From NCBI GenBank assembly GCA_963764165.1, contig CAVXRD010000002.1, positions 1,504,001-1,568,000 of the forward strand: a stretch of 64,000 nucleotides of DNA, given 5' to 3'. The notes under the pieces are model-generated. The model searched no databases and had not been told where the DNA came from. It was given only the letters and a program-made list of their open reading frames with translations. This document shows, piece after piece, positions 1 through 64,000 of the stretch. The DNA is from an uncultured Verrucomicrobiae bacterium (GTDB taxonomy: Bacteria; Verrucomicrobiota; Verrucomicrobiia; Limisphaerales; Palsa-1400). Positions within the stretch are counted from its first letter, which is position 1; each line of letters begins with the position of its first letter. Position numbers and translations under genes: made by a program.

Positions 1-2
1 AC

Positions 3-809
3 TTCCAGCACGCCGTTTTCAACCTTGCCGGGAATTTGCAATTGCGCCGTGCCATCATGCACGGTGGTCTCGACGCTCGGTTGCCGCGGCCAAAGGCCAA
101 AGGCGTGGCTCGGCTTCCAGAACGAACGATACTGCACTTTCGCCGCGATGCTGAACGCCTCCCCGTGCGGAACGATCAATTCGGTGGGCAATCCCTCGAT
201 GGAAACCAGCGTGTAGCGGGGTATGTTCGCCATCGGCACTGCCCAGCGCGTGAAAGCGTTCCAACCGGGGCGCGGCAGCACGAGAAAAATCGCCGCTAAA
301 CAAACCGCGGCGACGATCGCGAAACCTGCCGTTCTTTTGGCTGAGCCGGCATTGACGCTTTGGGCAAAATCAAATCCTTTTGCTTCCTCGGCGACTTGGA
401 AAATAGCGGCGTGATAAAGCGCGGGAGAAAAATTGGCGTTATGCTCCTTTTCATTCGAGAGCTCGACGATTCCCAGGAGGCGGTCGCCGAGGCGGCGGTA
501 TTTTTTCTGCACCAAATTGGCGAGAGCCCGGAGATCGCGCCGCTGCCAGACCCATCGCCGCGCCCAGATGCCCGCCGAAACCGCCGCCACCAGCAGCCCG
601 GCAAGCCACAAAGTCCAGCGCAGCCAGATAGGCGTATCCCAAAGGCGCTCCGAGACGAAAAACCCGAGGAAGGATACCATCAATCCGCCGATAATGCTGC
701 AGACAGCGACGGTGGTCTCGACCCGCCAGAGGCGGCGCTCCGCCTCGGCGAATTGCGCGCGGAGTTCCTCCGGCAGCGCCACGGACAGTCTGTCTTCGTA
801 ATCGGCCAT
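3..809 (-). CDS. Membrane protein, DUF4175-like (5' part only; runs off the window start)
   Basis: Manual translation from ATG 809: MADYEDRLSVALPEELRAQF..., hydrophobic helices, then LANLVQKKYRRLGDRLLGIVEL; open to position 3; missing from the ORF track because no stop lies in the window. Confidence 0.7.
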   Translation of the reverse strand, partial: MADYEDRLSVALPEELRAQFAEAERRLWRVETTVAVCSIIGGLMVSFLGFFVSERLWDTPIWLRWTLWLAGLLVAAVSAGIWARRWVWQRRDLRALANLVQKKYRRLGDRLLGIVELSNEKEHNANFSPALYHAAIFQVAEEAKGFDFAQSVNAGSAKRTAGFAIVAAVCLAAIFLVLPRPGWNAFTRWAVPMANIPRYTLVSIEGLPTELIVPHGEAFSIAAKVQYRSFWKPSHAFGLWPRQPSVETTVHDGTAQLQIPGKVENGVLE

Positions 810-994
810 GCGAAATTGCGGCTGCACTATGTTGCCCCCAATGGGTCCCGCCGTCCAAAGAAAAATGGGACCAATAGGTCTTATGCGACTTATAGTACCT
901 ATGGGCTGGCTTTGCCAAAGTTGAACGTTGCAAAGATTGCGCAACTGATTTGACCTTGCGGGGTTCCTCATTCAGACTGTTATTGATGAGTAGC

Positions 995-1660
995 ATGGCA
1001 AAGCTTTTCCGTGTTCTGGCTGTTTTGGTTCTCGCCGGAGCCATTGGGGTGTTAATCGGGTGGATGCAAAGCCGCGGGGGCGTTTCGGCGCCCATCGGTG
1101 TGTCCACCGCCACAAATTTGCCTCCGATTGATATCGCGCCGGTGGTCGCGGATGAATCGAAGCCCACCAATCCTCCGGCTCGCGTCGCAGCGCATTTCGG
1201 ACATATGCCCGGGCGAGGGCCAAGCGCTCCAGCCGAACCACCGCAGGAAAACAAAGAATGGGAAAAGCAACTCGACGATGTCCTCCTTTCCGATACGGAC
1301 CCGAACACCAAAGCGGACAAAATTCTGGCGCTGATTCCCACCGCCCCCGCCGCCGCGCAGGTTGAACTATCACAGCATCTCGTCAACATGGTGCAGGACG
1401 ATCATTACGATGGGGCCGCGCAGTTGCTGACCAACTCCACCACGCCCGTCGGCGTCTCGACGGTGCTCATGAACGATTTGCTCAATCGAACCGCCACGCT
1501 CAAATTGCCGATGCTGCTGGCGGTGGCCCGCGACAACGATCATCCACTTAACGGTCAGGCGCGCGATATGTTGGAATTGCTGCTGCAGGAAGACAATGGC
1601 ACGAATTGGGACCAATGGGGCGCGTCCATCAACACATGGCTGCAAAACAATCCGCAGTAA
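995..1660 (+). CDS. Hypothetical protein with N-terminal membrane anchor and Pro-rich linker
   Basis: MAKLFRVLAVLVLAGAIGVLIGW, then helical C-terminal domain. Confidence 0.7.
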   Translation: MAKLFRVLAVLVLAGAIGVLIGWMQSRGGVSAPIGVSTATNLPPIDIAPVVADESKPTNPPARVAAHFGHMPGRGPSAPAEPPQENKEWEKQLDDVLLSDTDPNTKADKILALIPTAPAAAQVELSQHLVNMVQDDHYDGAAQLLTNSTTPVGVSTVLMNDLLNRTATLKLPMLLAVARDNDHPLNGQARDMLELLLQEDNGTNWDQWGASINTWLQNNPQ

Positions 1661-2032
1661 CGCAGCCGCGATAAAAGAATTGCGAAAGAGCCTGACAGAA
1701 GGAAGGCCGAGGCCGTCGAGAACTGCTCCTCGAAACAGGCGTGAAACAACACTCTTCGTGTCCTTGTTCAATTTCTTAGCCTTGTCGGGCCGCTGAACAC
1801 ATCGGCGTCCCTGGTTCTGGGGACGTGAGGAACCGCCACGGTTCTAAAGTTAAACCGAGATTGCGCCGAGAGAATAGAGAGAAATGTTACCTGATAAACT
1901 CCTTTTGGACGGACAACAGCCAATCTTCGAGTGCCACCACAATTTTGTCCGGCGTCTGCCCCCGGCGCAGCTTCGGGAGCGGTATTGCCTTGCCATGCCC
2001 ATGGGGGGCTGGTAAGTAAAACGTTCAGTCGA

Positions 2033-3237
2033 ATGCCATCTTTCACCTACATTGCGCGGGATTCGGGGACGGGACGGGAAATCCGAAGCACGGTGGACGC
2101 CTCGTCCGAAGCGAACGCCATCGCCGCGCTGCTGAATCGCAACCTCATGGTCGTCTCCATTCAGGAGAAGCTCGGCAAGAAGGGCAAGACCGTGGGAGGC
2201 AGCGTCAGCCTGGCTGACATCGTCATTTTCACCCGGCAATTGGCCACCATGGTCGACGCCGGGTTGGCGATGGTGCAATCGCTCCAGGCGCTGGCCGAGC
2301 AGTCTGAGAACAAATTGATGCGCGAGGTCATCAAGGACATTACGACGCGCGTCGAGGGCGGCGACAGCTTTTCCGACGCATTGCTCAAGCACCCCAAGAT
2401 TTTCAACAAGCTGTATGTCTCGATGGTGGCGGCGGGCGAAAAGGGCGGTTTGCTGGCGGAAATCCTCAGCCGCCTGGCGACCTACCAGGAAAACACCGCG
2501 CGCCTCCGCAAGAAGGTCAAATCAGCGATGATGTACCCGACGGCGGTGACCTTCGTCGCGATCAGCATTACGATCTTCCTGCTGGTGAAAGTGGTGCCGA
2601 CCTTTGCCGACATTTTTTCGAGCATGCACGGCAAGCTGCCGGCCCCAACGCAATATCTGATCAACATCAGCAACCTGCTGCGGGAGAATTTCATTTGGGC
2701 GATGCTGTCCGCCGCCGCCGTTGTGGTCGGCTGGCTGTGGTATATCAAGACGCCGGCCGGCGGTTCTGGGATGATCGCCGCATCAAGCTGCCGATCTTTG
2801 GCAGCATCGCGCACAAGATTTGCCTGGCTCGATTCGCGCGCACCTTTGCATCGCTGGTTCGCAGCGGCGTGCCGATTTTGGAAGTCCTCGCGATCGTTCA
2901 AAACACGGTCGGCAACGTCATCATGGAATCGGCCATCAAGACCGCCTCGACCGACATCGAGCGCGGCGAAGGCATTTCCGCCGCCCTGAGTAAACACCCC
3001 ATATTCCCCACCATGATTATCCGCATGATGCAAGCTGGTGAGCAGACCGGAAAGATCGATTCCATGCTTGAGCGCGTGGCCGACTTTCTGGACGAGGAAA
3101 TTGAGACGACGCTGAATGGCTTGACGTCTTTGATCGAGCCATTGCTGATTTGCTTTCTGGGCGTGGTGGTCGGAGGCATTGTGATTTGCATGTTCCTGCC
3201 GATATTCAAGTTGAGCGAGCTGGTTTCGGGCCACTAA
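2033..3237 (+). pseudogene. pilC: Type IV pilus/T2SS platform protein PilC/GspF, frameshifted near 2760
   Basis: FTRQLATMVDAGL and KVKSAMMYP in one frame; FARTFASLVRSGVPIL and SLIEPLLI in another; break at ccggccggcgg. Confidence 0.85.
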
Positions 3238-3289
3238 TTAAAAAGCCCGCAGGCTTGCCCGGCAGGAGCGAATCACGTAGTTTTATCGC

Positions 3290-4780
3290 ATGGCAAAGGT
3301 GTTGTTGATTGACGACGAGGTGACCATGGTCCAAATGGTCACCGAGCTTTTGCGCCGTGAAGGACACGAGGTTTTTCCCTTCAGCAATTACGCCGCAGCC
3401 ATAGAAACCCTTGAGTCGCAATGCCCTGAGCTGGTCATCACCGACCTTTATCTTGACAAAACCCGCACGCACGGACTGGAGATTTTGCAGAAGGCGCGGG
3501 CGCTGAATCCGCCTTCCACCGTCATCGTCATCACGGCCTACGCGACCATTGAAACGGCGGTCGACGCGATGAAAAAAGGCGCTTTCGATTATCTCGAAAA
3601 GCCCTTCAAAGTAGATGACCTGAAACTCTGCATTCAACGCGCCTTGTCCTACAATGAGGCGGTTTCGGAAAATATTTACCTTCGCAAGCAGCTTAAGAAA
3701 AAGTACCAGTTCAACCAGCTCATCGGCAATTCCTCGCAGATTCAGGAAGTCTTCAAGCTGATCGAGCGGGTGGCCGATACCGACAGCACGATTCTTATTT
3801 TGGGCGAAAGCGGCACGGGCAAGGAACTTGTCGCGCGCGCCCTGCATTTCAACAGCCGCCGCCAATTCGCGCCGTTCATCCCGATTAACTGCAGCGCGCT
3901 GCCGGAGAATCTTCTGGAATCGGAATTGTTCGGCCATTGCAAAGGCGCATTCACCGGGGCGATCAACGACAAAAAAGGCCTCTTTCAGGAAGCCGATGGC
4001 GGGACGATTTTCCTCGATGAAATTGGCTCCATGCCGCCGGTTTTGCAGAGCCGCCTGCTCCGCGTTTTGCAGGAGCGGGAAGTCCGCCGCGTCGGCGACA
4101 ACGTGGCCACCAGCGTCAATGTTCGCGTGCTCGCCGCCACCAACGAGCCGCTGGAAAAGCGCATCAAGGAAGGCACCTTCCGCGAAGATTTATTTTACAG
4201 GCTGAACGTCATCCCGATTCATCTCCCCGCCCTGCGCGAGCGCCGGGATGACGTTCCGCTGCTGACAATGCATTTCCTGCGCAACAAGATCAATTCGCGC
4301 ACCGGCAAACCCCACAGCATCACTCGCAAATCTCTCGAAGTTCTGGGCTCGCATGATTGGCCGGGCAACGTGCGTGAATTGGAAAACGCCATTGAGCGCG
4401 CCTGCGCCTTGTGCGAAAACGGCACCATTCGCGTGGCGGATCTGCCGCCGATCTTGCGGAAGTATGCCAAGGACGGCGAGGAAGAGGCGATCGAAACTCC
4501 CTCAGCCGCTCCGGTCGCGGCGGCTGGCACGGGCGGAAAGCCTGTCAACAATTCGACCGCCAGCGCGGCCGCTGTGGCCAGTTCCGGCCCGGCGAATTTC
4601 ATGAATCCCGTCGGCTCGCTGCGCGATTACCTGCGCGAGCAGGAAGTGACGTATCTCAACCGCGCCCTGGCCCAGGCCGGCAATGACAAGGAGAAAGCCG
4701 CCCAATTGCTCGGCGTCAGCGTGGCCACGCTCTACCGCAAGCTGGCCGACGAAGACCTCGGCGGCAAATCTTTTACTTGA
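3290..4780 (+). CDS. Sigma54-dependent response regulator (NtrC/PilR family)
   Basis: Receiver domain, GESGTGKE, GAFTGA, WPGNVRELEN, C-terminal Fis HTH. Confidence 0.95.
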   Translation: MAKVLLIDDEVTMVQMVTELLRREGHEVFPFSNYAAAIETLESQCPELVITDLYLDKTRTHGLEILQKARALNPPSTVIVITAYATIETAVDAMKKGAFDYLEKPFKVDDLKLCIQRALSYNEAVSENIYLRKQLKKKYQFNQLIGNSSQIQEVFKLIERVADTDSTILILGESGTGKELVARALHFNSRRQFAPFIPINCSALPENLLESELFGHCKGAFTGAINDKKGLFQEADGGTIFLDEIGSMPPVLQSRLLRVLQEREVRRVGDNVATSVNVRVLAATNEPLEKRIKEGTFREDLFYRLNVIPIHLPALRERRDDVPLLTMHFLRNKINSRTGKPHSITRKSLEVLGSHDWPGNVRELENAIERACALCENGTIRVADLPPILRKYAKDGEEEAIETPSAAPVAAAGTGGKPVNNSTASAAAVASSGPANFMNPVGSLRDYLREQEVTYLNRALAQAGNDKEKAAQLLGVSVATLYRKLADEDLGGKSFT

Positions 4781-4783
4781 CAG

Positions 4784-5971
4784 TTACGATTTGCTGGCGA
4801 ACACCGCCAGCGACGCTGTGTAGCCGTGCAGAAAGTTCTTCGCCCCTACCGGCCCGATTTCTCCGTTGCAGAAAAACCCGGTCAACTCCATCGGCCCGAG
4901 TTTTTCCTGCGCCAATCCGGCGTCGTGGTTCGGATGGCCGAAGAGGCGCTGCCCGCGCCCGTTGCAGGTGCAGAGGCAGCCGCCATAAATTGTCCGGCCC
5001 TTCAAATGATTCGCCAGGCGTTCCAGCAAATGCGTCATGTCCTCCGTCGCCGCCGCCGCGTCGCGCCGCTGGAACTGCATCGTTTGCCCCAGGCGCGGCA
5101 TGGCGCCGACGGCGAGGCTGCCGGAATTGGGGTCGCCACCGAGAATGTTGCGCACGAGAAAATCGCCGCGGGCGAAATCCTCGAGGTATTCGTTGACCAC
5201 CAGGCCGATGAATAAATTCCCGCGCGCGGCGTGCTGCTCCTTGCCGGGCAATTCCATGAATGTCTGGTGCAGCACCTCGTAAGCCGGCCGGTTGGCGATC
5301 ATGTGGATGATGTTGCCTTCCGTGCGCGTGATCGTCCATGTGTCGCCGATGGGCGTGCAGCCCTGCGAAATCACCGAGCGCAATTCCACCGCGCCGCCGA
5401 CTGCCACCGCCACGCCGCCTTCGTCGAAAACCTGCCCATCGAGATACAATTGAATCGTGCGCTCGGAAAAATCCCCGCTGGCCACGCCGCCGACAATCGG
5501 CTTGGGCGCGTAAGCCTCATTCCAGCCGCGCAGCCACGCTTCCGAGTCCGTGCGGAACGGATCGACAAACGCGAGCCAGCCGTTGATTTTCTCCGCGCTC
5601 AGCCCCGTCTCCAATTCCCAATAACCCGGGCCGTTCGCCTCGTCGATCTGCTCTTGTGTAAAGTGAACAGCGGTCAACTCCGCGCCCGGCAGCGAAAGCA
5701 GCGAAACGGCAATGCCGCGCTCATCCTCAATTTCCCGCGATCCGTAAATCAAACCCGCGCCTGAACAGCCGATCAACAGCGGAATTTCCGCATGGACGCG
5801 AAGAGTTTCCAAAATTCGCCGCGCATCGGCGAAATAATGCGGCGTCATAAAAACCAGGCCCAGCGAGATGCGCGAGGCCGAGACGCTTTGGCGCAGTTGC
5901 CGGGCCCATTCGGTCATGGCCGCCTCGTCGTAATCGGCGCGCCAGAAGCCGGATGCCGCGAATTCGTTCAT
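4784..5971 (-). CDS. FIST N/FIST C domain sensory protein
   Basis: LIGCSGAG, SQGCTPIG, CNGRG and GFFCNGEIGP...LHGYT motifs; start taken at MNEF. Confidence 0.88.
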   Translation of the reverse strand: MNEFAASGFWRADYDEAAMTEWARQLRQSVSASRISLGLVFMTPHYFADARRILETLRVHAEIPLLIGCSGAGLIYGSREIEDERGIAVSLLSLPGAELTAVHFTQEQIDEANGPGYWELETGLSAEKINGWLAFVDPFRTDSEAWLRGWNEAYAPKPIVGGVASGDFSERTIQLYLDGQVFDEGGVAVAVGGAVELRSVISQGCTPIGDTWTITRTEGNIIHMIANRPAYEVLHQTFMELPGKEQHAARGNLFIGLVVNEYLEDFARGDFLVRNILGGDPNSGSLAVGAMPRLGQTMQFQRRDAAAATEDMTHLLERLANHLKGRTIYGGCLCTCNGRGQRLFGHPNHDAGLAQEKLGPMELTGFFCNGEIGPVGAKNFLHGYTASLAVFASKS

Positions 5972-5979
5972 AATCAATG

Positions 5980-7833
5980 CTACGCTTCGCGTTCGGCCGC
6001 GGCGGGCGACACGGTGATGTCGCACGACGGAAACGCTCTTTTGAGGAGTTCGACAAAGCCGCGGCTCATTTGTTCGACGACTTTTTTCTTCGCGCCCTCC
6101 TCGCCCGGCGCGCCGCTCCAGCCGGTGACGCGCGCGGCGCCATTGGCGGTGAAGCCCTCGATTTCCACATGGCCGGAAACGCGCCCATTTTCCCACAGGC
6201 GAAGGCACGGCTTGACAACAAGATTTTTCGCGTGCGGCTTCAAAACGCCTTCTCTTGACAGCGTTTCAAAATCCGCCAGCGACAGCGCCAACTCCTCCAC
6301 CGGCGCCAGTGACGTTTCGTTAAGTCCGTAAATGGACGCATTGAGCGGCGCGATGGATGGGCGCATCAACGGGAAGAAAATCACGTCGTCGATATTTTCC
6401 TGCCCGGTGAAAATCATCACCATGCGTTCGATGCCGGGGCCGATGCCCGTCGTGGGCGGCAGGCCGTATTCGAGCGCCTCGATGAAATCGAAATCGAGCG
6501 TGTGGAATTTTCCGGCGTCGCGCTCCTCCGCGCGATACGACTTCCGCCATGTCTCGAGCAAATGCACCGGGTCGTTTTGCTCCGACCAGTTGTCGCCGCA
6601 TTCCATGCCCGCGATCATGATCTCGAAACGCTCGACATAGCGCGGGTCATGCGCCATCGGCTTGGCCAGCGGCGAAATTTCAATCGGATGCCCAAAGACC
6701 AGCGTCGGCTGGATGAGTTCCTTTTCCACTTTTTCCTCGAAAGCCTTCACCAGCGCTTCGCCCACGCTCGGCTGCGCTTCGCCAATGCCGATGGCCGCCA
6801 GCCGCGCGTTCGCCTCGTCGGCCGTTTTGACTTCGCGGAAATCGATGCCCGTTTTTTCCAGCACGACGTCGGGCATGCTGACGCGCCGCCACGGCTTGCC
6901 GAAATCAATCGTGTGTCCGCGCACGACAAATTCCGTTTTGCCGAACACCGTGACCGCGACGTGCCGGAACATGTCCTCGATCAGGTTCATGTTGTATTCG
7001 TAATTTTCGTAAGCCGTCATCGTCTCGACCATCGAGAATTCCGGGTGATGGCTGCGGTCGATGCCTTCGTTGCGGAAATAGCGGCCGATGGTGAAAACCT
7101 TGTCGTAACCCGCCACGATCAAGCGTTTCAAATAAAGCTCATGCGAAATGGCCAGGTACATATCGCAACCGAGGGCGTTGACGTGCGTCTTGAACGGCTT
7201 GGCCGTGCCGCCGCCGTATTGCGGCTGAATAATCGGCGTGATGAATTCCAAAAAGCCGCGCTTTAACAGAAAATCGCGCATCGCCGAAACCATTTTGCTG
7301 GCCGCCGCAAAGCGCTCGAACGACGATGGTTCGAGCGTCGTGTCAAGATAACGTTTGCGCAGCACCTGCTCGCGGTCCTTCAATCCCGACCATTGATCCG
7401 GCAGCGGGCGAATCGCCTTGGTCAGCAGCCGCAGGCTTTCCACCAGCACGGAAATTTCGCCGCGCTCGGTGCGGATGATTTTGCCCGTCGCCTCGATGAT
7501 GTCGCCGAGGTCAATCATGTTGGTGTCCGCGTAGCCGATATTGCCGGTGGCCTTGTCGGTGGGCAGGACGAGATTGCGGCGGAGGAAAAGCTGCAGCTTG
7601 CCCGTCTGATCCTGGACGTGGGCAAAGGCCAGCGCGCCCTGCTTGCGCCAGGACATCAGGCGCCCGGCGATGGTGGCCGTCTGGCCTTCGAGGCTGGCGA
7701 AATCGTCGAGGATGGTTTTGGTGTAATGAGTGCGCCCGCTTTTGGATGGGTAAGGGTTGAGGCCCAAAGAGCGGAGCGAGGCCGCCTTGGCGAGGCGTCC
7801 GTTGCGAATTTCGATGAGTGGATTAGTAGCCAC
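5980..7833 (-). CDS. lysS: Lysine--tRNA ligase (class II) with C-terminal extension
   Basis: YGGGTAKPF, FRNEGIDRSHHPEF, YGLPPTTGIGPGIER motifs. Confidence 0.95.
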   Translation of the reverse strand: MATNPLIEIRNGRLAKAASLRSLGLNPYPSKSGRTHYTKTILDDFASLEGQTATIAGRLMSWRKQGALAFAHVQDQTGKLQLFLRRNLVLPTDKATGNIGYADTNMIDLGDIIEATGKIIRTERGEISVLVESLRLLTKAIRPLPDQWSGLKDREQVLRKRYLDTTLEPSSFERFAAASKMVSAMRDFLLKRGFLEFITPIIQPQYGGGTAKPFKTHVNALGCDMYLAISHELYLKRLIVAGYDKVFTIGRYFRNEGIDRSHHPEFSMVETMTAYENYEYNMNLIEDMFRHVAVTVFGKTEFVVRGHTIDFGKPWRRVSMPDVVLEKTGIDFREVKTADEANARLAAIGIGEAQPSVGEALVKAFEEKVEKELIQPTLVFGHPIEISPLAKPMAHDPRYVERFEIMIAGMECGDNWSEQNDPVHLLETWRKSYRAEERDAGKFHTLDFDFIEALEYGLPPTTGIGPGIERMVMIFTGQENIDDVIFFPLMRPSIAPLNASIYGLNETSLAPVEELALSLADFETLSREGVLKPHAKNLVVKPCLRLWENGRVSGHVEIEGFTANGAARVTGWSGAPGEEGAKKKVVEQMSRGFVELLKRAFPSCDITVSPAAAEREA

Positions 7834-8608
7834 GATTTGTAAATATTAGAAACAGTCGAACGCCCCTTTTATGCCGGAACGCAGCCTGTGGCGAGTTCAA
7901 ACTAATACCAATGGTCCTCCGTTCACCGTCCAAAATCATTTTTGGCTCGGCGTCATTTTCTCCGCGTTTTTCAAAAAACAGGTTGGATTTGGTGACATTC
8001 ACTTGGATTTGGTTACATTAGGTGACATTCCCTCCAGCAAGACCATCTCCGAAAAATGGCGATGCGGCGCGGCATCGGCGGCGATCACTCTGGGGCAAGC
8101 CGGATCAGGAATCGTCGAGAATGATCGCAGTGAAACAGTTGCGACCACTCAGGCAGGGGCGATCAACGGCAGGATAAACCACAATCCCATAATGCCGCCC
8201 GCGCCGCGCGGCCAGCCGTCTTCGGTCTCACTCGCCTGTCTTCCCGTCTCCGTCCTATTATATATAGTCATGGAAGCACTTTGGCACATGGATTTGGAAA
8301 CAGAAAACCTACCAGAGGTTTTTAGGCACGATTTTTTGGGGGAAAAATGCTGAAAATTGAATCTGGTACCGCAGAAAGGAAATCCCGCCAGACAAAAGAG
8401 CCACAGATGGGCACAGATCAACGCAGATAAATCAAAAATCTGAACCCAATGACGAAAGTCTGTTCATTTTTGACAAAGAATTCAGGCCGCCCGCACGATA
8501 AGTTTTTGGACATCCGCCTGGCGGGCCACCGACTAGGCGGTCAGGATTCGCCGGCCTTGGGTGGTGACTTGACAGCGGCAGGTTGATCAGTATGAATCTG
8601 TGGCCATT

Positions 8609-9088
8609 TTAAGCCGCATCGCCCATGGCTTCGTCTGTGCTGAAGAAATCCGGGTAGCCGTGCTGGGTGGCGTAATCCTGCATGATGCGGGCGCGCCGGT
8701 TCGCTTCCATCTGCATGTCGGTTTGGCGCGCGAGGCGCGACATGACGGAATCCACGAGTTCATCGGTGGTGAATGGCTTGACGAGATAATCGTCGGCGCC
8801 GTTGGCCATCCCGCGGCGGAACCCGTCGCGGCTGACGAGGCCTGTCATAAGAATAAATGGAATGGGCGCCGTGTCGGAGGATTCGCGAACCGCAATCAGC
8901 GTCTCATAGCCGTCCATGCCTGGCATGTTGATGTCACAGACGACGAGGTCGAGATTCTGCGCGCGAAGGAGTTGCATTCCGACCCTGCCGCTGTCGGCCT
9001 CGATGACGTTGAACCCATAATTGGTCAAGACGGCCTTGATTAAATTGCGCACGTCCTCTTTATCATCGATGACAAGTATGTTCTTCAT
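8609..9088 (-). CDS. Single-domain response regulator
   Basis: ILVIDD...CDINMPGMDG...GADDYLVKPF. Confidence 0.9.
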   Translation of the reverse strand: MKNILVIDDKEDVRNLIKAVLTNYGFNVIEADSGRVGMQLLRAQNLDLVVCDINMPGMDGYETLIAVRESSDTAPIPFILMTGLVSRDGFRRGMANGADDYLVKPFTTDELVDSVMSRLARQTDMQMEANRRARIMQDYATQHGYPDFFSTDEAMGDAA

Positions 9089-9227
9089 TTTCGAGTTATC
9101 GGCAGAACATGAAGTGTGCCAAAGCGATTTTGTCAAAAAAGTGGAGGAATTTGTCTTGTTTCCGTCCGAATTTGCCCATTTGGCCCCGGGAATGACGGAA
9201 AATTCTGCCGAAAGCCCGATACTGCGC

Positions 9228-11282
9228 CTAGCGGGCGGTTAGCGCCTCAAAGACAGTTTCCGCCAGCCGGCGCGCATGGAAGGGCTTCTGAATGAGATTG
9301 AACTTTGTGCCTTCGGGGAATTCCTTGGCCAGGCGGGCGGCATCGTAGCCGCTGGTGCAGAGCACCTTGAGACCCGGCTTTTCCTGCTGCAAAATTTTCG
9401 CAAGCTCGGTGCCGGCCATGCCTTCGGGCAGGATTAGGTCCGTCAATAACAAATCAATTTTATTATGCTGGTCCTTCCAAATGGCCAGCGCCTCCTTGGC
9501 GGTGCCGCAGCCAAGCACCTTGTAGCCGTGGCTCTCCAGCACGTAATGAATCAGCTTCAAAAGCGGCCCCTCGTCCTCCACCACCAGAATCGTTTCCGTC
9601 CCGCCGATGACCTTTTGCTCGGACGGGGGCAATTGCAGCGCGCCGCCGCGCGCGTTGGAAGCGGGCAAATATATAAAGAAGGCCGTCCCCTGCCCTACCG
9701 CGCTTTCCACCGTGATCCAGCCCTTGTGCTGTTTGACAATGCCATAGACAGTCGCCAGCCCAAGACCGGTGCCGCGATCCTTTTCCTTCGTCGTAAAAAA
9801 CGGCTCGAATATCCGGCTCAAATGCTCAGGGGCAATCCCGCTGCCAGTGTCACCGAACGTCAAACACACGAATCTTCCGGGCGACGCCTCCGGATTGTGC
9901 TTGGCCTCCTCCGGGCCGACGTCGACGGCTGCAGTCCGTATGCGAAGCCGGCCGCCCCGCGGCATGGCGTCCCGCGAATTGACGGCGAGATTCAAGAGCA
10001 CCTGCTCGATCATGCCAAGGTCGGCCAGAATTGCGGGCAGGCCGGGCGCAAATTCCACCTGCAAGGAAACATCCTCGCCCAAAATGCGACGGAGCATCTT
10101 GGTGATATGATTGACAACCTCGTTGAGGTCGACGACCTGGGCGTTGAACTCGTGCTTGCGGCTGAAGGTCATCAATTGCCGTGTGAGGGCGCCGGCGCGC
10201 TTGCCGGCCTCAATGATTTCCTTGAGGGAGTCGGAGCCTTTGGCGGTGAGCTTTTCGTTGACCACCAGGAGGCTGGCGTGGCCGTTGACAACCGTGAGCA
10301 GGTTGTTGAAATCATGCGCGATGCCGCCGGCCAACTGGCCGATCGACTCCATCTTCTGGGATTGGCGCAGTTGCGCCTCCAGGCTCAAGCGCTCCGTGGC
10401 ATCCACCGCCAGTGACAAATAAATTCTCTGGGGAACGATATGGTGGGAGATGATTTCCATCTCGGACCATTTGCCGCAGCGCGTGCGGTGCCGCCACACC
10501 GAGGAATTCTTTCCCTCCGCCCCCCCGGCGGACAACTTGGCAATAAACGCGGCCAGTTCCTCCGGGGCGGCCAGGTCGCGCATGGTCAGGGCCAGGAATT
10601 CCTGCTTGCTGTAGCCGTAGTGCCGGACCGCGGCATCGTTGACGCTGACGAAAGCCAGGGTGGCGTCGTCATAGGTCAGAATGGGTGTCGGGTTGCTGTC
10701 AAACAAAAGCCGGTAAAGATTCTCCGACATCTGCACCCGCGCGAGGGACTGCTCCAGGGCGGCGGTGCGGGAATGAATCAGCGCCTCGAGATTGGTGAAG
10801 TAGGATTGGGCCTCGCCCGTGACGCGCCATTTTTCAGAGAGCGCGACCGCCATCTGTTTCATTTCGACGTGGCCGAATGGCTTCTCCAGCAGCATCAACC
10901 GGTCGTTGCGCCGCAACTGCCGGGAAAGGTCCCGCAGCATCAGCTCGGAGTGCTCCGCGCAAAGCACGACTTCCAGGTTTGGGTCCGCTTCCCAAAGTCG
11001 GCTGATGATTTGCGCGCCGCCTGGCGCCGAAGTCTTTCCGACGTCGACAAAAACAACAGCATACGGGCGTCCGGAGTCCCTCGCCTCAATAGCCTTCCGC
11101 AAGCCATGCTCTTCGGCAATCGCAATGTCCACCTCAAACGCGCTGGCCGCGCGGGGCGGGGAGGCCGCCTCCGGTTCGCCCGCCTCCGGCACGCTGGGAG
11201 CGGAGAGGATTCTGCAAAAGTCATCCCGACTGGGCTGGTCCCCGCCAATGACCAATATGCGATGCAAGCGATTTTTCTCCAT
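9228..11282 (-). CDS. Hybrid sensor kinase (degenerate REC-PAS-HisKA-HATPase-REC)
   Basis: GGIAHDFNN, EPFFTTK, GTGLGL, C-terminal receiver. Confidence 0.93.
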   Translation of the reverse strand: MEKNRLHRILVIGGDQPSRDDFCRILSAPSVPEAGEPEAASPPRAASAFEVDIAIAEEHGLRKAIEARDSGRPYAVVFVDVGKTSAPGGAQIISRLWEADPNLEVVLCAEHSELMLRDLSRQLRRNDRLMLLEKPFGHVEMKQMAVALSEKWRVTGEAQSYFTNLEALIHSRTAALEQSLARVQMSENLYRLLFDSNPTPILTYDDATLAFVSVNDAAVRHYGYSKQEFLALTMRDLAAPEELAAFIAKLSAGGAEGKNSSVWRHRTRCGKWSEMEIISHHIVPQRIYLSLAVDATERLSLEAQLRQSQKMESIGQLAGGIAHDFNNLLTVVNGHASLLVVNEKLTAKGSDSLKEIIEAGKRAGALTRQLMTFSRKHEFNAQVVDLNEVVNHITKMLRRILGEDVSLQVEFAPGLPAILADLGMIEQVLLNLAVNSRDAMPRGGRLRIRTAAVDVGPEEAKHNPEASPGRFVCLTFGDTGSGIAPEHLSRIFEPFFTTKEKDRGTGLGLATVYGIVKQHKGWITVESAVGQGTAFFIYLPASNARGGALQLPPSEQKVIGGTETILVVEDEGPLLKLIHYVLESHGYKVLGCGTAKEALAIWKDQHNKIDLLLTDLILPEGMAGTELAKILQQEKPGLKVLCTSGYDAARLAKEFPEGTKFNLIQKPFHARRLAETVFEALTAR

Positions 11283-11434
11283 GAACGGTGCGCGTGAGTG
11301 TAGCGGCTCCCCGGGTGGTTGTCACAAAAAAGTTCGCTCACTTTTGGGCCATTTCGCGCCTGTCATTATCGCTGGCCGCGGGGCGCGGGGCGCCCCCCAA
11401 AAAGGGGGACGTCCAAAAAATATACACTCGCCGC

Positions 11435-11461
11435 TAAAGTATTCCACCGCGCAGCCGATAG
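11435..11461 (+). promoter_or_regulatory. Sigma28 (FliA) promoter of flagellin 1
   Basis: TAAA-N15-GCCGATAG. Confidence 0.8.
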
Positions 11462-11545
11462 CTGGGTTGTCAAGAGACAATGGCTGCTGGAAGCCAGCAA
11501 GACCAGCAGGGCGATCGGTGGATGCCCAAATTTAAAATCCACTGC

Positions 11546-11603
11546 GCGACATGGATGTCGTGACAAGCAAAGGCTCCGCAAGGGGCAACTCACGGAAAGA
11601 GTT
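11546..11603 (+). promoter_or_regulatory. Two CsrA-type GGA hairpins in the flagellin 1 leader
   Basis: GCGAC-ATGGAT-GTCGT and AACTC-ACGGAAA-GAGTT next to the start codon. Confidence 0.65.
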
Positions 11604-11609
11604 AAGTTT

Positions 11610-12413
11610 ATGTTTATCAATACCAACATGGCGGCCATCACGTCCGCCGGCAACCTCAACACCGCCAGCAACGAATTAAACAACGCGCTGGCGCAATTAT
11701 CATCCGGCTCCAAAATTGTTAATCCGTCTGATAACCCGGCGGGGCTGGCGGAATCGATCAGCCTGAACGCGCAGATCGGTCAAACCCAGGCCGCCAACAG
11801 CAACGTCAGCAATACCATCTCCTACCTCCAGACCCAGGACGGCTATCTTCAGCAAGTTGGCTCGGCCCTTGACCAGATGAGCCAGCTCGCGGTCGAATCC
11901 CAGGACGCGACCAAGACCGACGCCGAGCGCGCCGACTACAACCAGGAATTCAGCACTTTGTCCAGCTACATAACGGATACAGCGGGCAAGGACTTCAATG
12001 GCGTCAGTCTGTTCAGCGGCGCTACCATGACCGTCACCACCGACGGCAATGGCGACACTTTCGCCATGTCGGGCATCGATTTGAACGCTGCGGCCTACAC
12101 GGGCGCCACCGGATCAGACATCTCGACCTCCACCGGCGCGGCGGCGGCCTTGGTAGCCGTCACCGCGGCGATCACCCAGTTGGCGACCGACCGCGCCACC
12201 GTGGGCGCAAACGAAGAGCGCCTCACCTACACCGGCGACGAACTGGGTGTCCTCCAGGACAACCTGACGGCCGCGAACAGCCAGTTGACCGATGTCGACG
12301 TGGCCTCGGAAAGCACCAAATATGCGGAATACCAAATTCTCGTGCAATCCGGGACCTCGATGCTAGCGCAAGCCAATCAGAATCCCCAAGGCGTTTTGAA
12401 GCTCCTGCAATAG
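11610..12413 (+). CDS. fliC: Flagellin, short (267 aa)
   Basis: INTNMAA...LSSGSKIV...MLAQANQNPQGVLKLLQ. Confidence 0.95.
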   Translation: MFINTNMAAITSAGNLNTASNELNNALAQLSSGSKIVNPSDNPAGLAESISLNAQIGQTQAANSNVSNTISYLQTQDGYLQQVGSALDQMSQLAVESQDATKTDAERADYNQEFSTLSSYITDTAGKDFNGVSLFSGATMTVTTDGNGDTFAMSGIDLNAAAYTGATGSDISTSTGAAAALVAVTAAITQLATDRATVGANEERLTYTGDELGVLQDNLTAANSQLTDVDVASESTKYAEYQILVQSGTSMLAQANQNPQGVLKLLQ

Positions 12414-12437
12414 CAGCGAGTGATTGAGTGAGACGCC

Positions 12438-12467
12438 AGCCGGGCGGCCCTGAAAAGCCGCCCGGCT
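12438..12467 (+). terminator. Hairpin after flagellin 1
   Basis: AGCCGGGCGGC...GCCGCCCGGCT with a weak T tail. Confidence 0.5.
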
Positions 12468-12481
12468 TCGTCTTGTACCAC

Positions 12482-12508
12482 TAAAGTTTTCCTGCCCGAT
12501 TCCGATAA
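12482..12508 (+). promoter_or_regulatory. Sigma28 promoter of flagellin 2
   Basis: TAAAGTTT...TCCGATAA with TAAA-N15 spacing. Confidence 0.8.
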
Positions 12509-12589
12509 CTCCGTTGTCTAGGCAATGGCGATTGGCAGCCATAAAGGGCCAATCGGGAATGCGGTGGACGCCCGAGTCAAATTCCACCA

Positions 12590-12649
12590 GGCGACAGGGA
12601 TGTCGCCAGAAACAAAAACCCCGCAAGGGGTAACTCAAGGAAAGAGTTA
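12590..12649 (+). promoter_or_regulatory. Two CsrA-type GGA hairpins in the flagellin 2 leader
   Basis: GGCGAC-AGGGAT-GTCGCC and TAACTC-AAGGAAA-GAGTTA. Confidence 0.65.
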
Positions 12650-12652
12650 GTT

Positions 12653-13456
12653 ATGGTAATCAATACAAACATGGCGGCCATCACGTCCGCCAACAACCTC
12701 AATAATTCAACGAACATGTTGAATAATTCACTGGCGGAGTTGTCCTCCGGCTCGAAAATTGTGAATCCTTCTGATGATCCGGCTGGTTTGGCCGAGTCCA
12801 TCAGCTTGAATGCGCAAATCGGCCAGACGCAAGCCGCCAATGACAACGTTAGCAACGCCGTTTCCTTCCTGCAGACGCAGGATGGTTACTTGTCGCAAGT
12901 CGGATCCGCCCTGGATCAGATGAGCCAGCTGGCAGTCGAATCGCAGGACGTCACCAAGACCGACTCCGAGCGAGCCGATTATCAGAAAGAGTTCAGCACT
13001 CTGGCTGGTTACATCACCGACACAGCGACCAAGGACTTCAACGGCGTCAGCCTGTTCAGTGGCAGCACCCTGGCGGTCACCACCGACGGCAGCGGCGATA
13101 CGTTCAACATGACGGGGATCGACCTTGGGGCCAGCCAATACACCGGCGCAACGGGCGCCGATATATCCACGAGCACTGGAGCCACTTCAGCGTTGACGGC
13201 CGTCACCACGGCCATCACGCAACTGGCGACAGATCGCGCCACCGTTGGCGCGAACGAGGAACGGTTGACCTATACAGGTGATGAACTCGGTGTGCTGCAG
13301 GACAACCTGACCGCCGCCAACAGCCAATTGACGGATGTTGACGTGGCGACCGAAAGCACGAAATACGCCCAGTACCAAATCCTCGTGCAGTCCGGCACGT
13401 CGATGCTGGCACAGGCGAATCAAAACCCTCAGTCCGTGCTCAAGCTCCTGCAATAA
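12653..13456 (+). CDS. fliC: Flagellin, short (267 aa), paralog of 11610-12413
   Basis: Same flagellin N- and C-terminal motifs; highly similar to the upstream copy. Confidence 0.95.
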   Translation: MVINTNMAAITSANNLNNSTNMLNNSLAELSSGSKIVNPSDDPAGLAESISLNAQIGQTQAANDNVSNAVSFLQTQDGYLSQVGSALDQMSQLAVESQDVTKTDSERADYQKEFSTLAGYITDTATKDFNGVSLFSGSTLAVTTDGSGDTFNMTGIDLGASQYTGATGADISTSTGATSALTAVTTAITQLATDRATVGANEERLTYTGDELGVLQDNLTAANSQLTDVDVATESTKYAQYQILVQSGTSMLAQANQNPQSVLKLLQ

Positions 13457-13486
13457 GGATATTGAGCCTTGATGAAGGCTAACAAC

Positions 13487-13512
13487 CTCGGGCGGCCTCC
13501 GGGCCGCCCGAG
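13487..13512 (+). terminator. Hairpin between flagellin 2 and fliD
   Basis: CTCGGGCGGCC-TCCG-GGCCGCCCGAG, no U tract. Confidence 0.45.
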
Positions 13513-13569
13513 TCGACCAATAAACGGAGCAGCACAAAACGGAATAAAATGAAAGGTTCCAGGTAATTT

Positions 13570-15399
13570 ATGGCAGCAGCAGCGGGTTCCAGCAGTCTCG
13601 CCTTGTCCGGATTGGCTTCGGGCATCAATTGGACCAACATCATCAATGAGATGGCGCAAGCGGCCTCCGCGCCCATCACGCAGATGCAAACGGAGCAGAC
13701 GAACGAAAACAACCAAAATTCCGCCTATCAGAACATCGGCGCGGATCTCGCCAATTTGCAAACCGACGCCCAAACACTTTCATCCGCCAGCTTTTTCGAG
13801 TCCACCACCGCCGCCAGTTCCGATTCAACCGTCGCCACCGCCACGACCGGCACCGGAACTCCCCCGGGAACCTACAATTTTTCGGTGAGCCAATTGGCAA
13901 CCGCGGGCGTTCAAACCGGCTCCGCCATTTCCGCGCAAGCCATCAGCGCCTCCAGTAATGTCTCGTCGGTTGATCTGAGCAGCAGCGCGTTTTCCGATCC
14001 AATCAGGGCGGGCACTTTTACTATCAACGGACAGACCATTACCGTCGCCGATTCGGACACGCTGCAATCGGTCTTTACTCAAATCAATACCGCCACCGGC
14101 GGGGCGGTTACGGCTTCGTATAATCCCACAACTGACGAAATTAGCTTGTCGAGCAGTTCGCCCATCACCCTCGGAAGTTCCGCCGACACCAGTAATTTCC
14201 TGCAATCGACGCAGCTTTACAGCAACGGAACCGGCGCCGTGACCAGCCTTGGCGCCCTGGGCGGCATCAACCTGAACAATGCCGCCGCCACTTCCAATTT
14301 GTCCACCACCATTACCAATGGAACCGGCAGCGAGGGTTCATTTGAAATCAACGGCGTCACCATCACCTTTAACGCGCAAACCGACAGCATCAATAATATC
14401 CTATCGGACATCAACAACTCCGAGGCGGGGGTCACAGCCACTTATAACGGGGCCACCAACCAGTTTGCCCTGACGAATAACAGCACGGGCAACTTGGGAA
14501 TCACGATGCAGGATTTGAACGGAAGCAATTTTCTGGCGGCGACCGGGCTTTCCAGCGGAACATACAAGGAAGGGTCAAACCTGCAATACACCATCAACGG
14601 CAGCGGCACCCTCACGAGCGAGGATAACACGATTGACGCGACATCGCTGGGATTGCCGGGATTGTCAATCACCGCGGCGGCGAAAGGGAGCACGAACATC
14701 ACCGTAAGCCCGGACGTAAATTCCATCGCAACGGCCATCACTAATTTTGTCAACGATTACAATACCATCCAGAACTACATCACGTCTCAGACAACCGTTT
14801 CAACCAGCACCAGCAGTTCCACTGGCGCGGTGGACTCCACCACCACCACGACCGGCACACCGGGACTGTTGATGGGTAACATGGATGTTGAGGGCATTGC
14901 CACCAACCTCCGCCAATTAATCGATGCGTCCCCCATATCCGGCGTCGTCCAAAACCTCAACGATCTTGGCATAGCGTCTTCTGGGGAAAACAATCTTCTG
15001 ACCACGAGCTCCCTTGTGCTCAACAATTCGGTGGCCAATAATTTGAGCCAGATTACCCAGCTTTTCACCGATCCAAGTTCGGGTCTCGCGACGACCATAA
15101 ACAATTACCTCAGCACCACTCTCGGCAGCAACGGCGTCATCTCCACCAAAGAGGCAAACCTCACCAAGGAATCAACCGCCCTAACGAGCAGCATCACGAC
15201 GCTGCAAGCCCAAATCACCGGGCAGGAAACGCAAATGCAAAATGAATTCGTCCAGATGGAGGATGCGATCAGCACCATCAATGTGGAAAAGGAGTATCTT
15301 ACCGCCTACTTCAACAGCGCCGCCACGACGACCGACGCGCCGACGGCCGCGGGTTCAAGCACGTCCAGCAGCACCAGTTCGACGAGCTCATCCGGTTAA
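13570..15399 (+). CDS. fliD: Flagellar filament cap protein
   Basis: SGLASGINW N-terminus, FVNDYN, LNDLGI, C-terminal coiled coil; follows the flagellins. Confidence 0.9.
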   Translation: MAAAAGSSSLALSGLASGINWTNIINEMAQAASAPITQMQTEQTNENNQNSAYQNIGADLANLQTDAQTLSSASFFESTTAASSDSTVATATTGTGTPPGTYNFSVSQLATAGVQTGSAISAQAISASSNVSSVDLSSSAFSDPIRAGTFTINGQTITVADSDTLQSVFTQINTATGGAVTASYNPTTDEISLSSSSPITLGSSADTSNFLQSTQLYSNGTGAVTSLGALGGINLNNAAATSNLSTTITNGTGSEGSFEINGVTITFNAQTDSINNILSDINNSEAGVTATYNGATNQFALTNNSTGNLGITMQDLNGSNFLAATGLSSGTYKEGSNLQYTINGSGTLTSEDNTIDATSLGLPGLSITAAAKGSTNITVSPDVNSIATAITNFVNDYNTIQNYITSQTTVSTSTSSSTGAVDSTTTTTGTPGLLMGNMDVEGIATNLRQLIDASPISGVVQNLNDLGIASSGENNLLTTSSLVLNNSVANNLSQITQLFTDPSSGLATTINNYLSTTLGSNGVISTKEANLTKESTALTSSITTLQAQITGQETQMQNEFVQMEDAISTINVEKEYLTAYFNSAATTTDAPTAAGSSTSSSTSSTSSSG

Positions 15400-15647
15400 T
15401 ATTAGCGGGGACACACAAACGAGATAGCCACCCAGATCGTCGATGCTGCTTGCCGCGTCTGGTCTCGATCGAGTCAAGGACGGCAGCACACGAGGTTGTC
15501 TGTTTTCATTTCCATGTGCCAGAATGCTCCACGATCAGAATATATATTTGATTGTGATTGTGACGAGCGGACTGATCTCGTTGCCTTCCGCCGTCTTGTT
15601 TGGCCAATTTAATTGGAGCAAGTGGCGAAACAGGCTATAGTTGCACA

Positions 15648-17912
15648 ATGCGTCGGGAAACAGATTTCGTCCTCGAACAAGCCGCCTGGCCAGCGCTGGT
15701 GCTGGAAGGGAACGGCCGCATTTGCCGTGCCAACCAGGCCGCCCGCCGCATTTTCGATTTGCCGGTTTCGCTGCCCGCGATCTCCGTCGCGGCTCTCTGG
15801 GATGACGAAAGCGACACCACTCCGGAACAATTTTTGCACGACGGCATCGCCGGCGGCACAGCCCCGTTGAAATTGCGCATCGCCGGGGGCGCGAAGGCGG
15901 ATTTCGTGGCGCACGGAACCAATGTCGCGCGCGACGGGCATTCCTACGTCGTGCTGCAATTGTTCAAGGAATCCGGCGCGGCTTTTCCCGAATTTATCTC
16001 TGGTGCGCCCGCAAACGCATTAGCCCCGCGCGCATCGCATTCACCCGAGCCTGCCAAGCCAGCCGGCGGCGTGTGGACGGCGGTGTGGCCGGTGCTGCTG
16101 GTGGATTCGCGCTCGGTCATCTGCCGCGCGAACCCCGCCGCCGAGCGATTTTTCGGAGCCAAAAGCGGCGCTCTCTTTGCGGCGCTCTGCGCTCCCGAAG
16201 ACACGGCAAAGTGGTCGACGGTTCTGACGCAAAACCACGGTGAGCTGAAATTGCGGCTGGAAATGGGCGCAACGGCGACGTTTCATTTGCAATGCTGCCC
16301 CGCTGAAGAGCACGGAAAAACATTGGTGCAGTTTTTCGCCGCCGGAATGAATGCTCAAGCCGCCGCGCCAGGAGTCGGAGGCGAGGAGGAATTTCTGCTG
16401 CAAGACGCGGAATGGCCCGCGCTGGTGGTGAAGAAAAATGGCGCGGTCACGCGCAGCAACCGCGCCGCGGTGCGGGCGTTTGGCCCGCTGCTGGAAAAAG
16501 GCGAGCAATCCGCCGCCGCGATTTGGTCCGCGCAGAACAAAGGGACGGCAGCCCATTTCCTTTCAATGCCCGCGCCCGATGCGCCTGTTCGATTGACATT
16601 CAATTTGAAGAGCGGCCTGCCGGGCGTGTTCATGGTGCAGATGTGCGATCTTGGCGGCGATAATCTTTGCCTCCTTCAGCTGCTCAAGGATATCGCGCAT
16701 GATCCGGCGCCTCCCTCCAAACCGGCCGCTGCCGCACCCGTGGCTGCTCCCGCCGCGGGCGCCCCCGCGCAACCGGCTGCCGCCACGGCAGCCGAAAGCC
16801 TGGCGCACAAGCAAAAGCTCGACTGCGCGTTGCAGCTTGCGCGTTCGGTTGCGCTGGACTTTAACAATGCGCTCACCAGCATTCTTGGCCATGCTTCACT
16901 GCTGTTGAGCAAGGCCGAGGCGAATCATCCGTGGCGCAATTCTCTCAGCGAAATTGAGAAATCCGCCTCCAAAGCGGCAGAAGTGGCGAACGACCTGGCC
17001 GCCTTCAGCCGCCAGGAAAAAGAAACGCGCGTTCATCTTGGGGGGAATATGAACACGCTGCTTGAGCGCACGGTCGAGGCCTTTCAAGCGGGATTGCAAA
17101 AGCCCATCAAAATTTCAACCTCGATTGAGCGCAAGCTCTTTGCCGCAAATTTCGACGAGGCGAAAATGCAGCAGGCCATGATCAAGCTTCTCGACAATGC
17201 GGTCGAAGCCATCCCGGCAGGCGGAAAGATCAGTGTCAAGACGAGCAATCTGGAACTCGCGGAGCCAGCACCCGGTTCCGCCTCGAAGCTGCCCGCTGGA
17301 AATTACGTCTGCGTGGAGGTCGCTGATACGGGCGACGGCATCCCGGCGGAGGTGATGCCCAGGATATTCGAGCCGTTTTTCACCACCAAGGGCTCGCGCC
17401 ATCGCGGCCTGGGGCTGGCGTGGGTTTACGGAATTGTGACCAACCATGGCGGCGCGGTGACTGTCAACAGCGAAACCGGCAAAGGCGCCTCCGTCAAAAT
17501 ATTTTTGCCCGCCACCAAGAAGATTGTCCGCTCGACGCCCGCCGCGGCGACGGATTTGAGCGGCGATCAAACCATCCTGTTCGTCGACGACGAGGATTTG
17601 TTGTTGACTATGGGGCAGATGATTTTGTCCTCCTACGGCTACACTGTGCTCACCGCCAACAGCGGCCAAAAAGCCCTGGAAATTCTCGGCGGGTCAAAAA
17701 AGAAAATCGACCTTGTGATAACGGACCTTGTCATGCCCAACATGAGCGGGCGCGAATTGAGCGAGCAAATCCTGGCGCTCGCGCCGGCCACCCGCATTGT
17801 GTGGTCCAGCGGCTATGTGCGCTCGACAGGCGAGGAGCAGGAGCGCTATTTGCAAAAGCCCTTCACGAGCCAGGACCTTCTCCGCAAAGTCAAAGAGGCG
17901 CTGGCTGATTGA
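15648..17912 (+). CDS. Hybrid kinase-like protein with three PAS-like repeats; phosphoacceptor His replaced by Leu
   Basis: SVALDFNNALT H-box, EPFFTTK, GLGL, intact receiver domain. Confidence 0.88.
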   Translation: MRRETDFVLEQAAWPALVLEGNGRICRANQAARRIFDLPVSLPAISVAALWDDESDTTPEQFLHDGIAGGTAPLKLRIAGGAKADFVAHGTNVARDGHSYVVLQLFKESGAAFPEFISGAPANALAPRASHSPEPAKPAGGVWTAVWPVLLVDSRSVICRANPAAERFFGAKSGALFAALCAPEDTAKWSTVLTQNHGELKLRLEMGATATFHLQCCPAEEHGKTLVQFFAAGMNAQAAAPGVGGEEEFLLQDAEWPALVVKKNGAVTRSNRAAVRAFGPLLEKGEQSAAAIWSAQNKGTAAHFLSMPAPDAPVRLTFNLKSGLPGVFMVQMCDLGGDNLCLLQLLKDIAHDPAPPSKPAAAAPVAAPAAGAPAQPAAATAAESLAHKQKLDCALQLARSVALDFNNALTSILGHASLLLSKAEANHPWRNSLSEIEKSASKAAEVANDLAAFSRQEKETRVHLGGNMNTLLERTVEAFQAGLQKPIKISTSIERKLFAANFDEAKMQQAMIKLLDNAVEAIPAGGKISVKTSNLELAEPAPGSASKLPAGNYVCVEVADTGDGIPAEVMPRIFEPFFTTKGSRHRGLGLAWVYGIVTNHGGAVTVNSETGKGASVKIFLPATKKIVRSTPAAATDLSGDQTILFVDDEDLLLTMGQMILSSYGYTVLTANSGQKALEILGGSKKKIDLVITDLVMPNMSGRELSEQILALAPATRIVWSSGYVRSTGEEQERYLQKPFTSQDLLRKVKEALAD

Positions 17913-17963
17913 GGCGCAAACAAGGGCCAAGGCGGTTCATGGGGCTATTAAGGCGCCGATGCC

Positions 17964-17990
17964 TTAAGCTTTTCCCTGATGAGCCGATAA
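17964..17990 (+). promoter_or_regulatory. Probable sigma28 promoter upstream of the PAS kinase
   Basis: TTAA-N15-GCCGATAA (perfect -10). Confidence 0.55.
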
Positions 17991-18078
17991 GAAATATAGT
18001 GATTTCTGAATTGCATGAGTTCAGGCGTCTTGAGCGGCATGCTACCGGACAGCGGTAGATCCTGAACCAGAACAACAT

Positions 18079-20097
18079 ATGAACGAGTTTGCGGCAGCCC
18101 CAAGGCAGCCGCCTGCCCAGTGGCTGGCGGAGAAGCCGGTAGTTTTGCCTGCGCCCCACATTGCGGGGAAGCCGCCGGTGCCCACCGACGAAACGCTTCT
18201 GCGCCAATTTGTCCGCCACACCCCCGCCGCCGTGGCAATGTTTGATGCCGATATGTGCTGCCTGCTGGCGAGCGATCGGTGGCTGGCGGATTACGGCCTG
18301 CAAGGCCGCTCCGTTGTGGGAATGCCTTGCCATGAGATGTTCCCCGATTTGCCTGACTGCTGGAAAGAGGTCTATCGCAACGTCCTGGCTGGCAGCCGGG
18401 AACAGTGCGAACGCGACCCCATCCCGCTGGACGACGGTTCGGTCGAATGGCTTCAATGGGAAGCGCAGCCGTGGCATCGGGCGGATGGCTCGGTCGGCGG
18501 GATGATTCTTTTTACGCAGTTCATTACCGAGCGCATCCACATTGAGGAGGCGCTGCGGCTGAGCCAGGATAAATTCCGCTCGGCCATGCAGCATTCTCCC
18601 ATCGGAATGGCCGTGGTGGGCCCGGATGGGCGCTGGCTCGAAGTCAATCACGCTATCTGCAAAATTCTTGGCTACAGCCGTGGCGAGCTTCTGGCCACGG
18701 ATTTTCAATCGATCACGCACCCTGAAGATCGCGGCCCTGATTTGGAAAACGTCCAGCGAATGCTTAACCGGGAGATCGAGAGCTACCAGATGGAGAAGCG
18801 TTATATCCATCGCTCCGGCCACAGCGTGTGGGTGCAGCTCAACGTTTCTCTGGCGTGGAATCCTGAGGGCACGCCGCGCCATTTCGTAGCGCAAATTCAG
18901 GACATCACAGAACGCCGCCGCGCTGAGGAGGAACGCCTCAAGCTTTCGGAGCAATTGCGCGAGGCGCAAAAAATGGAGGCGCTTGGCACATTGGCGGGCG
19001 GCACCGCCCACGAATTCAATAACATCCTTGGCATCATCATCGGCTATTGCGATCTGGCCAGGCTGGAACTGCCCAGCCCGCATTCCATTGACCGCCATCT
19101 GGAGGAAATTCTCAAAGCCGGCCAGAGGGCCAAGGAAATTGTGCAGCAAATTCTGACCTTCACGCGCCAGCAACGAGATCAGCGCGAATTGATCCCGTTG
19201 CACATCGTAGTGGCGGAGGCGCTGGATGTCATCCGCACGACTTTGCCCGGCAACGTCCAGCTTCTCAGCGATTTGAAGCCCGGAGCCTACTCGGTGCTCG
19301 GCAATCCGACGCAAATTCACCAAGTCATTGTCAATCTTTGCAACAACGCGTGGCAGGCGATGCTCAGCAAGGGCGGCACGATAAAAATCGCGCAGCAACC
19401 GATGATTCTGGATCAAACCGCGCCCGCGCTGCATCCGTCGTTGCGGCCCGGCCCCTACATGCAGCTCACCGTCACGGATAATGGATGCGGCATGGATGCG
19501 GCGACAACGGCGCGCGTTTTTGAGCCGTTCTTCACCACGAAAAGGCCCGGCAAAGGAACCGGGCTCGGCCTGGCCGTCGTTCACGGCATCATGCAAGCGC
19601 ATGACGGCGCGGTCATCGTGCAAAGCGAGCCGGGGATTGGCACGACGTTCTATCTCTATTTTCCCGCCGAGCTGGCCATCCCCCACAAATCCGAAGCAAT
19701 TGCCCTCGATTCAATCCCACCCGGCAACGGCCAGCACATTCTCTTGGTGGATGACGAAGCGGCATTGGCGCAGGCCGCAACGCTCTTTTTGGCCCGTTTC
19801 GGCTACCGGGTCACCAGCGTGAACTCCGCGGATGCCGCGCTGGAAACGTTCCGCCGCCAGCCCGGCCTCATTGACCTCGTTATCACAGATTTGACGATGC
19901 CGGGAATGAACGGAATCGAATTGGCCAACTCCCTCAATGAAATCCGACCAGAACTGCCCATTATTCTTGCCTCCGGCTTCGGCGGCATGAGAACCGCCAA
20001 TTTCGCCAACGGCCCCGGTCGCCGCGCCGTTCTGCACAAGCCATTCACTGCCGAATCCCTCGCTCGCACCGCCCATCAATTGCTTGCGATGCATTGA
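18079..20097 (+). CDS. PAS-PAS hybrid histidine kinase
   Basis: Two PAS/PAC domains, [15 protein letters not shown], receiver. Confidence 0.93.
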
Positions 20098-20747
20098 TCC
20101 GCCGGAGGGTTGGATCGGCTTAGGCGGACATTGCTCCGAAGAAATGCAGCCAGAACTCATCCGAACGGGCTTGCGGCCTAAAACGAAAGCCGCAGTCAAT
20201 ACTCCGATTTGAGCGCGGCAGGATCCCCTTGCAGGGCATCGCGCGCGTGGCGCTATGGCCGCTTGTATAACAGCAAGCTGGTTGCCCGGCGGGCGAGCGA
20301 TTTGCCCCGGGAGCCGAAGCCTGAGGCACTCGGAAAATAAAATTGGCGACGGAGATTTCGACGCACCAAAACATCTGTCAAGAGAAATATAACAGCCAAC
20401 GCGGCAATCCCTGCCCCGACCCAAAATATATCCGTGTGGCCGAGTTCCGTGAGGAGACCGCTTTCCAGGGACACTGAACTGTCTAATGAATTCATGAATC
20501 AACGACTTTCAAATCAGTATTGTCATCAGCTCAATTCAGTTTTCATCTGCTGGTTCGAGCACAATAGGCGCCCCACCCGAGGCACCCACGAAAACCAATT
20601 GAACTGCGCCGTAACGTTAGCAATGGAGATGCGGAACGTCTGCAAGGCGGGCCATGGTATTGGCTGTAATGGGTGGCCTCGCAACGGGCCGCTGCCGGTC
20701 ATCTTCCACCTTGCTTCGAGCGTGGGGAGTTCCCGGTCTCTGTGAGT

Positions 20748-21380
20748 CTAACTCGGCTGTCCAAGAATTGTGTGTCTGCCGCGAACGCGAACTTCGCCGC
20801 GAGCCAGCGCTGCGATCGCAGATGGATAAAGCTTTCGCTCCTTCTCTTGAATGCGGGCGTGCAGCGATTCAGGAGTGTCACCCGCCAGCACCGGCACCGT
20901 TTCCTGCGCGATGATCGGGCCAGTGTCGATTCCTTGATCGACAAAATGAACGGTGACGCCGGTCATTTTGACGCCGTAATCAAGAGCTTGCTTCCACGCT
21001 TCCAATCCGGGAAAAGCAGGAAGCAACGCCGGATGAATATTCACCACTTTCTGCGCAAATTCGCGGAGCAGTTCGCCCTTGAGAATCCGCATGAAACCGG
21101 CCAGCACCACCAAGTCCACTTCCGCTTCGCGCAAGGCGGCCAGGAATTCAGCCTCGGCGTTTTCATCCAGTTTGGTGCGAAATTTTCCGGGCGCGATGAA
21201 GCGGGCGGGCAAGCCCCGCTCGCGGGCGCGCTCTAAAATGCCGGCGTTTTCGACATCGCTGATCACGATGGCGATGGCCGCCGGGATGGCTCCGTTCGCG
21301 CACGCGTCGGCGATGGCCACAGCGTTGGATCCTTTGCCGGAGCCAAGGATGCCGAGACGAAATGGGCGCGGCCCGCTCAT
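20748..21380 (-). CDS. purN: Phosphoribosylglycinamide formyltransferase
   Basis: [29 protein letters not shown]. Confidence 0.95.
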
Positions 21381-21388
21381 GGCGCGAG

Positions 21389-22495
21389 TTACAGCGCCGC
21401 CGCGACGAGATCGCCCACCTGCGAGGTGGTGAAACCCATTTTGCCCGCGGCGAGACTCTTGATTTTCTCGCGTGTCACATTTACAACGGCGGTTTCGATG
21501 GCTTGCGCGGCTTCGTGTTCGCCGAGGAAATCGAGCATCATCTGCCCGGCGCAAATGGCGGCCAGCGGGTTGATCACGCCGAGACCCGTGTATTTCGGCG
21601 CGCTTCCGCCGATGGGCTCGAACATGCTCGCGCCTTGCGGATTGATGTTGCCGCCCGCCGCGATGCCCATGCCACCCTGCACCATCGCGCCCAGATCCGT
21701 GATGATGTCGCCGAACATATTGTCGGTCACAATGACGTCGAACCATTCCGGATTCTTGACAAACCACATCGTGGTGGCATCGACGTGCGCGTAATCGCGC
21801 TTCACGCTGGCGAAATCCTTTTTGCCAATTTCGTGAAAGGCGCGCTCCCACAAATCGAACGCGAACGTGAGCACATTGGTCTTGCCGCACAAAGTGAGCT
21901 GGGACGCCACACCCTTCGCCGTGTCTTCGGGTTTCAATCCGCGCCACGGTTTGCCGCCGCGGCGTTTCTGGGCGAGTTCGAAGGCGAATTTCAGACAGCG
22001 CTCCACACCACGGCGCGTGTTGACACTTTCCTGAATCGCGATTTCGTTCGGCGTGCCCTTGAAGACAAAGCCGCCCGAGCCAGTGTAAAGCCCCTCGTTG
22101 TTTTCGCGGACGACGACAAAATCGATGTCCTCCGGCTTCTTGTCTTTCAGCGGGCAGAAACGCTCGTCGTAAAGTTTGACGGGGCGGAGATTAATGTACT
22201 GCTCCAGCTCGAAACGGAGGCGGAGCAAAATGCCTTTTTCCAGAATGCCGGGCTTTACATCCGGGTGCCCGATGGCGCCAAGCAGAATGGCGGGGAATTT
22301 GCGCAACTCCTCCACCGTGCTGTCCGGCAGCGCCTCCTTGGTGCGAAGATACCGGGCGCCGCCGAGATCATAATAGGTGTAATCGAGTTTAAGGCCGAAT
22401 TTTTTGCTCGCGGCGTCGAGCACCTTGATGGCTTCCGCGACGACTTCCGGCCCGGTGCCGTCGCCGCCAATGACTGCGATAGGATAAGATTTCAT
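21389..22495 (-). CDS. leuB: 3-isopropylmalate dehydrogenase
   Basis: [13 protein letters not shown]...[29 protein letters not shown]. Confidence 0.88.
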
Positions 22496-22704
22496 TTCGT
22501 ATCTGAAATTGTTTTACACCCCGCCGTTTTTGGAAAGCACGAAATGGAGTGAGGACGCCTCACAAGACTTTTTACGACAAGGCCGCGAAGGACATGAAGA
22601 GGATAAGACGACGACGCCAGCCATCTCTGAATGTGGATATTCATCGCCACGCGCCGCTCTTCCGCTTTGACATCTCGGAAGAAAACGGACAGTTTCACAA
22701 CTCA

Positions 22705-23652
22705 ATGCGTATGATCCTGAAAGCGTCCCTTCGAATCTCGCTCCTGATTTTCGTTCTTTTTCAGAATCATTGTCTTCAAGCCCAGGACAAGGAAGCAGTG
22801 GCGGCCTGGAAAAAGAACAACAAAAACGCCGAAGCCGCGCTGGCGAAAGAGGATTTTACCAAGGCCAAGGAATGCTACGAAGCCGCATTGACCCAAGCCG
22901 AGAAATTTCCAACCAACGACGCCCGCCTGAGCGAAACCCTGACAAAACTTGCCTCGGTGCGCATGAACATCGATGAAGTGACCGGGGCGGAACTTGATAT
23001 TCGCCGCGCTTTGGCCATCGACGAGTCCCGATTTGGGTCCAATGATCTGCACCTCGCGCCGGAGCTGCTCTGCATTGGACAGTGTTGCGCTTTCGCTCGC
23101 CGGTGCGACGAAGCCGACGATTATTTCAAAAGGGCGCAGGCCATCCTTGAGAAAGCCTTTGGAAAATATGACCGCACCGTTGGCCTCTGCATTTGGGGCC
23201 GCGCAAACGATGCCTTGGTCGATGAACGCTATTCCGAATCTGAAACACTCTTCAAACAAGCGATTGAGCTTATAGAATCGTCGCGCGTCCGTGCCAAGTT
23301 CGATATTAACAGATACCCATCGATGGCCACGATGGCGCCAAACCGAACTCAAGTTGCGAGAATTCATGGCGATCAGGGGCTGCTGTTCGTAAGGGAGAAA
23401 AAATATGCCGAGGCCGAAAGCAACTTCAAACACTCCATCGAATTGCTGGAGCATGATTATGGAAAGCACAGTCGGATGTTATGCACAGACCTTGTTAACC
23501 TGGCCCAATCTTGCCTCGAAGCGGGAAAGTTGAAGGAAGCCAACGAGGCCGACAACCGCGCCCTAGCCCTCCTCCGTGGCGTGGATCCAGAGTCGCCCGT
23601 ATACCAGAGAGCGTTTGCCATCTCGGAGCAGATCAAAAAGCAAAAACCCTGA
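22705..23652 (+). CDS. Secreted tetratricopeptide repeat protein
   Basis: Signal-like N-terminus and kinesin-light-chain-type TPR repeats. Confidence 0.8.
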   Translation: MRMILKASLRISLLIFVLFQNHCLQAQDKEAVAAWKKNNKNAEAALAKEDFTKAKECYEAALTQAEKFPTNDARLSETLTKLASVRMNIDEVTGAELDIRRALAIDESRFGSNDLHLAPELLCIGQCCAFARRCDEADDYFKRAQAILEKAFGKYDRTVGLCIWGRANDALVDERYSESETLFKQAIELIESSRVRAKFDINRYPSMATMAPNRTQVARIHGDQGLLFVREKKYAEAESNFKHSIELLEHDYGKHSRMLCTDLVNLAQSCLEAGKLKEANEADNRALALLRGVDPESPVYQRAFAISEQIKKQKP

Positions 23653-23904
23653 CTAAACGGACAATTTTTCCGCCAGATGCGCTCCCCCTTGGTATCGTTA
23701 AAAGAAGGAAATTGAAGGAATCCAAAAAGGCCAACAACCGCGCTCTTGACTCTGCTTCCGCATGTGAGTCGCGCATTGCCGGTAGACCAGAGTGATGTCA
23801 CCATTCGACAGGCCCAAGCCGCATTTGAAAAGACTTAAAAGTAGCCAACCTGCGGTGTCAAAGATCGTGCGCATTGGCTACGATGACGACACGGCTTGTC
23901 AGTA

Positions 23905-24124
23905 AATCCCGAAGGAATTTTATCATTCAGCCCAGCGTTGGCCCGATTCCGAGAGGGCCTACGCTGGGTCATTGCGTTCAGAGGCTGTCAACCATTAAAT
24001 TGTTGAATACCAGATGCTTATGGAAACGATACAGCCCTTTCAGGGTTGAAAAGACTTGGTCCTTTTACCCAAGTAGCTCGTTCCTCGCAACCTTGGGCTG
24101 AATGCTTCCAATCCCGATGGAACT
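23905..24124. repeat. Degenerate inverted pair of REP-like hairpin elements
   Basis: CATTCAGCCCAGCGTTG...ACGCTGGG and CAACCTTGGGCTGAATG in inverted orientation. Confidence 0.55.
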
Positions 24125-24194
24125 CCTATAAGTCCCATGGGACAGCCCACCGTTTTGCCTTCCCACTGCGGCCGATTTCTGCTACGTACCCGCC

Positions 24195-25010
24195 GTGTAC
24201 TTGGATTACTATGGGCTGAGGGAACCGCCTTTTAATATTACACCAAATCCGCGGTTCCTGTTTTTCAGCGCCAAGCATCGCGAAGCCTTTAATCATCTTC
24301 TTTATGGCGTTCGCGAGCGCAAGGGCTTTGTCCAATTGACCGGCGAAGTCGGCTGCGGCAAAACCACCCTCTGCCGCGCCCTGCTGGAAGAACTCGGCCC
24401 AACGTTTTCCACCGCGCTCATCCTCAATCCCGTCCTCGACGCCGACCAGCTCATGAAAGCCATCGCGATGGAGCTGAATCTGCCGGTCAAAGGCCTTGAC
24501 CGCCTCGAGACCGTGGCGGAGATCAATCGCTTTCTGCTGCAGCAGGTGGAGCACGGCAAGGACACCGTTCTAATTATTGACGAAGCGCAGGACCTGACCG
24601 GCGAATTGCTGGAACAAGTGCGGCTGCTCTCCAATTTGGAGACCGACGAGCGCAAGCTTTTGCAGATCATCCTGATGGGCCAGCCCGAATTGCGCGTGAG
24701 GCTGAACGATCATGGCTTGCGCCAATTGCGCCAGCGCATCACCATCCGCTATCATTTGAATCCGCTCAAGCGCAACGAAATCGGGCAGTACGTGCAGCAT
24801 CGGCTCCAGGTTTCCGGCGCCAACGGCTCGCCGTATTTCACGGAGCCGGCTTTGTGGCGCATCTATAATTACAGCAAGGGAATTCCCCGCCTGATAAACG
24901 CAATTTGTGACAAGTGCCTGCTGGCAGGCTATGTTGAGCAATCTGAGAAAATTGATTTTCGCATTGTGGGCCGCGCCCGGCGGGAATTGGAAGGTCAAGT
25001 AGATTTATGA
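24195..25010 (+). CDS. ExeA/GspA-family AAA ATPase
   Basis: YYGLREPPF.ITPNP, GEVGCGKTT, IIDEAQ, GQPEL, GIPRLIN. Confidence 0.92.
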   Translation: MYLDYYGLREPPFNITPNPRFLFFSAKHREAFNHLLYGVRERKGFVQLTGEVGCGKTTLCRALLEELGPTFSTALILNPVLDADQLMKAIAMELNLPVKGLDRLETVAEINRFLLQQVEHGKDTVLIIDEAQDLTGELLEQVRLLSNLETDERKLLQIILMGQPELRVRLNDHGLRQLRQRITIRYHLNPLKRNEIGQYVQHRLQVSGANGSPYFTEPALWRIYNYSKGIPRLINAICDKCLLAGYVEQSEKIDFRIVGRARRELEGQVDL

Positions 25011-25591
25011 GTTTGATTAATGATGCGCTGAAACGCGCCAGCCGGTCGGACAAGGCGCAAGCCCCGCGCGTCGACAGCGGCACTTATGGCTCAATGTTTC
25101 CGGTGCAGGAAAAGCGGAAGCCAAAATTTCCATGGGCCGTCGTCGTGGTCGTCGTGCTGGCGCTCGGTTTATCCGCGGTGTTTTTTGCCAAGTGGTGGGG
25201 CGCCTCGCATCAAGTGGCGAAGCAGTCCGGCCCGCCAGCCAAACTGAAACCGGCTCCCGCAGTGGCGCCGCAAGTGGTTCAGGAGACTGCGCCCAAACCA
25301 CCCCCGGTGGAATCCAAGCCGATTGAAACCGCCGTTGCGCCAGCGCCGATCGTTGCCACGAATCCCGCGCCGGCGCCAGAACCCGAACCGCCGGTTGTGC
25401 CTCCCACCGCATGGCCCGCCGATTTGAAGTTGATGGGAATTTTCTACAGCAAGACGGCCCCGCACGCCTTGGTCAGCGGCAAGACAGTCGCCGTGGGCGA
25501 TGAAATTAACGGAATCCACATTGTCAAAATCGAGCCCAACGCCGTGACAATTGAGTGGAAGGGGCAAACGAAAACACTCTACACTGACTGA
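25007..25591 (+). CDS. ExeB/GspB-like membrane protein
   Basis: MSLINDALKRA, transmembrane helix, Pro-rich linker, LKLMGIFY. Confidence 0.75.
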   Translation: MSLINDALKRASRSDKAQAPRVDSGTYGSMFPVQEKRKPKFPWAVVVVVVLALGLSAVFFAKWWGASHQVAKQSGPPAKLKPAPAVAPQVVQETAPKPPPVESKPIETAVAPAPIVATNPAPAPEPEPPVVPPTAWPADLKLMGIFYSKTAPHALVSGKTVAVGDEINGIHIVKIEPNAVTIEWKGQTKTLYTD

Positions 25592-25613
25592 CGAAACTTG
25601 AGCCGACACGCAC

Positions 25614-25677
25614 GGTAGCGCGAGGCTCCCGCCGAGCCAACTTCGCGCGGACGGCTCGGCGGGAGCCTCGCCCTGCC
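25614..25677. repeat. REP doublet, family B
   Basis: GGTAGCGCGAGGCTCCCGCCGAGCC ... GGCTCGGCGGGAGCCTCGCCCTGCC. Confidence 0.75.
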
Positions 25678-25702
25678 ACGATTCGGAAATGTAATCGAGA
25701 TT

Positions 25703-27805
25703 ATGGAAAACGAACGCAAGACGCCGGAGGAACGGCAAAAAATGACGGACTTGGAGCGCATCAGACATTCCTGCGCGCACGTCCTCGCCACCGCCGTTTT
25801 GAAATTCTGGCCCGATGCCCAATTTGCCGCCGGCCCGCCGGTGGAAAACGGATTTTATTACGACGTCGAGATGGCCCACCGCCTGACTCCCGAGGATTTT
25901 CCCAAGCTCGAAGAGGAAATGAAACGGGTGGTGAAGGAGAACCAGGTTTTCGAAAAGATGGTCGTCACGCGCGATCAGGCTCTGGCCGACGCGACGAAAG
26001 GCCGCCTTGCTGCGTTGGGCGAGCGTTCCGTTCCGAGCAAGTTCAAATTGGACATCGTGCAGAACATCCCCGAAGGCGAGCCGATTACCTATTTTAAGAA
26101 CGGCGAATTCATCGATCTTTGCGCGGGCCCGCACGTGATGCGCACGGGGAACATCGGCGCGTTCAAGCTGACAACGCTCGCGAGTTCCTATTACAAGGGC
26201 GACGAGCGGAATCCGCAATTGCAGCGCATTTACGGCACCGCCTTCAAGAACAAGACGGAGATGGAGGCTTACTTCGCGATGATCGAAGAAGCCAAACGCC
26301 GCGACCATCGGAAGATCGGCGAGGAGATGGGATTGTTCAAACTGGATTCCGAATTTGTCGGCCCCGGTTTGCCGCTCTGGCTGCCGAAAGGCGGAGCCCT
26401 GGTCGAGGAATTGGAAAAGCTGGCGAAGGAGACAGAATTCATGGCCGGTTATGTGCGCGTTAAAACGCCCCATATCGCCAAGGAGAAAATGTATTTGACG
26501 AGCGGGCATCTGCCGATTCTTTACGCGGAGTCGATGTTTCCGCCGATGATTCTTGACGAAAAACGCGACGAACGCTTTCCAGTGCTGGATGAAAGACTGA
26601 GGTTGCAGGCAAAAGTAATGAAGATGGCGAGGCCGCTACTGGCTGCTGATGAAAACCCCGAAGTCCGTGCCGAACTTGAAAAAATTGGCCAACGAGGAGA
26701 GGTCAATCAAGCGATCGGCACTACAAAGTTGGCATTGGGTAGATTTAAGGAAGGCAAGGCCATCCCATCAGAACTAGAATCGCTCCTTAAGGAATACGAG
26801 GTGATAGAAGCAAAGGTAAGAGCCATTGAACCGGAAAAATATTACCTCAAAGCCATGAACTGCCCGCATCACCACCGCATTTTTGCTGCTGAACCGCGCA
26901 GTTACCGCGATTTGCCATTGCGCTTGGCCGAATACGGCACCTGCTATCGTTACGAGCAATCGGGCGAACTTTTCGGATTGATGCGCGTTCGTTCACTCAA
27001 CATGAACGACGCGCATATCTATTGCACGGAAGACCAATTCGCCGAGGAATTCAATGCCGTCAACGACATGTATCTGAAGTATTTCAAGATTTTTGGAATT
27101 GAGAAATACGTGATGCGTTTCAGCACGCACGATCCGTCCCGCCTCACCGGCGACAACGCCAAATTTGTCAACGAACCCGAGCTTTGGAAGAAAACGGAAG
27201 ACCTCGTCCGCAAAGTTCTGATTGACTCAAAAATCCCCTACGTCGAAGTGCCGAACGAAGCCGCTTTCTACGGTCCCAAAATTGACGTGCAAGTTTACAG
27301 CGTCATCGGCCGCGAATTTACCCTGGCGACCAACCAGGTTGATTTCGCGGTGCCGTCGCGGTTCGGCTTGAAATATCGCGACAAGGACAACACCGAGAAA
27401 ACGCCGCTGTGCATTCATCGCGCGCCGCTTGGCACGCACGAGCGGTTCATCGGATTTCTCATCGAGCATTACGCCGGAAATTTTCCGCTGTGGCTCGCGC
27501 CCGAGCAGGTGCGGGTGGTCACGATTGGCGATGACGAGGCGCTCGTTGCCTACGCGAAATCCATCGTGGCGGAATTGCGCGGAAATTTCGTCCGCGCCGA
27601 TGCGGATTATTCGACCAACAAAATCAACGGCAAAATCCAGGAAGCCGAAAAAGCGCGCGTCCACACGATGCTTGTCATCGGTCCGCGCGACATGCAGGGC
27701 GACGCCGTCTCCGTGCGCATCCACGGAAAAGGAAACGTCGGCGTGAAGAAAAAATCCGAAGCCATCGCGGAGATTGTCGCCGCGATCAAGGAGCGCCGCG
27801 CGTGA
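25703..27805 (+). CDS. thrS: Threonine--tRNA ligase with internal insertion
   Basis: RHSCAH, DLCAGPH, RDHRKIG, MNCPHH, FYGPKID, HRAPLGTHERF. Confidence 0.96.
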   Translation: MENERKTPEERQKMTDLERIRHSCAHVLATAVLKFWPDAQFAAGPPVENGFYYDVEMAHRLTPEDFPKLEEEMKRVVKENQVFEKMVVTRDQALADATKGRLAALGERSVPSKFKLDIVQNIPEGEPITYFKNGEFIDLCAGPHVMRTGNIGAFKLTTLASSYYKGDERNPQLQRIYGTAFKNKTEMEAYFAMIEEAKRRDHRKIGEEMGLFKLDSEFVGPGLPLWLPKGGALVEELEKLAKETEFMAGYVRVKTPHIAKEKMYLTSGHLPILYAESMFPPMILDEKRDERFPVLDERLRLQAKVMKMARPLLAADENPEVRAELEKIGQRGEVNQAIGTTKLALGRFKEGKAIPSELESLLKEYEVIEAKVRAIEPEKYYLKAMNCPHHHRIFAAEPRSYRDLPLRLAEYGTCYRYEQSGELFGLMRVRSLNMNDAHIYCTEDQFAEEFNAVNDMYLKYFKIFGIEKYVMRFSTHDPSRLTGDNAKFVNEPELWKKTEDLVRKVLIDSKIPYVEVPNEAAFYGPKIDVQVYSVIGREFTLATNQVDFAVPSRFGLKYRDKDNTEKTPLCIHRAPLGTHERFIGFLIEHYAGNFPLWLAPEQVRVVTIGDDEALVAYAKSIVAELRGNFVRADADYSTNKINGKIQEAEKARVHTMLVIGPRDMQGDAVSVRIHGKGNVGVKKKSEAIAEIVAAIKERRA

Positions 27806-27848
27806 GGGCGAATTGGCCCGCAATCGTAGCGCAGGTTTCCGATTCTAA

Positions 27849-28094
27849 GGTAGGGACGCCTCGCCGAGGCGTCCGGGTTGAGGCGCTCTACCTGCGAAAC
27901 CAGTGGAATAAACCACACGCAACCGGACGCCTCGGCGGAGTCTGTCTCAAAACTCAAAAACGGCTTTAAAAAGCACCACCAAAACACCCTCACCGAAAAT
28001 AAAAATGCGCCATATCGAAAATGAGAGATTGGTAGTATTGACACACTTTGAGGATTTTGTAGTTTTGAGACAATCTCGGCGAGGCGTCCCTACC
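27849..28094. repeat. REP doublet, family A, with the second unit interrupted by a MITE
   Basis: GGTAGGGACGCCTCGCCGAGGCGTCC and a split GGACGCCTCGGCG/GGCGAGGCGTCCCTACC. Confidence 0.85.
27938..28077. mobile_element. 140-bp MITE with 17-bp terminal inverted repeats and 4-bp target duplication
   Basis: GAGTCTGTCTCAAAACT...AGTTTTGAGACAATCTC flanked by GGCG on both sides; AT-rich interior. Confidence 0.85.
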
Positions 28095-28162
28095 TTGGAA
28101 ACAAGCGCAATGAGTATTCGCCATTTCTGTGACAACCCTGTAGCCTTTTTGCCAAATTCCAT

Positions 28163-29377
28163 ATGAGCGACTTTACAATCAACTGCCCGCACTGCCAGTC
28201 AGGCATTCTCGTTACCCCCGAACACGTAGGCCTGGAAATCGCCTGTCCGACCTGCCAAAAGCCAGTGGTGGTGCCGCCTGATCCAAGCGCTCCCGCTCCG
28301 GCGCCAGCCAAAGCCGGAACGCGTTTGGCCGCCTCGACGTCCGCGCCGCCGGCTCACACTCCTGCGCCGTTGCCTCCGGGCGCTCAAATGGGAAAGCCCA
28401 CCAAGAAGCCGAAAAAGAAGGCGGGCCTCATTATTGGAATTTGCTCGGGCGTGGTTGCGCTCGGAGCGTTGATTTACTTCTGGCCGCAACTCATGGCTGC
28501 TCTCAAGAAAGAGGACGCAGCCAAGCTCGCCGCGCAGGTCGACACCAATGTCCCGCCGCCTCCGCCGCCGGAATTATCGACCGAGGAAATCCTGGACAAA
28601 CTTAGCGAGACTTACAAAGGCTTTACGGATTATTCCGCCCGCGCGCAAACGGTTGGCGAACTGGACTTGTCCGGCCTGATTCCCGGCTCAAAAAGCATGC
28701 AGACAAGCACGAAGAGTTCGCTGCAATTCGGCCGCACCAACTACTACCGCCTCGAATGGGATCAAACCGCGGCGGGAAAGGAAGTCAAAGGCGCCGCGTG
28801 GAATGCAGGGAAGGGCAATTACGTCGAATATGGCGCGGCGGCGCCCAATAAAGTGAAAACGCGGGATCTGGCCGTGATGCCCGCCCTGCAATCGTTCATT
28901 CTCAGCCCTGTCGTGATGGAAGTGTTTTTTGACACAACAAACAGCGTGACGAAGGATGCCAAGGATTTCACCAAAACCAACGCGCCGGACTTGGAAAACC
29001 AGCAAAACTGGGTCCTGGCCGGAGAAGTCGAGCATCAATCCGTCTTGATCTGGATCAGGAAAGATTCCTTTGTCATCAACAAAATCATGTTGAAACTCGG
29101 CGGCATGATTGACGATGCGGAATTGAAAAAAATGCCGTCCTCGCAGCGTGCGCAAATGCAGGCGCTGTCGAAGATCAAAGGCAAAGTCACCGAGGAGTAC
29201 TCGCAGATTCAAACCAACCAGCATTTGATGGCGGCGACCTATGAAACGCCCTTCAAGCCCGCGGCGCCGGGCGCGCCCGGGAACGCCGCCGCATCGCAGC
29301 GACCCGGGAGCCGGGCTGGCCAACTGGTGGCGCCCATCAAACGCCGGCAACAGGCGGCGCAGCCGCCGCCGCAGTAG
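28163..29377 (+). CDS. Zn-ribbon, Pro-rich, TM and LolA-like periplasmic domain protein
   Basis: CPHC...CPTC, one TM helix, beta-rich C-terminal part. Confidence 0.7.
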   Translation: MSDFTINCPHCQSGILVTPEHVGLEIACPTCQKPVVVPPDPSAPAPAPAKAGTRLAASTSAPPAHTPAPLPPGAQMGKPTKKPKKKAGLIIGICSGVVALGALIYFWPQLMAALKKEDAAKLAAQVDTNVPPPPPPELSTEEILDKLSETYKGFTDYSARAQTVGELDLSGLIPGSKSMQTSTKSSLQFGRTNYYRLEWDQTAAGKEVKGAAWNAGKGNYVEYGAAAPNKVKTRDLAVMPALQSFILSPVVMEVFFDTTNSVTKDAKDFTKTNAPDLENQQNWVLAGEVEHQSVLIWIRKDSFVINKIMLKLGGMIDDAELKKMPSSQRAQMQALSKIKGKVTEEYSQIQTNQHLMAATYETPFKPAAPGAPGNAAASQRPGSRAGQLVAPIKRRQQAAQPPPQ

Positions 29378-29380
29378 CAA

Positions 29381-29482
29381 GGCAGGGACGCCTCGCCGAG
29401 GCGTCCGGTTGCGTGGGATAAATGCCACGGCTTTCGCATGGATTGCGCCAAACCCCGGACGCCTCGGCGAGGCGTCCCTGCC
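29381..29482. repeat. REP doublet, family A
   Basis: GGCAGGGACGCCTCGCCGAGGCGTCC ... GGACGCCTCGGCGAGGCGTCCCTGCC. Confidence 0.88.
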
Positions 29483-29530
29483 TTTGACAAAATCACTTTG
29501 CCTCTTAGCCATTTTGTGCCATAGTGCGGC

Positions 29531-30700
29531 ATGGCCTTCCAACGTGAACACCGACATGCGTGCAGTCGTCGCGCTTTCATGCGTTTAGGGGCGACGCTTG
29601 CCCTCGGCGCGCCGCTGGCCCGCGCGTTTGGACAGACCAATCTACTTTCTCCGATAGCCAAGTCCGACGCAATTGTTTCCATCGTTCCCTGCAAAACTTA
29701 CGGGCCGGAAATCCGCGCCGCTTTGGCAAAATGTTTTGACCTCATTGGCGGCGTCGAGACGCTCGTTCGCAACAAGACGGTCACCATCAAGCTGAATCTG
29801 ACTGGCTCGAATTTCACCCGTTACCTTGGCCGCCCGGTGGGCGAGACATTCATGACGCACAGCGCCACCGTCACCGCGCTGCTCGCCCTTTTATTTGACT
29901 CCGGCGCCACGCGCGTTCGCCTGGTGGAATCAACGCAGCGCCAGCAAGCCCTCGACGAAACGCTCTCGGACGCGGGCTGGGATGTGCATGCCTTCAACAG
30001 TCTCGGCAAGATCGAATACGAAAACACCCGCAACCTCGGCTCCGGCAAGTCGTATGCGACGCTGAAGGTGCCGTTCGGCGGCTATATGTTTTCCTCGCTC
30101 GATTTGAACCGCGCCTATCACGACACCGACGTGATGATTTCCCTCGCGAAATTGAAGCGGCATATTACAGCGGGAGTGACGCTCTCGATGAAGAATCTTT
30201 TTGGCATTACGCCTAATTCGCTCTATGGAAGCGAGGCGGGAAGCGAAAAAGCGATTGCCGGGCGCGATCCACTTCACGATCCGCAAGGCTTCGATAATAT
30301 AAAATTTCCCGGGATAAAAGCGGGCACGCCGTGGCGCGATCCATTTTCACGCGTGCCGCGCATCACCATCGACGACTGCGCGGCGCGGCCGATTGATCTC
30401 GCTATTATTGACGGCATCAGCGCCATGACCGGCGGCGAAGGGCCATGGTGCGCGCAGGCGGCCAAGATTGAATACATCGCGCCGGGAGTTCTGATTGCCG
30501 GGCGCAATGCAGTTTCGACCGATGCCGTCGCGACCTCAGTGATGGGTTACGATCCTCGCGCGCCGCGCCGGACGCATCCGTTTGATAACGGTGATAATTT
30601 CCTCCTGCTGGCGGAAGAGGCCGGCCTGGGCACCGCCGATTTGTCGCGCATTGACGTCCGCGGATTGACTGTCGAAAAAGCCCGCTGTCCTTATGGTTGA
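29531..30700 (+). CDS. DUF362 domain protein with Tat signal
   Basis: SRRAFMRLG, KLKRH...GVTLSMKNLFG, IIDGI...GEGP. Confidence 0.85.
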   Translation: MAFQREHRHACSRRAFMRLGATLALGAPLARAFGQTNLLSPIAKSDAIVSIVPCKTYGPEIRAALAKCFDLIGGVETLVRNKTVTIKLNLTGSNFTRYLGRPVGETFMTHSATVTALLALLFDSGATRVRLVESTQRQQALDETLSDAGWDVHAFNSLGKIEYENTRNLGSGKSYATLKVPFGGYMFSSLDLNRAYHDTDVMISLAKLKRHITAGVTLSMKNLFGITPNSLYGSEAGSEKAIAGRDPLHDPQGFDNIKFPGIKAGTPWRDPFSRVPRITIDDCAARPIDLAIIDGISAMTGGEGPWCAQAAKIEYIAPGVLIAGRNAVSTDAVATSVMGYDPRAPRRTHPFDNGDNFLLLAEEAGLGTADLSRIDVRGLTVEKARCPYG

Positions 30701-31640
30701 CACGGCGGCGGCATCGGACCGCCGTTTTCTCGGAATCGAAATCGGCGGCACCAAGCTCCAAGTTTTCGTTGGGGATGGGAATGCAAATGTCCTCGAACGC
30801 CATCGATTTTCAGTCGATCCATCCAGCGGCGCGGCTGGCATTCGCGCGCAGTTGGAGCGGCTGCTGCCCGAATTGGCCAAGCGCATTCAACCCTCCGCGA
30901 TTGGTGTTGGTTTCGGCGGGCCGGTGGATCGGACATCCGGCAAAATTTGCTGCTCGCATCAAGTTTCGGGTTGGTCGGATTTTCCGTTGGGATCGTGGAT
31001 TTCCTCGCTCACGAAATCGCAGGTCACGGTGGATAACGACGCGAATGTCGGCGCGCTGGGCGAAGCTGCTTGTGGTGCGGGAGTTGGTTTCAATCCGGTT
31101 TTCTACGTGACACTGGGAAGCGGCGTCGGAGGCGGATTGGTTGTCGATGGCGGGATTTATCATGGCGCGCTGCCGGGCGAAGCGGAGATCGGCCACGTCA
31201 GATTGGATCGAGCCGGAACCATTCTCGAATCGCGATGCTCCGGCTGGGCCGTCGATGCGAAAATTCGCGCCGCGAAATTGCGGGAACCCAACAGTGTTCT
31301 CGCGCGATGCGTTGGAACTGCGATGGCACACGAAGCGAAATTTCTGGGCGAAGCGATTGCGCAAAACGATTCGCAGGCGAATTCAATTCTGGAGGAAACA
31401 GCCGAGGATTTGGCCTTTGGACTTTCGCACGCCACACATTTGCTCCATCCGGAAATCATTGTGCTTGGCGGCGGATTGTCGCTCTTGGGCGAGCCGTTGC
31501 GGGCGGCGGTCGCGCGAATTCTGCCGCGCTTTACGATGGAAGCCTTCGCGCCTGGCCCGCGCATTGCGCTGGCGCGCCTGGGTGAAGATGCGGTTCCCGT
31601 CGGCGCATTAGCATTGGCAGGGTCTGTGTTTTGCGCTTAA
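30693..31640 (+). CDS. ROK family sugar kinase
   Basis: GIEIGGTK, DNDANVGALGE, GSGVGGG, EIGH. Confidence 0.9.
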   Translation: MVDTAAASDRRFLGIEIGGTKLQVFVGDGNANVLERHRFSVDPSSGAAGIRAQLERLLPELAKRIQPSAIGVGFGGPVDRTSGKICCSHQVSGWSDFPLGSWISSLTKSQVTVDNDANVGALGEAACGAGVGFNPVFYVTLGSGVGGGLVVDGGIYHGALPGEAEIGHVRLDRAGTILESRCSGWAVDAKIRAAKLREPNSVLARCVGTAMAHEAKFLGEAIAQNDSQANSILEETAEDLAFGLSHATHLLHPEIIVLGGGLSLLGEPLRAAVARILPRFTMEAFAPGPRIALARLGEDAVPVGALALAGSVFCA

Positions 31641-31654
31641 CATGAGCCGTCGCA

Positions 31655-33223
31655 ATGCCTGCCAACGATCAGATACGCAGAAAAGTTTCCGATCTGCCGC
31701 ATAAGCCGGGCGTGTATCTGATGAAGGACCGTTTCGGAACGGTCATCTATGTGGGCAAGGCGCGCGATTTGCGCAAGCGGGTCAGCACCTATTTTCAGCC
31801 ATCGCGCCGGATGGGCTGGGATCTCAAATTCAACGCGCTGGTGGAAGCCGTCCACGACCTCGACACCTACCCGGTGCGCACGGAGCCGGAGGCGCTGCTG
31901 CTGGAAGGAAAGCTGATCAAGGAATTCCAGCCGCGCTACAACATCAGCTTCCGCGACGACAAAAGATTTCTTCTGGTCAAAGTCAACCTGAACGATCCCA
32001 TCCCGAGATTCGTATTGACGCGGCTGCGGCAGGAAGATGGCGCGAAATACTTCGGGCCGTTCGCGCACTCGGCTTCCGCGCGCCACACGCTGACGCTGGC
32101 GCGGCGGAAATTCAATCTGCGCGGCTGCCGCCCCTTCACGCCGAACGCGGATGATTACAAACATTGCCTCTACGGCCATTTGAAATACTGCACCGCGCCG
32201 TGCATCGGGAACATCGCGCTGGAGGATTATCGCCGCCAGGTTTCCGCCGCCTGCGATTTCCTGGACGGCCAGACAGGCGAAATGGAGAAAGACCTGGAAG
32301 ATCAAATGAAAAAGGCGGCGCAAGCCGAGGACTTCGAGAAGGCCGCGCAATTCCGCGATGCGCTGGGGGACCTCCGCCGCACCACTCAGAAGACGAAGAA
32401 ATTCCCGCGCCTTCCCTACACGCTCCCATTGTCCATTGACCCGGCGAAAGATTTGGCGGAACTCGCCAAGATCCTCGAATTGCCCGCGCCGCCCATGCGC
32501 ATCGAGGGATTCGATATTTCCAACATCAGCGGAACTTTCGCCGTGGCGTCGATGGTCAGCTTTCGCGACGGTAAGCCGGATCGCTCGAATTACCGCCGCT
32601 TCCGCATGAAAACGGTGGTGGGGCAGGATGATTTTGCGTGCATGGCGGAAACGGTGCGCCGGCGCTACACCCGCGTTTCGCGCGAATCACCGGAATCGCT
32701 GCCGGGATTAATTCTTATTGACGGTGGCAAGGGCCAGCTAAATGCCGCCGTGGCTGAACTGACACAGTTAAATCTTGCGCACATTCCCATTATTGGATTG
32801 GCAAAGGAATTTGAGGAAATCTACCGTCCCGGCCTTCCCGAACCGCTGCGATTAAGCCACGAACTTGGCGCTCTCAAACTATTGCAGCGTGTGCGCGACG
32901 AATCCCATCGTTTCGCCAACACTTACAACGCGCAGCTTCGATTGAAGAAAATTTCGGAAAGCATCCTGGATGAATTTCCAGGCATCGGCCACCAGCGGAA
33001 AACGGCTCTCCTGAAAAAGTTCGGTTCCATCCAGCGATTGCGCATGGCTGCGCTGGAGGACATCGCCACCGTGCCGGGCTTCGGAGGGAAGGCGGCGCAG
33101 GAGTTGAAGAATTTTCTGGAAGCGCGGACGGCCATTCCGGCGAAACCGATCGAAGCCGAAGCCGAAAAACTGGACGAGGATGCCGACACTTTTTTGGACA
33201 ACAACACGGGCGAAGCCAGGTAG
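31655..33223 (+). CDS. uvrC: Excinuclease ABC subunit C
   Basis: PGVYLM...IYVGKA GIY-YIG, UVR motif, FDISN, IDGGKGQ, RDESHRFA, HhH. Confidence 0.95.
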   Translation: MPANDQIRRKVSDLPHKPGVYLMKDRFGTVIYVGKARDLRKRVSTYFQPSRRMGWDLKFNALVEAVHDLDTYPVRTEPEALLLEGKLIKEFQPRYNISFRDDKRFLLVKVNLNDPIPRFVLTRLRQEDGAKYFGPFAHSASARHTLTLARRKFNLRGCRPFTPNADDYKHCLYGHLKYCTAPCIGNIALEDYRRQVSAACDFLDGQTGEMEKDLEDQMKKAAQAEDFEKAAQFRDALGDLRRTTQKTKKFPRLPYTLPLSIDPAKDLAELAKILELPAPPMRIEGFDISNISGTFAVASMVSFRDGKPDRSNYRRFRMKTVVGQDDFACMAETVRRRYTRVSRESPESLPGLILIDGGKGQLNAAVAELTQLNLAHIPIIGLAKEFEEIYRPGLPEPLRLSHELGALKLLQRVRDESHRFANTYNAQLRLKKISESILDEFPGIGHQRKTALLKKFGSIQRLRMAALEDIATVPGFGGKAAQELKNFLEARTAIPAKPIEAEAEKLDEDADTFLDNNTGEAR

Positions 33224-33320
33224 GGACGCCTCGCCGAGGCGTCCGGTTGCGTGTGGAAATGTTCGCGGCTCGCGTCGGTATCACGCCTCACCCCGGACGC
33301 CTCGGCGAGGCGTCCCCACC
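33219..33320. repeat. REP doublet, family A, overlapping the stops of two convergent genes
   Basis: GGTAGGGACGCC...GGCGTCCCCACC; the uvrC TAG is the REP GTAG. Confidence 0.88.
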
Positions 33321-34009
33321 TGGCGGGCGTAGCGCAGGAAAAGCAAATCCCCGCTCCGTTTCATCGAGATCATTTCGAGGCGCGCCGCTTGCGCTAACTT
33401 CGCCACGCCAGCGCCATCCGCCAGCGTGGGAGCGTCGCGACCGCCAAAGATCAGCGGGCAGAGTGTCACGTGAACTTCATCAACCAATCCCGCTTCAAAC
33501 AGCGCGCCGTTGACCTTGCCGCCGCCTTCGCACAGCAGGCGTTTGACGTTCCATTGCGCGCGAAGCCATTTCAGCGCGGCGGCAAAATCGATTTCCGTTT
33601 TGCCGAAAACCCTGACTTCATCCGCCACCGCTTGCAACCGAAGCAAGTTTCGTTTCGCGGCGCGCCCGCTTGTCAAAATAATAATCGGCGAGAAGCGATG
33701 GCGGAAGACTTCCGCCTCGGGATCCAGCGTCCCAGCGCCGCTGACGATGACGCGCAGGTTGTATTCGGCCAGCCCGTTGCGCAACCGCTTGCGGCGGTAT
33801 CTGGCGGGGCCGGGGCCCATGTTGATCTTATCGAGATCAACCGTGCGGGCGCCGGACATGACGGCATCGGCGGAAGCGCGGAGATCGAGCAGCAGTGCGC
33901 GATCTTTGAGACCGCCGAACGGCTCGAATTTCCGGGTGGCCGGGGAAATCTTCCCGTCGGCCGTCATTGCGGCATTGAGATAAACGAAGGGCAGTTCGCG
34001 GCGGTTCAT
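33281..34009 (-). CDS. RibD C-terminal (pyrimidine reductase) domain protein
   Basis: AMTADGKI, LRASADAVMSGART, LLCEGGG. Confidence 0.88.
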   Translation of the reverse strand: MNRRELPFVYLNAAMTADGKISPATRKFEPFGGLKDRALLLDLRASADAVMSGARTVDLDKINMGPGPARYRRKRLRNGLAEYNLRVIVSGAGTLDPEAEVFRHRFSPIIILTSGRAAKRNLLRLQAVADEVRVFGKTEIDFAAALKWLRAQWNVKRLLCEGGGKVNGALFEAGLVDEVHVTLCPLIFGGRDAPTLADGAGVAKLAQAARLEMISMKRSGDLLFLRYARQVGTPRRGVRGEA

Positions 34010-35331
34010 GCGGCCGCGGGCTTTGCGCCGCCAGCCCAAACAGGCGGGTTCTTGAGATGATAAAGCATCTCGCCCGCTTTCGGGACGAGCAAAATTCCTT
34101 TGTCTTCGCGATTGGCAAATTCTTCTGGACGGAGGCTGCGTGGATCGCGGTAGCCGAGATTGATTTTGCGGCAAACTTCCTCGGAAATTCCGGTCGCGAG
34201 CGTGACGCGCGCGCGCGGCGTTTCGATGCCGCTTTCGTATGTCCCGACACCGTAGACGTGCGTGCTGTGCGCCAGCACTCCCCACTGGTAATGCTGAAAG
34301 CGGTCCCACTGTTTGAGGAAATAATCGCGGCAATGATAGCCGATCTCCAGCAGAGCCGCGCCGTGGCTCACGCAAACCTCGGCGATATGCGGCGCGTAAA
34401 TAATAAGTTCGCCGCCATCGGCCAGCACAGGCTCCAATTTGTACATGCACTTTCCGCCCGTCCAAAGTTCGTCGTACATCTCGGGCGCGCAAGACAGAAT
34501 CGTGTGAAAGGCGTGGTCCTTATAAGTGACGTGCAACGCGCGAGAGAGTTCGCTGGCCGCGTCCCACGCCGCCTCCGGCGAACCCGCGTAAATCCCAGCC
34601 ATCCCGTGTCCCTCCGTAACGAGGCAAAAACAAAGTTTTGGAGTCGCCACCATCGCGCCTGCGTGATCAACGACCCGCCGCACCGGCGTCCATTTATTGC
34701 CGATGATCATGGGATTGGTGACGACTGCGCCGAGCCAGTGGAAAAAATTCAAAATGCGCGGCCCGCTCACGCCGGGAAAAAGATATTTGTTCCCGCCGGA
34801 AAAACCGACCACCTCATGCGGAAAAACCGGGCCGGCAATAATAATCTGGTCATACTCGAACACGAGGCGATTGACTTCCACCGGCACGTCCATCGCGAAA
34901 AGCCCGCCTGTCAAATATCCAATCTCGGCGGCGGAAATGTTTCCGATTTCCCGCAGGGCTTCGGGTTTGTCCCAGGCGTGATTGTGGAACGCCACGTCGC
35001 GAAAAGTTGTGCCGCGTTCGTCTTCGGAAATTTCCAGGCGGCGGCAAATGGCCGCTTCGCTCATCGGCTGGTGCGTGCCGAGCGCGATCATGACATCCAA
35101 TTTGCTGACCGCGCCCGCCAAGTGCGCATGCACCGCCTTGAAAACGACGCCAATGGGCGCGCTGCGCGTGTTGTCGGGGACGATCATCAGCACGCGCTTG
35201 TTTCGATACTCGTCGCGAAGACATGAAATCGCCACCACGTCAGCCACCTGGGCGTCCGCGACCTGCCGGTTTTCCGGCTCGCATATCGCCAGCAAGGCAT
35301 GGGCGCTCTTCGTGTTCATCTCACCTATCAA
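34006..35331 (-). CDS. LarA-family nickel-pincer racemase/epimerase
   Basis: PDNTRS, IALGTH, PHEVVGFSGGNK. Confidence 0.88.
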   Translation of the reverse strand: MIGEMNTKSAHALLAICEPENRQVADAQVADVVAISCLRDEYRNKRVLMIVPDNTRSAPIGVVFKAVHAHLAGAVSKLDVMIALGTHQPMSEAAICRRLEISEDERGTTFRDVAFHNHAWDKPEALREIGNISAAEIGYLTGGLFAMDVPVEVNRLVFEYDQIIIAGPVFPHEVVGFSGGNKYLFPGVSGPRILNFFHWLGAVVTNPMIIGNKWTPVRRVVDHAGAMVATPKLCFCLVTEGHGMAGIYAGSPEAAWDAASELSRALHVTYKDHAFHTILSCAPEMYDELWTGGKCMYKLEPVLADGGELIIYAPHIAEVCVSHGAALLEIGYHCRDYFLKQWDRFQHYQWGVLAHSTHVYGVGTYESGIETPRARVTLATGISEEVCRKINLGYRDPRSLRPEEFANREDKGILLVPKAGEMLYHLKNPPVWAGGAKPAAA

Positions 35332-35353
35332 TATAACGCCCGGCAGGCGGGAC

Positions 35354-36007
35354 TCAAACCGATTGAGCGCGGAACTTTTTTATGACGGCGACGTATTCGG
35401 CCGCCATCTTCGCCAGCTCATCCCATTTCTGTTCGCGCAAAATTCTTGGTGACACGAGGTTGCTGCCGACACCCAGGGCCGCGCAGCCCACCGCCAGAAA
35501 TTCCGGCGCAGTTTGCAGAGTCACGCCGCTTGTCGGCACAATTTTCAAATGCGGCAGCGGGTTGCGCAAGGCTCGGACGAAGTTTGGCCCTTCGACCGGA
35601 AATAATTTCACCAAATCCGCCCCCGCTTCGTAAGCGACTTGCGCTTCAGTGGGCGTGAATGCGCCCATCACCATCGCGCATCCGCCCGCCTTCGCCACGG
35701 GCACAATCTCGGGGCGCGTGATCGGCGTCACGATAAATTGAGCGCCTGCGTCAATTGTGGCCTGGCACATTTGCGGCGTGATCACCGAGCCGGCGCCCGT
35801 AATGGCCACCGAGGCAAAGCGCTTCGAGGCCTCGCGAATGCAGTCGAGCGCGTTCGGCGTCGTCATGGTGATTTCCAAGGCGGTGATGCCGCCCGCGACC
35901 AGCGCTTCGCAAACGGCCATGATATGTTCGGAACTGTCGGCGCGAATGACGGGAATGATTCCCGGATTCAACAGGCGGGCGAGATTGGAATCGTGAGTGG
36001 TCACCAA
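35354..36007 (-). CDS. eda: KDPG/KHG aldolase
   Basis: PVIR, LEITM, GAQFIVTP, TPTE, VKLFP. Confidence 0.88.
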   Translation of the reverse strand: MVTTHDSNLARLLNPGIIPVIRADSSEHIMAVCEALVAGGITALEITMTTPNALDCIREASKRFASVAITGAGSVITPQMCQATIDAGAQFIVTPITRPEIVPVAKAGGCAMVMGAFTPTEAQVAYEAGADLVKLFPVEGPNFVRALRNPLPHLKIVPTSGVTLQTAPEFLAVGCAALGVGSNLVSPRILREQKWDELAKMAAEYVAVIKKFRAQSV

Positions 36008-36045
36008 AAAAGAATAGATTCACAACCGGGCGCGACAAGCCTAAT

Positions 36046-37908
36046 TTGCGGCCCGTGAATGTGAATGTGCCAAGTCCGCGCGTGTGCCGGTGCATCATCG
36101 TGCTGCTGGCCGTCCTCGCGTGGGGCGCAACTGTCAAATACAAGTTCGTATGGGACGATCAATCCTTCATCACCGACAATGCCGGCATCCGTTCGCTCAA
36201 GAACATTCCGGCGATGTTTTATTCCCGCATTGCCGAGGCATCCATCCCGACGGATTTTCCAAATTTCCGCCCTGTCCGCAACGTGGCTTACGCGCTGCTG
36301 TTTCAAGTGGGCGGCGGGCAAGTGCGAAATTGGATTTTTCACCTGGCGAACATAATTGGCCACGCGGGGGCAGCGTGGTTGTTATTTGAGGTTGCCGCGC
36401 TCCTGTTCGCGAGACTTGGCGAGACCGTGGGCCGCTGGGCCGCTTTGATGGTCGGCGGGGCATTTGCGATCAATCCGGCGGCATCCGAAGTCGTGTGCTG
36501 GGCAAAATCGCTGGACGACATTCTCGCCACGGTTTTCATTCTGGCGTCGATGCGGCAAATCATTTTGTGGCGCGGAGAAAAAGGACGGCTGGCCTTGGCG
36601 CTCGCGTTTTTTTTCCTTGCCTCCTATACCAAGGAGAATGCCGTCGCGTTCGCCGGGTTGGTTTTCTTCGTCTGGCGGTTCGTTCATAAATTAGAGTGGA
36701 AACGCTGCGCGGTAATGACGATGCCTTTCGCCGTGGTTGCAGTTATATATATGACAAACCGCCAGCTCGTGCTGGGGCAGGCGGCGCAATGCGCGCCCAT
36801 CTCGGGCAGCTATGGGCAGACGCTGATTGATACGCTGCCGGCGATCACGATTTATTTCCGGCTGCTGTGGGGAATCCCGCCGTTCCTCATTGATTACACC
36901 AACATGCACGGACACCTCGCCATTGTCTCCGGCAAGGTCCTTATGGGATTGTGCCTGCTGCTCGTTTGGGTGGCTGCGGTGTGGATGGCGTGGCGGCGCG
37001 AAAGGCTTTATCCCGCGCTGCTGGGGCTGTTATGGCTGGGATTTTTCCTGCTGCCGGTTTCCAACTTGATTCCGATGATGCAGTATCTCGCCGAGCGTTT
37101 TCTCTATTTGCCGATGGCGGGATGGCTGCTGGCGGTGGGGGCAGCAGCGGCAGAAGTGACAGCATGGTCCGTGAGGCGAGGCTCCAGTACCGCTGTTTCC
37201 AATGAAGATGGTAGGGACGCCTCGCCGAGGCGTCCGGTTGCGCGTGAAAACTTTTATGGGCCGCACTGTTCAACGACGCCTCACCCCGGACGCCTCGGCG
37301 AGGCGTCCCTACCTTCACAAGACAGTTCATTGGCAGCCTCGCCCTACCATAATTCTGGGATTCGCACGACCTTCGCCATTGCCGCTGTTTTCTTTGCGTT
37401 TTGGCTGTATGAATCTTGGGATCGCGAAACCATCTGGCATGATGAAGTGACTTTGTTTGTTCGCAGCAGCCTCGATAATCCGGGTCATGCGCGCTTGCGC
37501 GAAAATGCGCTGGCATCGATTTTCCGGCTGCCTTCGGTTCACTCCGATTTCGGGATTGATGACCGCACGCGCGAACTTGTGGCCGCGCCCTCCATCCCGC
37601 GCAACGAGGCGGAAGAGATGATTCCCACCCTTCGGCAAGGCCACGAATTGCTGCCGGACGAACCGCGCCTGACTTCGGCGCTTGGCATTGCCTACGCGAT
37701 GGCCGGGCAGATTTCCAATGCGGTGCCGTGTTTCGAGCTGGCCACCAGGCAATCGCCCAAGGAGGCGCGAAGCTGGATTGATTTGGGCTCGGCCTATTTT
37801 GTCGAAAAGAATTTCACGGGCGCGCGACAGGCATGGGGGACTGCCTTGCTATTGGAGCCGACGAACAAAATGGCGCAGGAACATCTTCGTGCGCTTGACA
37901 AGGAATGA
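36046..37908 (+). CDS. TMTC-like GT-C membrane glycosyltransferase with C-terminal TPR; carries an in-frame REP insert
   Basis: FVWDD, FRPV, KENA, AERFLYLP, WHDEVTLF, TPR. Confidence 0.82.
   Translation: MRPVNVNVPSPRVCRCIIVLLAVLAWGATVKYKFVWDDQSFITDNAGIRSLKNIPAMFYSRIAEASIPTDFPNFRPVRNVAYALLFQVGGGQVRNWIFHLANIIGHAGAAWLLFEVAALLFARLGETVGRWAALMVGGAFAINPAASEVVCWAKSLDDILATVFILASMRQIILWRGEKGRLALALAFFFLASYTKENAVAFAGLVFFVWRFVHKLEWKRCAVMTMPFAVVAVIYMTNRQLVLGQAAQCAPISGSYGQTLIDTLPAITIYFRLLWGIPPFLIDYTNMHGHLAIVSGKVLMGLCLLLVWVAAVWMAWRRERLYPALLGLLWLGFFLLPVSNLIPMMQYLAERFLYLPMAGWLLAVGAAAAEVTAWSVRRGSSTAVSNEDGRDASPRRPVARENFYGPHCSTTPHPGRLGEASLPSQDSSLAASPYHNSGIRTTFAIAAVFFAFWLYESWDRETIWHDEVTLFVRSSLDNPGHARLRENALASIFRLPSVHSDFGIDDRTRELVAAPSIPRNEAEEMIPTLRQGHELLPDEPRLTSALGIAYAMAGQISNAVPCFELATRQSPKEARSWIDLGSAYFVEKNFTGARQAWGTALLLEPTNKMAQEHLRALDKE
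37210..37313. repeat. REP doublet, family A, inside a CDS
   Basis: GGTAGGGACGCC...GGCGTCCCTACC. Confidence 0.9.
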
Positions 37909-38014
37909 GCGCCGCCAAAGATGGCCGCGGCATTCCATAAGCGTCAGCCTGACTTCCGTTGAGGCGGAAGTGGACCCGCCTCCGATTGCAAAAACCGAAC
38001 CGCCGCAGAAGGAG

Positions 38015-38446
38015 ATGGCGTCAAGCTCAGCGCCTCCTCCCCCGGCTTCAATGCGCAAGCCCGCGGCGAGTCTTGCCACGACCCAGCGCAAACCCGTGCT
38101 TTCGGCAGTTCAGACCTCAACCGACAAAACACCCATTTTGGATCCCGCCGCCCGAAGGGCATTAAGCTTGGCAGGCAGCGATCCCGATGCGGAGATGTAT
38201 TGGTTGTCCGCTATCAACAATCCGGAGATCCCCGCTGAGGAGCAAAAAGATTTAATCGAGGATCTCAATGAATACGGCATCTCCGACCCGAAGAACCCCA
38301 GCCCGGATGACAGGCCGTTGACTTGGAGCCGAACCGAACTCATCGAAGAAATTGCTCTCGATGCCATGGACGGAATGAATGCCGCCGCCTTAGCGGAGGC
38401 CCACAAGGACCGCATGAATCTCGGTTGCGGCCTTCCACCTGATTGA
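38015..38446 (+). CDS. Hypothetical protein, possibly N-terminally truncated
   Basis: Protein-like acidic helical C-terminal part (DLIEDLNEYG); start uncertain. Confidence 0.5.
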   Translation: MASSSAPPPPASMRKPAASLATTQRKPVLSAVQTSTDKTPILDPAARRALSLAGSDPDAEMYWLSAINNPEIPAEEQKDLIEDLNEYGISDPKNPSPDDRPLTWSRTELIEEIALDAMDGMNAAALAEAHKDRMNLGCGLPPD

Positions 38447-38531
38447 GGCTGCGCAGGGGCGCCCTTGCGCCCATTATAAGTCCATTCCGTGCTTGAATAG
38501 TTCGCCATAGTGAGGCTAACTGGCAAGTAAC

Positions 38532-39494
38532 ATGAGGATAGCCGCAGCCTACTTGACGCTGTTCCTGCTGATGGTGTCCGCCCATGTGGTTAAGGCTAGC
38601 ATTGAGCCGATGACTGTCTACGGCAGCGACTACGTGCGCATTGCCGATTGGTGCCGGGCCAACGCCTGCACCATGAAGTGGGACAAATCCGACGAGATGG
38701 TGGAGGTCTCCGGCACGAATACCCGGGTCAATTTCACCATCGATTCGCGGCGCGCGCAAATCGCGGGCGTGACCGTCTGGATGTCGCTGCCCGTGATCAA
38801 TCGCGGCGGCGTGCCGATGGTGGCGCTGATGGACATTCGTTCGACACTGGCGCCATTGCTCGCCCCGAGAAAAACCACATCGCGCATCCAGACCATCTGC
38901 CTTGACCCCGGCCACGGCGGCCGGGACGGCGGCAAGGCCGAAGGCACCAATTTCGAAAAGAAATACACACTGCTCCTGGCCCAGGAAACGGCCTGCCTTC
39001 TCAAACAACAGGGATTCAAAGTGTTGTTGACCCGCACGAACGACCAGGCCGTGGAGCTGTGTGACAGGCCGCAAATAGCGTCTCGTCGCGGGGCCGATCT
39101 TTTCGTCAGTTTGCACTACAATTCCGCCGAACCCTCCGTGCATGGCGTGGAAGTTTTTTGCCTGACGCCGCCTGGCTCAAATTCCAGCGATGACGGCGGC
39201 GGAAAATCGAGCCGCCCGGCGGAAATGGGCAACCTTACGGATGATCACAACGTCCTGCTTGGCTACCAGGTTCAGCGGAGCATCACGCGCAACCTGCCGC
39301 TGGAGGATTTGGGGGTGAAGCGCTCGCGTTTCGAGGTGCTGCGGATGGCGCGCATCCCCGCCATTCTGGTTGAGGGCGGCTTCCTGTCAAATTCCGAGGA
39401 TGCCAGAAATATAAGCGACACGGAATTTCGCAAAAAGATGGCGCGCGCAATTGTGGACGGCATCATCGCCTACCGTGCCGCCGTGACAAATTAA
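38532..39494 (+). CDS. N-acetylmuramoyl-L-alanine amidase (Amidase_3)
   Basis: LDPGHGG, EK, FVSLHYN, ILVEGGF. Confidence 0.92.
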   Translation: MRIAAAYLTLFLLMVSAHVVKASIEPMTVYGSDYVRIADWCRANACTMKWDKSDEMVEVSGTNTRVNFTIDSRRAQIAGVTVWMSLPVINRGGVPMVALMDIRSTLAPLLAPRKTTSRIQTICLDPGHGGRDGGKAEGTNFEKKYTLLLAQETACLLKQQGFKVLLTRTNDQAVELCDRPQIASRRGADLFVSLHYNSAEPSVHGVEVFCLTPPGSNSSDDGGGKSSRPAEMGNLTDDHNVLLGYQVQRSITRNLPLEDLGVKRSRFEVLRMARIPAILVEGGFLSNSEDARNISDTEFRKKMARAIVDGIIAYRAAVTN

Positions 39495-40027
39495 TGAGCA
39501 TCGCAACCAAGACAGGCGACGGTGGCGCCACCGGCCTGATGTATAACCGCCGCGTCTCCAAATGCCATCCGCGTGTCGAAGCCTACGGCTCAGTGGATGA
39601 ATTGAACGCCGCCATCGGTATGGCTCGCGCCTCCACCACGGACCCGGCCCAAAATTCCCGGCTGGAGGGCATTCAGAAGGACCTCGTCATCCTCATGGGA
39701 GAATTGGCCACGAAGGCCGAGGATTTGCCGCGCTACGTGAAGGATGGATTTTCCGTCGTGACGAGTGAACTGACGGCGAAGATCGACATCATTGTGCGCG
39801 AGATCGAGGCCCAGAATATTTCCTTCAAAGGCTGGGCCACCCCCGGCGCAAACATGGCCTCCGCCGCGCTCGATGTGGCCCGCACCACCTGCCGACGGGC
39901 GGAGCGCCGGGTCTGCGCGCTTCAGGAAGCCAGCCAGCTTGAGAACAGCGAAATTATTATTTACTTGAACCGGCTCTCCGACGCGCTGTGGCTGATGGCG
40001 AGGCAGGCTGAAAAATTAAATGATTAA
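39494..40027 (+). CDS. PduO-type corrinoid adenosyltransferase
   Basis: TKTGDGG.T, GSVDELNA, RRAER, YLNRLSD. Confidence 0.93.
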   Translation: MSIATKTGDGGATGLMYNRRVSKCHPRVEAYGSVDELNAAIGMARASTTDPAQNSRLEGIQKDLVILMGELATKAEDLPRYVKDGFSVVTSELTAKIDIIVREIEAQNISFKGWATPGANMASAALDVARTTCRRAERRVCALQEASQLENSEIIIYLNRLSDALWLMARQAEKLND

Positions 40028-41062
40028 CATCGCATCGCCGTAGCTGAAAAAGCGGTAACGCAGCGCGACAGCTTCCTTGTAGGCGCGCAAAATTCGCTCG
40101 CGCCCCTCCATCCCGCCTGGCGCGGCAAACGCGGAGACGAGCATCAGCAGTGTCGAGCGCGGCAGGTGAAAATTCGTCACCAGCGCATCCACTGTCTTGA
40201 ATTTGCATGGCGGATGGATAAAAATTCTCGTGCGGCCCGCGCCCGGCTGCATCGTGCTTTCCAAGACGCGCAGCGAGGTCGTCCCGCCTGCGAAAACGCG
40301 TCGGCCATTTCGTTTGGCTTCCGCAACCGCGCCGGCTGTTTCCTCGCTTAGAACGAAGCGCTCTTCGTGCATGACGTGGTCTTCAATGTTGTCCGCCTTC
40401 ACCGGCGCGAACGTGCCAAGGCCAACGTGCAGCGTGACGAAACAAACGCGAACTCCGCGCTCGCGAATCCTTCCCAGCAACTCCTCCGTGAAATGCAGAC
40501 CCGCCGTGGGAGCAGCGACAGAACCCGCCGCGCGCGCGTAAACGGTCTGATAGCGCTCCCGATCCGCGAATTCTTCGGCGGGCCGCTCGATGTAAGGCGG
40601 CAGGGGAATTTCGCCGAGACGATCAACTTCCTCCAAAATATCCCGCGGCCCCTCGAATTTCAGCTTGCGATGCCCCTGTCCGTTTACCTCCTCCACGGTG
40701 GCCTCGAATGCCGGACGTTTTGTTTTGTCAAGTATTTGGATTCTTCCTCCGGGTTTGGCGCGGCGGCCCGGGCGCATCATGGCCCACCAGTTGTTCGGCG
40801 CGGTTTCCTCCAGCAGCAGCACTTCATAATGTCCGCCGGTCGCGGGATTCTGGGCTCGCAGGCGGGCCGGGATGACTCGCGAATCGTTGAGAACCAGCAC
40901 ATCGCCGGGCGAAAAGTATTCGAGCAAATCCGCAAAGCGCCGGTGCGCCAGCCCTTCCGCGCGGCGGTTGAACACGAGCAGCCGGGATTGGTCGCGCTGC
41001 GGTTCAGGCGTCTGCGCGATCAATTCGGGCGGCAGTTCGTAATCAAAATCAGCGGAGCGCAT
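40016..41062 (-). CDS. queA: S-adenosylmethionine:tRNA ribosyltransferase-isomerase
   Basis: FDYELP..LIAQ, PLPPYI, AAPTAGLHF, TNFHLP, YRFFSYGDAM. Confidence 0.96.
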   Translation of the reverse strand: MRSADFDYELPPELIAQTPEPQRDQSRLLVFNRRAEGLAHRRFADLLEYFSPGDVLVLNDSRVIPARLRAQNPATGGHYEVLLLEETAPNNWWAMMRPGRRAKPGGRIQILDKTKRPAFEATVEEVNGQGHRKLKFEGPRDILEEVDRLGEIPLPPYIERPAEEFADRERYQTVYARAAGSVAAPTAGLHFTEELLGRIRERGVRVCFVTLHVGLGTFAPVKADNIEDHVMHEERFVLSEETAGAVAEAKRNGRRVFAGGTTSLRVLESTMQPGAGRTRIFIHPPCKFKTVDALVTNFHLPRSTLLMLVSAFAAPGGMEGRERILRAYKEAVALRYRFFSYGDAMLII

Positions 41063-41148
41063 CGAAGAGGACGTTTATAGCTCTATTCGTTCTATTCGTC
41101 CTATAAAAATTTGCCGAAGACCCGCGGCGCTGGCTCGCTGCAGTGCCC

Positions 41149-42078
41149 TCAGTGGGAGGTTTGCGCCTTGTGATACGTCAGGTTGATCGACCACCAGCAT
41201 TCCTGGAGATCGCAACGGATGGCATTGGCGTTGAGCAGTTCAACGTGGCTGTCGGCGAAAGCGTAATTGGCCTTGTTGTCATGGCGCTGGCAGCCGTATT
41301 GGCCCTCTTGCAAGCGGTTGAAGCCCGGCAAATCCTCCGAGCCCGCGCTGCCGGTGTTGCTGTTCTTGATCCACCAACTGTCGTCGGCCCAATTGCCAGG
41401 CTTCCCGCAGCCGCCATCGCCGTACCAGATCAGTTTGCTTGCGGTGGAAATCTCGGTGGAGCGATGCAGGCCCTCATAATAATCCGGCGTCGGGCGGCCG
41501 AACGGCATGCTGGCGGTTTGCGCGGAGGGATTCGGGTTTCCGTCCACATGAATCCAGTGCGCGCCCGCGACGCCGATGCCGCTCTGGTTCCATTTCTCAT
41601 AATCGCCACCGGCGGCGGACACCATGGGCCCGGCGACGCCAATGCCGGTCTGCGACCAATCCGTGCCCGGGCTCAGGGGAAAGCCGCCATAAGAGGCGTC
41701 GTAGGCGGAAATGCCGTCCGCGTAGACAGCCTCCCGTTCGGCCGGGCAATCGTAAATGTTTTTGCTGTGCGCGATGTATTCCCACAGAATCACCCGGTAG
41801 GTCGTTTCAACCCCGGTCGCGTCAATGGTGGTTTGGAGAGGATTGAGCCAATTGGCATTGTCGAGGGAGTAATTCATCGAGGCCACGGTCAACTCGCGCT
41901 GATTGGATTTGCAAACGGCCGTGCGGCCCGCCTCTTGGGCTTCTCCCAAAACCGGCAGCAGCAACGAGGCGAGAATGGCGATGATGGCGATGACGACGAG
42001 AAGCTCGATCAGAGTAAACCCCCGCATCGGCAAACGGAAAAGCAACGAACCCCTTCCTTTTGTGGGACTGGCCAACAC
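41149..42078 (-). CDS. Prepilin-type N-terminal cleavage/methylation protein with H-X9-DG-like motif
   Basis: [38 protein letters not shown]. Confidence 0.9.
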
Positions 42079-42213
42079 ATGCGCATGCTGGCATAATCCG
42101 TTTGTTTGTCAACGGCGCAACGGCAAGCGCCCGACTGGGTCGTGTTACTCCCATTATTCCCGTCAGCCCTATCTTAATGCCGGGAATGGGAATAATAGGA
42201 TGTGTAGGCTGGC

Positions 42214-43194
42214 TTACGCCTTCTTCGCTTTGATCTGGCTTTCGATCCAGTTGTAGGTCTTTTCCAAGCCGACGCGCAATTTAACATTTGGCTCCCAACC
42301 GAGCAGTTTCTTGATCAGCGTGTTGTCGGAATTGCGGCCATTGACTCCTTTCGGAGCTTTCAAATTGTAAGAGCGCTTGAGCTTGATGCCTGCGATGTCT
42401 TCCGCGATGTCCACCAATTGATTGATCGACACCATCTCGCTGCTGCCGAGGTTGATTGGCTCAATGATCTCGCTGGCGGTGATGGCCTGGATGCCGTGCA
42501 GGCAATCGTCGATATACATGAAGCTGCGGGTCTGATGGCCGTCACCCCAAATTTCGATTTCGTGTTTTCCAGACAGCTTGGCCTCGATCACCTTGCGGCA
42601 AATGGCGGCGGGAGCCTTTTCGCGTCCGCCGTCGTAGGTGCCGAACGGCCCGTAGACGTTGTGGAAACGGGCCACGCGCGTGATCATCCCGAAATCTTCG
42701 CGGAAATGGCGGCACATGCGTTCGCTGAAAAGTTTTTCCCAGCCATAGCCGTCTTCGGGCAGCGCGGGATACGCGTCGGATTCCTTGAGGGCGGTGAGGT
42801 TTGGATCAGTCTGTTTCTCGCCGTTGTAAACGCAGGCGGAGGAAGCGTAAAAGAAGCGGTCAACGCCAACCGGCTTGGCAGCCATCAGCAGGTGCGTGTT
42901 GATCAGCACCGAAAGCATGCAAAGCGCGCGGTTGTTCTCGATGAAACCCATGCCACCCATGTCAGCGGCGAGATTGTAAATCGTCTTTGCGCCTTTGACG
43001 GCCTGTTCGCAGGCTTCGATCTTCTGGAGGTCCAGCACCAGGTTTTCGACGTCTGGAAAAACCTGGTACCAATCGCCGACGGGCTTGATGTCCACCGAAC
43101 AAAGATTGGTGAATCCCTGGCGCCTAAGATCAGCAATCAAATGGCCGCCAATGAAGCCGCCACCCCCGCAGACAACGATACGATCAGATTTCAT
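42214..43194 (-). CDS. NAD-dependent epimerase (GDP-mannose 3,5-epimerase-like)
   Basis: GGGGFIG, LAADMGGMGFI, YGWEK, GGREKAPAA. Confidence 0.9.
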   Translation of the reverse strand: MKSDRIVVCGGGGFIGGHLIADLRRQGFTNLCSVDIKPVGDWYQVFPDVENLVLDLQKIEACEQAVKGAKTIYNLAADMGGMGFIENNRALCMLSVLINTHLLMAAKPVGVDRFFYASSACVYNGEKQTDPNLTALKESDAYPALPEDGYGWEKLFSERMCRHFREDFGMITRVARFHNVYGPFGTYDGGREKAPAAICRKVIEAKLSGKHEIEIWGDGHQTRSFMYIDDCLHGIQAITASEIIEPINLGSSEMVSINQLVDIAEDIAGIKLKRSYNLKAPKGVNGRNSDNTLIKKLLGWEPNVKLRVGLEKTYNWIESQIKAKKA

Positions 43195-43245
43195 ATAATA
43201 GAGGGATGACTCTATCTCACAGACAACGAAAATCAATACGATTCG

Positions 43246-44019
43246 TCACTTTTTTAAAGGGAACTTGCCTAATCCTGTGACCTGGCAAAAGACGCGGGCG
43301 ACGAACAGCGGGTTGTTCTTGAGATAGCGTTTCCACAACCGGCGGGGCTCGCAGGAAAGCCGGAAGAGCCATTCCAAGCCAGAACGCTGCATCCACCTCG
43401 GCGCCTGCCGGACACGGCCCGCGTGAAAATCAAAAGCCGCACCCACCCCGAACATCAGCGTGACATCCAGACGCTCGAGGTTTTGGGACATGAATCTCTC
43501 CTGCTTCGGCGTGCTCAGGCCAATCCACATGATGTCGGCCCGCGCGGCGCGCACTTGCTCCTCCAATTGCCGCTGCTCGTCCGGGTAGAGCGGCCGGAAC
43601 GGAGGCTCGTAGATCCCCACCAGTTGCAATTTCGGAAAACGCTGCACGAGTCTGGTTTCCAAATCCTTCGCCGTGCCGTTGGCTCCTCCGTAGAAGAAAT
43701 GCCGCCAGCCGCGCTTTTCCGATTCCTCCATGACTGCGAGCATCAAGTCCGGGCCGTAGACGCGATCCATGGATTTCTTCCCTTGCAGCCGGCCCATCCA
43801 TACGAGCGGCATGCCGTCCGGCGTGCAGAGGAACGCGCGGTTGAGAATCTGGCGGAATTCCGCGTCGGTCTGGGCTTCCGAAACACCGTGAACGCCCGTG
43901 ACGCAGATGTAGCCTTTTCTGCGGGCGGAAATTGCCTCGGCAATTTGCTGAATGGCCAGGTCCATGTTCAAGGGACTGACCGCAACGCCCAGGACATTGA
44001 CAGAATTGGAATCTACCAT
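43246..44019 (-). CDS. WecB/TagA/CpsF glycosyltransferase
   Basis: PDGMP, PKQE, GVGAAFDF, GLEWLFRL..EPRRLWKRY. Confidence 0.93.
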   Translation of the reverse strand: MVDSNSVNVLGVAVSPLNMDLAIQQIAEAISARRKGYICVTGVHGVSEAQTDAEFRQILNRAFLCTPDGMPLVWMGRLQGKKSMDRVYGPDLMLAVMEESEKRGWRHFFYGGANGTAKDLETRLVQRFPKLQLVGIYEPPFRPLYPDEQRQLEEQVRAARADIMWIGLSTPKQERFMSQNLERLDVTLMFGVGAAFDFHAGRVRQAPRWMQRSGLEWLFRLSCEPRRLWKRYLKNNPLFVARVFCQVTGLGKFPLKK

Positions 44020-44397
44020 GTGAATGAAAAGACCGTGGACACTTCGGCTTACGCCGATGACCGGCGATTCGAGGCAAGCCCCGTCCGCTTAAATCGGATG
44101 TTCGGAAACCGCAGGGGCAATTGCAAGTAAAATGGCGGGAGTAAAATGGTGGCGAGGTGTGAGACCAATTCTTCATGCGGCATTGCCACGAAGCGCCGGA
44201 GGCGCGGCACTGGTGGCCTTCACTCGCGCGCGGGAGGCGCCGCTCCCGACGGAGCTTAAGCATGTTTTCGGATCGTTTCTACAAAGGTTCCGCGCCTGCG
44301 GCGCTTCGGCAGTCGCGAGATTTTCCCGAGCCTTGGCAGTTCTTCCCGCATAGGATCGATTTCCAGATGCCAAGCCGGGGCGCATGTGCCGCAATTC

Positions 44398-44820
44398 CTA
44401 TTTCGCCCGCACCAGGAAAAGCGGAATCTTGGATTTGTGCCGGACCACATGGATGGTGCTGCCGAGAACCAAATCCGCGACGAAACGGTGCCCGTGCATG
44501 GCCATGGCAATCAGGTCACAATGCTCGCGGGCGGAAGTTTTCAGAATTTCCGCCGCCGGGTCTCCCAAGCCCAAATGGACCGAAACTTTCGCCCCGGATT
44601 CGCGCAGTTCCGCCGCCATTTTTTCGAGATAGGAGCGGTCTTTTTTCATTTCCTCGGATTCCACAAGGTTGAGGCGGTCATAATTGCGGGCGGCCCAGCC
44701 GTCGGCCACATGCATCAGGAGCAATTCTGATTTGAAACGCCGGGCAAACTCGGTGATGTGGGGAATAAGGGCATGATCCGCACGGCTGTTGTCCAAAGCG
44801 ACGAGTATCTTCTTATACAT
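44398..44820 (-). CDS. Universal stress protein
   Basis: YKKILVALD, GDPA..I, DLIAMAMHG, LGS. Confidence 0.9.
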   Translation of the reverse strand: MYKKILVALDNSRADHALIPHITEFARRFKSELLLMHVADGWAARNYDRLNLVESEEMKKDRSYLEKMAAELRESGAKVSVHLGLGDPAAEILKTSAREHCDLIAMAMHGHRFVADLVLGSTIHVVRHKSKIPLFLVRAK

Positions 44821-44915
44821 GACGGTGCCTGAGCCTACCGCTGCCGGCCCGCGGGCTAAAGTTCAAAGTTTGGCGATTTGACCGATGCCGACCTTCAATT
44901 TAGCTTAACGCGCAT

Positions 44916-45635
44916 ATGGCTTGTCGAATGTTTGGCTATGCAGGAAACAGTGAGGCGGATTTGGTCTCGCTCTACGCCGGTCTTAAGCGCGCGTGCGAAA
45001 ATGATCCGGCGCTGCCGGAAATTGCGCCCGGCTGTTCGCGCCACTGTCACGGATGGGGCTACGTCATTCACGCCAGCAACGGACTTTTCCATTACCGCAC
45101 CAAGACGTCGATTTACGAAGACGACGCGGCGCTGCCCACGTTGGAAGGCGATATTCGCGCGATTTTCCACGGGCGTTTCGCCGGCGATCCAACTTTGGAG
45201 GGGCACATTTTTTCGCATCCATACGTGGCCACGACCGATCGCGAAGTGATTTTTCTCGCGCACAATGGCGGCGTCAAACCAGACCAAACGCTGGATCGCA
45301 AGGTGGATACCGAATGGGCCTTGGAGCAGGTGATCCAGGCGGGCGGATTGGAGAAGGCGCTGCCGAAATTGAAAGAGGCCACCGCATCCGCATTGAATTT
45401 GCTCGTTTTGACAATTGATCGCAGCGCCGGGACGCCCTCGAAGATTCATTGCCTGAACTACTTCAAATCGCCGGAAAAAAAAGAGAGGCTCGAATATTAC
45501 GAAATGCTTCTGGCGGCCATGCCGGGAGGCGTCGCGTACGTATCCTCCACGTTTAAGCATTACGCAGAGAAAGTGCATGGCATTGCAATCACCGGGCCGG
45601 CCACTTTCGGCGAACTTTTCACGCTGGAGCCGTGA
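44916..45635 (+). CDS. Class II glutamine amidotransferase-like (EgtC/YafJ family)
   Basis: CRMFG, HGWG, HGRFA, HPY, LAHNG, VDTE. Confidence 0.8.
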   Translation: MACRMFGYAGNSEADLVSLYAGLKRACENDPALPEIAPGCSRHCHGWGYVIHASNGLFHYRTKTSIYEDDAALPTLEGDIRAIFHGRFAGDPTLEGHIFSHPYVATTDREVIFLAHNGGVKPDQTLDRKVDTEWALEQVIQAGGLEKALPKLKEATASALNLLVLTIDRSAGTPSKIHCLNYFKSPEKKERLEYYEMLLAAMPGGVAYVSSTFKHYAEKVHGIAITGPATFGELFTLEP

Positions 45636-46780
45636 GCGATAAAAATTCTGCGGAGGCGGCGCATCAATCGGAACGCCGGGGAATGCTGTCGTTCATATTG
45701 ACCGTCTGCGGCGTTTTCTTTTCGGGCACCTGGTTTTCCGTTTGGACGTGGGAGCGCTTCTGTGGCTTCACTGGGCCGAAAGCCTGGCTGGCGATTCCGT
45801 ATATTCTGTCGGGAATATTTATTGGCGCCGTCGTCGCCGGGTTGCGCCACTCCAGCTTGCTGCACCGGTGGAGTTATCGCGTTGCCGCCGTCTGGCTCGG
45901 ATTCTTGAATTTCTTTTTGTTCGCGGCTTTTGGGTGCTGGATTGCACTGGGAATCTCGAAGCTCGCCGGGCTCGGCTGGGCGGAACACAACATTGCCGCC
46001 GCTCTTTACGGAGCCGCTGTGGTGGCGGGGATGGCGGGGCTCGCCAACGCGTCGTGGCTTCGCGTGACGCGCCGCACTGCATTGTTGACAAATCTTCCGG
46101 CGGCGTGGCATGGGCGGGACGTTTTGCTGATGACGGATTTGCATTTGGGAAACATGCGCCGCGCCGCCTTTGCGCGAAAGATCGTCAACACGGCCAATTC
46201 GCTAAAACCCCACGCCGTGTTTATTTGCGGTGATTTATTCGACGGGCCGAAAGCCGATTTTGCGGGGCTCGTTGCGCCCGTGCGCGATTTGGCCGCGCCA
46301 GCGGGAATTTTCTACGTCACCGGCAATCACGAGGAATTCAGCGACCGGAACAAATATATTTCAGCCGTTCGGCAAGCCGGGGTTCGCGTGCTGCACAATG
46401 AAAAAGTGACGGTGGAAGGCTTGCAAATCGTCGGCGTCCACGATGGCGAAACGACCGACCCTGAGTATTACAAAGAAATCCTGCGCGGCATCGCGGTGGA
46501 TCGAAAATCGCCGAGCATTTTGCTGGCGCACCGGCCGTCGAATCTTTCGGTGCCGGAGGAGGCGGGAGTCTCGCTGCAAATTTCCGGGCACACGCATAAG
46601 GGCCAGTTCTGGCCGTGGTGCTGGGTGATTTTTTGGGTGCATGGGCCGTTCGCCTACGGGCTGAACATGAAAGGCAATATGGCCGTCATCACCAGCAGCG
46701 GCGCAGGGACGTGGGGGCCGCCCATGCGGTTGGGGACCAGATCTGAAATTGTCCTAATTCGCCTGGAGAAGGCGAATTAG
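45632..46780 (+). CDS. Membrane-bound metallophosphoesterase
   Basis: TDLHLG, GDLFD, GNHE, LLAH.P, SGHTHKGQ. Confidence 0.92.
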   Translation: MSDKNSAEAAHQSERRGMLSFILTVCGVFFSGTWFSVWTWERFCGFTGPKAWLAIPYILSGIFIGAVVAGLRHSSLLHRWSYRVAAVWLGFLNFFLFAAFGCWIALGISKLAGLGWAEHNIAAALYGAAVVAGMAGLANASWLRVTRRTALLTNLPAAWHGRDVLLMTDLHLGNMRRAAFARKIVNTANSLKPHAVFICGDLFDGPKADFAGLVAPVRDLAAPAGIFYVTGNHEEFSDRNKYISAVRQAGVRVLHNEKVTVEGLQIVGVHDGETTDPEYYKEILRGIAVDRKSPSILLAHRPSNLSVPEEAGVSLQISGHTHKGQFWPWCWVIFWVHGPFAYGLNMKGNMAVITSSGAGTWGPPMRLGTRSEIVLIRLEKAN

Positions 46781-46796
46781 CCGCAACGACCGCGAA

Positions 46797-47030
46797 CTAT
46801 TCGCCGTTATCGCCGATGGCTTCGACAGGGCAGCCTTCCTTGGCTTCTTTGCATTGCGCTTCTTCGTCAGGGGAACCCGGCTGCTGTTTGACGTAGGAAT
46901 ATCCACCGTCCTCGTTGCGGGTGAAATTGTTGGGGGCAGTCTCGCGACAGAGGTCGCAGTCGATGCACTGGTTGTCCACGTAGTATTTGCCCGTGACGTT
47001 GTCGGGATATTTGTTTGCAATGTCGGCCAT
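46797..47030 (-). CDS. Ferredoxin (single cluster)
   Basis: CIDCDLC...CPVEAIG. Confidence 0.92.
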   Translation of the reverse strand: MADIANKYPDNVTGKYYVDNQCIDCDLCRETAPNNFTRNEDGGYSYVKQQPGSPDEEAQCKEAKEGCPVEAIGDNGE

Positions 47031-47189
47031 AAGCTTTTGTTGACCCGAATCTAAAGTAACCCCCCGGCCAAAACAAGTGGGATTTGCGCCGCCCAACACC
47101 AGTTGAATTTTGCCAAAAAAGGCCCAAACTACAGTTGTATTGACGTCCGCCGGACTTAATTCCGCCGGACTTTCGAAAATTGAATTTTT

Positions 47190-48113
47190 ATGAAATTTGT
47201 GCAGGTCGCAAGACGGGTCTCCCTCTTTTTGGTTGTCAACCTCTTGGTGATGCTGACCATCGGGATCATCGTCAATCTCGTGTTCCGCGGGTACGTGAGG
47301 CGGATTGGGGGCTCGCAGAATTTATTCTTTATTTGTTTTGCCTGGGGCATGGGCGGAGCGTTCTTCTCTCTGGCCATTTCCCGGTGGGCGGCGAAGGTGA
47401 CGAAAGGCGTCCGCGTTATCGATCCGAATACCACCGATCCTGATCTGAGCCGGTTGGTGAGAACGGTGCATCAATTGGCCAGAACGGCCGGGCTCTCCAC
47501 CATGCCGGAAGTGGGCGTTTACGATTCACCGGAAGTCAACGCCTTTGCGACCGGGCCGAGCCGTTCACGCTCTTTGGTGGCGGTGTCGGCCGGATTGCTG
47601 GGGCGGATGCGCCAATACGATGTGGAAGGCGTGCTCGGCCACGAGATCGCGCACATTGCCAACGGCGACATGGTCACGATGACGCTGATTCAAGGCGTGG
47701 TGAACTCGTTTGCGTTTTTCCTCTCGTGGATTCTTGCAATGGCGCTCACGCGCAATTCGGATCGCGACGAGGACCGCGGCGGCAATTGGTATATGGAGTG
47801 GATGCTTCGCGATTTGTTCAATATGGTTTTCATGGTTCTCGGTTCGATTGTGGTCATGTGGTTTTCGCGCTGGCGCGAATTTCGGGCGGACGCGGGCGGG
47901 GCGCGATACGCGGGCCGCGACCACATGATTTCGGCGTTGCGAACATTGGAGCAAGTTCATGAAGCTGGGGCGGATTCTTACGGCCCACAGCAACAGCCGG
48001 CGTTTCAGGCGCTGAAGATTTCGGGCAAGAGCGGGGGATTTGCGGCGTTATTCGCGTCGCATCCTCCCTTGGAAGAACGGATCGCCCGCCTCGAGAGCTT
48101 GCGGGGTGTTTAA
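47190..48113 (+). CDS. htpX: Protease HtpX
   Basis: NAFATG, HEIAH, SRWREFRADAG, SHPPLEERI. Confidence 0.95.
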   Translation: MKFVQVARRVSLFLVVNLLVMLTIGIIVNLVFRGYVRRIGGSQNLFFICFAWGMGGAFFSLAISRWAAKVTKGVRVIDPNTTDPDLSRLVRTVHQLARTAGLSTMPEVGVYDSPEVNAFATGPSRSRSLVAVSAGLLGRMRQYDVEGVLGHEIAHIANGDMVTMTLIQGVVNSFAFFLSWILAMALTRNSDRDEDRGGNWYMEWMLRDLFNMVFMVLGSIVVMWFSRWREFRADAGGARYAGRDHMISALRTLEQVHEAGADSYGPQQQPAFQALKISGKSGGFAALFASHPPLEERIARLESLRGV

Positions 48114-48121
48114 CAAACTTC

Positions 48122-49150
48122 TTATTGAACGGGAACCTGCCTGAGCCAAAGATCGCTGTGGAGCATTCCCCAGTCGAACGTCTGGCGCTGGCCGAGCGTA
48201 AATCCACATTTTGCCAGCAACGCGTCCGGCGGCGTTAATTGCGATGCGGGCAGCGTGGTCGCCCAGCGAAAAAATACATACATGATTTCCATCACCGCTC
48301 GCGCCCGCCACCGCGCCAGTCCCGCTTCCGGTTCGCGAAAGTCTGACAGCAGCCAGCACGCTTTCGGAGCGGCGGCGGCGGATAATTTCGGCAGCAGCCG
48401 CTCGAGTTGCTCGGGGCGGAAGCAATCGAGGAAGAAATGCGTCGCGATCAAATCATATTCGCCGGGTGGCGGCGTCCATTCCATCGCGTCGGCATGAATA
48501 AAAGTGGCGCGTGATTCTTCCACACCGTTTTGGCGCAACCGCGCCCGCGCCGCTTCGAGCATCCCAACGCTGGAATCAACACAGGTGCAATGAGCGCCCG
48601 GGTGCGCCTTCAGCAATTCCGCGACAAACCCGCCATGCCCCTGGCCAACAATAAGAGCGCGGCGCGGCGACGGAATGGATTGCAAAAAAGCCGCACGGCA
48701 TCGGCGCAATTTTTGCCCGGCCAGCACATCTTCCATCCACCCGTAATGGGGCGCGAGCGGGTCAAAATTGGCACGATGATCGTCGGTCGCACTGTAGCAC
48801 AACCGCCAGCCGAGATACGCCGCCGCGCCACCGCACGCGTAAGCGACGGCGTCCCACGGATCGCCCGTCGTGGGCATGATTTTCGGGCCGATGACCTCGA
48901 ACAAAATCGACCATCCGATGACGTGCCCGACGACCTCGCTCGCTGTGGGTGGACGGTCGTGAGTTCGCAATTTCAGCCATCGATGCGCGAAAAGAAGTGG
49001 CGGCAGTGCGCATGGGATGAGCAAGGTGTCGTTAAACCAATTGTGGAAAAACGCGATGTGCGTGTGCGGCTTGATCAGCCAGCGATTCAACGCATAAAGC
49101 GCGCACGAAAGTAGAAAAATGGGATCGAAAACGTAGCCGAACCGCTTCAC
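48122..49150 (-). CDS. Membrane domain fused to a class I SAM-dependent methyltransferase
   Basis: Hydrophobic N-terminal domain (GDPWDAVAY), then FDPLAPHY, IVGQGHG, THFFLDCF; GTG start assumed. Confidence 0.75.
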   Translation of the reverse strand: MKRFGYVFDPIFLLSCALYALNRWLIKPHTHIAFFHNWFNDTLLIPCALPPLLFAHRWLKLRTHDRPPTASEVVGHVIGWSILFEVIGPKIMPTTGDPWDAVAYACGGAAAYLGWRLCYSATDDHRANFDPLAPHYGWMEDVLAGQKLRRCRAAFLQSIPSPRRALIVGQGHGGFVAELLKAHPGAHCTCVDSSVGMLEAARARLRQNGVEESRATFIHADAMEWTPPPGEYDLIATHFFLDCFRPEQLERLLPKLSAAAAPKACWLLSDFREPEAGLARWRARAVMEIMYVFFRWATTLPASQLTPPDALLAKCGFTLGQRQTFDWGMLHSDLWLRQVPVQ

Positions 49151-49673
49151 AGCAAAGCGAGGATAATCAGGCCGAAGCCAAATCCCAAAAGCAGCTTCAT
49201 GGCAAAGACTTTTGTAAGTATCACACTGAAGAAAGTAGCGAGTCGCGCCAGCGTTGTCCAGCGCGCAGGCACGCCGCCGAGCCCGCGGCGTGCAATTAAA
49301 GGCGGTGATTCTCGCCTGCATTTAGGTGCGGCTGTGTCGAAGGCCAGCGGCAGCAAGACACAAACAGCCGAAAACGATTTTCTTGCGGCCATTGCGAAAG
49401 ACAGGTCAACGCGCCAATGGTTTCGAAGCGGCTGCGGCGGGTCTCCAACACAGCCGCGCTTGCGAATTCGGCGGCAATCTCAATGGCGTCTCACCCGCCT
49501 TTAATCACCCCAAACCACCGCATGATTGCTTCGCGACAAAATTTGAACAGAAGACCGAGGGCGCGGAGAGGAAAATTGCCACGTGACAGCGGAGATGGAA
49601 ATGACAAATGGAGCCCCGTGAATCCCGCAGAAAAAGATTGAATGCGACGCCCGATCTCGGCAGGATTCTTGCG

Positions 49674-50096
49674 ATGTCAAAACAAGGTTTAGGCCGGGGA
49701 TTAGGCAGTCTCATGGGCCCGCCACTGAACGAGGAAAAAGGCCAAGCGCCCGTCAGTTTGGGAGTGCGCACGCTGATGCGCGAGACAAAGCTGGAAGTTG
49801 CGCCGCCAGAACCCGAGCCAAAGCCCTCCCACCTGCCCGCCCCTCCTTTGCCTCAGGCTCCCGTGCGCGCGCCCGCAACCGCGCCCGTGCCCGCGTCGGC
49901 GGTCGAACCGGCGGCGAGCGTGCCGCAGTGGTATCTTTTGGCGGGAGACCTCTTGCTGGTGGCGATGGCCATAGTGACAATAAGCTTGAGCCCGCGTCCG
50001 ATTTCTTGGCAGCGCGCCGTTTTTTGCGGCACTTTGGTCTTTGTCGCCGCCATTCTTGCCATCGTAGCGTTCCTTTTTCCAGCGCGGAAAAAGTGA
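49674..50096 (+). CDS. Small membrane protein with a ParB-like N-terminal peptide
   Basis: MSKQGLGRGLGSLM, Pro-rich linker, two C-terminal TM helices. Confidence 0.7.
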   Translation: MSKQGLGRGLGSLMGPPLNEEKGQAPVSLGVRTLMRETKLEVAPPEPEPKPSHLPAPPLPQAPVRAPATAPVPASAVEPAASVPQWYLLAGDLLLVAMAIVTISLSPRPISWQRAVFCGTLVFVAAILAIVAFLFPARKK

Positions 50097-50354
50097 AATT
50101 CTTCACTGTTTTCAGCGAGGCGTCCCACCTTGAACAGATGTTTCATTGTTCCTCCGACGATTTCTGCGGAACAGCCGTCCCAAATGCGATTCCCTTCGGC
50201 TAGGATACTGGGGCGTTCTCCGCGCTCTATTTCGCGATTGTAACGCACATCGGCCCAATTTCTTCCACAAACGGCAGGGGTGAATTCCCAAGCCCTCCAA
50301 TCCGAAACTGCGCAACGTGATTTCACTTCATATAAATAAAACACATAATGCCTA

Positions 50355-50382
50355 TTGACATAATAGAGTATATTGTTAAGGT
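50355..50382 (+). promoter_or_regulatory. Sigma70-type promoter of the porin gene
   Basis: TTGACA-N16-TAAGGT with TG extension in an AT-rich region. Confidence 0.5.
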
Positions 50383-50432
50383 TGGTCCAGTTATCGCAAC
50401 AAACAGAACTAAAATAACGGAAGCCTAAAAAT

Positions 50433-51896
50433 ATGAAGAGATGTGTTCCCAATCATAGTCTCCCTCGTTTTCTCGCCACCACGCTCGTTCTTTTCGCCTT
50501 TATGTTGAGCGTCCGGGCCGCTGACAACCCGCCAACGACAGAGGAACTGCTCCAACGCATCAACGCTCTTGAACAGGAACTCAAGGACTTGAAGTCACAA
50601 GTGAGCCAGCAAAAGCAGCCAACGCAGCCTGCGTCCGTCGCCTCAGGCTCGGTTGCAGTGGCCGCTTCGACGAACGAAACTGTCGCGCCAGCAGCGACTG
50701 TCTCCTTTTCAGCCAGTCCGGAAGGGTTTGTTTTCAATTCGGGCGACAGCAACTTCGTCATCGGGTTCCACGGATTGGTGCAGGCGGACAGCCGGACATT
50801 TTTTAAGGACGACCAGGCGAAAGGGAATGACACATTCCTGCTGCGACGGGCGCGCCCAATCGTGTCCGGCACCATTTACCACGACTTTGATTTCTTATTG
50901 ACGCCCGAGTTTGGCGGCAACACCGTGCAAATCCTCGATGCGCAAGTCAACTACAGGTATAATCAGGCGTTGCAATTGCAAATCGGCAAAATGAAGCCGC
51001 CGGTAGGGCTGGAAGCATTGCAGCCGGAAGAATGGACGTTCCTTAATGAGCGCTCCATCGCGACCGACTTGGTGCCGTATCGCGATCTCGGCGCAGAACT
51101 GCACGGAAACTTATTTGGCGGCATCGTCAGTTACGCTGCGGGCGTCTTCAACGGCTCGCCGGACTACCTGACCACCACCACCAACAACGACATCGATAAC
51201 AACAAGAGCCTTGACGCTCGCCTCTTCTTTCAACCTTTCCTGCGCACCTCACACTCGTACCTTCAGGGCCTCGGCGTCGGCGTGGCGGGCACCTACCAAT
51301 TGGACGCCGGCAGCACGAACAGCCCCAACGGAACCGGATTGACCCAAGGTTACGTCACCGACGGCCAGCAGAAATTTTTCACCTATTCGAACAGCGCCGC
51401 CAGCACAGGCATTCACACGCGGCTGACGCCGCAGGCATATTACTATTGGGGCCCGTTTGGTTTGTTGGGCGAATACGTGTTCAACAACGATCACGTCAGC
51501 AACTTCGCGAAAAAAACAACTTCGGCAAACCTTGAGAACACCGGCTGGGAAGTTTCCGCCGGCTACGTGCTGACGGGCGAGAAGGATTCGTATTATGGAG
51601 TAACGCCCGGCCAGCCGTTTTCGCCGCTCAACGGCCGCTGGGGCGCCGTGCAATTGGTGGGGCGCCTGGAGCAGGTCAATATCGACAAAAAAGCCTTCGC
51701 CGGCTACGCCGACCCGACGACATCAGCCCATGAAGCGGAGGCTTGGGCGGTCGGATTGAACTGGTATTTGACCCGCAACGTGCGCGTCAACACGAGTTTC
51801 TCGCGGACGACCTTTGAAGGCGGCAGCGGCCCCAAAGCAACCGTCACCAAGCAGCCTGAAGAAGTCCTCTTTACGCGCTTGCAGTTGGTGTTTTAG
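50433..51896 (+). CDS. OprO/OprP-family anion-selective porin
   Basis: Signal peptide, coiled coil, FLLRRARP, GLNWYL, terminal Phe. Confidence 0.9.
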   Translation: MKRCVPNHSLPRFLATTLVLFAFMLSVRAADNPPTTEELLQRINALEQELKDLKSQVSQQKQPTQPASVASGSVAVAASTNETVAPAATVSFSASPEGFVFNSGDSNFVIGFHGLVQADSRTFFKDDQAKGNDTFLLRRARPIVSGTIYHDFDFLLTPEFGGNTVQILDAQVNYRYNQALQLQIGKMKPPVGLEALQPEEWTFLNERSIATDLVPYRDLGAELHGNLFGGIVSYAAGVFNGSPDYLTTTTNNDIDNNKSLDARLFFQPFLRTSHSYLQGLGVGVAGTYQLDAGSTNSPNGTGLTQGYVTDGQQKFFTYSNSAASTGIHTRLTPQAYYYWGPFGLLGEYVFNNDHVSNFAKKTTSANLENTGWEVSAGYVLTGEKDSYYGVTPGQPFSPLNGRWGAVQLVGRLEQVNIDKKAFAGYADPTTSAHEAEAWAVGLNWYLTRNVRVNTSFSRTTFEGGSGPKATVTKQPEEVLFTRLQLVF

Positions 51897-51926
51897 GCGG
51901 TCGCGGGGTCCAATCCGAACGAGCCG

Positions 51927-52691
51927 TTGGAAAGGCCTGGGATTTCTCCCGGGGGGCCGGGCCGCATCGCTGTTGGTAACAAGGACGTTCGTTGGGCAGC
52001 ACTGCTCGTCTGGGCAGGCGCGGACCCATTCCGCGTGGCCCCAGACAACCTTGAAGAGTTCTTCCCATTCGAAGCAGAAGAATGCGGGTGGTCAACCGCA
52101 GCTGCGGATGCAGCTTGGGGGCGTGACCCGAAGCTCTTGAAAGTTTTGCATCTCAACCCGACGGCTGAGCAAGCCGTTGCCCTGCTTGATGCGACCAGCT
52201 ACAACCATAACGTCGAACTGTTCAGACAATTGCTTCAGGTCATCCCACGCGAAAAGCTCAATCACAGCAAACGCGATTCGTGCGTCGCACTTGAGCGCTT
52301 GGTCGGCAGCCGGCCGGCTGAAAATATTTTCACTCGAATTCCAAACGAACAGGCGAACGTGGAAAAACTCCAGAGCATTGAACTGTTGCTCGATGCGGGC
52401 GCGCGCTGGAACCCGCCAGAAGAGGAGTTAAAAAGCGATCGACGATCCCTACTGAAACATGACGGGAAGCACATCGTGCAAGTGATCAGGCTGCTCCTCT
52501 ATACGCCAAAGGCAGCGGACGCCTCGCGAGTGCTGGAACTCTGTCGTTCGCAATCAGTGATTGGAAAGATCGCGTTAGTGGATGCCGCACTCGTGACGGA
52601 GCTGAAGCAATTACAGAGGCAAAACCGCGTCAATACCGGGATCCATAAAAACCCGGATACGGTGATTGGTGCTCAGGCGCCGGATGCCTGA
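51927..52691 (+). pseudogene. C-terminal fragment of an ankyrin-like helical protein
   Basis: LLVWAGADP and LLLDAGA motifs; no credible start. Confidence 0.5.
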
Positions 52692-52926
52692 ATTCGTGTG
52701 GCTTTAATGTCGTAACTTTCGGATACGGACCGCCAACTGGGATTTTTTCGGGATCCAAATTACGAACCGAGTTTGGATCCGGATAATTTTCGGACCAAGG
52801 CGCGAGTCTCTTCGCCTCAGATCGAGCCCAAGCAAGCCACTCCAATTGTTCCGGCGACGGACCGACCGCCGCACCACCGCGCCAATGTTTCTCCACCACA
52901 TCGACAAAAGCGAGAACGCGTTCGCT
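52630..52926 (-). pseudogene. C-terminal fragment of an unknown protein joined to the truncated TROVE gene
   Basis: RVLAFVDVVEKHW...WLAWARSEAKRLAPW begins at the TROVE break point. Confidence 0.5.
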
Positions 52927-53494
52927 GGGCGAGGCGGAGTAAGTCGCCGTGCGACCAACCGTCGCGCTGCTGATACTTCACCGCCTGGTGCGCGAGATCG
53001 TCGGCATCACGGTAAATGTACCAGTCGCCCACGGCGTTGCGCAGACCACGGCCCCAGCCGCGCATGGCATTCACGTATTCGGCGAAGTGGAACAGGTGCG
53101 TGCCAATGCGGCAGACCTTGTTCAAGTTCGCAAACGCGTGCGCCTTCGCCTGGGCGTCACCGTGCGTGACGGCGAGCGCCAAGCCGAAGATGGCCGAATC
53201 GTTCTTGGGCGCGCGGCCGGCATCACTGATCTCAACGATGCGGTTCGCAGCGCGAACGCCATCCGCCTTGATGCAACGGATAATCGCGTCGTGGTTCTGT
53301 TTCACGAGATCGCGTTCCGCGATGTAATACGTGCCACCTTCGGCGCCGAGGATCAGGAAACGGTCAAGCCGCGTCCAGTCATCCACTTCCCAGGAAAAGC
53401 CGCCGCCGGAGTTGCGAACCTGGGTCGAACCCGGGATCGGCTGCGACTGAGGCGTAATGCGGCGGTTGAACTGACGTGCGTAATTGATAGCCAT
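52927..53494 (-). pseudogene. rsr: Ro60/Rsr TROVE-domain RNA-binding protein, truncated after about 190 aa
   Basis: NSGGGF, RLDRFLILGAEGGTYY, RIGTHLFHF, GWGRGLR, KYQQRDGWSHGDLLRLA; AGGAGG SD; similarity stops abruptly. Confidence 0.9.
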
Positions 53495-53554
53495 GGTGGC
53501 CTCCTTTTGATGTGCGCGCCGCCAACTCCCGGCACGGGTATTCTATCGGTTAAG

Positions 53555-53620
53555 CTGCGGACAAGTTGGTGAACGTGGGGTGGTCATTTGCAGTGATAAC
53601 CCATGTTCTTCGGCCCGCAG
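53555..53620 (-). ncRNA. Short Y RNA-like gene (Ro-binding stem only)
   Basis: 5' CTGCGGGCCGAAG...GGGTTATC...CTTGTCCGCAG 3' with paired ends; directly upstream of rsr. Confidence 0.75.
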
Positions 53621-53641
53621 AAGGTGCTTGTGCACTGCAAT

Positions 53642-53895
53642 TTATTTTATTCGCGGAAAAAAGTGGTTCCGCTCTCGGCCATCATAACGGCCTGTTTGCA
53701 TGCAGCATTTCTTGAAAGCTGCGTCCGGATCCGCAGGGACACGGGTCGTTGCGACCGAGCTTCTCGCGAAGCTCTTTGTTCGCATGCACGATTTGGAATC
53801 CTTTCTTGACTCGAGTCTCAGAGGGGAAACCTTTGCGACGTTTGCTGGTGATTTCGAAAAAAAGGCCCGTCATGTTCGTTTGATGTATTTGCCAT
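53642..53895 (-). CDS. SEC-C motif protein split by two +1 frameshifts
   Basis: AAGGAGG SD and ATG 53895; [15 protein letters not shown] in the +1 frame; FKKCC in the next +1 frame. Confidence 0.7.
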
Positions 53896-54081
53896 ATTGC
53901 CTCCTTCGTTAGGTGTTGTGGTTGAACATCGCTGCATTCGGCGATGAAAGTCCAATTGGCAGGGCGCGCGGATGGTTTACCTCGACCGACGGATGAGAGT
54001 GCCTGAAAATCGTTGAGGATTTTGGCTTTAGGCGATATGCCGATCTGTGAAAATGTCGCCTCTTGTGCTAATCAGGTTGTT

Positions 54082-54729
54082 ATGAGCGGGAGCCAACTGA
54101 TGGACTGCAGAGGTTTCGACATCGCGGATGCGAGAATGCCTCCTTTTTCTATTCGGACCGGCGAAATGGTAAATCTCCTACTTCCGGAGCATTGGGATGA
54201 GACCGAGTTGGTAAAATTGCTGACCGGGGCATCTCGGCACCCGAATATTTCATTGATGTCAACTGTAACCCTTGCCAACGAGTTAACATCAATCCCGAGC
54301 CATCGCCTTTCATTTTTCGGTCGATGGCGGAAGCAAAGAACTTTTAACAGGCCACTGATGACCTATTTGCAAAGAAAGGGTCTGAAAGAAACCGAAATCA
54401 ACGAAGCGATGCGAAAAACTAAAATGGACCTCTCGCTTCCCCTCAATTGCCTGAGCGGTAACGGCCGCTTGAGGCTTTCTGTAATGGTCGCTTTAAGAAA
54501 TGCGACGCTTGTGATCTTCGCGGACGCCGCGGTGGACTATGAGGGGCAGATGGGCGTCTTTGACGATGTCATCGAGGCCTTGCCTAATCATGGAGCGATT
54601 CACTTGTGTTACCCTGCGTATCGCGGGTTCAGTTCAACGCCCATTCCCCGAGCGGAACGCATACCGCCACATGTTCAGTTTACGAATGAAATTGCAATCA
54701 CACTTGCCCCGACGACGGGGGGTGATTGA
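54082..54729 (+). CDS. Hypothetical protein, degenerate ABC-ATPase-like, antisense to the RNA operon
   Basis: LSGNGRLRLSVMVAL...LVIFAD resembles the ABC signature and Walker B; no Walker A; lower GC. Confidence 0.55.
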   Translation: MSGSQLMDCRGFDIADARMPPFSIRTGEMVNLLLPEHWDETELVKLLTGASRHPNISLMSTVTLANELTSIPSHRLSFFGRWRKQRTFNRPLMTYLQRKGLKETEINEAMRKTKMDLSLPLNCLSGNGRLRLSVMVALRNATLVIFADAAVDYEGQMGVFDDVIEALPNHGAIHLCYPAYRGFSSTPIPRAERIPPHVQFTNEIAITLAPTTGGD

Positions 54730-54731
54730 AC

Positions 54732-54872
54732 CGACGGATAAAAAACGAACTGGGAGTTTACGTGCTCTACCGCTGAGCTACTCCGGGTGTTAGCACACGG
54801 CCAACGCCAGAGGCTGGACTCGAACCAGCGACCGCGTCCTTATCAAGGATAACCCAATCCTGCGACCCGTCG
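54732..54872 (-). ncRNA. YrlA-type Y RNA with permuted tRNA-like domain
   Basis: CGACGGGTCGCAG..GGGTTATC, T-arm GCTGG-TTCGAGT-CCAGC, closed acceptor-like stem, D-arm TAGCTCAGCGGTAGAGC, 3' ATCCGTCG. Confidence 0.85.
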
Positions 54873-54894
54873 AAAATGTCGGCGCAAATAATCT

Positions 54895-55007
54895 GACGGA
54901 CAAGGAGCGAGTTGGGTCGTCAGCCAGTTGCCTGACTGCGCGGAAGTCGAATCCGCTCATCCTGCAGAACAGGACTTTACCAGATAACCCAATATCATCG
55001 GCCCGTC
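54895..55007 (-). ncRNA. Y RNA-like gene
   Basis: GACGGGCCGATG..GGGTTATC, T-loop-like GCGGA-TTCGACT-TCCGC, 3' CTTGTCCGTC. Confidence 0.75.
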
Positions 55008-55013
55008 GTAAAT

Positions 55014-55091
55014 TGGACACTCCCGATGGGAATCGAACCCACATTTTCCGACCTAAAGCCGGACGTTCTCTCGCAGTTGAACTACGGGGTG
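55014..55091 (-). tRNA. tRNA-like gene with TTA (ochre suppressor-type) anticodon
   Basis: TCCGG-CTTTAGG-TCGGA, T-loop TTCGATT, bulged acceptor, CCA. Confidence 0.6.
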
Positions 55092-55095
55092 GTCA

Positions 55096-55223
55096 GATGG
55101 GCAAGTGGCGTGATCGAACGGAGGCACTCCATGCCGGGAATCGAACCCGGACCGCCAAGGCTTTCGCCACGGACGGTACACCCTCCTTATTTGTGGAAGA
55201 TAATCGATCAACTTCGGCCCATC
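55096..55223 (-). ncRNA. Y RNA-like gene
   Basis: GATGGGCCGAAG..GATTATC, CCGGG-TTCGATT-CCCGG, 3' CTTGCCCATC. Confidence 0.75.
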
Positions 55224-55227
55224 AAAA

Positions 55228-55303
55228 TGGTCAGGGCGACGGGATTCGCACCCGCACAGTCCGCGTCACAGGCGGAGATGCTCACTATTACATCACGACC
55301 CTG
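55228..55303 (-). tRNA. tRNA-His(GTG), atypical
   Basis: TCCGC-CTGTGAC-GCGGA, CCA. Confidence 0.75.
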
Positions 55304-55307
55304 GAAA

Positions 55308-55383
55308 TGGAGCCCCTGGTCGGACTCGCACCGACGTTTACGAGTTTACGAAACTCGCCCTGTTGCTTCTGAGGCACAGGGGC
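55308..55383 (-). tRNA. tRNA-Thr(CGT)
   Basis: CGAGT-TTCGTAA-ACTCG, GCCCCTG/CAGGGGC, CCA. Confidence 0.85.
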
Positions 55384-55391
55384 TGACAAAA

Positions 55392-55469
55392 TGGTGTCCG
55401 CGGCAGGACTCGCGCCTGCGACCTTCACCTTCGCAAGGTGACGCTCTGATCTAACTGAGCTACGCGGAC
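55392..55469 (-). tRNA. tRNA-Arg(GCG)
   Basis: TCACC-TTGCGAA-GGTGA, GTCCGCG/CGCGGAC, CCA. Confidence 0.85.
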
Positions 55470-55484
55470 AAATTGATTTGAAAA

Positions 55485-55595
55485 TGGCATCCGTGATCGG
55501 ACTTGCACCGAGTGCTTGCGCACGGCGACCAGTCCGGCTTGAAGGGCCAGTCGCTCGAGGGGTGGCCGTGCGCAAGCACCTTTGCATTCACGGAC
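55485..55595 (-). tRNA. tRNA-Glu(TTC) with two hairpin insertions
   Basis: CTGGC-CCTTCAA-GCCGG, GTCCGTG/CACGGAT, CCA. Confidence 0.65.
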
Positions 55596-55675
55596 GAAAT
55601 CCTCCAGGGAAGAGAACGCGACGTCGCCGCTCGCAGGCGGGCCTTAACGTTGTGCGCTCTCCTCTCTGGTAAAAA

Positions 55676-55750
55676 TGGCCCCTGAGGTCGGTATTGCGCC
55701 AACGTCTCTTCGTCTTCAGCGAAGCGCTAATCTGCCTCAGCTACTCAGGG
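55676..55750 (-). tRNA. tRNA-Phe(GAA)
   Basis: CTTCG-CTGAAGA-CGAAG, CCCTGAG/CTCAGGG, CCA. Confidence 0.82.
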
Positions 55751-55789
55751 GTGCTTGCGCACGGCCACCATTGCGCACGATCAAGTTTA

Positions 55790-55864
55790 TGGTCGTCCCG
55801 CACGGTAACGCTCCGCGGTCTTCCGGTTATCAGCCGGGCGCTCTTCTTTTGAGCTACGAGAACG
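55790..55864 (-). tRNA. tRNA-Ile(GAT), atypical
   Basis: CCCGG-CTGATAA-CCGGA, CCA. Confidence 0.75.
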
Positions 55865-55897
55865 TGAAAAGTGATGTCGTGCTCGGCCTTCGCTGAA

Positions 55898-56053
55898 TCA
55901 CGAATCGTTGGTCAATTGAGGTTTAATGCCGAAGCGATTGACCGGCCGAAACACGAGGTTCCACTTCGCAATCGGTCGGATTCGAATGGTTCGGCGCGGC
56001 TTGTAACTTCGCCGGTAGAGAAGGTGGCTCTGGAAACGGTTAACGGGTTTCAT
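55898..56053 (-). CDS. Small basic peptide (51 aa) inside the tRNA array
   Basis: GAAAGGAA SD, MKPVNRF...FRPVNRF repeat. Confidence 0.5.
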   Translation of the reverse strand: MKPVNRFQSHLLYRRSYKPRRTIRIRPIAKWNLVFRPVNRFGIKPQLTNDS

Positions 56054-56079
56054 GGTATTCCTTTCGTTGATGTTGAATT

Positions 56080-56202
56080 TGGCGGAAGGGTCTTGGCAGA
56101 CGGCCACCGGGTAACGCTCCGACCTCCGGTTTGAGCGGATTCTGTTTTCGGGACAGGCGCAGCCACGTGCTCGCGCACGGCCACAATATCTGCTTGCAGT
56201 CC
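56080..56202 (-). tRNA. tRNA-Ser(CGA) with two hairpin insertions, degenerate
   Basis: CTGT-CCCGAAA-ACAG, long variable arm, 3' TCCGCCA. Confidence 0.6.
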
Positions 56203-56398
56203 GCAAAACTGACTTTCAAACGATTTTCTGTCCATTAAGATTTCTGCGTGGCGAAGGGGAAGGGTCCGGCTTCCGAAAGGAAGCTTCCAGAGGCCGCGAG
56301 GCTGACCGAGCCCAGGGACTTGGGCACCGTTTGCGGAAATAGGATCAGGCGCAGACAATACCTTCGTCATAATCGTATCGGGCAAAAAGTTATCGAAT

Positions 56399-56472
56399 TG
56401 GCTGCCAGACTTGGACTCGCACCAAGACAAGCGGCTTAACAGGCCGCCGTGCTACTTTGACACCACCTGGCA
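56399..56472 (-). tRNA. tRNA-Asn(GTT)
   Basis: GCGGC-CTGTTAA-GCCGC, TGCCAGG/TCTGGCA, GCCA. Confidence 0.85.
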
Positions 56473-56479
56473 AATGCAG

Positions 56480-56617
56480 TGGCGCTGCCGGCAGGATTGA
56501 CTTCCCAAGTCCTGCAAGTCAGGTGCCCACATAAACATGTTCGCTATCGCGAACCGCAGTCTCACCTGCATCGTTCCGCTTAGAAGGCGGATGCCTCGTA
56601 TATTCGACCACGGCAGC
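56480..56617 (-). tRNA. tRNA-Arg(TCT) with an insertion of about 62 nt in the T-loop
   Basis: TCCGC-CTTCTAA-GCGGA, GCAGG...CCTGC, GCTGCCG/CGGCAGC, CCA. Confidence 0.7.
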
Positions 56618-56622
56618 AGAAA

Positions 56623-56714
56623 TGGTCGGAATGGCAGGATTTTCACCTGCTTGGCCGTCTGCAAAGACCCTCCCGGTCCCAGGCCGGGCGCTCTTAAGAC
56701 TGAGCTACATTCCG
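56623..56714 (-). tRNA. tRNA-Pro(TGG) with a hairpin insertion in the variable loop
   Basis: CCCGG-CCTGGGA-CCGGG, CGGAATG/CATTCCG, CCA. Confidence 0.78.
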
Positions 56715-56721
56715 TGAAGAA

Positions 56722-56797
56722 TGGCGGACCTGAAGGGAGTTGCACCCTCAACCCTCCCGCAGACAACGGGGCGCTCCGCTGATTGAGCTACGAGTCC
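56722..56797 (-). tRNA. tRNA-Asp(GTC)
   Basis: CCCG-TTGTCTG-CGGG, GCCA end. Confidence 0.8.
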
Positions 56798-56806
56798 GAA
56801 ATGAAA

Positions 56807-56896
56807 TGGTGGGAAACGCTGGTAATGCTCCAGTTCGTCACTTCCAGTTTTGTTTTGCGACACCCGATTTACAGTCGGGCAACTGGATCGCTTCCC
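56807..56896 (-). tRNA. tRNA-Tyr(GTA) lacking a D-arm, with long variable arm
   Basis: CCCGA-CTGTAAA-TCGGG, GGGAAGC/GTTTCCC, CCA. Confidence 0.7.
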
Positions 56897-56904
56897 TTGA
56901 AAAA

Positions 56905-56982
56905 TGGTAGCGGGAGTGGGAGTCAAACCCACCTGAAGAAGTTTATGAGGCTTCTCTCTGTGCGTCGGTCGAGTTTCCCGCA
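56905..56982 (-). tRNA. tRNA-Met(CAT) with 1:72 mismatch (initiator-like)
   Basis: GAAGC-CTCATAA-ACTTC, TGCGGGA/TCCCGCT, ACCA. Confidence 0.72.
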
Positions 56983-56993
56983 ATCAAATAAAA

Positions 56994-57068
56994 TGGTGGA
57001 GTCGGTGGGTAATGCTCCCACATAACCTTGCTTGCAGGGCAAGTGCATTGCTTGTCTGCCACGACCCC
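56994..57068 (-). tRNA. tRNA-Ala(TGC)
   Basis: CTTGC-CCTGCAA-GCAAG, G3:U70 present, CCA. Confidence 0.85.
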
Positions 57069-57075
57069 CGAAGAT

Positions 57076-57147
57076 TGGCAGGCTGCCTCCGTGCTGCCCG
57101 GAGTGAGCTGAGTTTTGGAGACTCGGCTGCGTGCTGACGCTCAGCCT
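57076..57147 (-). tRNA. tRNA-Trp(CCA), atypical
   Basis: GAGT-CTCCAAA-ACTC, AGGCTG/CAGCCT, GCCA. Confidence 0.72.
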
Positions 57148-57156
57148 GTGAAGAAT

Positions 57157-57230
57157 TGGTGCGGCTGCCGGGAGTTGCACCCGGACAATCGGCCTGGCAG
57201 GACGACATTCTGCTGTTAAATCACAGCCGC
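57157..57230 (-). tRNA. tRNA-Gly(GCC), first gene of the array
   Basis: TCGTC-CTGCCAG-GCCGA, GCGGCTG/CAGCCGC, CCA. Confidence 0.8.
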
Positions 57231-57575
57231 GGAAAGTAAGAGAGCCAGGAGCATCATTGCGCTCCTGGCTCTTGCCATTTCAATAAAGAACAAACACCTC
57301 TTGCTAGCTTGCGCTACCAACCCGCGGTTTCACGGCGGCTGTTTCGGTGTTTAGAGGCACACCTCCTGGGAAGCCTTTAGATTGTAAAATTCTTTTTTCT
57401 AGGCCTGGCGTAGCTAGCGACGATTGATAGACATGGACCATCGGTGACCAGCTATAGCTCGTCTTCGCTATTTTAAATTTGCTGCCAGAGGACATCATCT
57501 AGATGTCACGCTTTCTATGTTCACAGACTCACTAACCTTTCGTTATTCGCTTTTCATTTCGTCGGTTACGCAGGG

Positions 57576-57610
57576 AAAACAAAAACCCTGCTTACTTTCG
57601 CAAGCAGGGT
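57576..57610 (-). terminator. Intrinsic terminator (attenuator) in the array leader
   Basis: ACCCTGCTTGC-GAAA-GTAAGCAGGGT-TTTTGTTTT. Confidence 0.88.
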
Positions 57611-57634
57611 GGAGAAAAGGTCTATTTCAGTTCA

Positions 57635-57805
57635 TCACCTGCTTACAGCCAGTCTATCCGGATTGCCTTCGGTTTGTTTCCCGATCGAGGCCAAGGATAG
57701 TCCAAGGCTAAACACATAGCCCTGGTTGCACCGGCTATGACGTGTCGCCTTCGCGACTCGCATTGTCGGCCAATTCGTGGCTGATATGTTTAAGCAAGTT
57801 TTCAT
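57635..57805 (-). CDS. Putative 56-aa attenuator leader peptide
   Basis: MKTCLNISATNWPTMRVAKATRHSRCNQGYVFSLGLSLASIGKQTEGNPDRLAVSR; ends 25 nt before the terminator; last codons complementary to the terminator 5' arm. Confidence 0.7.
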   Translation of the reverse strand: MKTCLNISATNWPTMRVAKATRHSRCNQGYVFSLGLSLASIGKQTEGNPDRLAVSR

Positions 57806-57809
57806 TGAA

Positions 57810-57848
57810 CGTGTAAGACATGTAGCATAGCTCCTAGGTTACACGCAA
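57810..57848 (-). promoter_or_regulatory. Candidate promoter with overlapping inverted repeat (operator)
   Basis: TTGCGT-N18-TACATG with TG extension; CGTGTAA-N22-TTACACG. Confidence 0.45.
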
Positions 57849-57932
57849 GTAGTTTTTTAAAGTATTTTCTAGCAATGTCAGATTGAAGTATCCGGATTGA
57901 TTGATGGAATAGGGGCTTTGCTCGCAAAAAAG

Positions 57933-58538
57933 CTAGACCCGCAGATCAAAGGTGATGCCAGTCGGCCCAGCATTGATGACCGTTGTTGCGCCGAGCTGGG
58001 CGCGTTGGCCGGCGCTGGCATGGATATGCCCGCAAACCACTAAGGGCGGCTCCAAGCGCAAAATTGCATCGCGGACTGCCGTGCTGCCGAGGCTCCGACC
58101 CGACGAATCTTCGTCAACAAAGCGTTTCGGCGGCGAATGCGAAACCAGGACGGCCTTGGCCGGACAGGCGGAAAGCAATCGTTCTGCATCTTGCTCCGAA
58201 AAATCCCAACTCCAGCTCCCAAAAGGCGTCACCGGCACTCCGCCACCGAGGCCGAAAAACGTCACGCCATCGATCTCCACGCTCGTCGCCTGCAAAACGT
58301 GCGCGCTCTTCCAGTTCTTACAGGCGGCAACCAACTCTTCGTAAGATTCATTATTGCCCGCGACCAGGACCGCGGGGATGGGAATGTTGGCGAGAACATC
58401 AATGCAGCTCGAAACGTCTCGTCGCACGCTCGCAAAATCGCCAGCGCCAACAACGACATCGGCCCCGCGCGCCAGTTCGACAATCCGGGCCGCAGCCGCT
58501 CTGTCTCGGTGTAGATCGCTGAATAAAAACAGTTTCAT
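57933..58538 (-). CDS. Metallophosphoesterase (Icc-related)
   Basis: SDLH, GDF, GNNE, SHSPP, CGHIH. Confidence 0.88.
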   Translation of the reverse strand: MKLFLFSDLHRDRAAAARIVELARGADVVVGAGDFASVRRDVSSCIDVLANIPIPAVLVAGNNESYEELVAACKNWKSAHVLQATSVEIDGVTFFGLGGGVPVTPFGSWSWDFSEQDAERLLSACPAKAVLVSHSPPKRFVDEDSSGRSLGSTAVRDAILRLEPPLVVCGHIHASAGQRAQLGATTVINAGPTGITFDLRV

Positions 58539-59314
58539 GGAGTTGGGCGTGGGCCGGTTGGATGGGGCTTCCAGTCCAGACGCGCGCGGCAGACCTCTCT
58601 TCCGTCCGACTTTACCAGAGAATGGTTGAACACACCCAAATCGCATTGGTGGGTTCGGAGGACCAGGCTTTCTCCGTCGTGCGTCTCGTTCAAGTAGTTC
58701 ACTTCCAGAACATGTAAGAAGTGGCAGAGATGAAAGTCTGCGGGATATCCGTCCAGCATCCAATCGATGTATCGGCTGCTGTTCACGTGCTGATTTACGT
58801 CGATGTCGGAGTAATGGGCGGTAATTGGCGACTCGCTGTCCCAGGTTTCATTGCCGGCGAGCCTGGCGGCATCTCGCTTGAGCGCGGCGCTGCAGTCCAA
58901 GGCTGCCAGGTTCGGGAGAAGGTGGTGAATGCGCTGCGGCCGTTTTGAGTCGGCGTCGACCACTAACCAGGCGCTCGACCCCGCGGCGAATCGCGTCCCG
59001 GTTTCGGTTGAAAACTCAAACTCTCTCAACGCGAACGCGGACTTAATCCCACGCGGCCATGTCCTCAGAGTCACCCAGTCGCCCCACGTTGGGTATTGCT
59101 GCACCTCGAACAGAAAACGAGCCAATACCCAGAATTTTCCCTGGGCGCGGAGGTGTGTGCAGCCTATACCCAGGGCCTCGGCGTGATTCCAGGCCGCCTC
59201 AAGAAAACACCGACAGAGGCTGGGATTGGACGCCCGACGCGTAGCGTCAGCATCATATGAGCGAATTCGGAGTCGCTCAGTCCACACGGGCGTCCCTGTT
59301 GCGGAAATTGCCAT
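58535..59314 (-). CDS. Acyl-ACP thioesterase
   Basis: RSYDAD, TWPRG, DIDVNQHVNSSRY. Confidence 0.88.
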   Translation of the reverse strand: MAISATGTPVWTERLRIRSYDADATRRASNPSLCRCFLEAAWNHAEALGIGCTHLRAQGKFWVLARFLFEVQQYPTWGDWVTLRTWPRGIKSAFALREFEFSTETGTRFAAGSSAWLVVDADSKRPQRIHHLLPNLAALDCSAALKRDAARLAGNETWDSESPITAHYSDIDVNQHVNSSRYIDWMLDGYPADFHLCHFLHVLEVNYLNETHDGESLVLRTHQCDLGVFNHSLVKSDGREVCRARLDWKPHPTGPRPTP

Positions 59315-59422
59315 GCCTTGAGCTTTGCACGCCGACGGATCCAAATCGAGCTTCGGAGATACCACCGACCGTTGACGCGGTCCGACTCGCCGAGTACCTG
59401 CTAAATCAACGAAAGGCTGGTT

Positions 59423-60241
59423 ATGCAACAGAGAAAACTTGGTCGCCATGGGCCGACGGTGTCAGCCATCGGGCTCGGCTGCATGGGCATGTCAGAATTC
59501 TACGGTCCTCGGGACAACGCCGAGTCTGTCGCGACGATCCATCGGGCGATTGACCTCGGAATTAATTTCCTGGATACGGCCGACGCGTATGGCTGCGGAG
59601 AAAACGAGCGCCTCGTTGGACAGGCCATCAAGGGAAAACGGGATCGCGTCATTCTCGCCACCAAATTTGGCAATGTGCGCGACGCGCAAGGCAAGTTTAT
59701 CGGCGTAAATGGGAAGGCCGAATATGTTCGCCAGGCCTGCGAAGCGAGTTTGAAGCGCCTCGGGGTCGAAGTCATTGATCTCTACTACCAGCATCGCGTT
59801 GATCCGCAGGTCCCAATCGAGGAGACGGTCGGAGCGATGAGTGAGTTGGTTCGTGCGGGCAAAATTCGTTACCTCGGCCTTTCCGAAGCGGCGCCAGTCA
59901 CGATTCGGCGAGCAGTCAAGGTCCATCCGATTACCGCGCTGCAAACGTATTGCCCGGTTTCACGCATGCATGAGCACATCGGCGAGGAAATCGTGACGTG
60001 CGGTCTGATTGTTGAACAACGGATGCACCACCAGGTGACTGGAGAGCCCATGAAATTCCTCACGCTCGCCGACTGGACCGGCATGGTGGAAACCGAGCTA
60101 TTTGCCTCGACGTATCAAACTTATGGCTTGTCGACGGTCCGTTATCCCGTTCTCGAAATCACCGCTCGCGTCGAACCATTTGAAAATGGCCGAGGCTTCA
60201 CTTTGCGCGTGTTGCGTGCCGCAAAGCCGCGAGTTCGATAA
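59423..60241 (+). pseudogene. Chimera of an aldo/keto reductase N-half and a DnaE-type C-terminal OB fold
   Basis: [26 protein letters not shown] up to ITALQT, then [21 protein letters not shown]. Confidence 0.75.
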
Positions 60242-60295
60242 GCGCGAATTCCAATCGGCCCTTGCGTTTTCCGCTGGCGCTTGGAATTTGTTACC

Positions 60296-60925
60296 ATGAG
60301 AAAGGCGAACCGGCGCGCATTCTTGAAGGTCATGGCCGCTGGCGCGACGACCGGGGTGGCGGACGCGTTGACGGCTGCCTCGCCTAATCTTGTGAAACCT
60401 GAATCTTTCATACTTTCTGCAAGCGACTGGGTGCCGAACAACCCAACTCTGCCAGTATTGCTCTATCACGGCGTGATGACGGACAAAACCGGCGAAGCGG
60501 CCGCTGCGGAATTTGAGTCCTTGTTCGAGCGGAACGGTTGGCCACCGCAATGGCGCAACGGGGTTTACCCATTTCATCATTACCATTCAACGGCGCATGA
60601 AGTTTTGGCTTTCGTGGGTGGTTCCGCGCGCTTGATGCTCGGGGGCCCAGATGGACGTGAAGTCAAAGTAAAGGCTGGCGATGTCGCCGTGTTGCCGGTC
60701 GGCACCGGCCATTGTCGCATCGAGGCGAGCCCGGATTTCCTTGTCGTCGGCGCATATCCCCCAGGACAGAGTTGGGACATTTGCCGGACCGCCCCGACCT
60801 CGGAAATGATCGAGCGGATGAAGAAGGTGACCTTTCCTCACAGTGACCCTGTCGCTGGTCAATCCGGTCCGTTGACCACCCTTTGGAAAACATGGCTGCA
60901 GCAAAGCTTGGAACGCGAAATATGA
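60296..60925 (+). CDS. Cupin domain protein with Tat signal
   Basis: [36 protein letters not shown]. Confidence 0.85.
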
Positions 60926-61090
60926 AGACTGTTTTAATCACGGGAGCAAATCGAGGCATCGGATTCGAAACAGCACACCAACTTGCGTCGCGAGGATTTC
61001 ACGTTGTTGTCGGCGCGCGGTCGGAACAGCAAGGGCAGGAAGCCGTGCGCGCACTTGACAGCGCAGGGAAGGTTTCACTCTTGGTTCTCT
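60922..61090 (+). pseudogene. SDR oxidoreductase N-terminal fragment, interrupted
   Basis: VLITGANRGIG; similarity ends at KVSLLVL. Confidence 0.8.
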
Positions 61091-62840
61091 ACGCTCGCCT
61101 CCGCTGCGCCTCAGCCCGATGGGGCCGAGGCACAGCGCGGCAAAGCCGCAACCAAAAATAAGAGGAAAGCGCCGTCCGGTCTGGGTAAGATTGGATGTAT
61201 GCAAAACAAACCGCTTACCCATGACGGCGCTTCCAACTCTTTTGTACACAAACATGCTTCCTCAATTCTAGGAGTTCTTTCGGGCTTTGATCGCCTGCGA
61301 TTGCGCGGGACGCTGCGCCAGTTGTACGGCCCCCAGGTGATGGAGGCCTACTTGAACGCCTGCCACATTCTGATCAAGGATTTCAGCCAGTTGGTCGAAC
61401 GGACCACCAAAGCGGTCAAAGACAAAGCCAGGGCCCTGGCACAAACAGCCGGGCGGCCTTTTCTTTTCGTCCCCTCCAGCCAAACCAGCAAGGAGGAGGT
61501 GGCGCGCAAGATTGCCGCCCGCGATAAAATCACCGAGGGACTGATCGCCATTCTCAATTGCACGGAACCCTGCATGTCCTTTCAAGTCGTCGGAAACCCC
61601 CAAACCAAACACATTGAGGTGAAGGTTCAGCAGCGCAAGTGCAGCCATCTTTATTTCTATTTCGAGCATTCCAAGTTTGGCTTCATGCACCTGCGCCTGC
61701 AAACCTGGTTTCCCTTCCAGATTAATATCTGCCTCAATGGCCGGCATTGGCTGGGAAAGCAGTTGGATCAGGCAGGCATTGCCTATCAAAAGAAGGAGAA
61801 CACCTTTTTGCGGGTGGCCGATATGGGGCGCGCTCAAGGCCTGCTGGACCAGCAACTGCAAACTGACTGGCCCAAGGAGCTGGGCCGGCTGCTCAATGAG
61901 GTTCATCCCCTGCACCGGTCGATTTGCCAGCCGCTGAACCTCAAATACTATTGGAGCGCTTCGGACACCGAATATGCCACCGATGTCATTTTCAAGGAGC
62001 CCGAGAGCCTGGCCCGGCTTTATCCCAGCCTGGTTCACCATGCCATCAGTTCCTTTTCCAGCGCGGACGTGATGAGGTTTTTGGGCCGATACGTTCCCAT
62101 CAGCACGGGCAGGGTGTACGGCCAGTTTGAGGGCGAAATCACCAGCGACACCAAACGGCGGCCGGAGGGCGTGCGGGTCAAGCACAGTCTTAACGGCAAC
62201 TCGATCAAATTTTACGACAAGCAGGGCTCGGTTTTGCGGATCGAAACGACGGTGACGCACCCGGAGGAATTTAAAGTTTATCGCAAACCGGAAGGCCGGC
62301 CCAAGGAGGCCAAACGCTGGCTGACATTGCGCCGGGGGCTGGCCGACCTGAAACGGCGCAAAGAAATCTCTCACCGGGCCAATGAACGTTATTTGCAGGC
62401 GTTGGGATCCGTCAGCGGAACGGTGCCGCTGTTCCAATGGGTTGAAAAATGCTGCAAGCCCCTGCGGCAGGCGGGGCGGCGCTACCGCGCCCTCAATCCT
62501 TGGGCCCCGGAGGACGGACGCCTTTTGGAAATGGTCAGCCAGGGAGAGTACGCCCTCAACGGCTTTCGCAGTCGAGACATTCGGCAGGCCTATTTTCCCA
62601 GCCGGTGCGATGACCGCGAACTCAAACGCAGAATGGGCTGGATTGGACGCCGACTGCGGCTCCTGCGAGCGCATGGCTTGATCGCCAAAGTCAGCGGCAC
62701 CCACCGCTATGTTGTCACCGAGAAAGGGCGCACCACCATTACTGCGCTCTTGACCGCCCGCAAAGCGGACGTGGACAAATTGACCAAACTCGCCGCCTAA
62801 AACTTTGCCAAAAATGAAGAGTTTTCCGAAATAGCACTAC
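61089..62840 (+). mobile_element. Unclassified IS-like element with a single large ORF
   Basis: Interrupts the SDR gene; CTAC at both presumed ends; hairpin at the left end. Confidence 0.55.
61199..62800 (+). CDS. Putative transposase (533 aa) with KFYDK...LRIET motif and C-terminal wHTH
   Basis: GFDRLRLRGTLR, CLNGRHWL, SIKFYDKQGSVLRIETT, LRAHGLI...RYVVTEKG. Confidence 0.7.
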   Translation: MQNKPLTHDGASNSFVHKHASSILGVLSGFDRLRLRGTLRQLYGPQVMEAYLNACHILIKDFSQLVERTTKAVKDKARALAQTAGRPFLFVPSSQTSKEEVARKIAARDKITEGLIAILNCTEPCMSFQVVGNPQTKHIEVKVQQRKCSHLYFYFEHSKFGFMHLRLQTWFPFQINICLNGRHWLGKQLDQAGIAYQKKENTFLRVADMGRAQGLLDQQLQTDWPKELGRLLNEVHPLHRSICQPLNLKYYWSASDTEYATDVIFKEPESLARLYPSLVHHAISSFSSADVMRFLGRYVPISTGRVYGQFEGEITSDTKRRPEGVRVKHSLNGNSIKFYDKQGSVLRIETTVTHPEEFKVYRKPEGRPKEAKRWLTLRRGLADLKRRKEISHRANERYLQALGSVSGTVPLFQWVEKCCKPLRQAGRRYRALNPWAPEDGRLLEMVSQGEYALNGFRSRDIRQAYFPSRCDDRELKRRMGWIGRRLRLLRAHGLIAKVSGTHRYVVTEKGRTTITALLTARKADVDKLTKLAA

Positions 62841-63155
62841 AGAGAAGAAAAGCAATTTACAGAAAGATTTTTACACCCCCGTGAATGGGTCGGATGAGGC
62901 CAAAATCGGGTTTCTGGGTCTGGTCAGCCAGTAAATCAGGCGTTCGGATGGGAAGAGTCTGGGGTCGAGGCCAACCGGAATGACATCTTTGATTTGTGTG
63001 ATATTTTTCATGCTGGGAGAATATCAGGACTGGTTGGACAAAGGATGGCCAACACCGGAATCGCCTGCAGGATTATCACTTTTTACGAGCGAGTCGGGCG
63101 AACTTTAACTCCCGCAATATTCCAAGCGCTGGCTCGTATATGTGTTTGACCCGGT

Positions 63156-63689
63156 ATGATGCCCCACAAATTGAAGCAAATTGATACAGCGAACTGGCAG
63201 GCTGTCGACAAGGCTCCCGCTGTGTGGATGAAGATTACTGACGCTGGCGAGACTGCAGACGAGTGGATCGCTTTCTTCCAGCGGCCCAAACTGAAGCCCC
63301 AGGTGCCTTCGGATATCGTCCCGCTATTGGAAGTCGCTCGGGGTGCAATGATTTACGGTTGGTTCTATTACCCGCTGCTGACGCTTGGTGCCGAGCAGAC
63401 CTGGCGTGTAATGGACCTGGGGGTGTGCATTCGGTGTCAGCAGCTTGGCATCAAAACGAAACGGACGAACAAAAGTCAGAATCGAGAATTTGACACGAGT
63501 TTCAGCGAGAACATTGATGCTCTTTTCGCTCGTGGTCCAATTCTGAAGCTGGCCAAAAATCGTTGGGATTCCATTCGCGAACTTGGAAACTCAACTTCGC
63601 ATCCGAAGCGCCTGATGATTCTTGACCCAGGCCAGGCGCAGGTGATTCTGGAAACCGCTGTGGAATTGCTCAACGATCTTTTCCAGTGA
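63156..63689 (+). CDS. Hypothetical protein
   Basis: 177-aa ORF with protein-like composition. Confidence 0.6.
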   Translation: MMPHKLKQIDTANWQAVDKAPAVWMKITDAGETADEWIAFFQRPKLKPQVPSDIVPLLEVARGAMIYGWFYYPLLTLGAEQTWRVMDLGVCIRCQQLGIKTKRTNKSQNREFDTSFSENIDALFARGPILKLAKNRWDSIRELGNSTSHPKRLMILDPGQAQVILETAVELLNDLFQ

Positions 63690-63888
63690 CCTAGAGGACC
63701 CGCCTCGCCGCGCATCGTAAAGAGAATTTGAGACGACAGCGAAAAATATCCGATCAGGAAAATCGACCGTGAAAAGATGCATCCCAGACATCGCCAAACA
63801 ACAAAAACATCGTCAGACAACAGTGAATGTGTGGTAACTTTTTGTGGTAAATTGGGGTCTGTTTTTCGTAAGTGCTTGCAAGAGAAAA

Positions 63889-63965
63889 TGGAGCGAGCGA
63901 AGGGATTCGAACCCTCGACACTCACGTTGGCAACGTGATGCTCTACCAGGCTGAGCTACGCTCGC
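63889..63965 (-). tRNA. tRNA-Gly(GCC), canonical chromosomal copy
   Basis: GCGAGCG acceptor, TGGTAGAGC D-arm, TCACG-TTGCCAA-CGTGA, GGTTCGAATCC, CCA. Confidence 0.97.
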
Positions 63966-64000
63966 TTCCGTTAACGCCTTCCATCTTCTCCACTCTCCCG

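Follow-up and report, generated by a model that had tools for sequence, protein, structure and literature searches.

A minimal REP-like palindromic repeat as the probable source of seven hairpins in a tRNA and Y RNA gene array of a Verrucomicrobiae bacterium

Introduction

REPs of the GTAG superfamily include repeats tagged GTGG in Opitutus terrae, a verrucomicrobium, fall into sub-families with complementary stems, can be intragenic, and have stems of 5 to 13 bp in the families reported in PMC3733652. Some families are set 2 nt from the tag, REPs are cleaved at CT or CA, and a GTGG guide shifted cleavage to CC in vitro, as described in PMC8266576. Rickettsia palindromic elements (RPEs) sit in the tmRNA and RNase P M1 RNA genes (PMC2229807, citing Ogata et al. 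2002). Repeats of the NTS/dRS3 type, which carry a CGTC tag, are recognized as single-stranded DNA by a cognate GIY-YIG nuclease, Ssn, whose gene is itself flanked by the repeat (PMC11893778).

We analyzed a window of 64,000 nucleotides (the whole stretch of DNA under study) from an uncultured Verrucomicrobiae bacterium. An earlier note on this window had described seven small hairpins within tRNA and Y RNA genes, and proposed that they were either a minimal REP-like mobile unit targeting structured RNA genes or a protein-binding or processing tag. We find it probable that the seven hairpins are copies of a dispersed palindromic DNA repeat that inserted in either orientation in an array of spare tRNA and Y RNA genes, and that was likely spread by an HUH/Y1 enzyme.

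The unit has a consensus of 19 to 21 nt, (a)AT-GGTGGCC-G[YNN]-GNNA-[NNR]C-C(t). As in the GTAG REPs described in PMC3733652 and PMC8266576, an unpaired GTGG tag stands 5' of a short GC-rich palindrome with a 2-nt spacer, the stems form complementary sub-families, and copies are found singly, as inverted pairs, in clusters and within ORFs. The C(T) that follows the hairpin would be compatible with a RAYT cleavage site. The stem is only 4 bp, however, and copies number tens at most (about 9 in this genome), whereas REPs as described there usually exceed 100 per genome and are mainly extragenic; copies of the unit lie inside tRNA and Y RNA genes, and many are in RNA genes or ORFs. The tag and the palindrome with complementary sub-families are those of GTAG REPs. 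The copy number of that class was not found, nor, at 26 Y1_Tnp loci in five genomes, a REPtron (a cognate RAYT gene flanked by the REP).

With the RPEs the unit shares the behavior of a selfish palindrome tolerated in frame in conserved protein genes and in structured RNA genes (PMC2229807). RPEs belong to a different phylum and carry a CGTC tag at the sequence end (PMC3733652) rather than GTGG, and tRNA-gene copies are absent from the passages concerned in PMC2229807. The GTGG tag and the length of 19 to 21 nt place the unit outside the RPEs (RPE-1 to RPE-8); the likeness is one of behavior only. RPEs are about 100 to 150 bp long, against 19 to 21 nt for the unit. The unit also lacks the form of a MITE (TIRs of 15 to 30 bp, a length of 70 to 300 bp and a target-site duplication), being a single 4-bp palindrome of 19 to 21 nt with the loss of some 3 nt at the target. 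The NTS/dRS3 repeats of PMC11893778 are likewise short hairpins with oriented, non-palindromic flanks, but their tag and sequence differ, they occur in hundreds of copies, and we found no gene flanked by the unit. We found no earlier description of this repeat in the literature, nor published cases of REP-type units inside the tRNA or Y RNA genes of bacteria, although supplementary REP lists, such as Additional file 3 of PMC3733652, might hold cases.

Results

Seven copies of one unit in a tRNA and Y RNA gene array

The features of the locus were as follows, each unit being given as read on its own strand; the plus-strand reading is in parentheses.

54740..57230, minus strand: host array of some 20 atypical tRNA-like genes that end in CCA, with two Y-RNA-like genes and one small ORF.
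52817..53494, minus strand: ORF with a TROVE (Ro60/Rsr) domain (PF05731, E 3e-19), downstream of the array.
54787..54805, minus strand: unit 1, GTT-GGCC-GTGT-GCTA-ACAC (GTGT-TAGC-ACAC-GGCCAAC), in the loop closing the acceptor-like stem of a YrlA-like RNA.
55512..55530, minus strand: unit 2, GGT-CGCC-GTGC-GCAA-GCAC (GTGC-TTGC-GCAC-GGCGACC, the tail GGCG being one mismatch), in the variable loop of a tRNA-Glu(UUC)-like gene.
55561..55579, plus strand: unit 3, GGT-GGCC-GTGC-GCAA-GCAC (GGTGGCC-GTGC-GCAA-GCAC, an inverse copy), in the D loop of the same Glu gene, antisense to the tRNA.
55751..55782, minus strand: unit 4 (55751-55769), abutting the 5' end of tRNA-Phe, with a partial copy.
56090..56108, minus strand: unit 5, GGT-GGCC-GTCT-GCCA-AGAC (GTCT-TGGC-AGAC), at the T-stem/acceptor junction of a tRNA-Ser(CGA)-like gene.
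56167..56185, minus strand: unit 6, TGT-GGCC-GTGC-GCGA-GCAC (GTGC-TCGC-GCAC, 56167-56184), in the D loop of the same Ser gene as unit 5.
56651..56668, plus strand: unit 7, TT-GGCC-GTCT-GCAA-AGAC (GGCC-GTCT-GCAA-AGAC, 56653-56668, inverse), in the variable loop of tRNA-Pro(UGG), antisense to the tRNA.

The tRNA and Y RNA array is conserved in relatives. Rfam models run over it gave 12 tRNA matches and a Deinococcus_Y_RNA match of 48.8 bits at 55091-55225. The TROVE ORF matched profile positions 2-178 of 442, that is, the N-terminal part only.

A pattern search of the window recovered all seven hairpins of the earlier note, between 54787 and 56668, and their placement in the YrlA-like closing loop, the Glu D and variable loops, the Phe 5' leader, the Ser D loop, the Ser T-stem/acceptor junction and the Pro variable loop was upheld. 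With at most one mismatch, the pattern GTNNTNGCNNACGGCC matched eight times in the window, whereas 100 shuffles gave 1.85 matches on average and at most 6. Seven of these matches fell within 54.8-56.7 kb; the eighth, at 41905, contains a mismatch and lacks the array context. The array loci of this genome and its relatives (158,954 bases) were searched with TGGCC-G...-G..A-...C with no filter for pairing. Of the 37 matches obtained, 32 had fully paired stems, of eight types, while a reversed control yielded two matches, neither fully paired. The compensatory stem changes in the note are confirmed. The sub-families GTGC/GCAC, GTCT/AGAC, GTGT/ACAC, GCGT/ACGC, GCCT/AGGC and GTCC/GGAC recurred at different sites. 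The number of the hairpins, their clustering and their compensatory changes are far beyond chance.

When the motif was relaxed to TGGCC-G...-GNNA-...C, with full pairing required, the whole genome (7.0 Mb) gave 22 matches, compared with 7 in a reversed-sequence control. The array of 2.6 kb accounts for six of the 22, and a duplicated mobile-element region on contig C1 for two more. We estimate about nine copies of the unit in this genome, seven of them within the 2.6 kb of the array and mostly in variable or D loops.

The units are inserts relative to orthologous genes

Alignment with uninterrupted homologous tRNAs, the comparison put forward in the note, identified the units as inserts relative to the orthologous arrays and set the insertion points. 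At the unit 1 site, all six YrlA-like orthologues have an 8-nt loop instead of the unit; the YrlA match here is partial (54758-54837, 32.6 bits) and below the gathering score. Among nine Glu orthologues, eight have some 3 nt (TAA) at the unit 2 site and one, at locus L019, has a GTCT/AGAC unit, and unit 3 is absent from all nine. Unit 4 is adjoined by a truncated second copy, GATCGTGCGCAAT, at 55770-55782, the two together making up the spacer between the Ile and Phe genes. In ten orthologues this spacer is missing (five), consists of some 40 unrelated nt (four), or is the same unit-bearing spacer (one, L031); the Ile-Phe spacer of locus L034 likewise bears the unit. In the Ser gene, 12 of 13 orthologues are without unit 5, the exception being L018, of the same genus, in which the unit has the loop GCAA. 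Eleven of the 13 are without unit 6, and L013 and L018 have a unit there in the opposite orientation. None of the ten Pro orthologues has unit 7. The unit-bearing tRNA-Pro nevertheless scored 49.2 bits with Infernal and the Rfam tRNA model, the unit being modelled as a variable-region insert.

The change common to these sites is the replacement of about 3 nt of loop or spacer by one unit (GGTGGCC, a 4-bp stem and a GNNA loop) in either orientation, for a net gain of about 16 nt. This loss of about 3 nt and gain of about 19 nt recurs across sites, and target duplication is absent from the orthologue alignments. The combination is not described among REP and IS200/IS605 signatures. Neither a fixed unit of exactly 16 nt nor a microhomology model of insertion fitted every site. 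Nesting of the unit in the loops of larger hairpins was also rejected: the median flank duplex energy was -7.7 versus -6.8 kcal/mol (p 0.007), a weak shift, and the fraction of flank duplexes at or below -12 kcal/mol was the same in unit loci and the comparison set. Independent assemblies of relatives have the unit both at these sites and elsewhere, which argues against an assembly artefact.

The occurrence of the units within otherwise conserved tRNA genes, and the near-canonical lengths left on their removal, also brought to mind intervening sequences that are excised from precursors with rejoining of the ends, for example by an endonuclease and an RtcB-type ligase, to leave normal mature tRNAs. 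We regard this as highly improbable. Since both orientations occur at equivalent sites, the units have no common RNA splice signal, and since the original loop has lost about 3 nt, their excision would not restore the ancestral sequence. Moreover, the unit is found outside RNA genes and is translated in frame in ORFs. The two orientations, the many tRNA positions occupied and the absence of any Rfam intron family match, at E values up to 5, set the units apart from tRNA introns of group I or of the bulge-helix-bulge type, which have a conserved splice signal or ribozyme fold in one orientation at defined tRNA positions.

Units in the arrays of relatives

The array loci of relatives (20 loci, 143 kb) contained 23 units, in 10 of the loci. 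Occupied sites included variable loops, with the unit in sense orientation in Thr, Asn and Glu and antisense in Gly and Asp. In most copies of the unit the stem follows GGTGGCC, a sequence that also forms part of the 19-mer treated below; the majority of the 23 were preceded by (g)gt and the others by tt, at, ct or gt. Insert-bearing genes could still pass the Rfam tRNA gathering score, as did the Pro gene of the window (49.2 bits), the Asn gene of L017 (42.6 bits) and positions 3979-4066 of L014 (37.0 bits). L019 contained a chimera of a Glu 5' part, a unit and a Thr 3' part, consistent with recombination between two units.

The strong enrichment of units in relatives' arrays and the presence of seven of about nine copies in the array here could be taken to indicate a module acting at the RNA level, either as a binding or processing tag (for instance in Ro60/Y RNA quality control or for a nuclease) or as an arm shielding spare tRNAs from loop-cutting toxins. 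The loop read on one strand, GNNA, resembles a GNRA tetraloop, the variable loop is the commonest array site, and a defence nuclease that cuts the tRNA variable loop is described in PMC13096335. However, units in variable loops were three sense and three antisense, and those in the Ser D loop were found both ways among this genome and its relatives. Across the order, RNA genes hold only a minority of the copies, and those in ORFs are on either strand. In the window, two host genes also look impaired rather than improved. Units 2 and 3 form an inverted pair predicted to make a helix of about 16 bp (MFE -53.6 kcal/mol, z -4.3), folding the Glu transcript into a rod, and the Ser-like gene keeps only 4 of 7 acceptor-stem pairs. 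We consider an RNA-level module quite unlikely, and the tag of the earlier note is not supported, the unit having no orientation preference with respect to transcription and being also intergenic and within ORFs on either strand.

Copies outside RNA genes

An exact 19-mer of the unit was found in at least 122 public stretches, with about 4 expected by a uniform-composition estimate. The record titles were mostly those of Verrucomicrobia subdivision 3, Pedosphaera or Limisphaerales. Eight viral-contig stretches also had the 19-mer. An exact 16-mer occurred at 24 places in 11 of 31 family genomes (one in the reversed control), and 3 to 24 times per genome in five other genomes. Contig C2 of genome G047 had a run of same-strand unit copies. 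GC skew in the present genome, about 0.01 absolute, is too weak for placing replichores.

Across the order, 130 loci with the 19-mer were sampled, about 8 to 10 of which, as estimated by eye, were in tRNA-like units. Other contexts of the unit were intergenic DNA, the inside of other repeats, and in-frame positions within genes. Further variant units lay within 400 nt at 15 of the 130 loci. An in-frame unit in thiC adds 18 nt relative to the thiC of this genome, and a second variant unit there adds another 18 nt; in-frame copies were also found in ORFs for a TrwC relaxase, a primase, a helicase and a Trypsin_2 peptidase. In a logo of the flanks of 116 non-redundant loci, position +1 was C (0.73) and position +2 was T (0.48). 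ORFs within 400 nt on either side of the 130 loci were clustered, and only orthologous loci or spurious frames were recovered, with no recurrent neighboring protein family. A many-copy near-match in genomes of genus g10, GGTGGCCGAGCGCAAGGAC, proved to encode part (…WVAERKD…) of a family of paralogous proteins and is unrelated to the unit.

The proposal that the unit targets structured RNA genes thus stood locally, with most copies of this genome in the array and relatives' arrays rich in units, but did not extend across the order, as seen in the sampled loci. The note had weighed its proposal against the chance that the motif is equally common in ordinary intergenic DNA. In this genome it is not, but in related genomes it largely is.

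Many of the 19-mer copies were 100% identical between genera, although the use of an exact 19-mer as query favors identical copies in the sample. This identity over 16 to 19 nt could also be the result of purifying selection for some function, and the unit is kept at orthologous loci in several MAGs (for example L059, L110, L140 and L153). The unit would then be a DNA site under host selection, bound or cleaved for example by a nucleoid protein, gyrase or a recombinase, and copied between tRNA units mainly by gene conversion or recombination rather than by transposition. REPs are reported in PMC3733652 to bind gyrase and other proteins, and the Glu/unit/Thr chimera of L019 would fit. We nonetheless judge a selected host site unlikely. 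The new sites (Pro, Asp, Gly, Ser D loop and thiC) have no homologous flanks in common that could drive conversion, the in-frame copies in thiC, the relaxase and the peptidase are hard to reconcile with a selected DNA site, and the variant sub-families show the sequence to be free to vary while the stem pairs.

A candidate enzyme

This genome encodes 10 Y1_Tnp matches. We examined 6 of these loci, together with 20 of the 64 in four other unit-bearing genomes. The unit was found within 1.5 kb on either side of none of the 26 Y1_Tnp/RAYT genes in the five genomes. At all six loci examined in this genome, the flanks were inverted repeats differing from the unit, some with GTAG-type hairpins. Since none of the 26 loci is flanked by the unit, a mobilizing enzyme is something that we infer.

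Discussion

The insert status of the units, their two orientations, complementary sub-families, dispersal and tag-spacer-palindrome layout bear out the minimal REP-like mobile unit of the earlier note. The unit probably behaves as a selfish element of the REP or RPE kind. Its spread is likely to involve a single-stranded DNA hairpin on which an HUH/Y1 enzyme of the RAYT type acts in trans, and the copies now visible would likely be survivors at permissive sites. In the array, the units likely ride along as tolerated copies of a selfish repeat, transcribed passively, rather than serving as a purpose-built RNA tag. At the Pro, YrlA-loop and Phe-leader sites the unit is probably neutral. It is probably damaging in the Glu gene, with its inverted units predicted to pair, and in the Ser gene, with its acceptor stem already decayed. 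Against the explanation as a dispersed selfish repeat, units are enriched about a hundred-fold or more in the tRNA arrays of this family, and passive tolerance alone is insufficient to account for the enrichment, as inserts should be tolerated in ordinary intergenic DNA as well. The 4-bp stem, the low copy number, the undescribed insertion signature, the identity of many copies between genera and the absence of the unit from the flanks of the 26 Y1_Tnp loci also count against it. A mobility event was not directly observed.

If the dispersed-repeat reading holds, the unit would be the smallest REP-type repeat among those compared here from the cited sources (a 4-bp stem in about 19 nt), and a clear case of REP-type colonization of tRNA and Y RNA genes, beyond intergenic DNA and ORFs. 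Comparison of the clean before-and-after sites, where 19 nt replace about 3, could reveal a REP-like insertion route. For annotation, such tiny repeats can mask real tRNA genes from gene finders, as with the Glu and Ser genes missed here. There is also a caution, in that covarying hairpins within RNA genes need not mean function at the RNA level.

Class II tRNAs (Leu, Ser and bacterial Tyr) have a long variable arm. A variable loop that holds a unit is about 21 nt long and has a short stem and tetraloop at the same position. Infernal still scores such genes as tRNA, and the insert would make a class I tRNA class II-like, with a 4-bp extra arm. The difference from the class II arm is that this arm comes from a dispersed repeat, inserted recently and in this lineage, in either orientation, into tRNAs that are otherwise class I. 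On this reading, the dispersed repeat points to a natural path by which a tRNA gains an extra arm. One bolder reading, to which we assign little likelihood, is that the unit is a structure-seeking mini-transposon entering the single-stranded loops of folded tRNA-gene DNA, and that the insert-bearing spare tRNAs are functional, having passed from class I to a class II-like form. Were this true, the array would be a living model for the origin of long variable arms, and the extra arm may shield the spare tRNAs from loop-cutting defence nucleases.

The array that carries the units

The units lie within a minus-strand cluster of tRNA-like and Y-RNA-like genes, whose features are as follows.

Features of the array and its neighborhood
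54.7-57.3 kb, minus strand: array of ~20 CCA-ending tRNA-like genes (ARAGORN, Rfam)
55091-55225, minus strand: Y-RNA-like gene 1 (Deinococcus_Y_RNA, 48.8 bits, under the gathering score)
54758-54837, minus strand: Y-RNA-like gene 2 (partial YrlA match, 32.6 bits, under the gathering score)
52817-53494, minus strand: TROVE (Ro60) ORF, downstream of the array (profile match)

ARAGORN made nine tRNA calls within the array and a further one, a standard tRNA-Gly, at 63.9 kb, and the Rfam tRNA model gave 12 matches in the array at E up to 5. Unusual T loops were evident in many of the array tRNAs from their sequences and Rfam matches. A full set of ordinary tRNAs is encoded elsewhere in the genome, and the array is conserved across relatives at family and order level, frequently as multiple copies in one genome. 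The TROVE ORF spans just 225 aa and matches positions 2-178 of the 442-position profile; it may represent a split, frameshifted, or truncated gene.

Three further observations concern the array itself. The gene at 55019-55091 (minus strand) was called by ARAGORN as a 'tRNA-Stop' with anticodon UUA and scored 41.7 bits with the Rfam tRNA model. Approximately 180 nt (56215-56398) separate tRNA-Asn from the Ser-like gene and have no counterpart in most relatives, where Ser starts within ~10 nt after the CCA of Asn. Between Phe and Glu, a long imperfect hairpin (CCAGAGAGGAGAGCGC ... GCGTTCTCTTCCCTGG; 55594-55675, minus strand) is not tRNA-like.

A hairpin unit with a covarying stem

All seven of the hairpin units claimed by the earlier note between 54787 and 56668 were found at their coordinates, and the unit pattern had 8 matches in the window where 1.85 were expected. 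Read on the tag-first strand, the unit consists of (G)GT-GGCC, a 4-bp stem (G-Y-N-N), a GNNA loop, and a complementary arm with a final C. The compensatory stem changes, also claimed previously, were examined by searching TGGCC-G...-G..A-...C without any pairing requirement, which keeps the test non-circular, through the array loci of this genome and its relatives (158,954 bases in all). They proved real: 32 of the 37 matching sites were fully paired, as against neither of the two matches in the reversed control.

Stem types among the 32 fully paired sites
GTGC/GCAC: 17
GTCT/AGAC: 7
GTGT/ACAC: 3
GCGT/ACGC: 2
GCCT/AGGC, GTCC/GGAC, and a G·U variant: 1 each

Outside the array, the 7.0-Mb genome contains the strict unit at just two places, both immediately upstream of a CHC2/Toprim primase gene in a duplicated part of contig C1. 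The relaxed, fully paired form gave 22 genome matches (6 of them in the array) versus 7 in the reversed control. Confinement of the strict unit to the array stood for this genome, the two C1 copies excepted, but not for related genomes, which carry copies outside RNA genes. The C1 region (L041; G000:C1:200098-200898 and 207706-208506) contains a 2.3-kb segment duplicated 7.6 kb apart at 97.6% identity. The segment encodes the ~970-aa primase, the unit lies exactly where the stop of the upstream ORF meets the primase start, and the whole probably represents an integrated mobile element.

The units are inserts

Alignment of the window sites with the orthologous genes of relatives' arrays established that the units are inserts.

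Status of the window sites in orthologues
Pro variable loop: unit missing in 10/10
YrlA closing loop: unit missing in 6/6 (8-nt loop instead)
Glu D loop: unit missing in 9/9
Glu variable loop: unit missing in 8/9
Ser D loop: unit missing in 11/13
Ser T side: unit missing in 12/13
Ile-Phe spacer: CCA of Ile abuts Phe directly in 5/10

Typically, a 19-nt unit stands in place of ~3 nt of loop, for a net gain of 16 nt (11 nt at the YrlA site and 17 nt in the Glu D loop). No target duplication was seen at the unit sites in these alignments.

Relatives' arrays held 23 units across 10 of the 20 array loci, also at sites other than those of the window. Units were found in variable loops in the same sense as the tRNA (Thr, Asn, Glu) or antisense (Gly, Asp), in one unnamed tRNA-like gene, in spacers, and in array genes lacking a window counterpart; in two relatives' loci (L013 and L018) the Ser D loop carries the unit in the reverse orientation to that of the window. 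The orientation of variable-loop units is unbiased (3 sense, 3 antisense), which speaks for a DNA-level element that is carried passively in the RNA. At one locus (L019, G019:C158, ~11030-11100) we observed a chimera of a tRNA-Glu 5' part, a GTCT/AGAC unit, and a tRNA-Thr 3' part, which looks as if the Glu 3' end, Arg, and the Thr 5' end had been lost by deletion between two units.

Inferred effect on the host RNA genes

An insert in the variable loop would give a ~21-nt variable region with a 4-bp stem, resembling the extra arm of class II tRNAs. With 49.2 bits for Pro of the window, 42.6 for Asn of L017, and 37.0 for the gene at 3979-4066 of L014, insert-bearing tRNAs still cleared the Rfam tRNA threshold. 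The YrlA unit would enlarge the closing loop and do nothing more, and that of Phe is located in the 5' leader. In Glu, the inverted pair of units is predicted to form a ~16-bp helix around the anticodon arm (MFE -53.6 kcal/mol, z -4.3), and neither ARAGORN nor Infernal called this gene. The Ser-like gene, with two units, retains 4 of 7 acceptor pairs versus 7 of 7 in its orthologues as read from the alignment, and looks decayed.

Spread beyond RNA genes

The earlier note proposed that the unit targets structured RNA genes. The spare-tRNA arrays of this family are indeed hot spots, averaging about one unit every 6 kb over the 20 array loci versus roughly one per Mb or less elsewhere in this genome, but the unit is also present in intergenic DNA, other repeats, ORFs, and viral contigs. 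Of 31 genomes of the family, 11 contained the exact 16-mer, at 24 places in total (reversed control, 1), and 8 of these places were outside arrays, several within mobile-element genes. Examples from this set are in-frame copies in a TrwC relaxase and a primase (both in G002), a copy that adjoins DUF5906 and terminase-like genes (G007), and the C1 copies described above. In-frame copies were also found in a relaxase-type helicase domain and in a Trypsin_2 peptidase. In thiC of a subdivision-3 MAG (L090), the unit is a 6-codon in-frame insert relative to thiC of this genome, and a second variant unit with a 5-bp stem likewise adds 6 codons. The same thiC has a third in-frame insert, of 27 codons.

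A scan of ~186,000 species genomes returned the exact 19-mer in at least 122 stretches, versus ~4 expected by our own estimate assuming uniform base composition. Among the matches listed, record titles were overwhelmingly Verrucomicrobia subdivision 3, Pedosphaera, or Limisphaerales. The 19-mer was found in addition in 8 stretches on 7 viral contigs. Flanks were highly varied, comprising intergenic DNA, other repeats, tandem-repeat regions, and a few tRNA-array genes. Some units sat inside the loop of longer palindromes, and a test for nesting in larger hairpins was weakly positive. Extra units with compensatory stem variants lay within 400 nt at 15 of 130 loci. Five genomes held 3, 4, 5, 23, and 24 exact 16-mers. 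Eight consecutive exact 16-mers on G047:C2 (1.32-3.20 Mb) are all on one strand, which may be replication-strand bias. In the genome of the window, GC skew is too weak to tell the replication strands apart. A mimic matching 17 of 19 bases in genus g10 genomes (G018, G043, G013, and others; L042-L051) was set aside as unrelated, being a coding stretch (…HPLRVESVAWVAERKDVLSGLFF…) shared by a paralogous gene family whose members are numerous in each genome.

Likeness to REPs and RPEs

Over 116 non-redundant loci, the flank logo extended the unit to (a)AT-[19 nt]-C(t), with frequencies of 0.72 for T at -1, 0.50 for A at -2, 0.73 for C at +1, and 0.48 for T at +2. As in GTAG-superfamily REPs, a small gap separates an unpaired GT[A/G]G tag from a GC-rich palindrome, and the sub-families of the unit show complementary stem residues. 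PMC3733652 describes REPs of this kind from the PVC group; their stems measure 5-13 bp, many copies are intragenic, and those of Opitutus terrae have GTGG tags. RAYT enzymes, as described in PMC8266576, cleave single-stranded REPs at CT or CA beside the hairpin, with a GTGG guide shifting cutting to CC, and one REP family has its palindrome 2 nt off the tag; the ...CAC|C(T) flank of the unit is compatible with these rules. The unit also behaves like Rickettsia RPEs, for which PMC2229807 records both in-frame copies in protein-coding genes and copies inside the genes for tmRNA and M1 RNA.

This genome gave 10 Y1_Tnp matches. All six loci examined (L182-L187) were flanked by their own inverted repeats, some with GTAG-type hairpins (e.g., L186), so the genome seems to hold several REPtron-like loci of different REP families. 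Of 26 Y1_Tnp loci examined across five genomes, none carried the unit. Unlike those REPs, moreover, its stem is 4 bp and its copy numbers are low, and its ~3-nt target loss corresponds to no described signature. On these grounds the unit is classed as working like a REP or RPE, not as a proven REPtron member.

The unit is a real, well-defined feature. The proposal of a minimal REP-like mobile unit is retained in this form on its insert status, REP-type layout, and dispersal, and the best reading of the unit is a selfish, REP/RPE-like palindrome of very small size, by which tRNA and Y RNA genes have been colonised.

Follow-up and report, generated by a model that had tools for sequence, protein, structure and literature searches.

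Ahead of a spare tRNA array in an uncultured Verrucomicrobiae bacterium lies a leader that is, in our assessment, probably a ribosome-coupled transcription attenuator acting as a general decoding checkpoint. The window (the whole stretch of 64,000 nucleotides that was analysed) holds its promoter, a short open reading frame (uORF1), an antiterminator strand at the end of that frame and an intrinsic terminator (T1), all on one strand (Table 1). In the proposed mechanism, a ribosome reaching the last five to six codons in step with the polymerase would cover the antiterminator strand, so that T1 folds and the operon stays off. A ribosome that lags, stalls at codons 1 to about 50 or never loads would leave the antiterminator to take the T1 5' arm, giving read-through. 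The leader peptide itself would be dispensable; by comparison of sequences, selection keeps at least one codon per amino acid, an internal Met included, and to a lesser degree one for each tRNA decoding class. The operon should therefore respond when almost any tRNA runs short, loses its charge or is cleaved, and also to ribosome drugs; each would be expected to turn on the spare tRNAs and RNA repair (e.g. RtcB, Ro60/Y RNA), and a downstream RNA, U2, may add a second condition.

Table 1 Features of the leader and its operon (positions within the window)
Feature	Position	Strand	Description
Promoter-like site	57819..57848	-	-35 at 57848-57843, 18-nt spacer, extended -10; aligned in 15 homologs
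Extended -10	TG 57827-57826, hexamer 57824-57819	-	Part of the promoter-like site
uORF1	57635..57805	-	56 codons, all 20 amino acids
Antiterminator strand	57636..57646	-	Codons 54-56 and stop; pairs with T1 5' arm
Intrinsic terminator T1	57576..57610	-	11-bp stem 57610-57585, T-run to about 57576
9-codon mini-ORF	57495..57524	-	Stop overlaps uORF2 start; seen in close relatives, read from sequence and alignment
uORF2	57304..57498	-	63-64 codons
U2 RNA	57277..57384	-	Conserved, about 108 nt, three-way junction, T-rich tract at end
Strong hairpin, weak T-run	57241..57272	-	Directly before first tRNA
Spare tRNA array	55019..57230	-	Nine ARAGORN genes and further degenerate tRNA-like genes
Y RNA-like gene	55091..55225	-	Deinococcus Y RNA model, 48.8 bits, below cut-off of 80
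YrlA-like RNA	54758..54837	-	32.6 bits, below cut-off of 69
Truncated Ro60	52817..53494	-	TROVE N-terminal part only; the genome's only TROVE match

The 56-codon frame proposed in an earlier note on this DNA was confirmed, and the codon counts given there were right: 44 distinct sense codons covering the 20 amino acids, with five different Arg, five different Leu and four Thr codons. Under uniform usage 36.8 distinct codons are expected (P(≥44) = 0.003); given the frame's own peptide, P(≥44) is 0.024. Holding all 20 amino acids has P = 0.09 for the window ORF taken singly. Because this ORF alone gives only P = 0.003 for codons and P = 0.09 for the full amino-acid set, the case depends on relatives. 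In 15 close homologs the uORF1 start is fixed, the stop alternates between TGA and TAA, and every indel preserves the frame. The leader in the window has remained intact, with 84-86% identity to the closest relatives.

The strong intrinsic terminator and the copy of its 3' arm in the last codons were also borne out: the stop of uORF1 lies 24 nt from the T1 stem, and codons 54-56 (57646-57638) repeat the T1 3' arm. The arrangement of ORF stop, antiterminator and terminator is kept in homologs, where both helices covary. Across 33 diverse leaders, hand-chosen as alignable out of 52, the antiterminator helix was paired in 88.9% of cells and the T1 helix in 94.2%; changes on both sides affected 5 of 9 antiterminator pairs and 6 of 11 T1 pairs. 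Both helices beat all slid registers and 500 of 500 shuffles in cells paired and in covariation score, shuffles of a kind that kinship alone can beat. The best duplex partner of the terminator arm ended between -20 and +8 of the stop in 99 of 114 leaders, and in only 15 of 22 cluster representatives.

Folding with and without a ribosome footprint, as the earlier note had suggested, agreed with the proposed switch. The nascent RNA was folded up to the terminator loop with a footprint of 15 nt before and 12 nt after the A-site codon (a chosen value), as equilibrium folds of a truncated transcript. The predicted antiterminator probability was 0.87 without a ribosome and 0.86-0.91 with a ribosome at codons 1-49, and fell to 0.62 at codon 50, 0.27 at codon 51 and about 0 beyond, the near-zero value at the stop being a consequence of the imposed footprint. 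Ribosomes stalled in the middle of the frame left the antiterminator above 0.4 in 25 of 28 relatives. Because the nascent folds favour the antiterminator, read-through is the predicted default state, and only an on-time ribosome would close the operon. The fold of the 261-nt leader gave z = -6.0 against shuffles. A 1:2 anti-antiterminator (codons 3-5 with the ORF end) was rejected as the default; it appeared in the full-length fold and lost to the antiterminator in the nascent fold. No Rfam family identity (GOLLD, T-box or other) was obtained for the 600-nt leader. GOLLD (RF02032) had no match at E ≤ 10 in the genome, and the T-box none at E ≤ 10 in the window and none at E ≤ 1 in six relatives.

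To follow the leader in other genomes, we profiled its occurrence by sequence similarity and then by a search pattern for distant loci built from the downstream part, U2. The 600-nt leader was present in 20 of 40 sampled relatives, 22 of 30 family genomes and 32 of 300 class genomes, in the last often only via its downstream part. The U2 pattern found at least 119 stretches in the species collection, and 74 of 80 titles among the matches listed name taxa that we take to belong to Verrucomicrobiota. It also found four viral contigs and 120 metagenome stretches. Loci with only 300 nt of flank were dropped (39 from the species collection, 40 from the metagenome set). The U2 model gave no match in 150 further sampled genomes of the phylum with 25 candidates scored per genome, which means not found rather than proven absent. 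At 114 of the 124 distinct anchors with enough upstream DNA a leader could be called, defined as an ATG-initiated ORF whose stop falls no more than 60 nt from a terminator; the other 10 gave no call. The leader ORFs span 29-62 codons, with stops 12-41 nt ahead of the terminator. Across Verrucomicrobiae, this order of promoter, ORF, antiterminator and terminator heads tRNA arrays or RtcB genes, with at least two tRNAs following the leader in 78 of the 99 loci where downstream DNA sufficed, and RtcB, HNH and Band-7 genes following it at other loci. Three contigs from the viral collection (L191, L193, L194) carry leaders of 51 and 55 codons, complete for the 20 amino acids, ahead of nine tRNAs.

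A polymerase that passes T1 still meets U2, which sits 200-350 nt downstream of the uORF1 attenuator, and a second hairpin, a candidate second terminator or processing signal. A hairpin of at least 8 bp with at least five T was present in 51 of 108 loci. In U2, one 5-nt segment has two alternative partners, and some compensatory changes were seen (46 of 52 loci aligned). U2 may be a second gate or switch. It had no Rfam match in the window or in six relatives. The uORF2 frame is kept in close relatives and absent from most distant loci. As a second sensor of all 20 amino acids it was rejected (0 of 46 with all 20). Likewise, we did not retain the U2 tail as an rRNA-type boxA, its likeness to the rRNA leader being partial. 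Several partial U2 matches occur within single genomes (G007, G020), and two relatives (L034, L049) have a hairpin insertion between the two U2 domains. The RNA sequencing runs gave shares of 0.05-0.10 on contigs of relatives only, and their pile-up over 57290-57381 can reflect conservation alone, so they were given no weight.

U2 raises the question of whether the uORF1 attenuator is real but only a coarse first filter, the decisive element being U2 as a switch that senses a ligand, a tRNA or a protein, or as an antitermination signal, together with uORF2 in close relatives. Such a role would fit the alternative pairings and T-rich tail of U2, its being the portion matched in most of the distant genomes, and the 10 anchors where it stands without a callable leader. 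Against it, the uORF1 leader accompanies U2 at nearly all anchors and carries the selection signal described below, and the U2 switch pairs hardly vary, an invariance that is in part circular because the loci were chosen by the U2 pattern. We consider this arrangement unlikely.

The checkpoint reading is also supported by the amino-acid content of the leaders. All 20 amino acids occur in 84 of the 114 leaders. After clustering into 22 groups below 40% identity, each represented by its first-listed member, 14 of 22 held the complete set against an expected 1.3 (uniform) or 0.5 (composition-matched). Shifted frames of the same leaders held it in 0 of 22, in either frame, and genome controls in 94 of 3281 long-ORF starts and 99 of 7057 chance ORFs. 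Discounting the start Met and the final five codons left 11.5 of 22 clusters with all 20. A fresh metagenome set treated by the same rules gave all 20 in 37 of 48 new leaders, and in 5 of 9 novel leaders (less than 60% identical to anything earlier) against 0.56 expected; 16 of its 66 eligible loci gave no leader call. Trp, Cys, Phe, Tyr and internal Met were well above expectation with low variance: internal Met was present in 82-86% (50-57% expected) and Trp in 91-95% (56-60% expected). Val was below it (82-88% against 94-97%). The composition is flat, with a mean of about 1-5 per residue and about four Ala per leader. Of the 78 loci followed by tRNAs, 64 had the complete set; it was less common among the 14 without a tRNA call, some of them probably miscalled, of which 4 had it.

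The leader peptides have no shared sequence across the 22 clusters. Over 52 tree edges, single-copy sites changed at 0.145 compared with 0.27 for the others, and when a single-copy residue did change, it was found at least five columns away in the relative in 70 of 82 cases, compared with 109 of 630 where the site was kept. This relocation is the same all-20 signal viewed differently, and it shows turnover rather than inheritance of sites. Taken together, and at the level of sequence comparison, these results show amino-acid coverage to be under strong selection.

Sister attenuators offer a natural comparison. The window's genome has two more leader copies, one with U2 before RtcB and one without U2 before an MFS transporter. 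The first (L196:1000-3207) has a uORF that contains 18 of the 20 amino acids, and U2, then a 376-aa RtcB, with no tRNAs detected; the second lies at L195:1194-2760. The MFS-linked family comprises 13 loci (L195, L200, L203, L205, L206, L208, L210, L212, L217, L219, L222, L223 and L226), whose uORFs have 36-60 codons and 16-19 amino acids each. None of the 13 has all 20 (mean 17.2, 16.9 expected), compared with 9 of 12 U2-linked leaders from the same search. The MFS-linked leaders are shorter, but U2-linked leaders of at most 51 codons still have all 20 in 12 of 26. The MFS-linked attenuator, directly ahead of the transporter gene, is likely a drug-responsive efflux leader. At one further locus (L215), the same type of terminator follows an ORF rich in Thr and Lys and precedes an asd-like semialdehyde dehydrogenase gene; this is probably an amino-acid attenuator of the classical kind in this lineage.

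These sisters bear on the possibility that the leader is a generic stall or antibiotic sensor, with its amino-acid variety a by-product of ORF length and RNA structure. That the same terminator family gates a transporter would suit such a sensor, as would the modelled read-through on any lag, even with no ribosome, and the induction of the Anabaena tRNA array by ribosome drugs described in PMC8421152. Against it, shifted frames, the reverse strand, chance ORFs, uORF2 and the MFS leaders were all at the null, while the rare residues of the leaders are regained at new positions. We regard the generic sensor as quite improbable.

How far the checkpoint resolves single isoacceptors is a finer question. 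In the window, uORF1 samples 31 of 32 minimal decoding classes and 41 of 45 anticodon classes, the latter number being reached by 1 of 1294 chance ORFs. The anticodon classes of the host set with no codon in uORF1 are Pro CCY, Pro CCA, Ala GCA and Glu GAG, and 12 of the 17 absent codons are U/C twins of codons present. The sole Asp (codon 50) is borderline for sensing: it and the AGR codons sit at or beyond the limit given by the fold model. Using the 32 minimal wobble classes, a grouping devised for this analysis, the leaders covered about 1.1 more classes than synonymous resampling gave (Z 5.5 with 43 clusters, 4.4 with 22), compared with Z -1.9 to 1.2 for shifted and reverse frames and -0.5 classes for chance ORFs; the novel set agreed weakly (Z 1.8, n = 9). 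Under the 45-class scheme Z was 4.7 and 2.7, and controls reached 2.2 (frame +2, 22-cluster set) and 2.7-3.3 (two sham groupings, 43-cluster set). Because frame +2 and the sham groupings also score under 45 classes, only the 32-class result is clean. All these Z scores overstate the effect because the clusters, being of common ancestry, are not independent.

Raw codon diversity as a selected trait was rejected; its Z of 0.8-2.1 was equalled or exceeded by frame +2 (2.6-3.2). Transversions to transitions at fourfold sites (77:87 in uORF1, 38:50 in uORF2) did not support selection on isoacceptors, and each of Ile AUA, Val GUR and Arg AGR was found in just 43-60% of clusters. The suggestion that the leader samples nearly every isoacceptor, with codon diversity in excess of controls, is thus moderately supported: with 32 classes roughly one decoding class is gained over the synonymous null, and the excess in raw codon counts is weak and not frame-specific. 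Isoacceptor coverage is likely, though partial. A bolder version of the checkpoint, in which the leader would be a purpose-evolved audit of the whole tRNA pool down to nearly every isoacceptor, the loss of a single tRNA, or its cleavage by a toxin or a phage-defence anticodon nuclease, would directly switch on replacements and RNA repair, and U2 would be a second switch in series, can be put forward only tentatively.

The genes downstream of the leader match a long tRNA array (L-array): a long accessory cluster, with RtcB, HNH and Ro60 neighbours, redundant to a full housekeeping set (46 tRNA genes lie outside it). Stretches from each of 12 relatives gave 10-24 tRNA calls. The window array corresponds to the first half of the relatives' longer array and stops after the Y-RNA-like genes, while theirs go on with Cys, Leu, Lys, Gln and other tRNAs. 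The Y RNA-like gene is kept in 3 of the 12 relatives' arrays and a full Ro60 in 2 of 12 (562 and 592 aa), compared with about 210 residues before the window Ro60 ends. The operon of tRNAs, Y RNA and Ro protein that had been proposed thus holds for the array and the Y-RNA-like matches, with the reservation that both matches score below the Rfam gathering scores and that Ro60 is cut. The remainder of the operon has been removed by a rearrangement at Ro60.

Several further features of this region were noted. The cut Ro60 abuts an unrelated 254-aa ORF (51927-52691, plus strand) with no Pfam match. A tRNA-like gene with a TTA (stop-reading) anticodon (55019-55091, minus strand) directly follows the Y-RNA-like gene; it is also present in L231 and L233, and the L237 homolog has a different loop. 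It is less likely to be a suppressor than a tRNA mimic associated with Ro60. Inspection by eye showed, at 56480-56610 (minus strand), a tRNA-Arg(TCT)-like gene that seems to be broken by an insertion near the T loop and that neither ARAGORN nor Rfam detected. T loops reading G-T-G-C or G-G-G-C occur in several of the array tRNAs. A small SEC-C motif protein (53682-53873, minus strand) has the RNA genes on one side and Ro60 on the other, and an unannotated protein of about 200 aa with a basic N-terminus and no Pfam match recurs downstream of leaders (L196:3327-3962, L040, L047, L236 and L237).

The weak promoter and missing Shine-Dalgarno (SD) site, both raised as caveats in the earlier note, no longer count against the leader, since the promoter proved to be conserved and SD sites are little used in this genome. 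A consensus promoter scan of the window found nothing at the leader. A -35-like word was present at -65..-35 in 76 of 111 leaders, compared with 15 of 111 and 5 of 111 in two upstream control windows. We infer that transcription starts about 10 nt 5' of uORF1, leaving a 5' UTR of only about 8-12 nt without an SD. SD-like words precede 4 of 114 leaders; they are no more common before long ORFs (167 of 1562) than at control positions (135 of 1562), and because the genome hardly uses them, a missing SD is normal here.

Control might instead be exerted at this promoter by a TrcR-like repressor, with the leader only lowering basal read-through, or decayed along with the operon here. The Anabaena trn operon is described as controlled by the DNA-binding repressor TrcR (PMC10272220), a short motif is kept within the promoter spacer among close relatives, and the operon is truncated in the window. 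This is nonetheless very unlikely, as the window leader is intact and close to its relatives in sequence, and the full amino-acid set would be superfluous in a mere damper. That uORF1 encodes a functional small protein (for example a Cys/His/Trp metal-binding one), with the terminator merely ending its transcript, would agree with the slower change of Cys, Trp, His and Phe sites in close relatives (0.145 compared with 0.27-0.32) but is scarcely credible, given peptides without common sequence and without a Pfam match, residues that relocate, an ORF end that covaries with the terminator arm, and a divergence by codon position (0.15/0.15/0.21) that is nearly flat, unlike that of a folded protein.

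If the checkpoint reading is true, it would answer how accessory tRNA arrays outside cyanobacteria get switched on, and the whole decoding capacity of a cell would be monitored by 170 nt of RNA and no protein. The signature, a drifting peptide in which "at least one of each" is held by turnover, would be an unusual form of selection and offers a simple route to such sensors in other phyla and in phages. It also makes testable whether spare tRNAs answer tRNA-cleaving toxins, and the leader offers a compact reporter for any translation block.

In the trpL, hisL, leuL and thrL attenuators, summarised in PMC10274678, ribosome position chooses between antiterminator and terminator. The window leader is modelled to work likewise, but its flat composition has no run of one amino acid, its relatives precede tRNA arrays, RtcB, HNH, Band-7 and Ro60 genes instead of biosynthetic or synthetase genes, and, untranslated, it is predicted to read through instead of terminating.

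Long tRNA arrays have been reported for Verrucomicrobia (PMC8421152, PMC10272220), and like those and the Anabaena trn operon, the operons described here combine spare tRNAs with RtcB, HNH and slipin/Band-7 neighbours. Control by a DNA-binding repressor sets the Anabaena system apart; the main texts of these two papers do not use "attenuat", nor that of PMC8421152 "leader", "terminator" or "uORF". The toiL uORF of E. coli topAI-yjhQ also senses several classes of ribosome drug, but it controls translation and Rho-dependent termination and has no Ala, Ser or Thr (PMC12121999). In the openly licensed literature we found no description of leader-peptide control of tRNA arrays or of leaders with all 20 amino acids.

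The earlier note knew of no described attenuator with this logic, but the whiB7 uORF of Actinobacteria works so, as described in PMC10274678. Antibiotics induce it, as does knockdown of tRNA, synthetase or biosynthesis genes for 18 of the 20 amino acids; it responds to amino-acid starvation and loses just the Trp or His response when those codons are recoded. What it senses depends on its composition. Only Cys is missing from the M. smegmatis uORF, and that of M. tuberculosis lacks several residues (PMC10274678). Like whiB7/wblC, the window leader joins a long, diverse uORF to an intrinsic terminator and a predicted antiterminator formed on stalling. Unlike the whiB7 uORFs, which are 25-40% Ala with coverage varying by species, the Verrucomicrobiae leaders are low in Ala and keep full coverage by turnover, and their proposed target consists of spare tRNAs, RtcB and Ro60 rather than a transcription factor. 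The window leader is therefore outside the whiB7 family, set apart by Ala content, downstream genes and phylum. The stalling logic itself has precedent; what is new is the selected, flat 20-amino-acid design, the spare tRNAs as its target, and the phylum.
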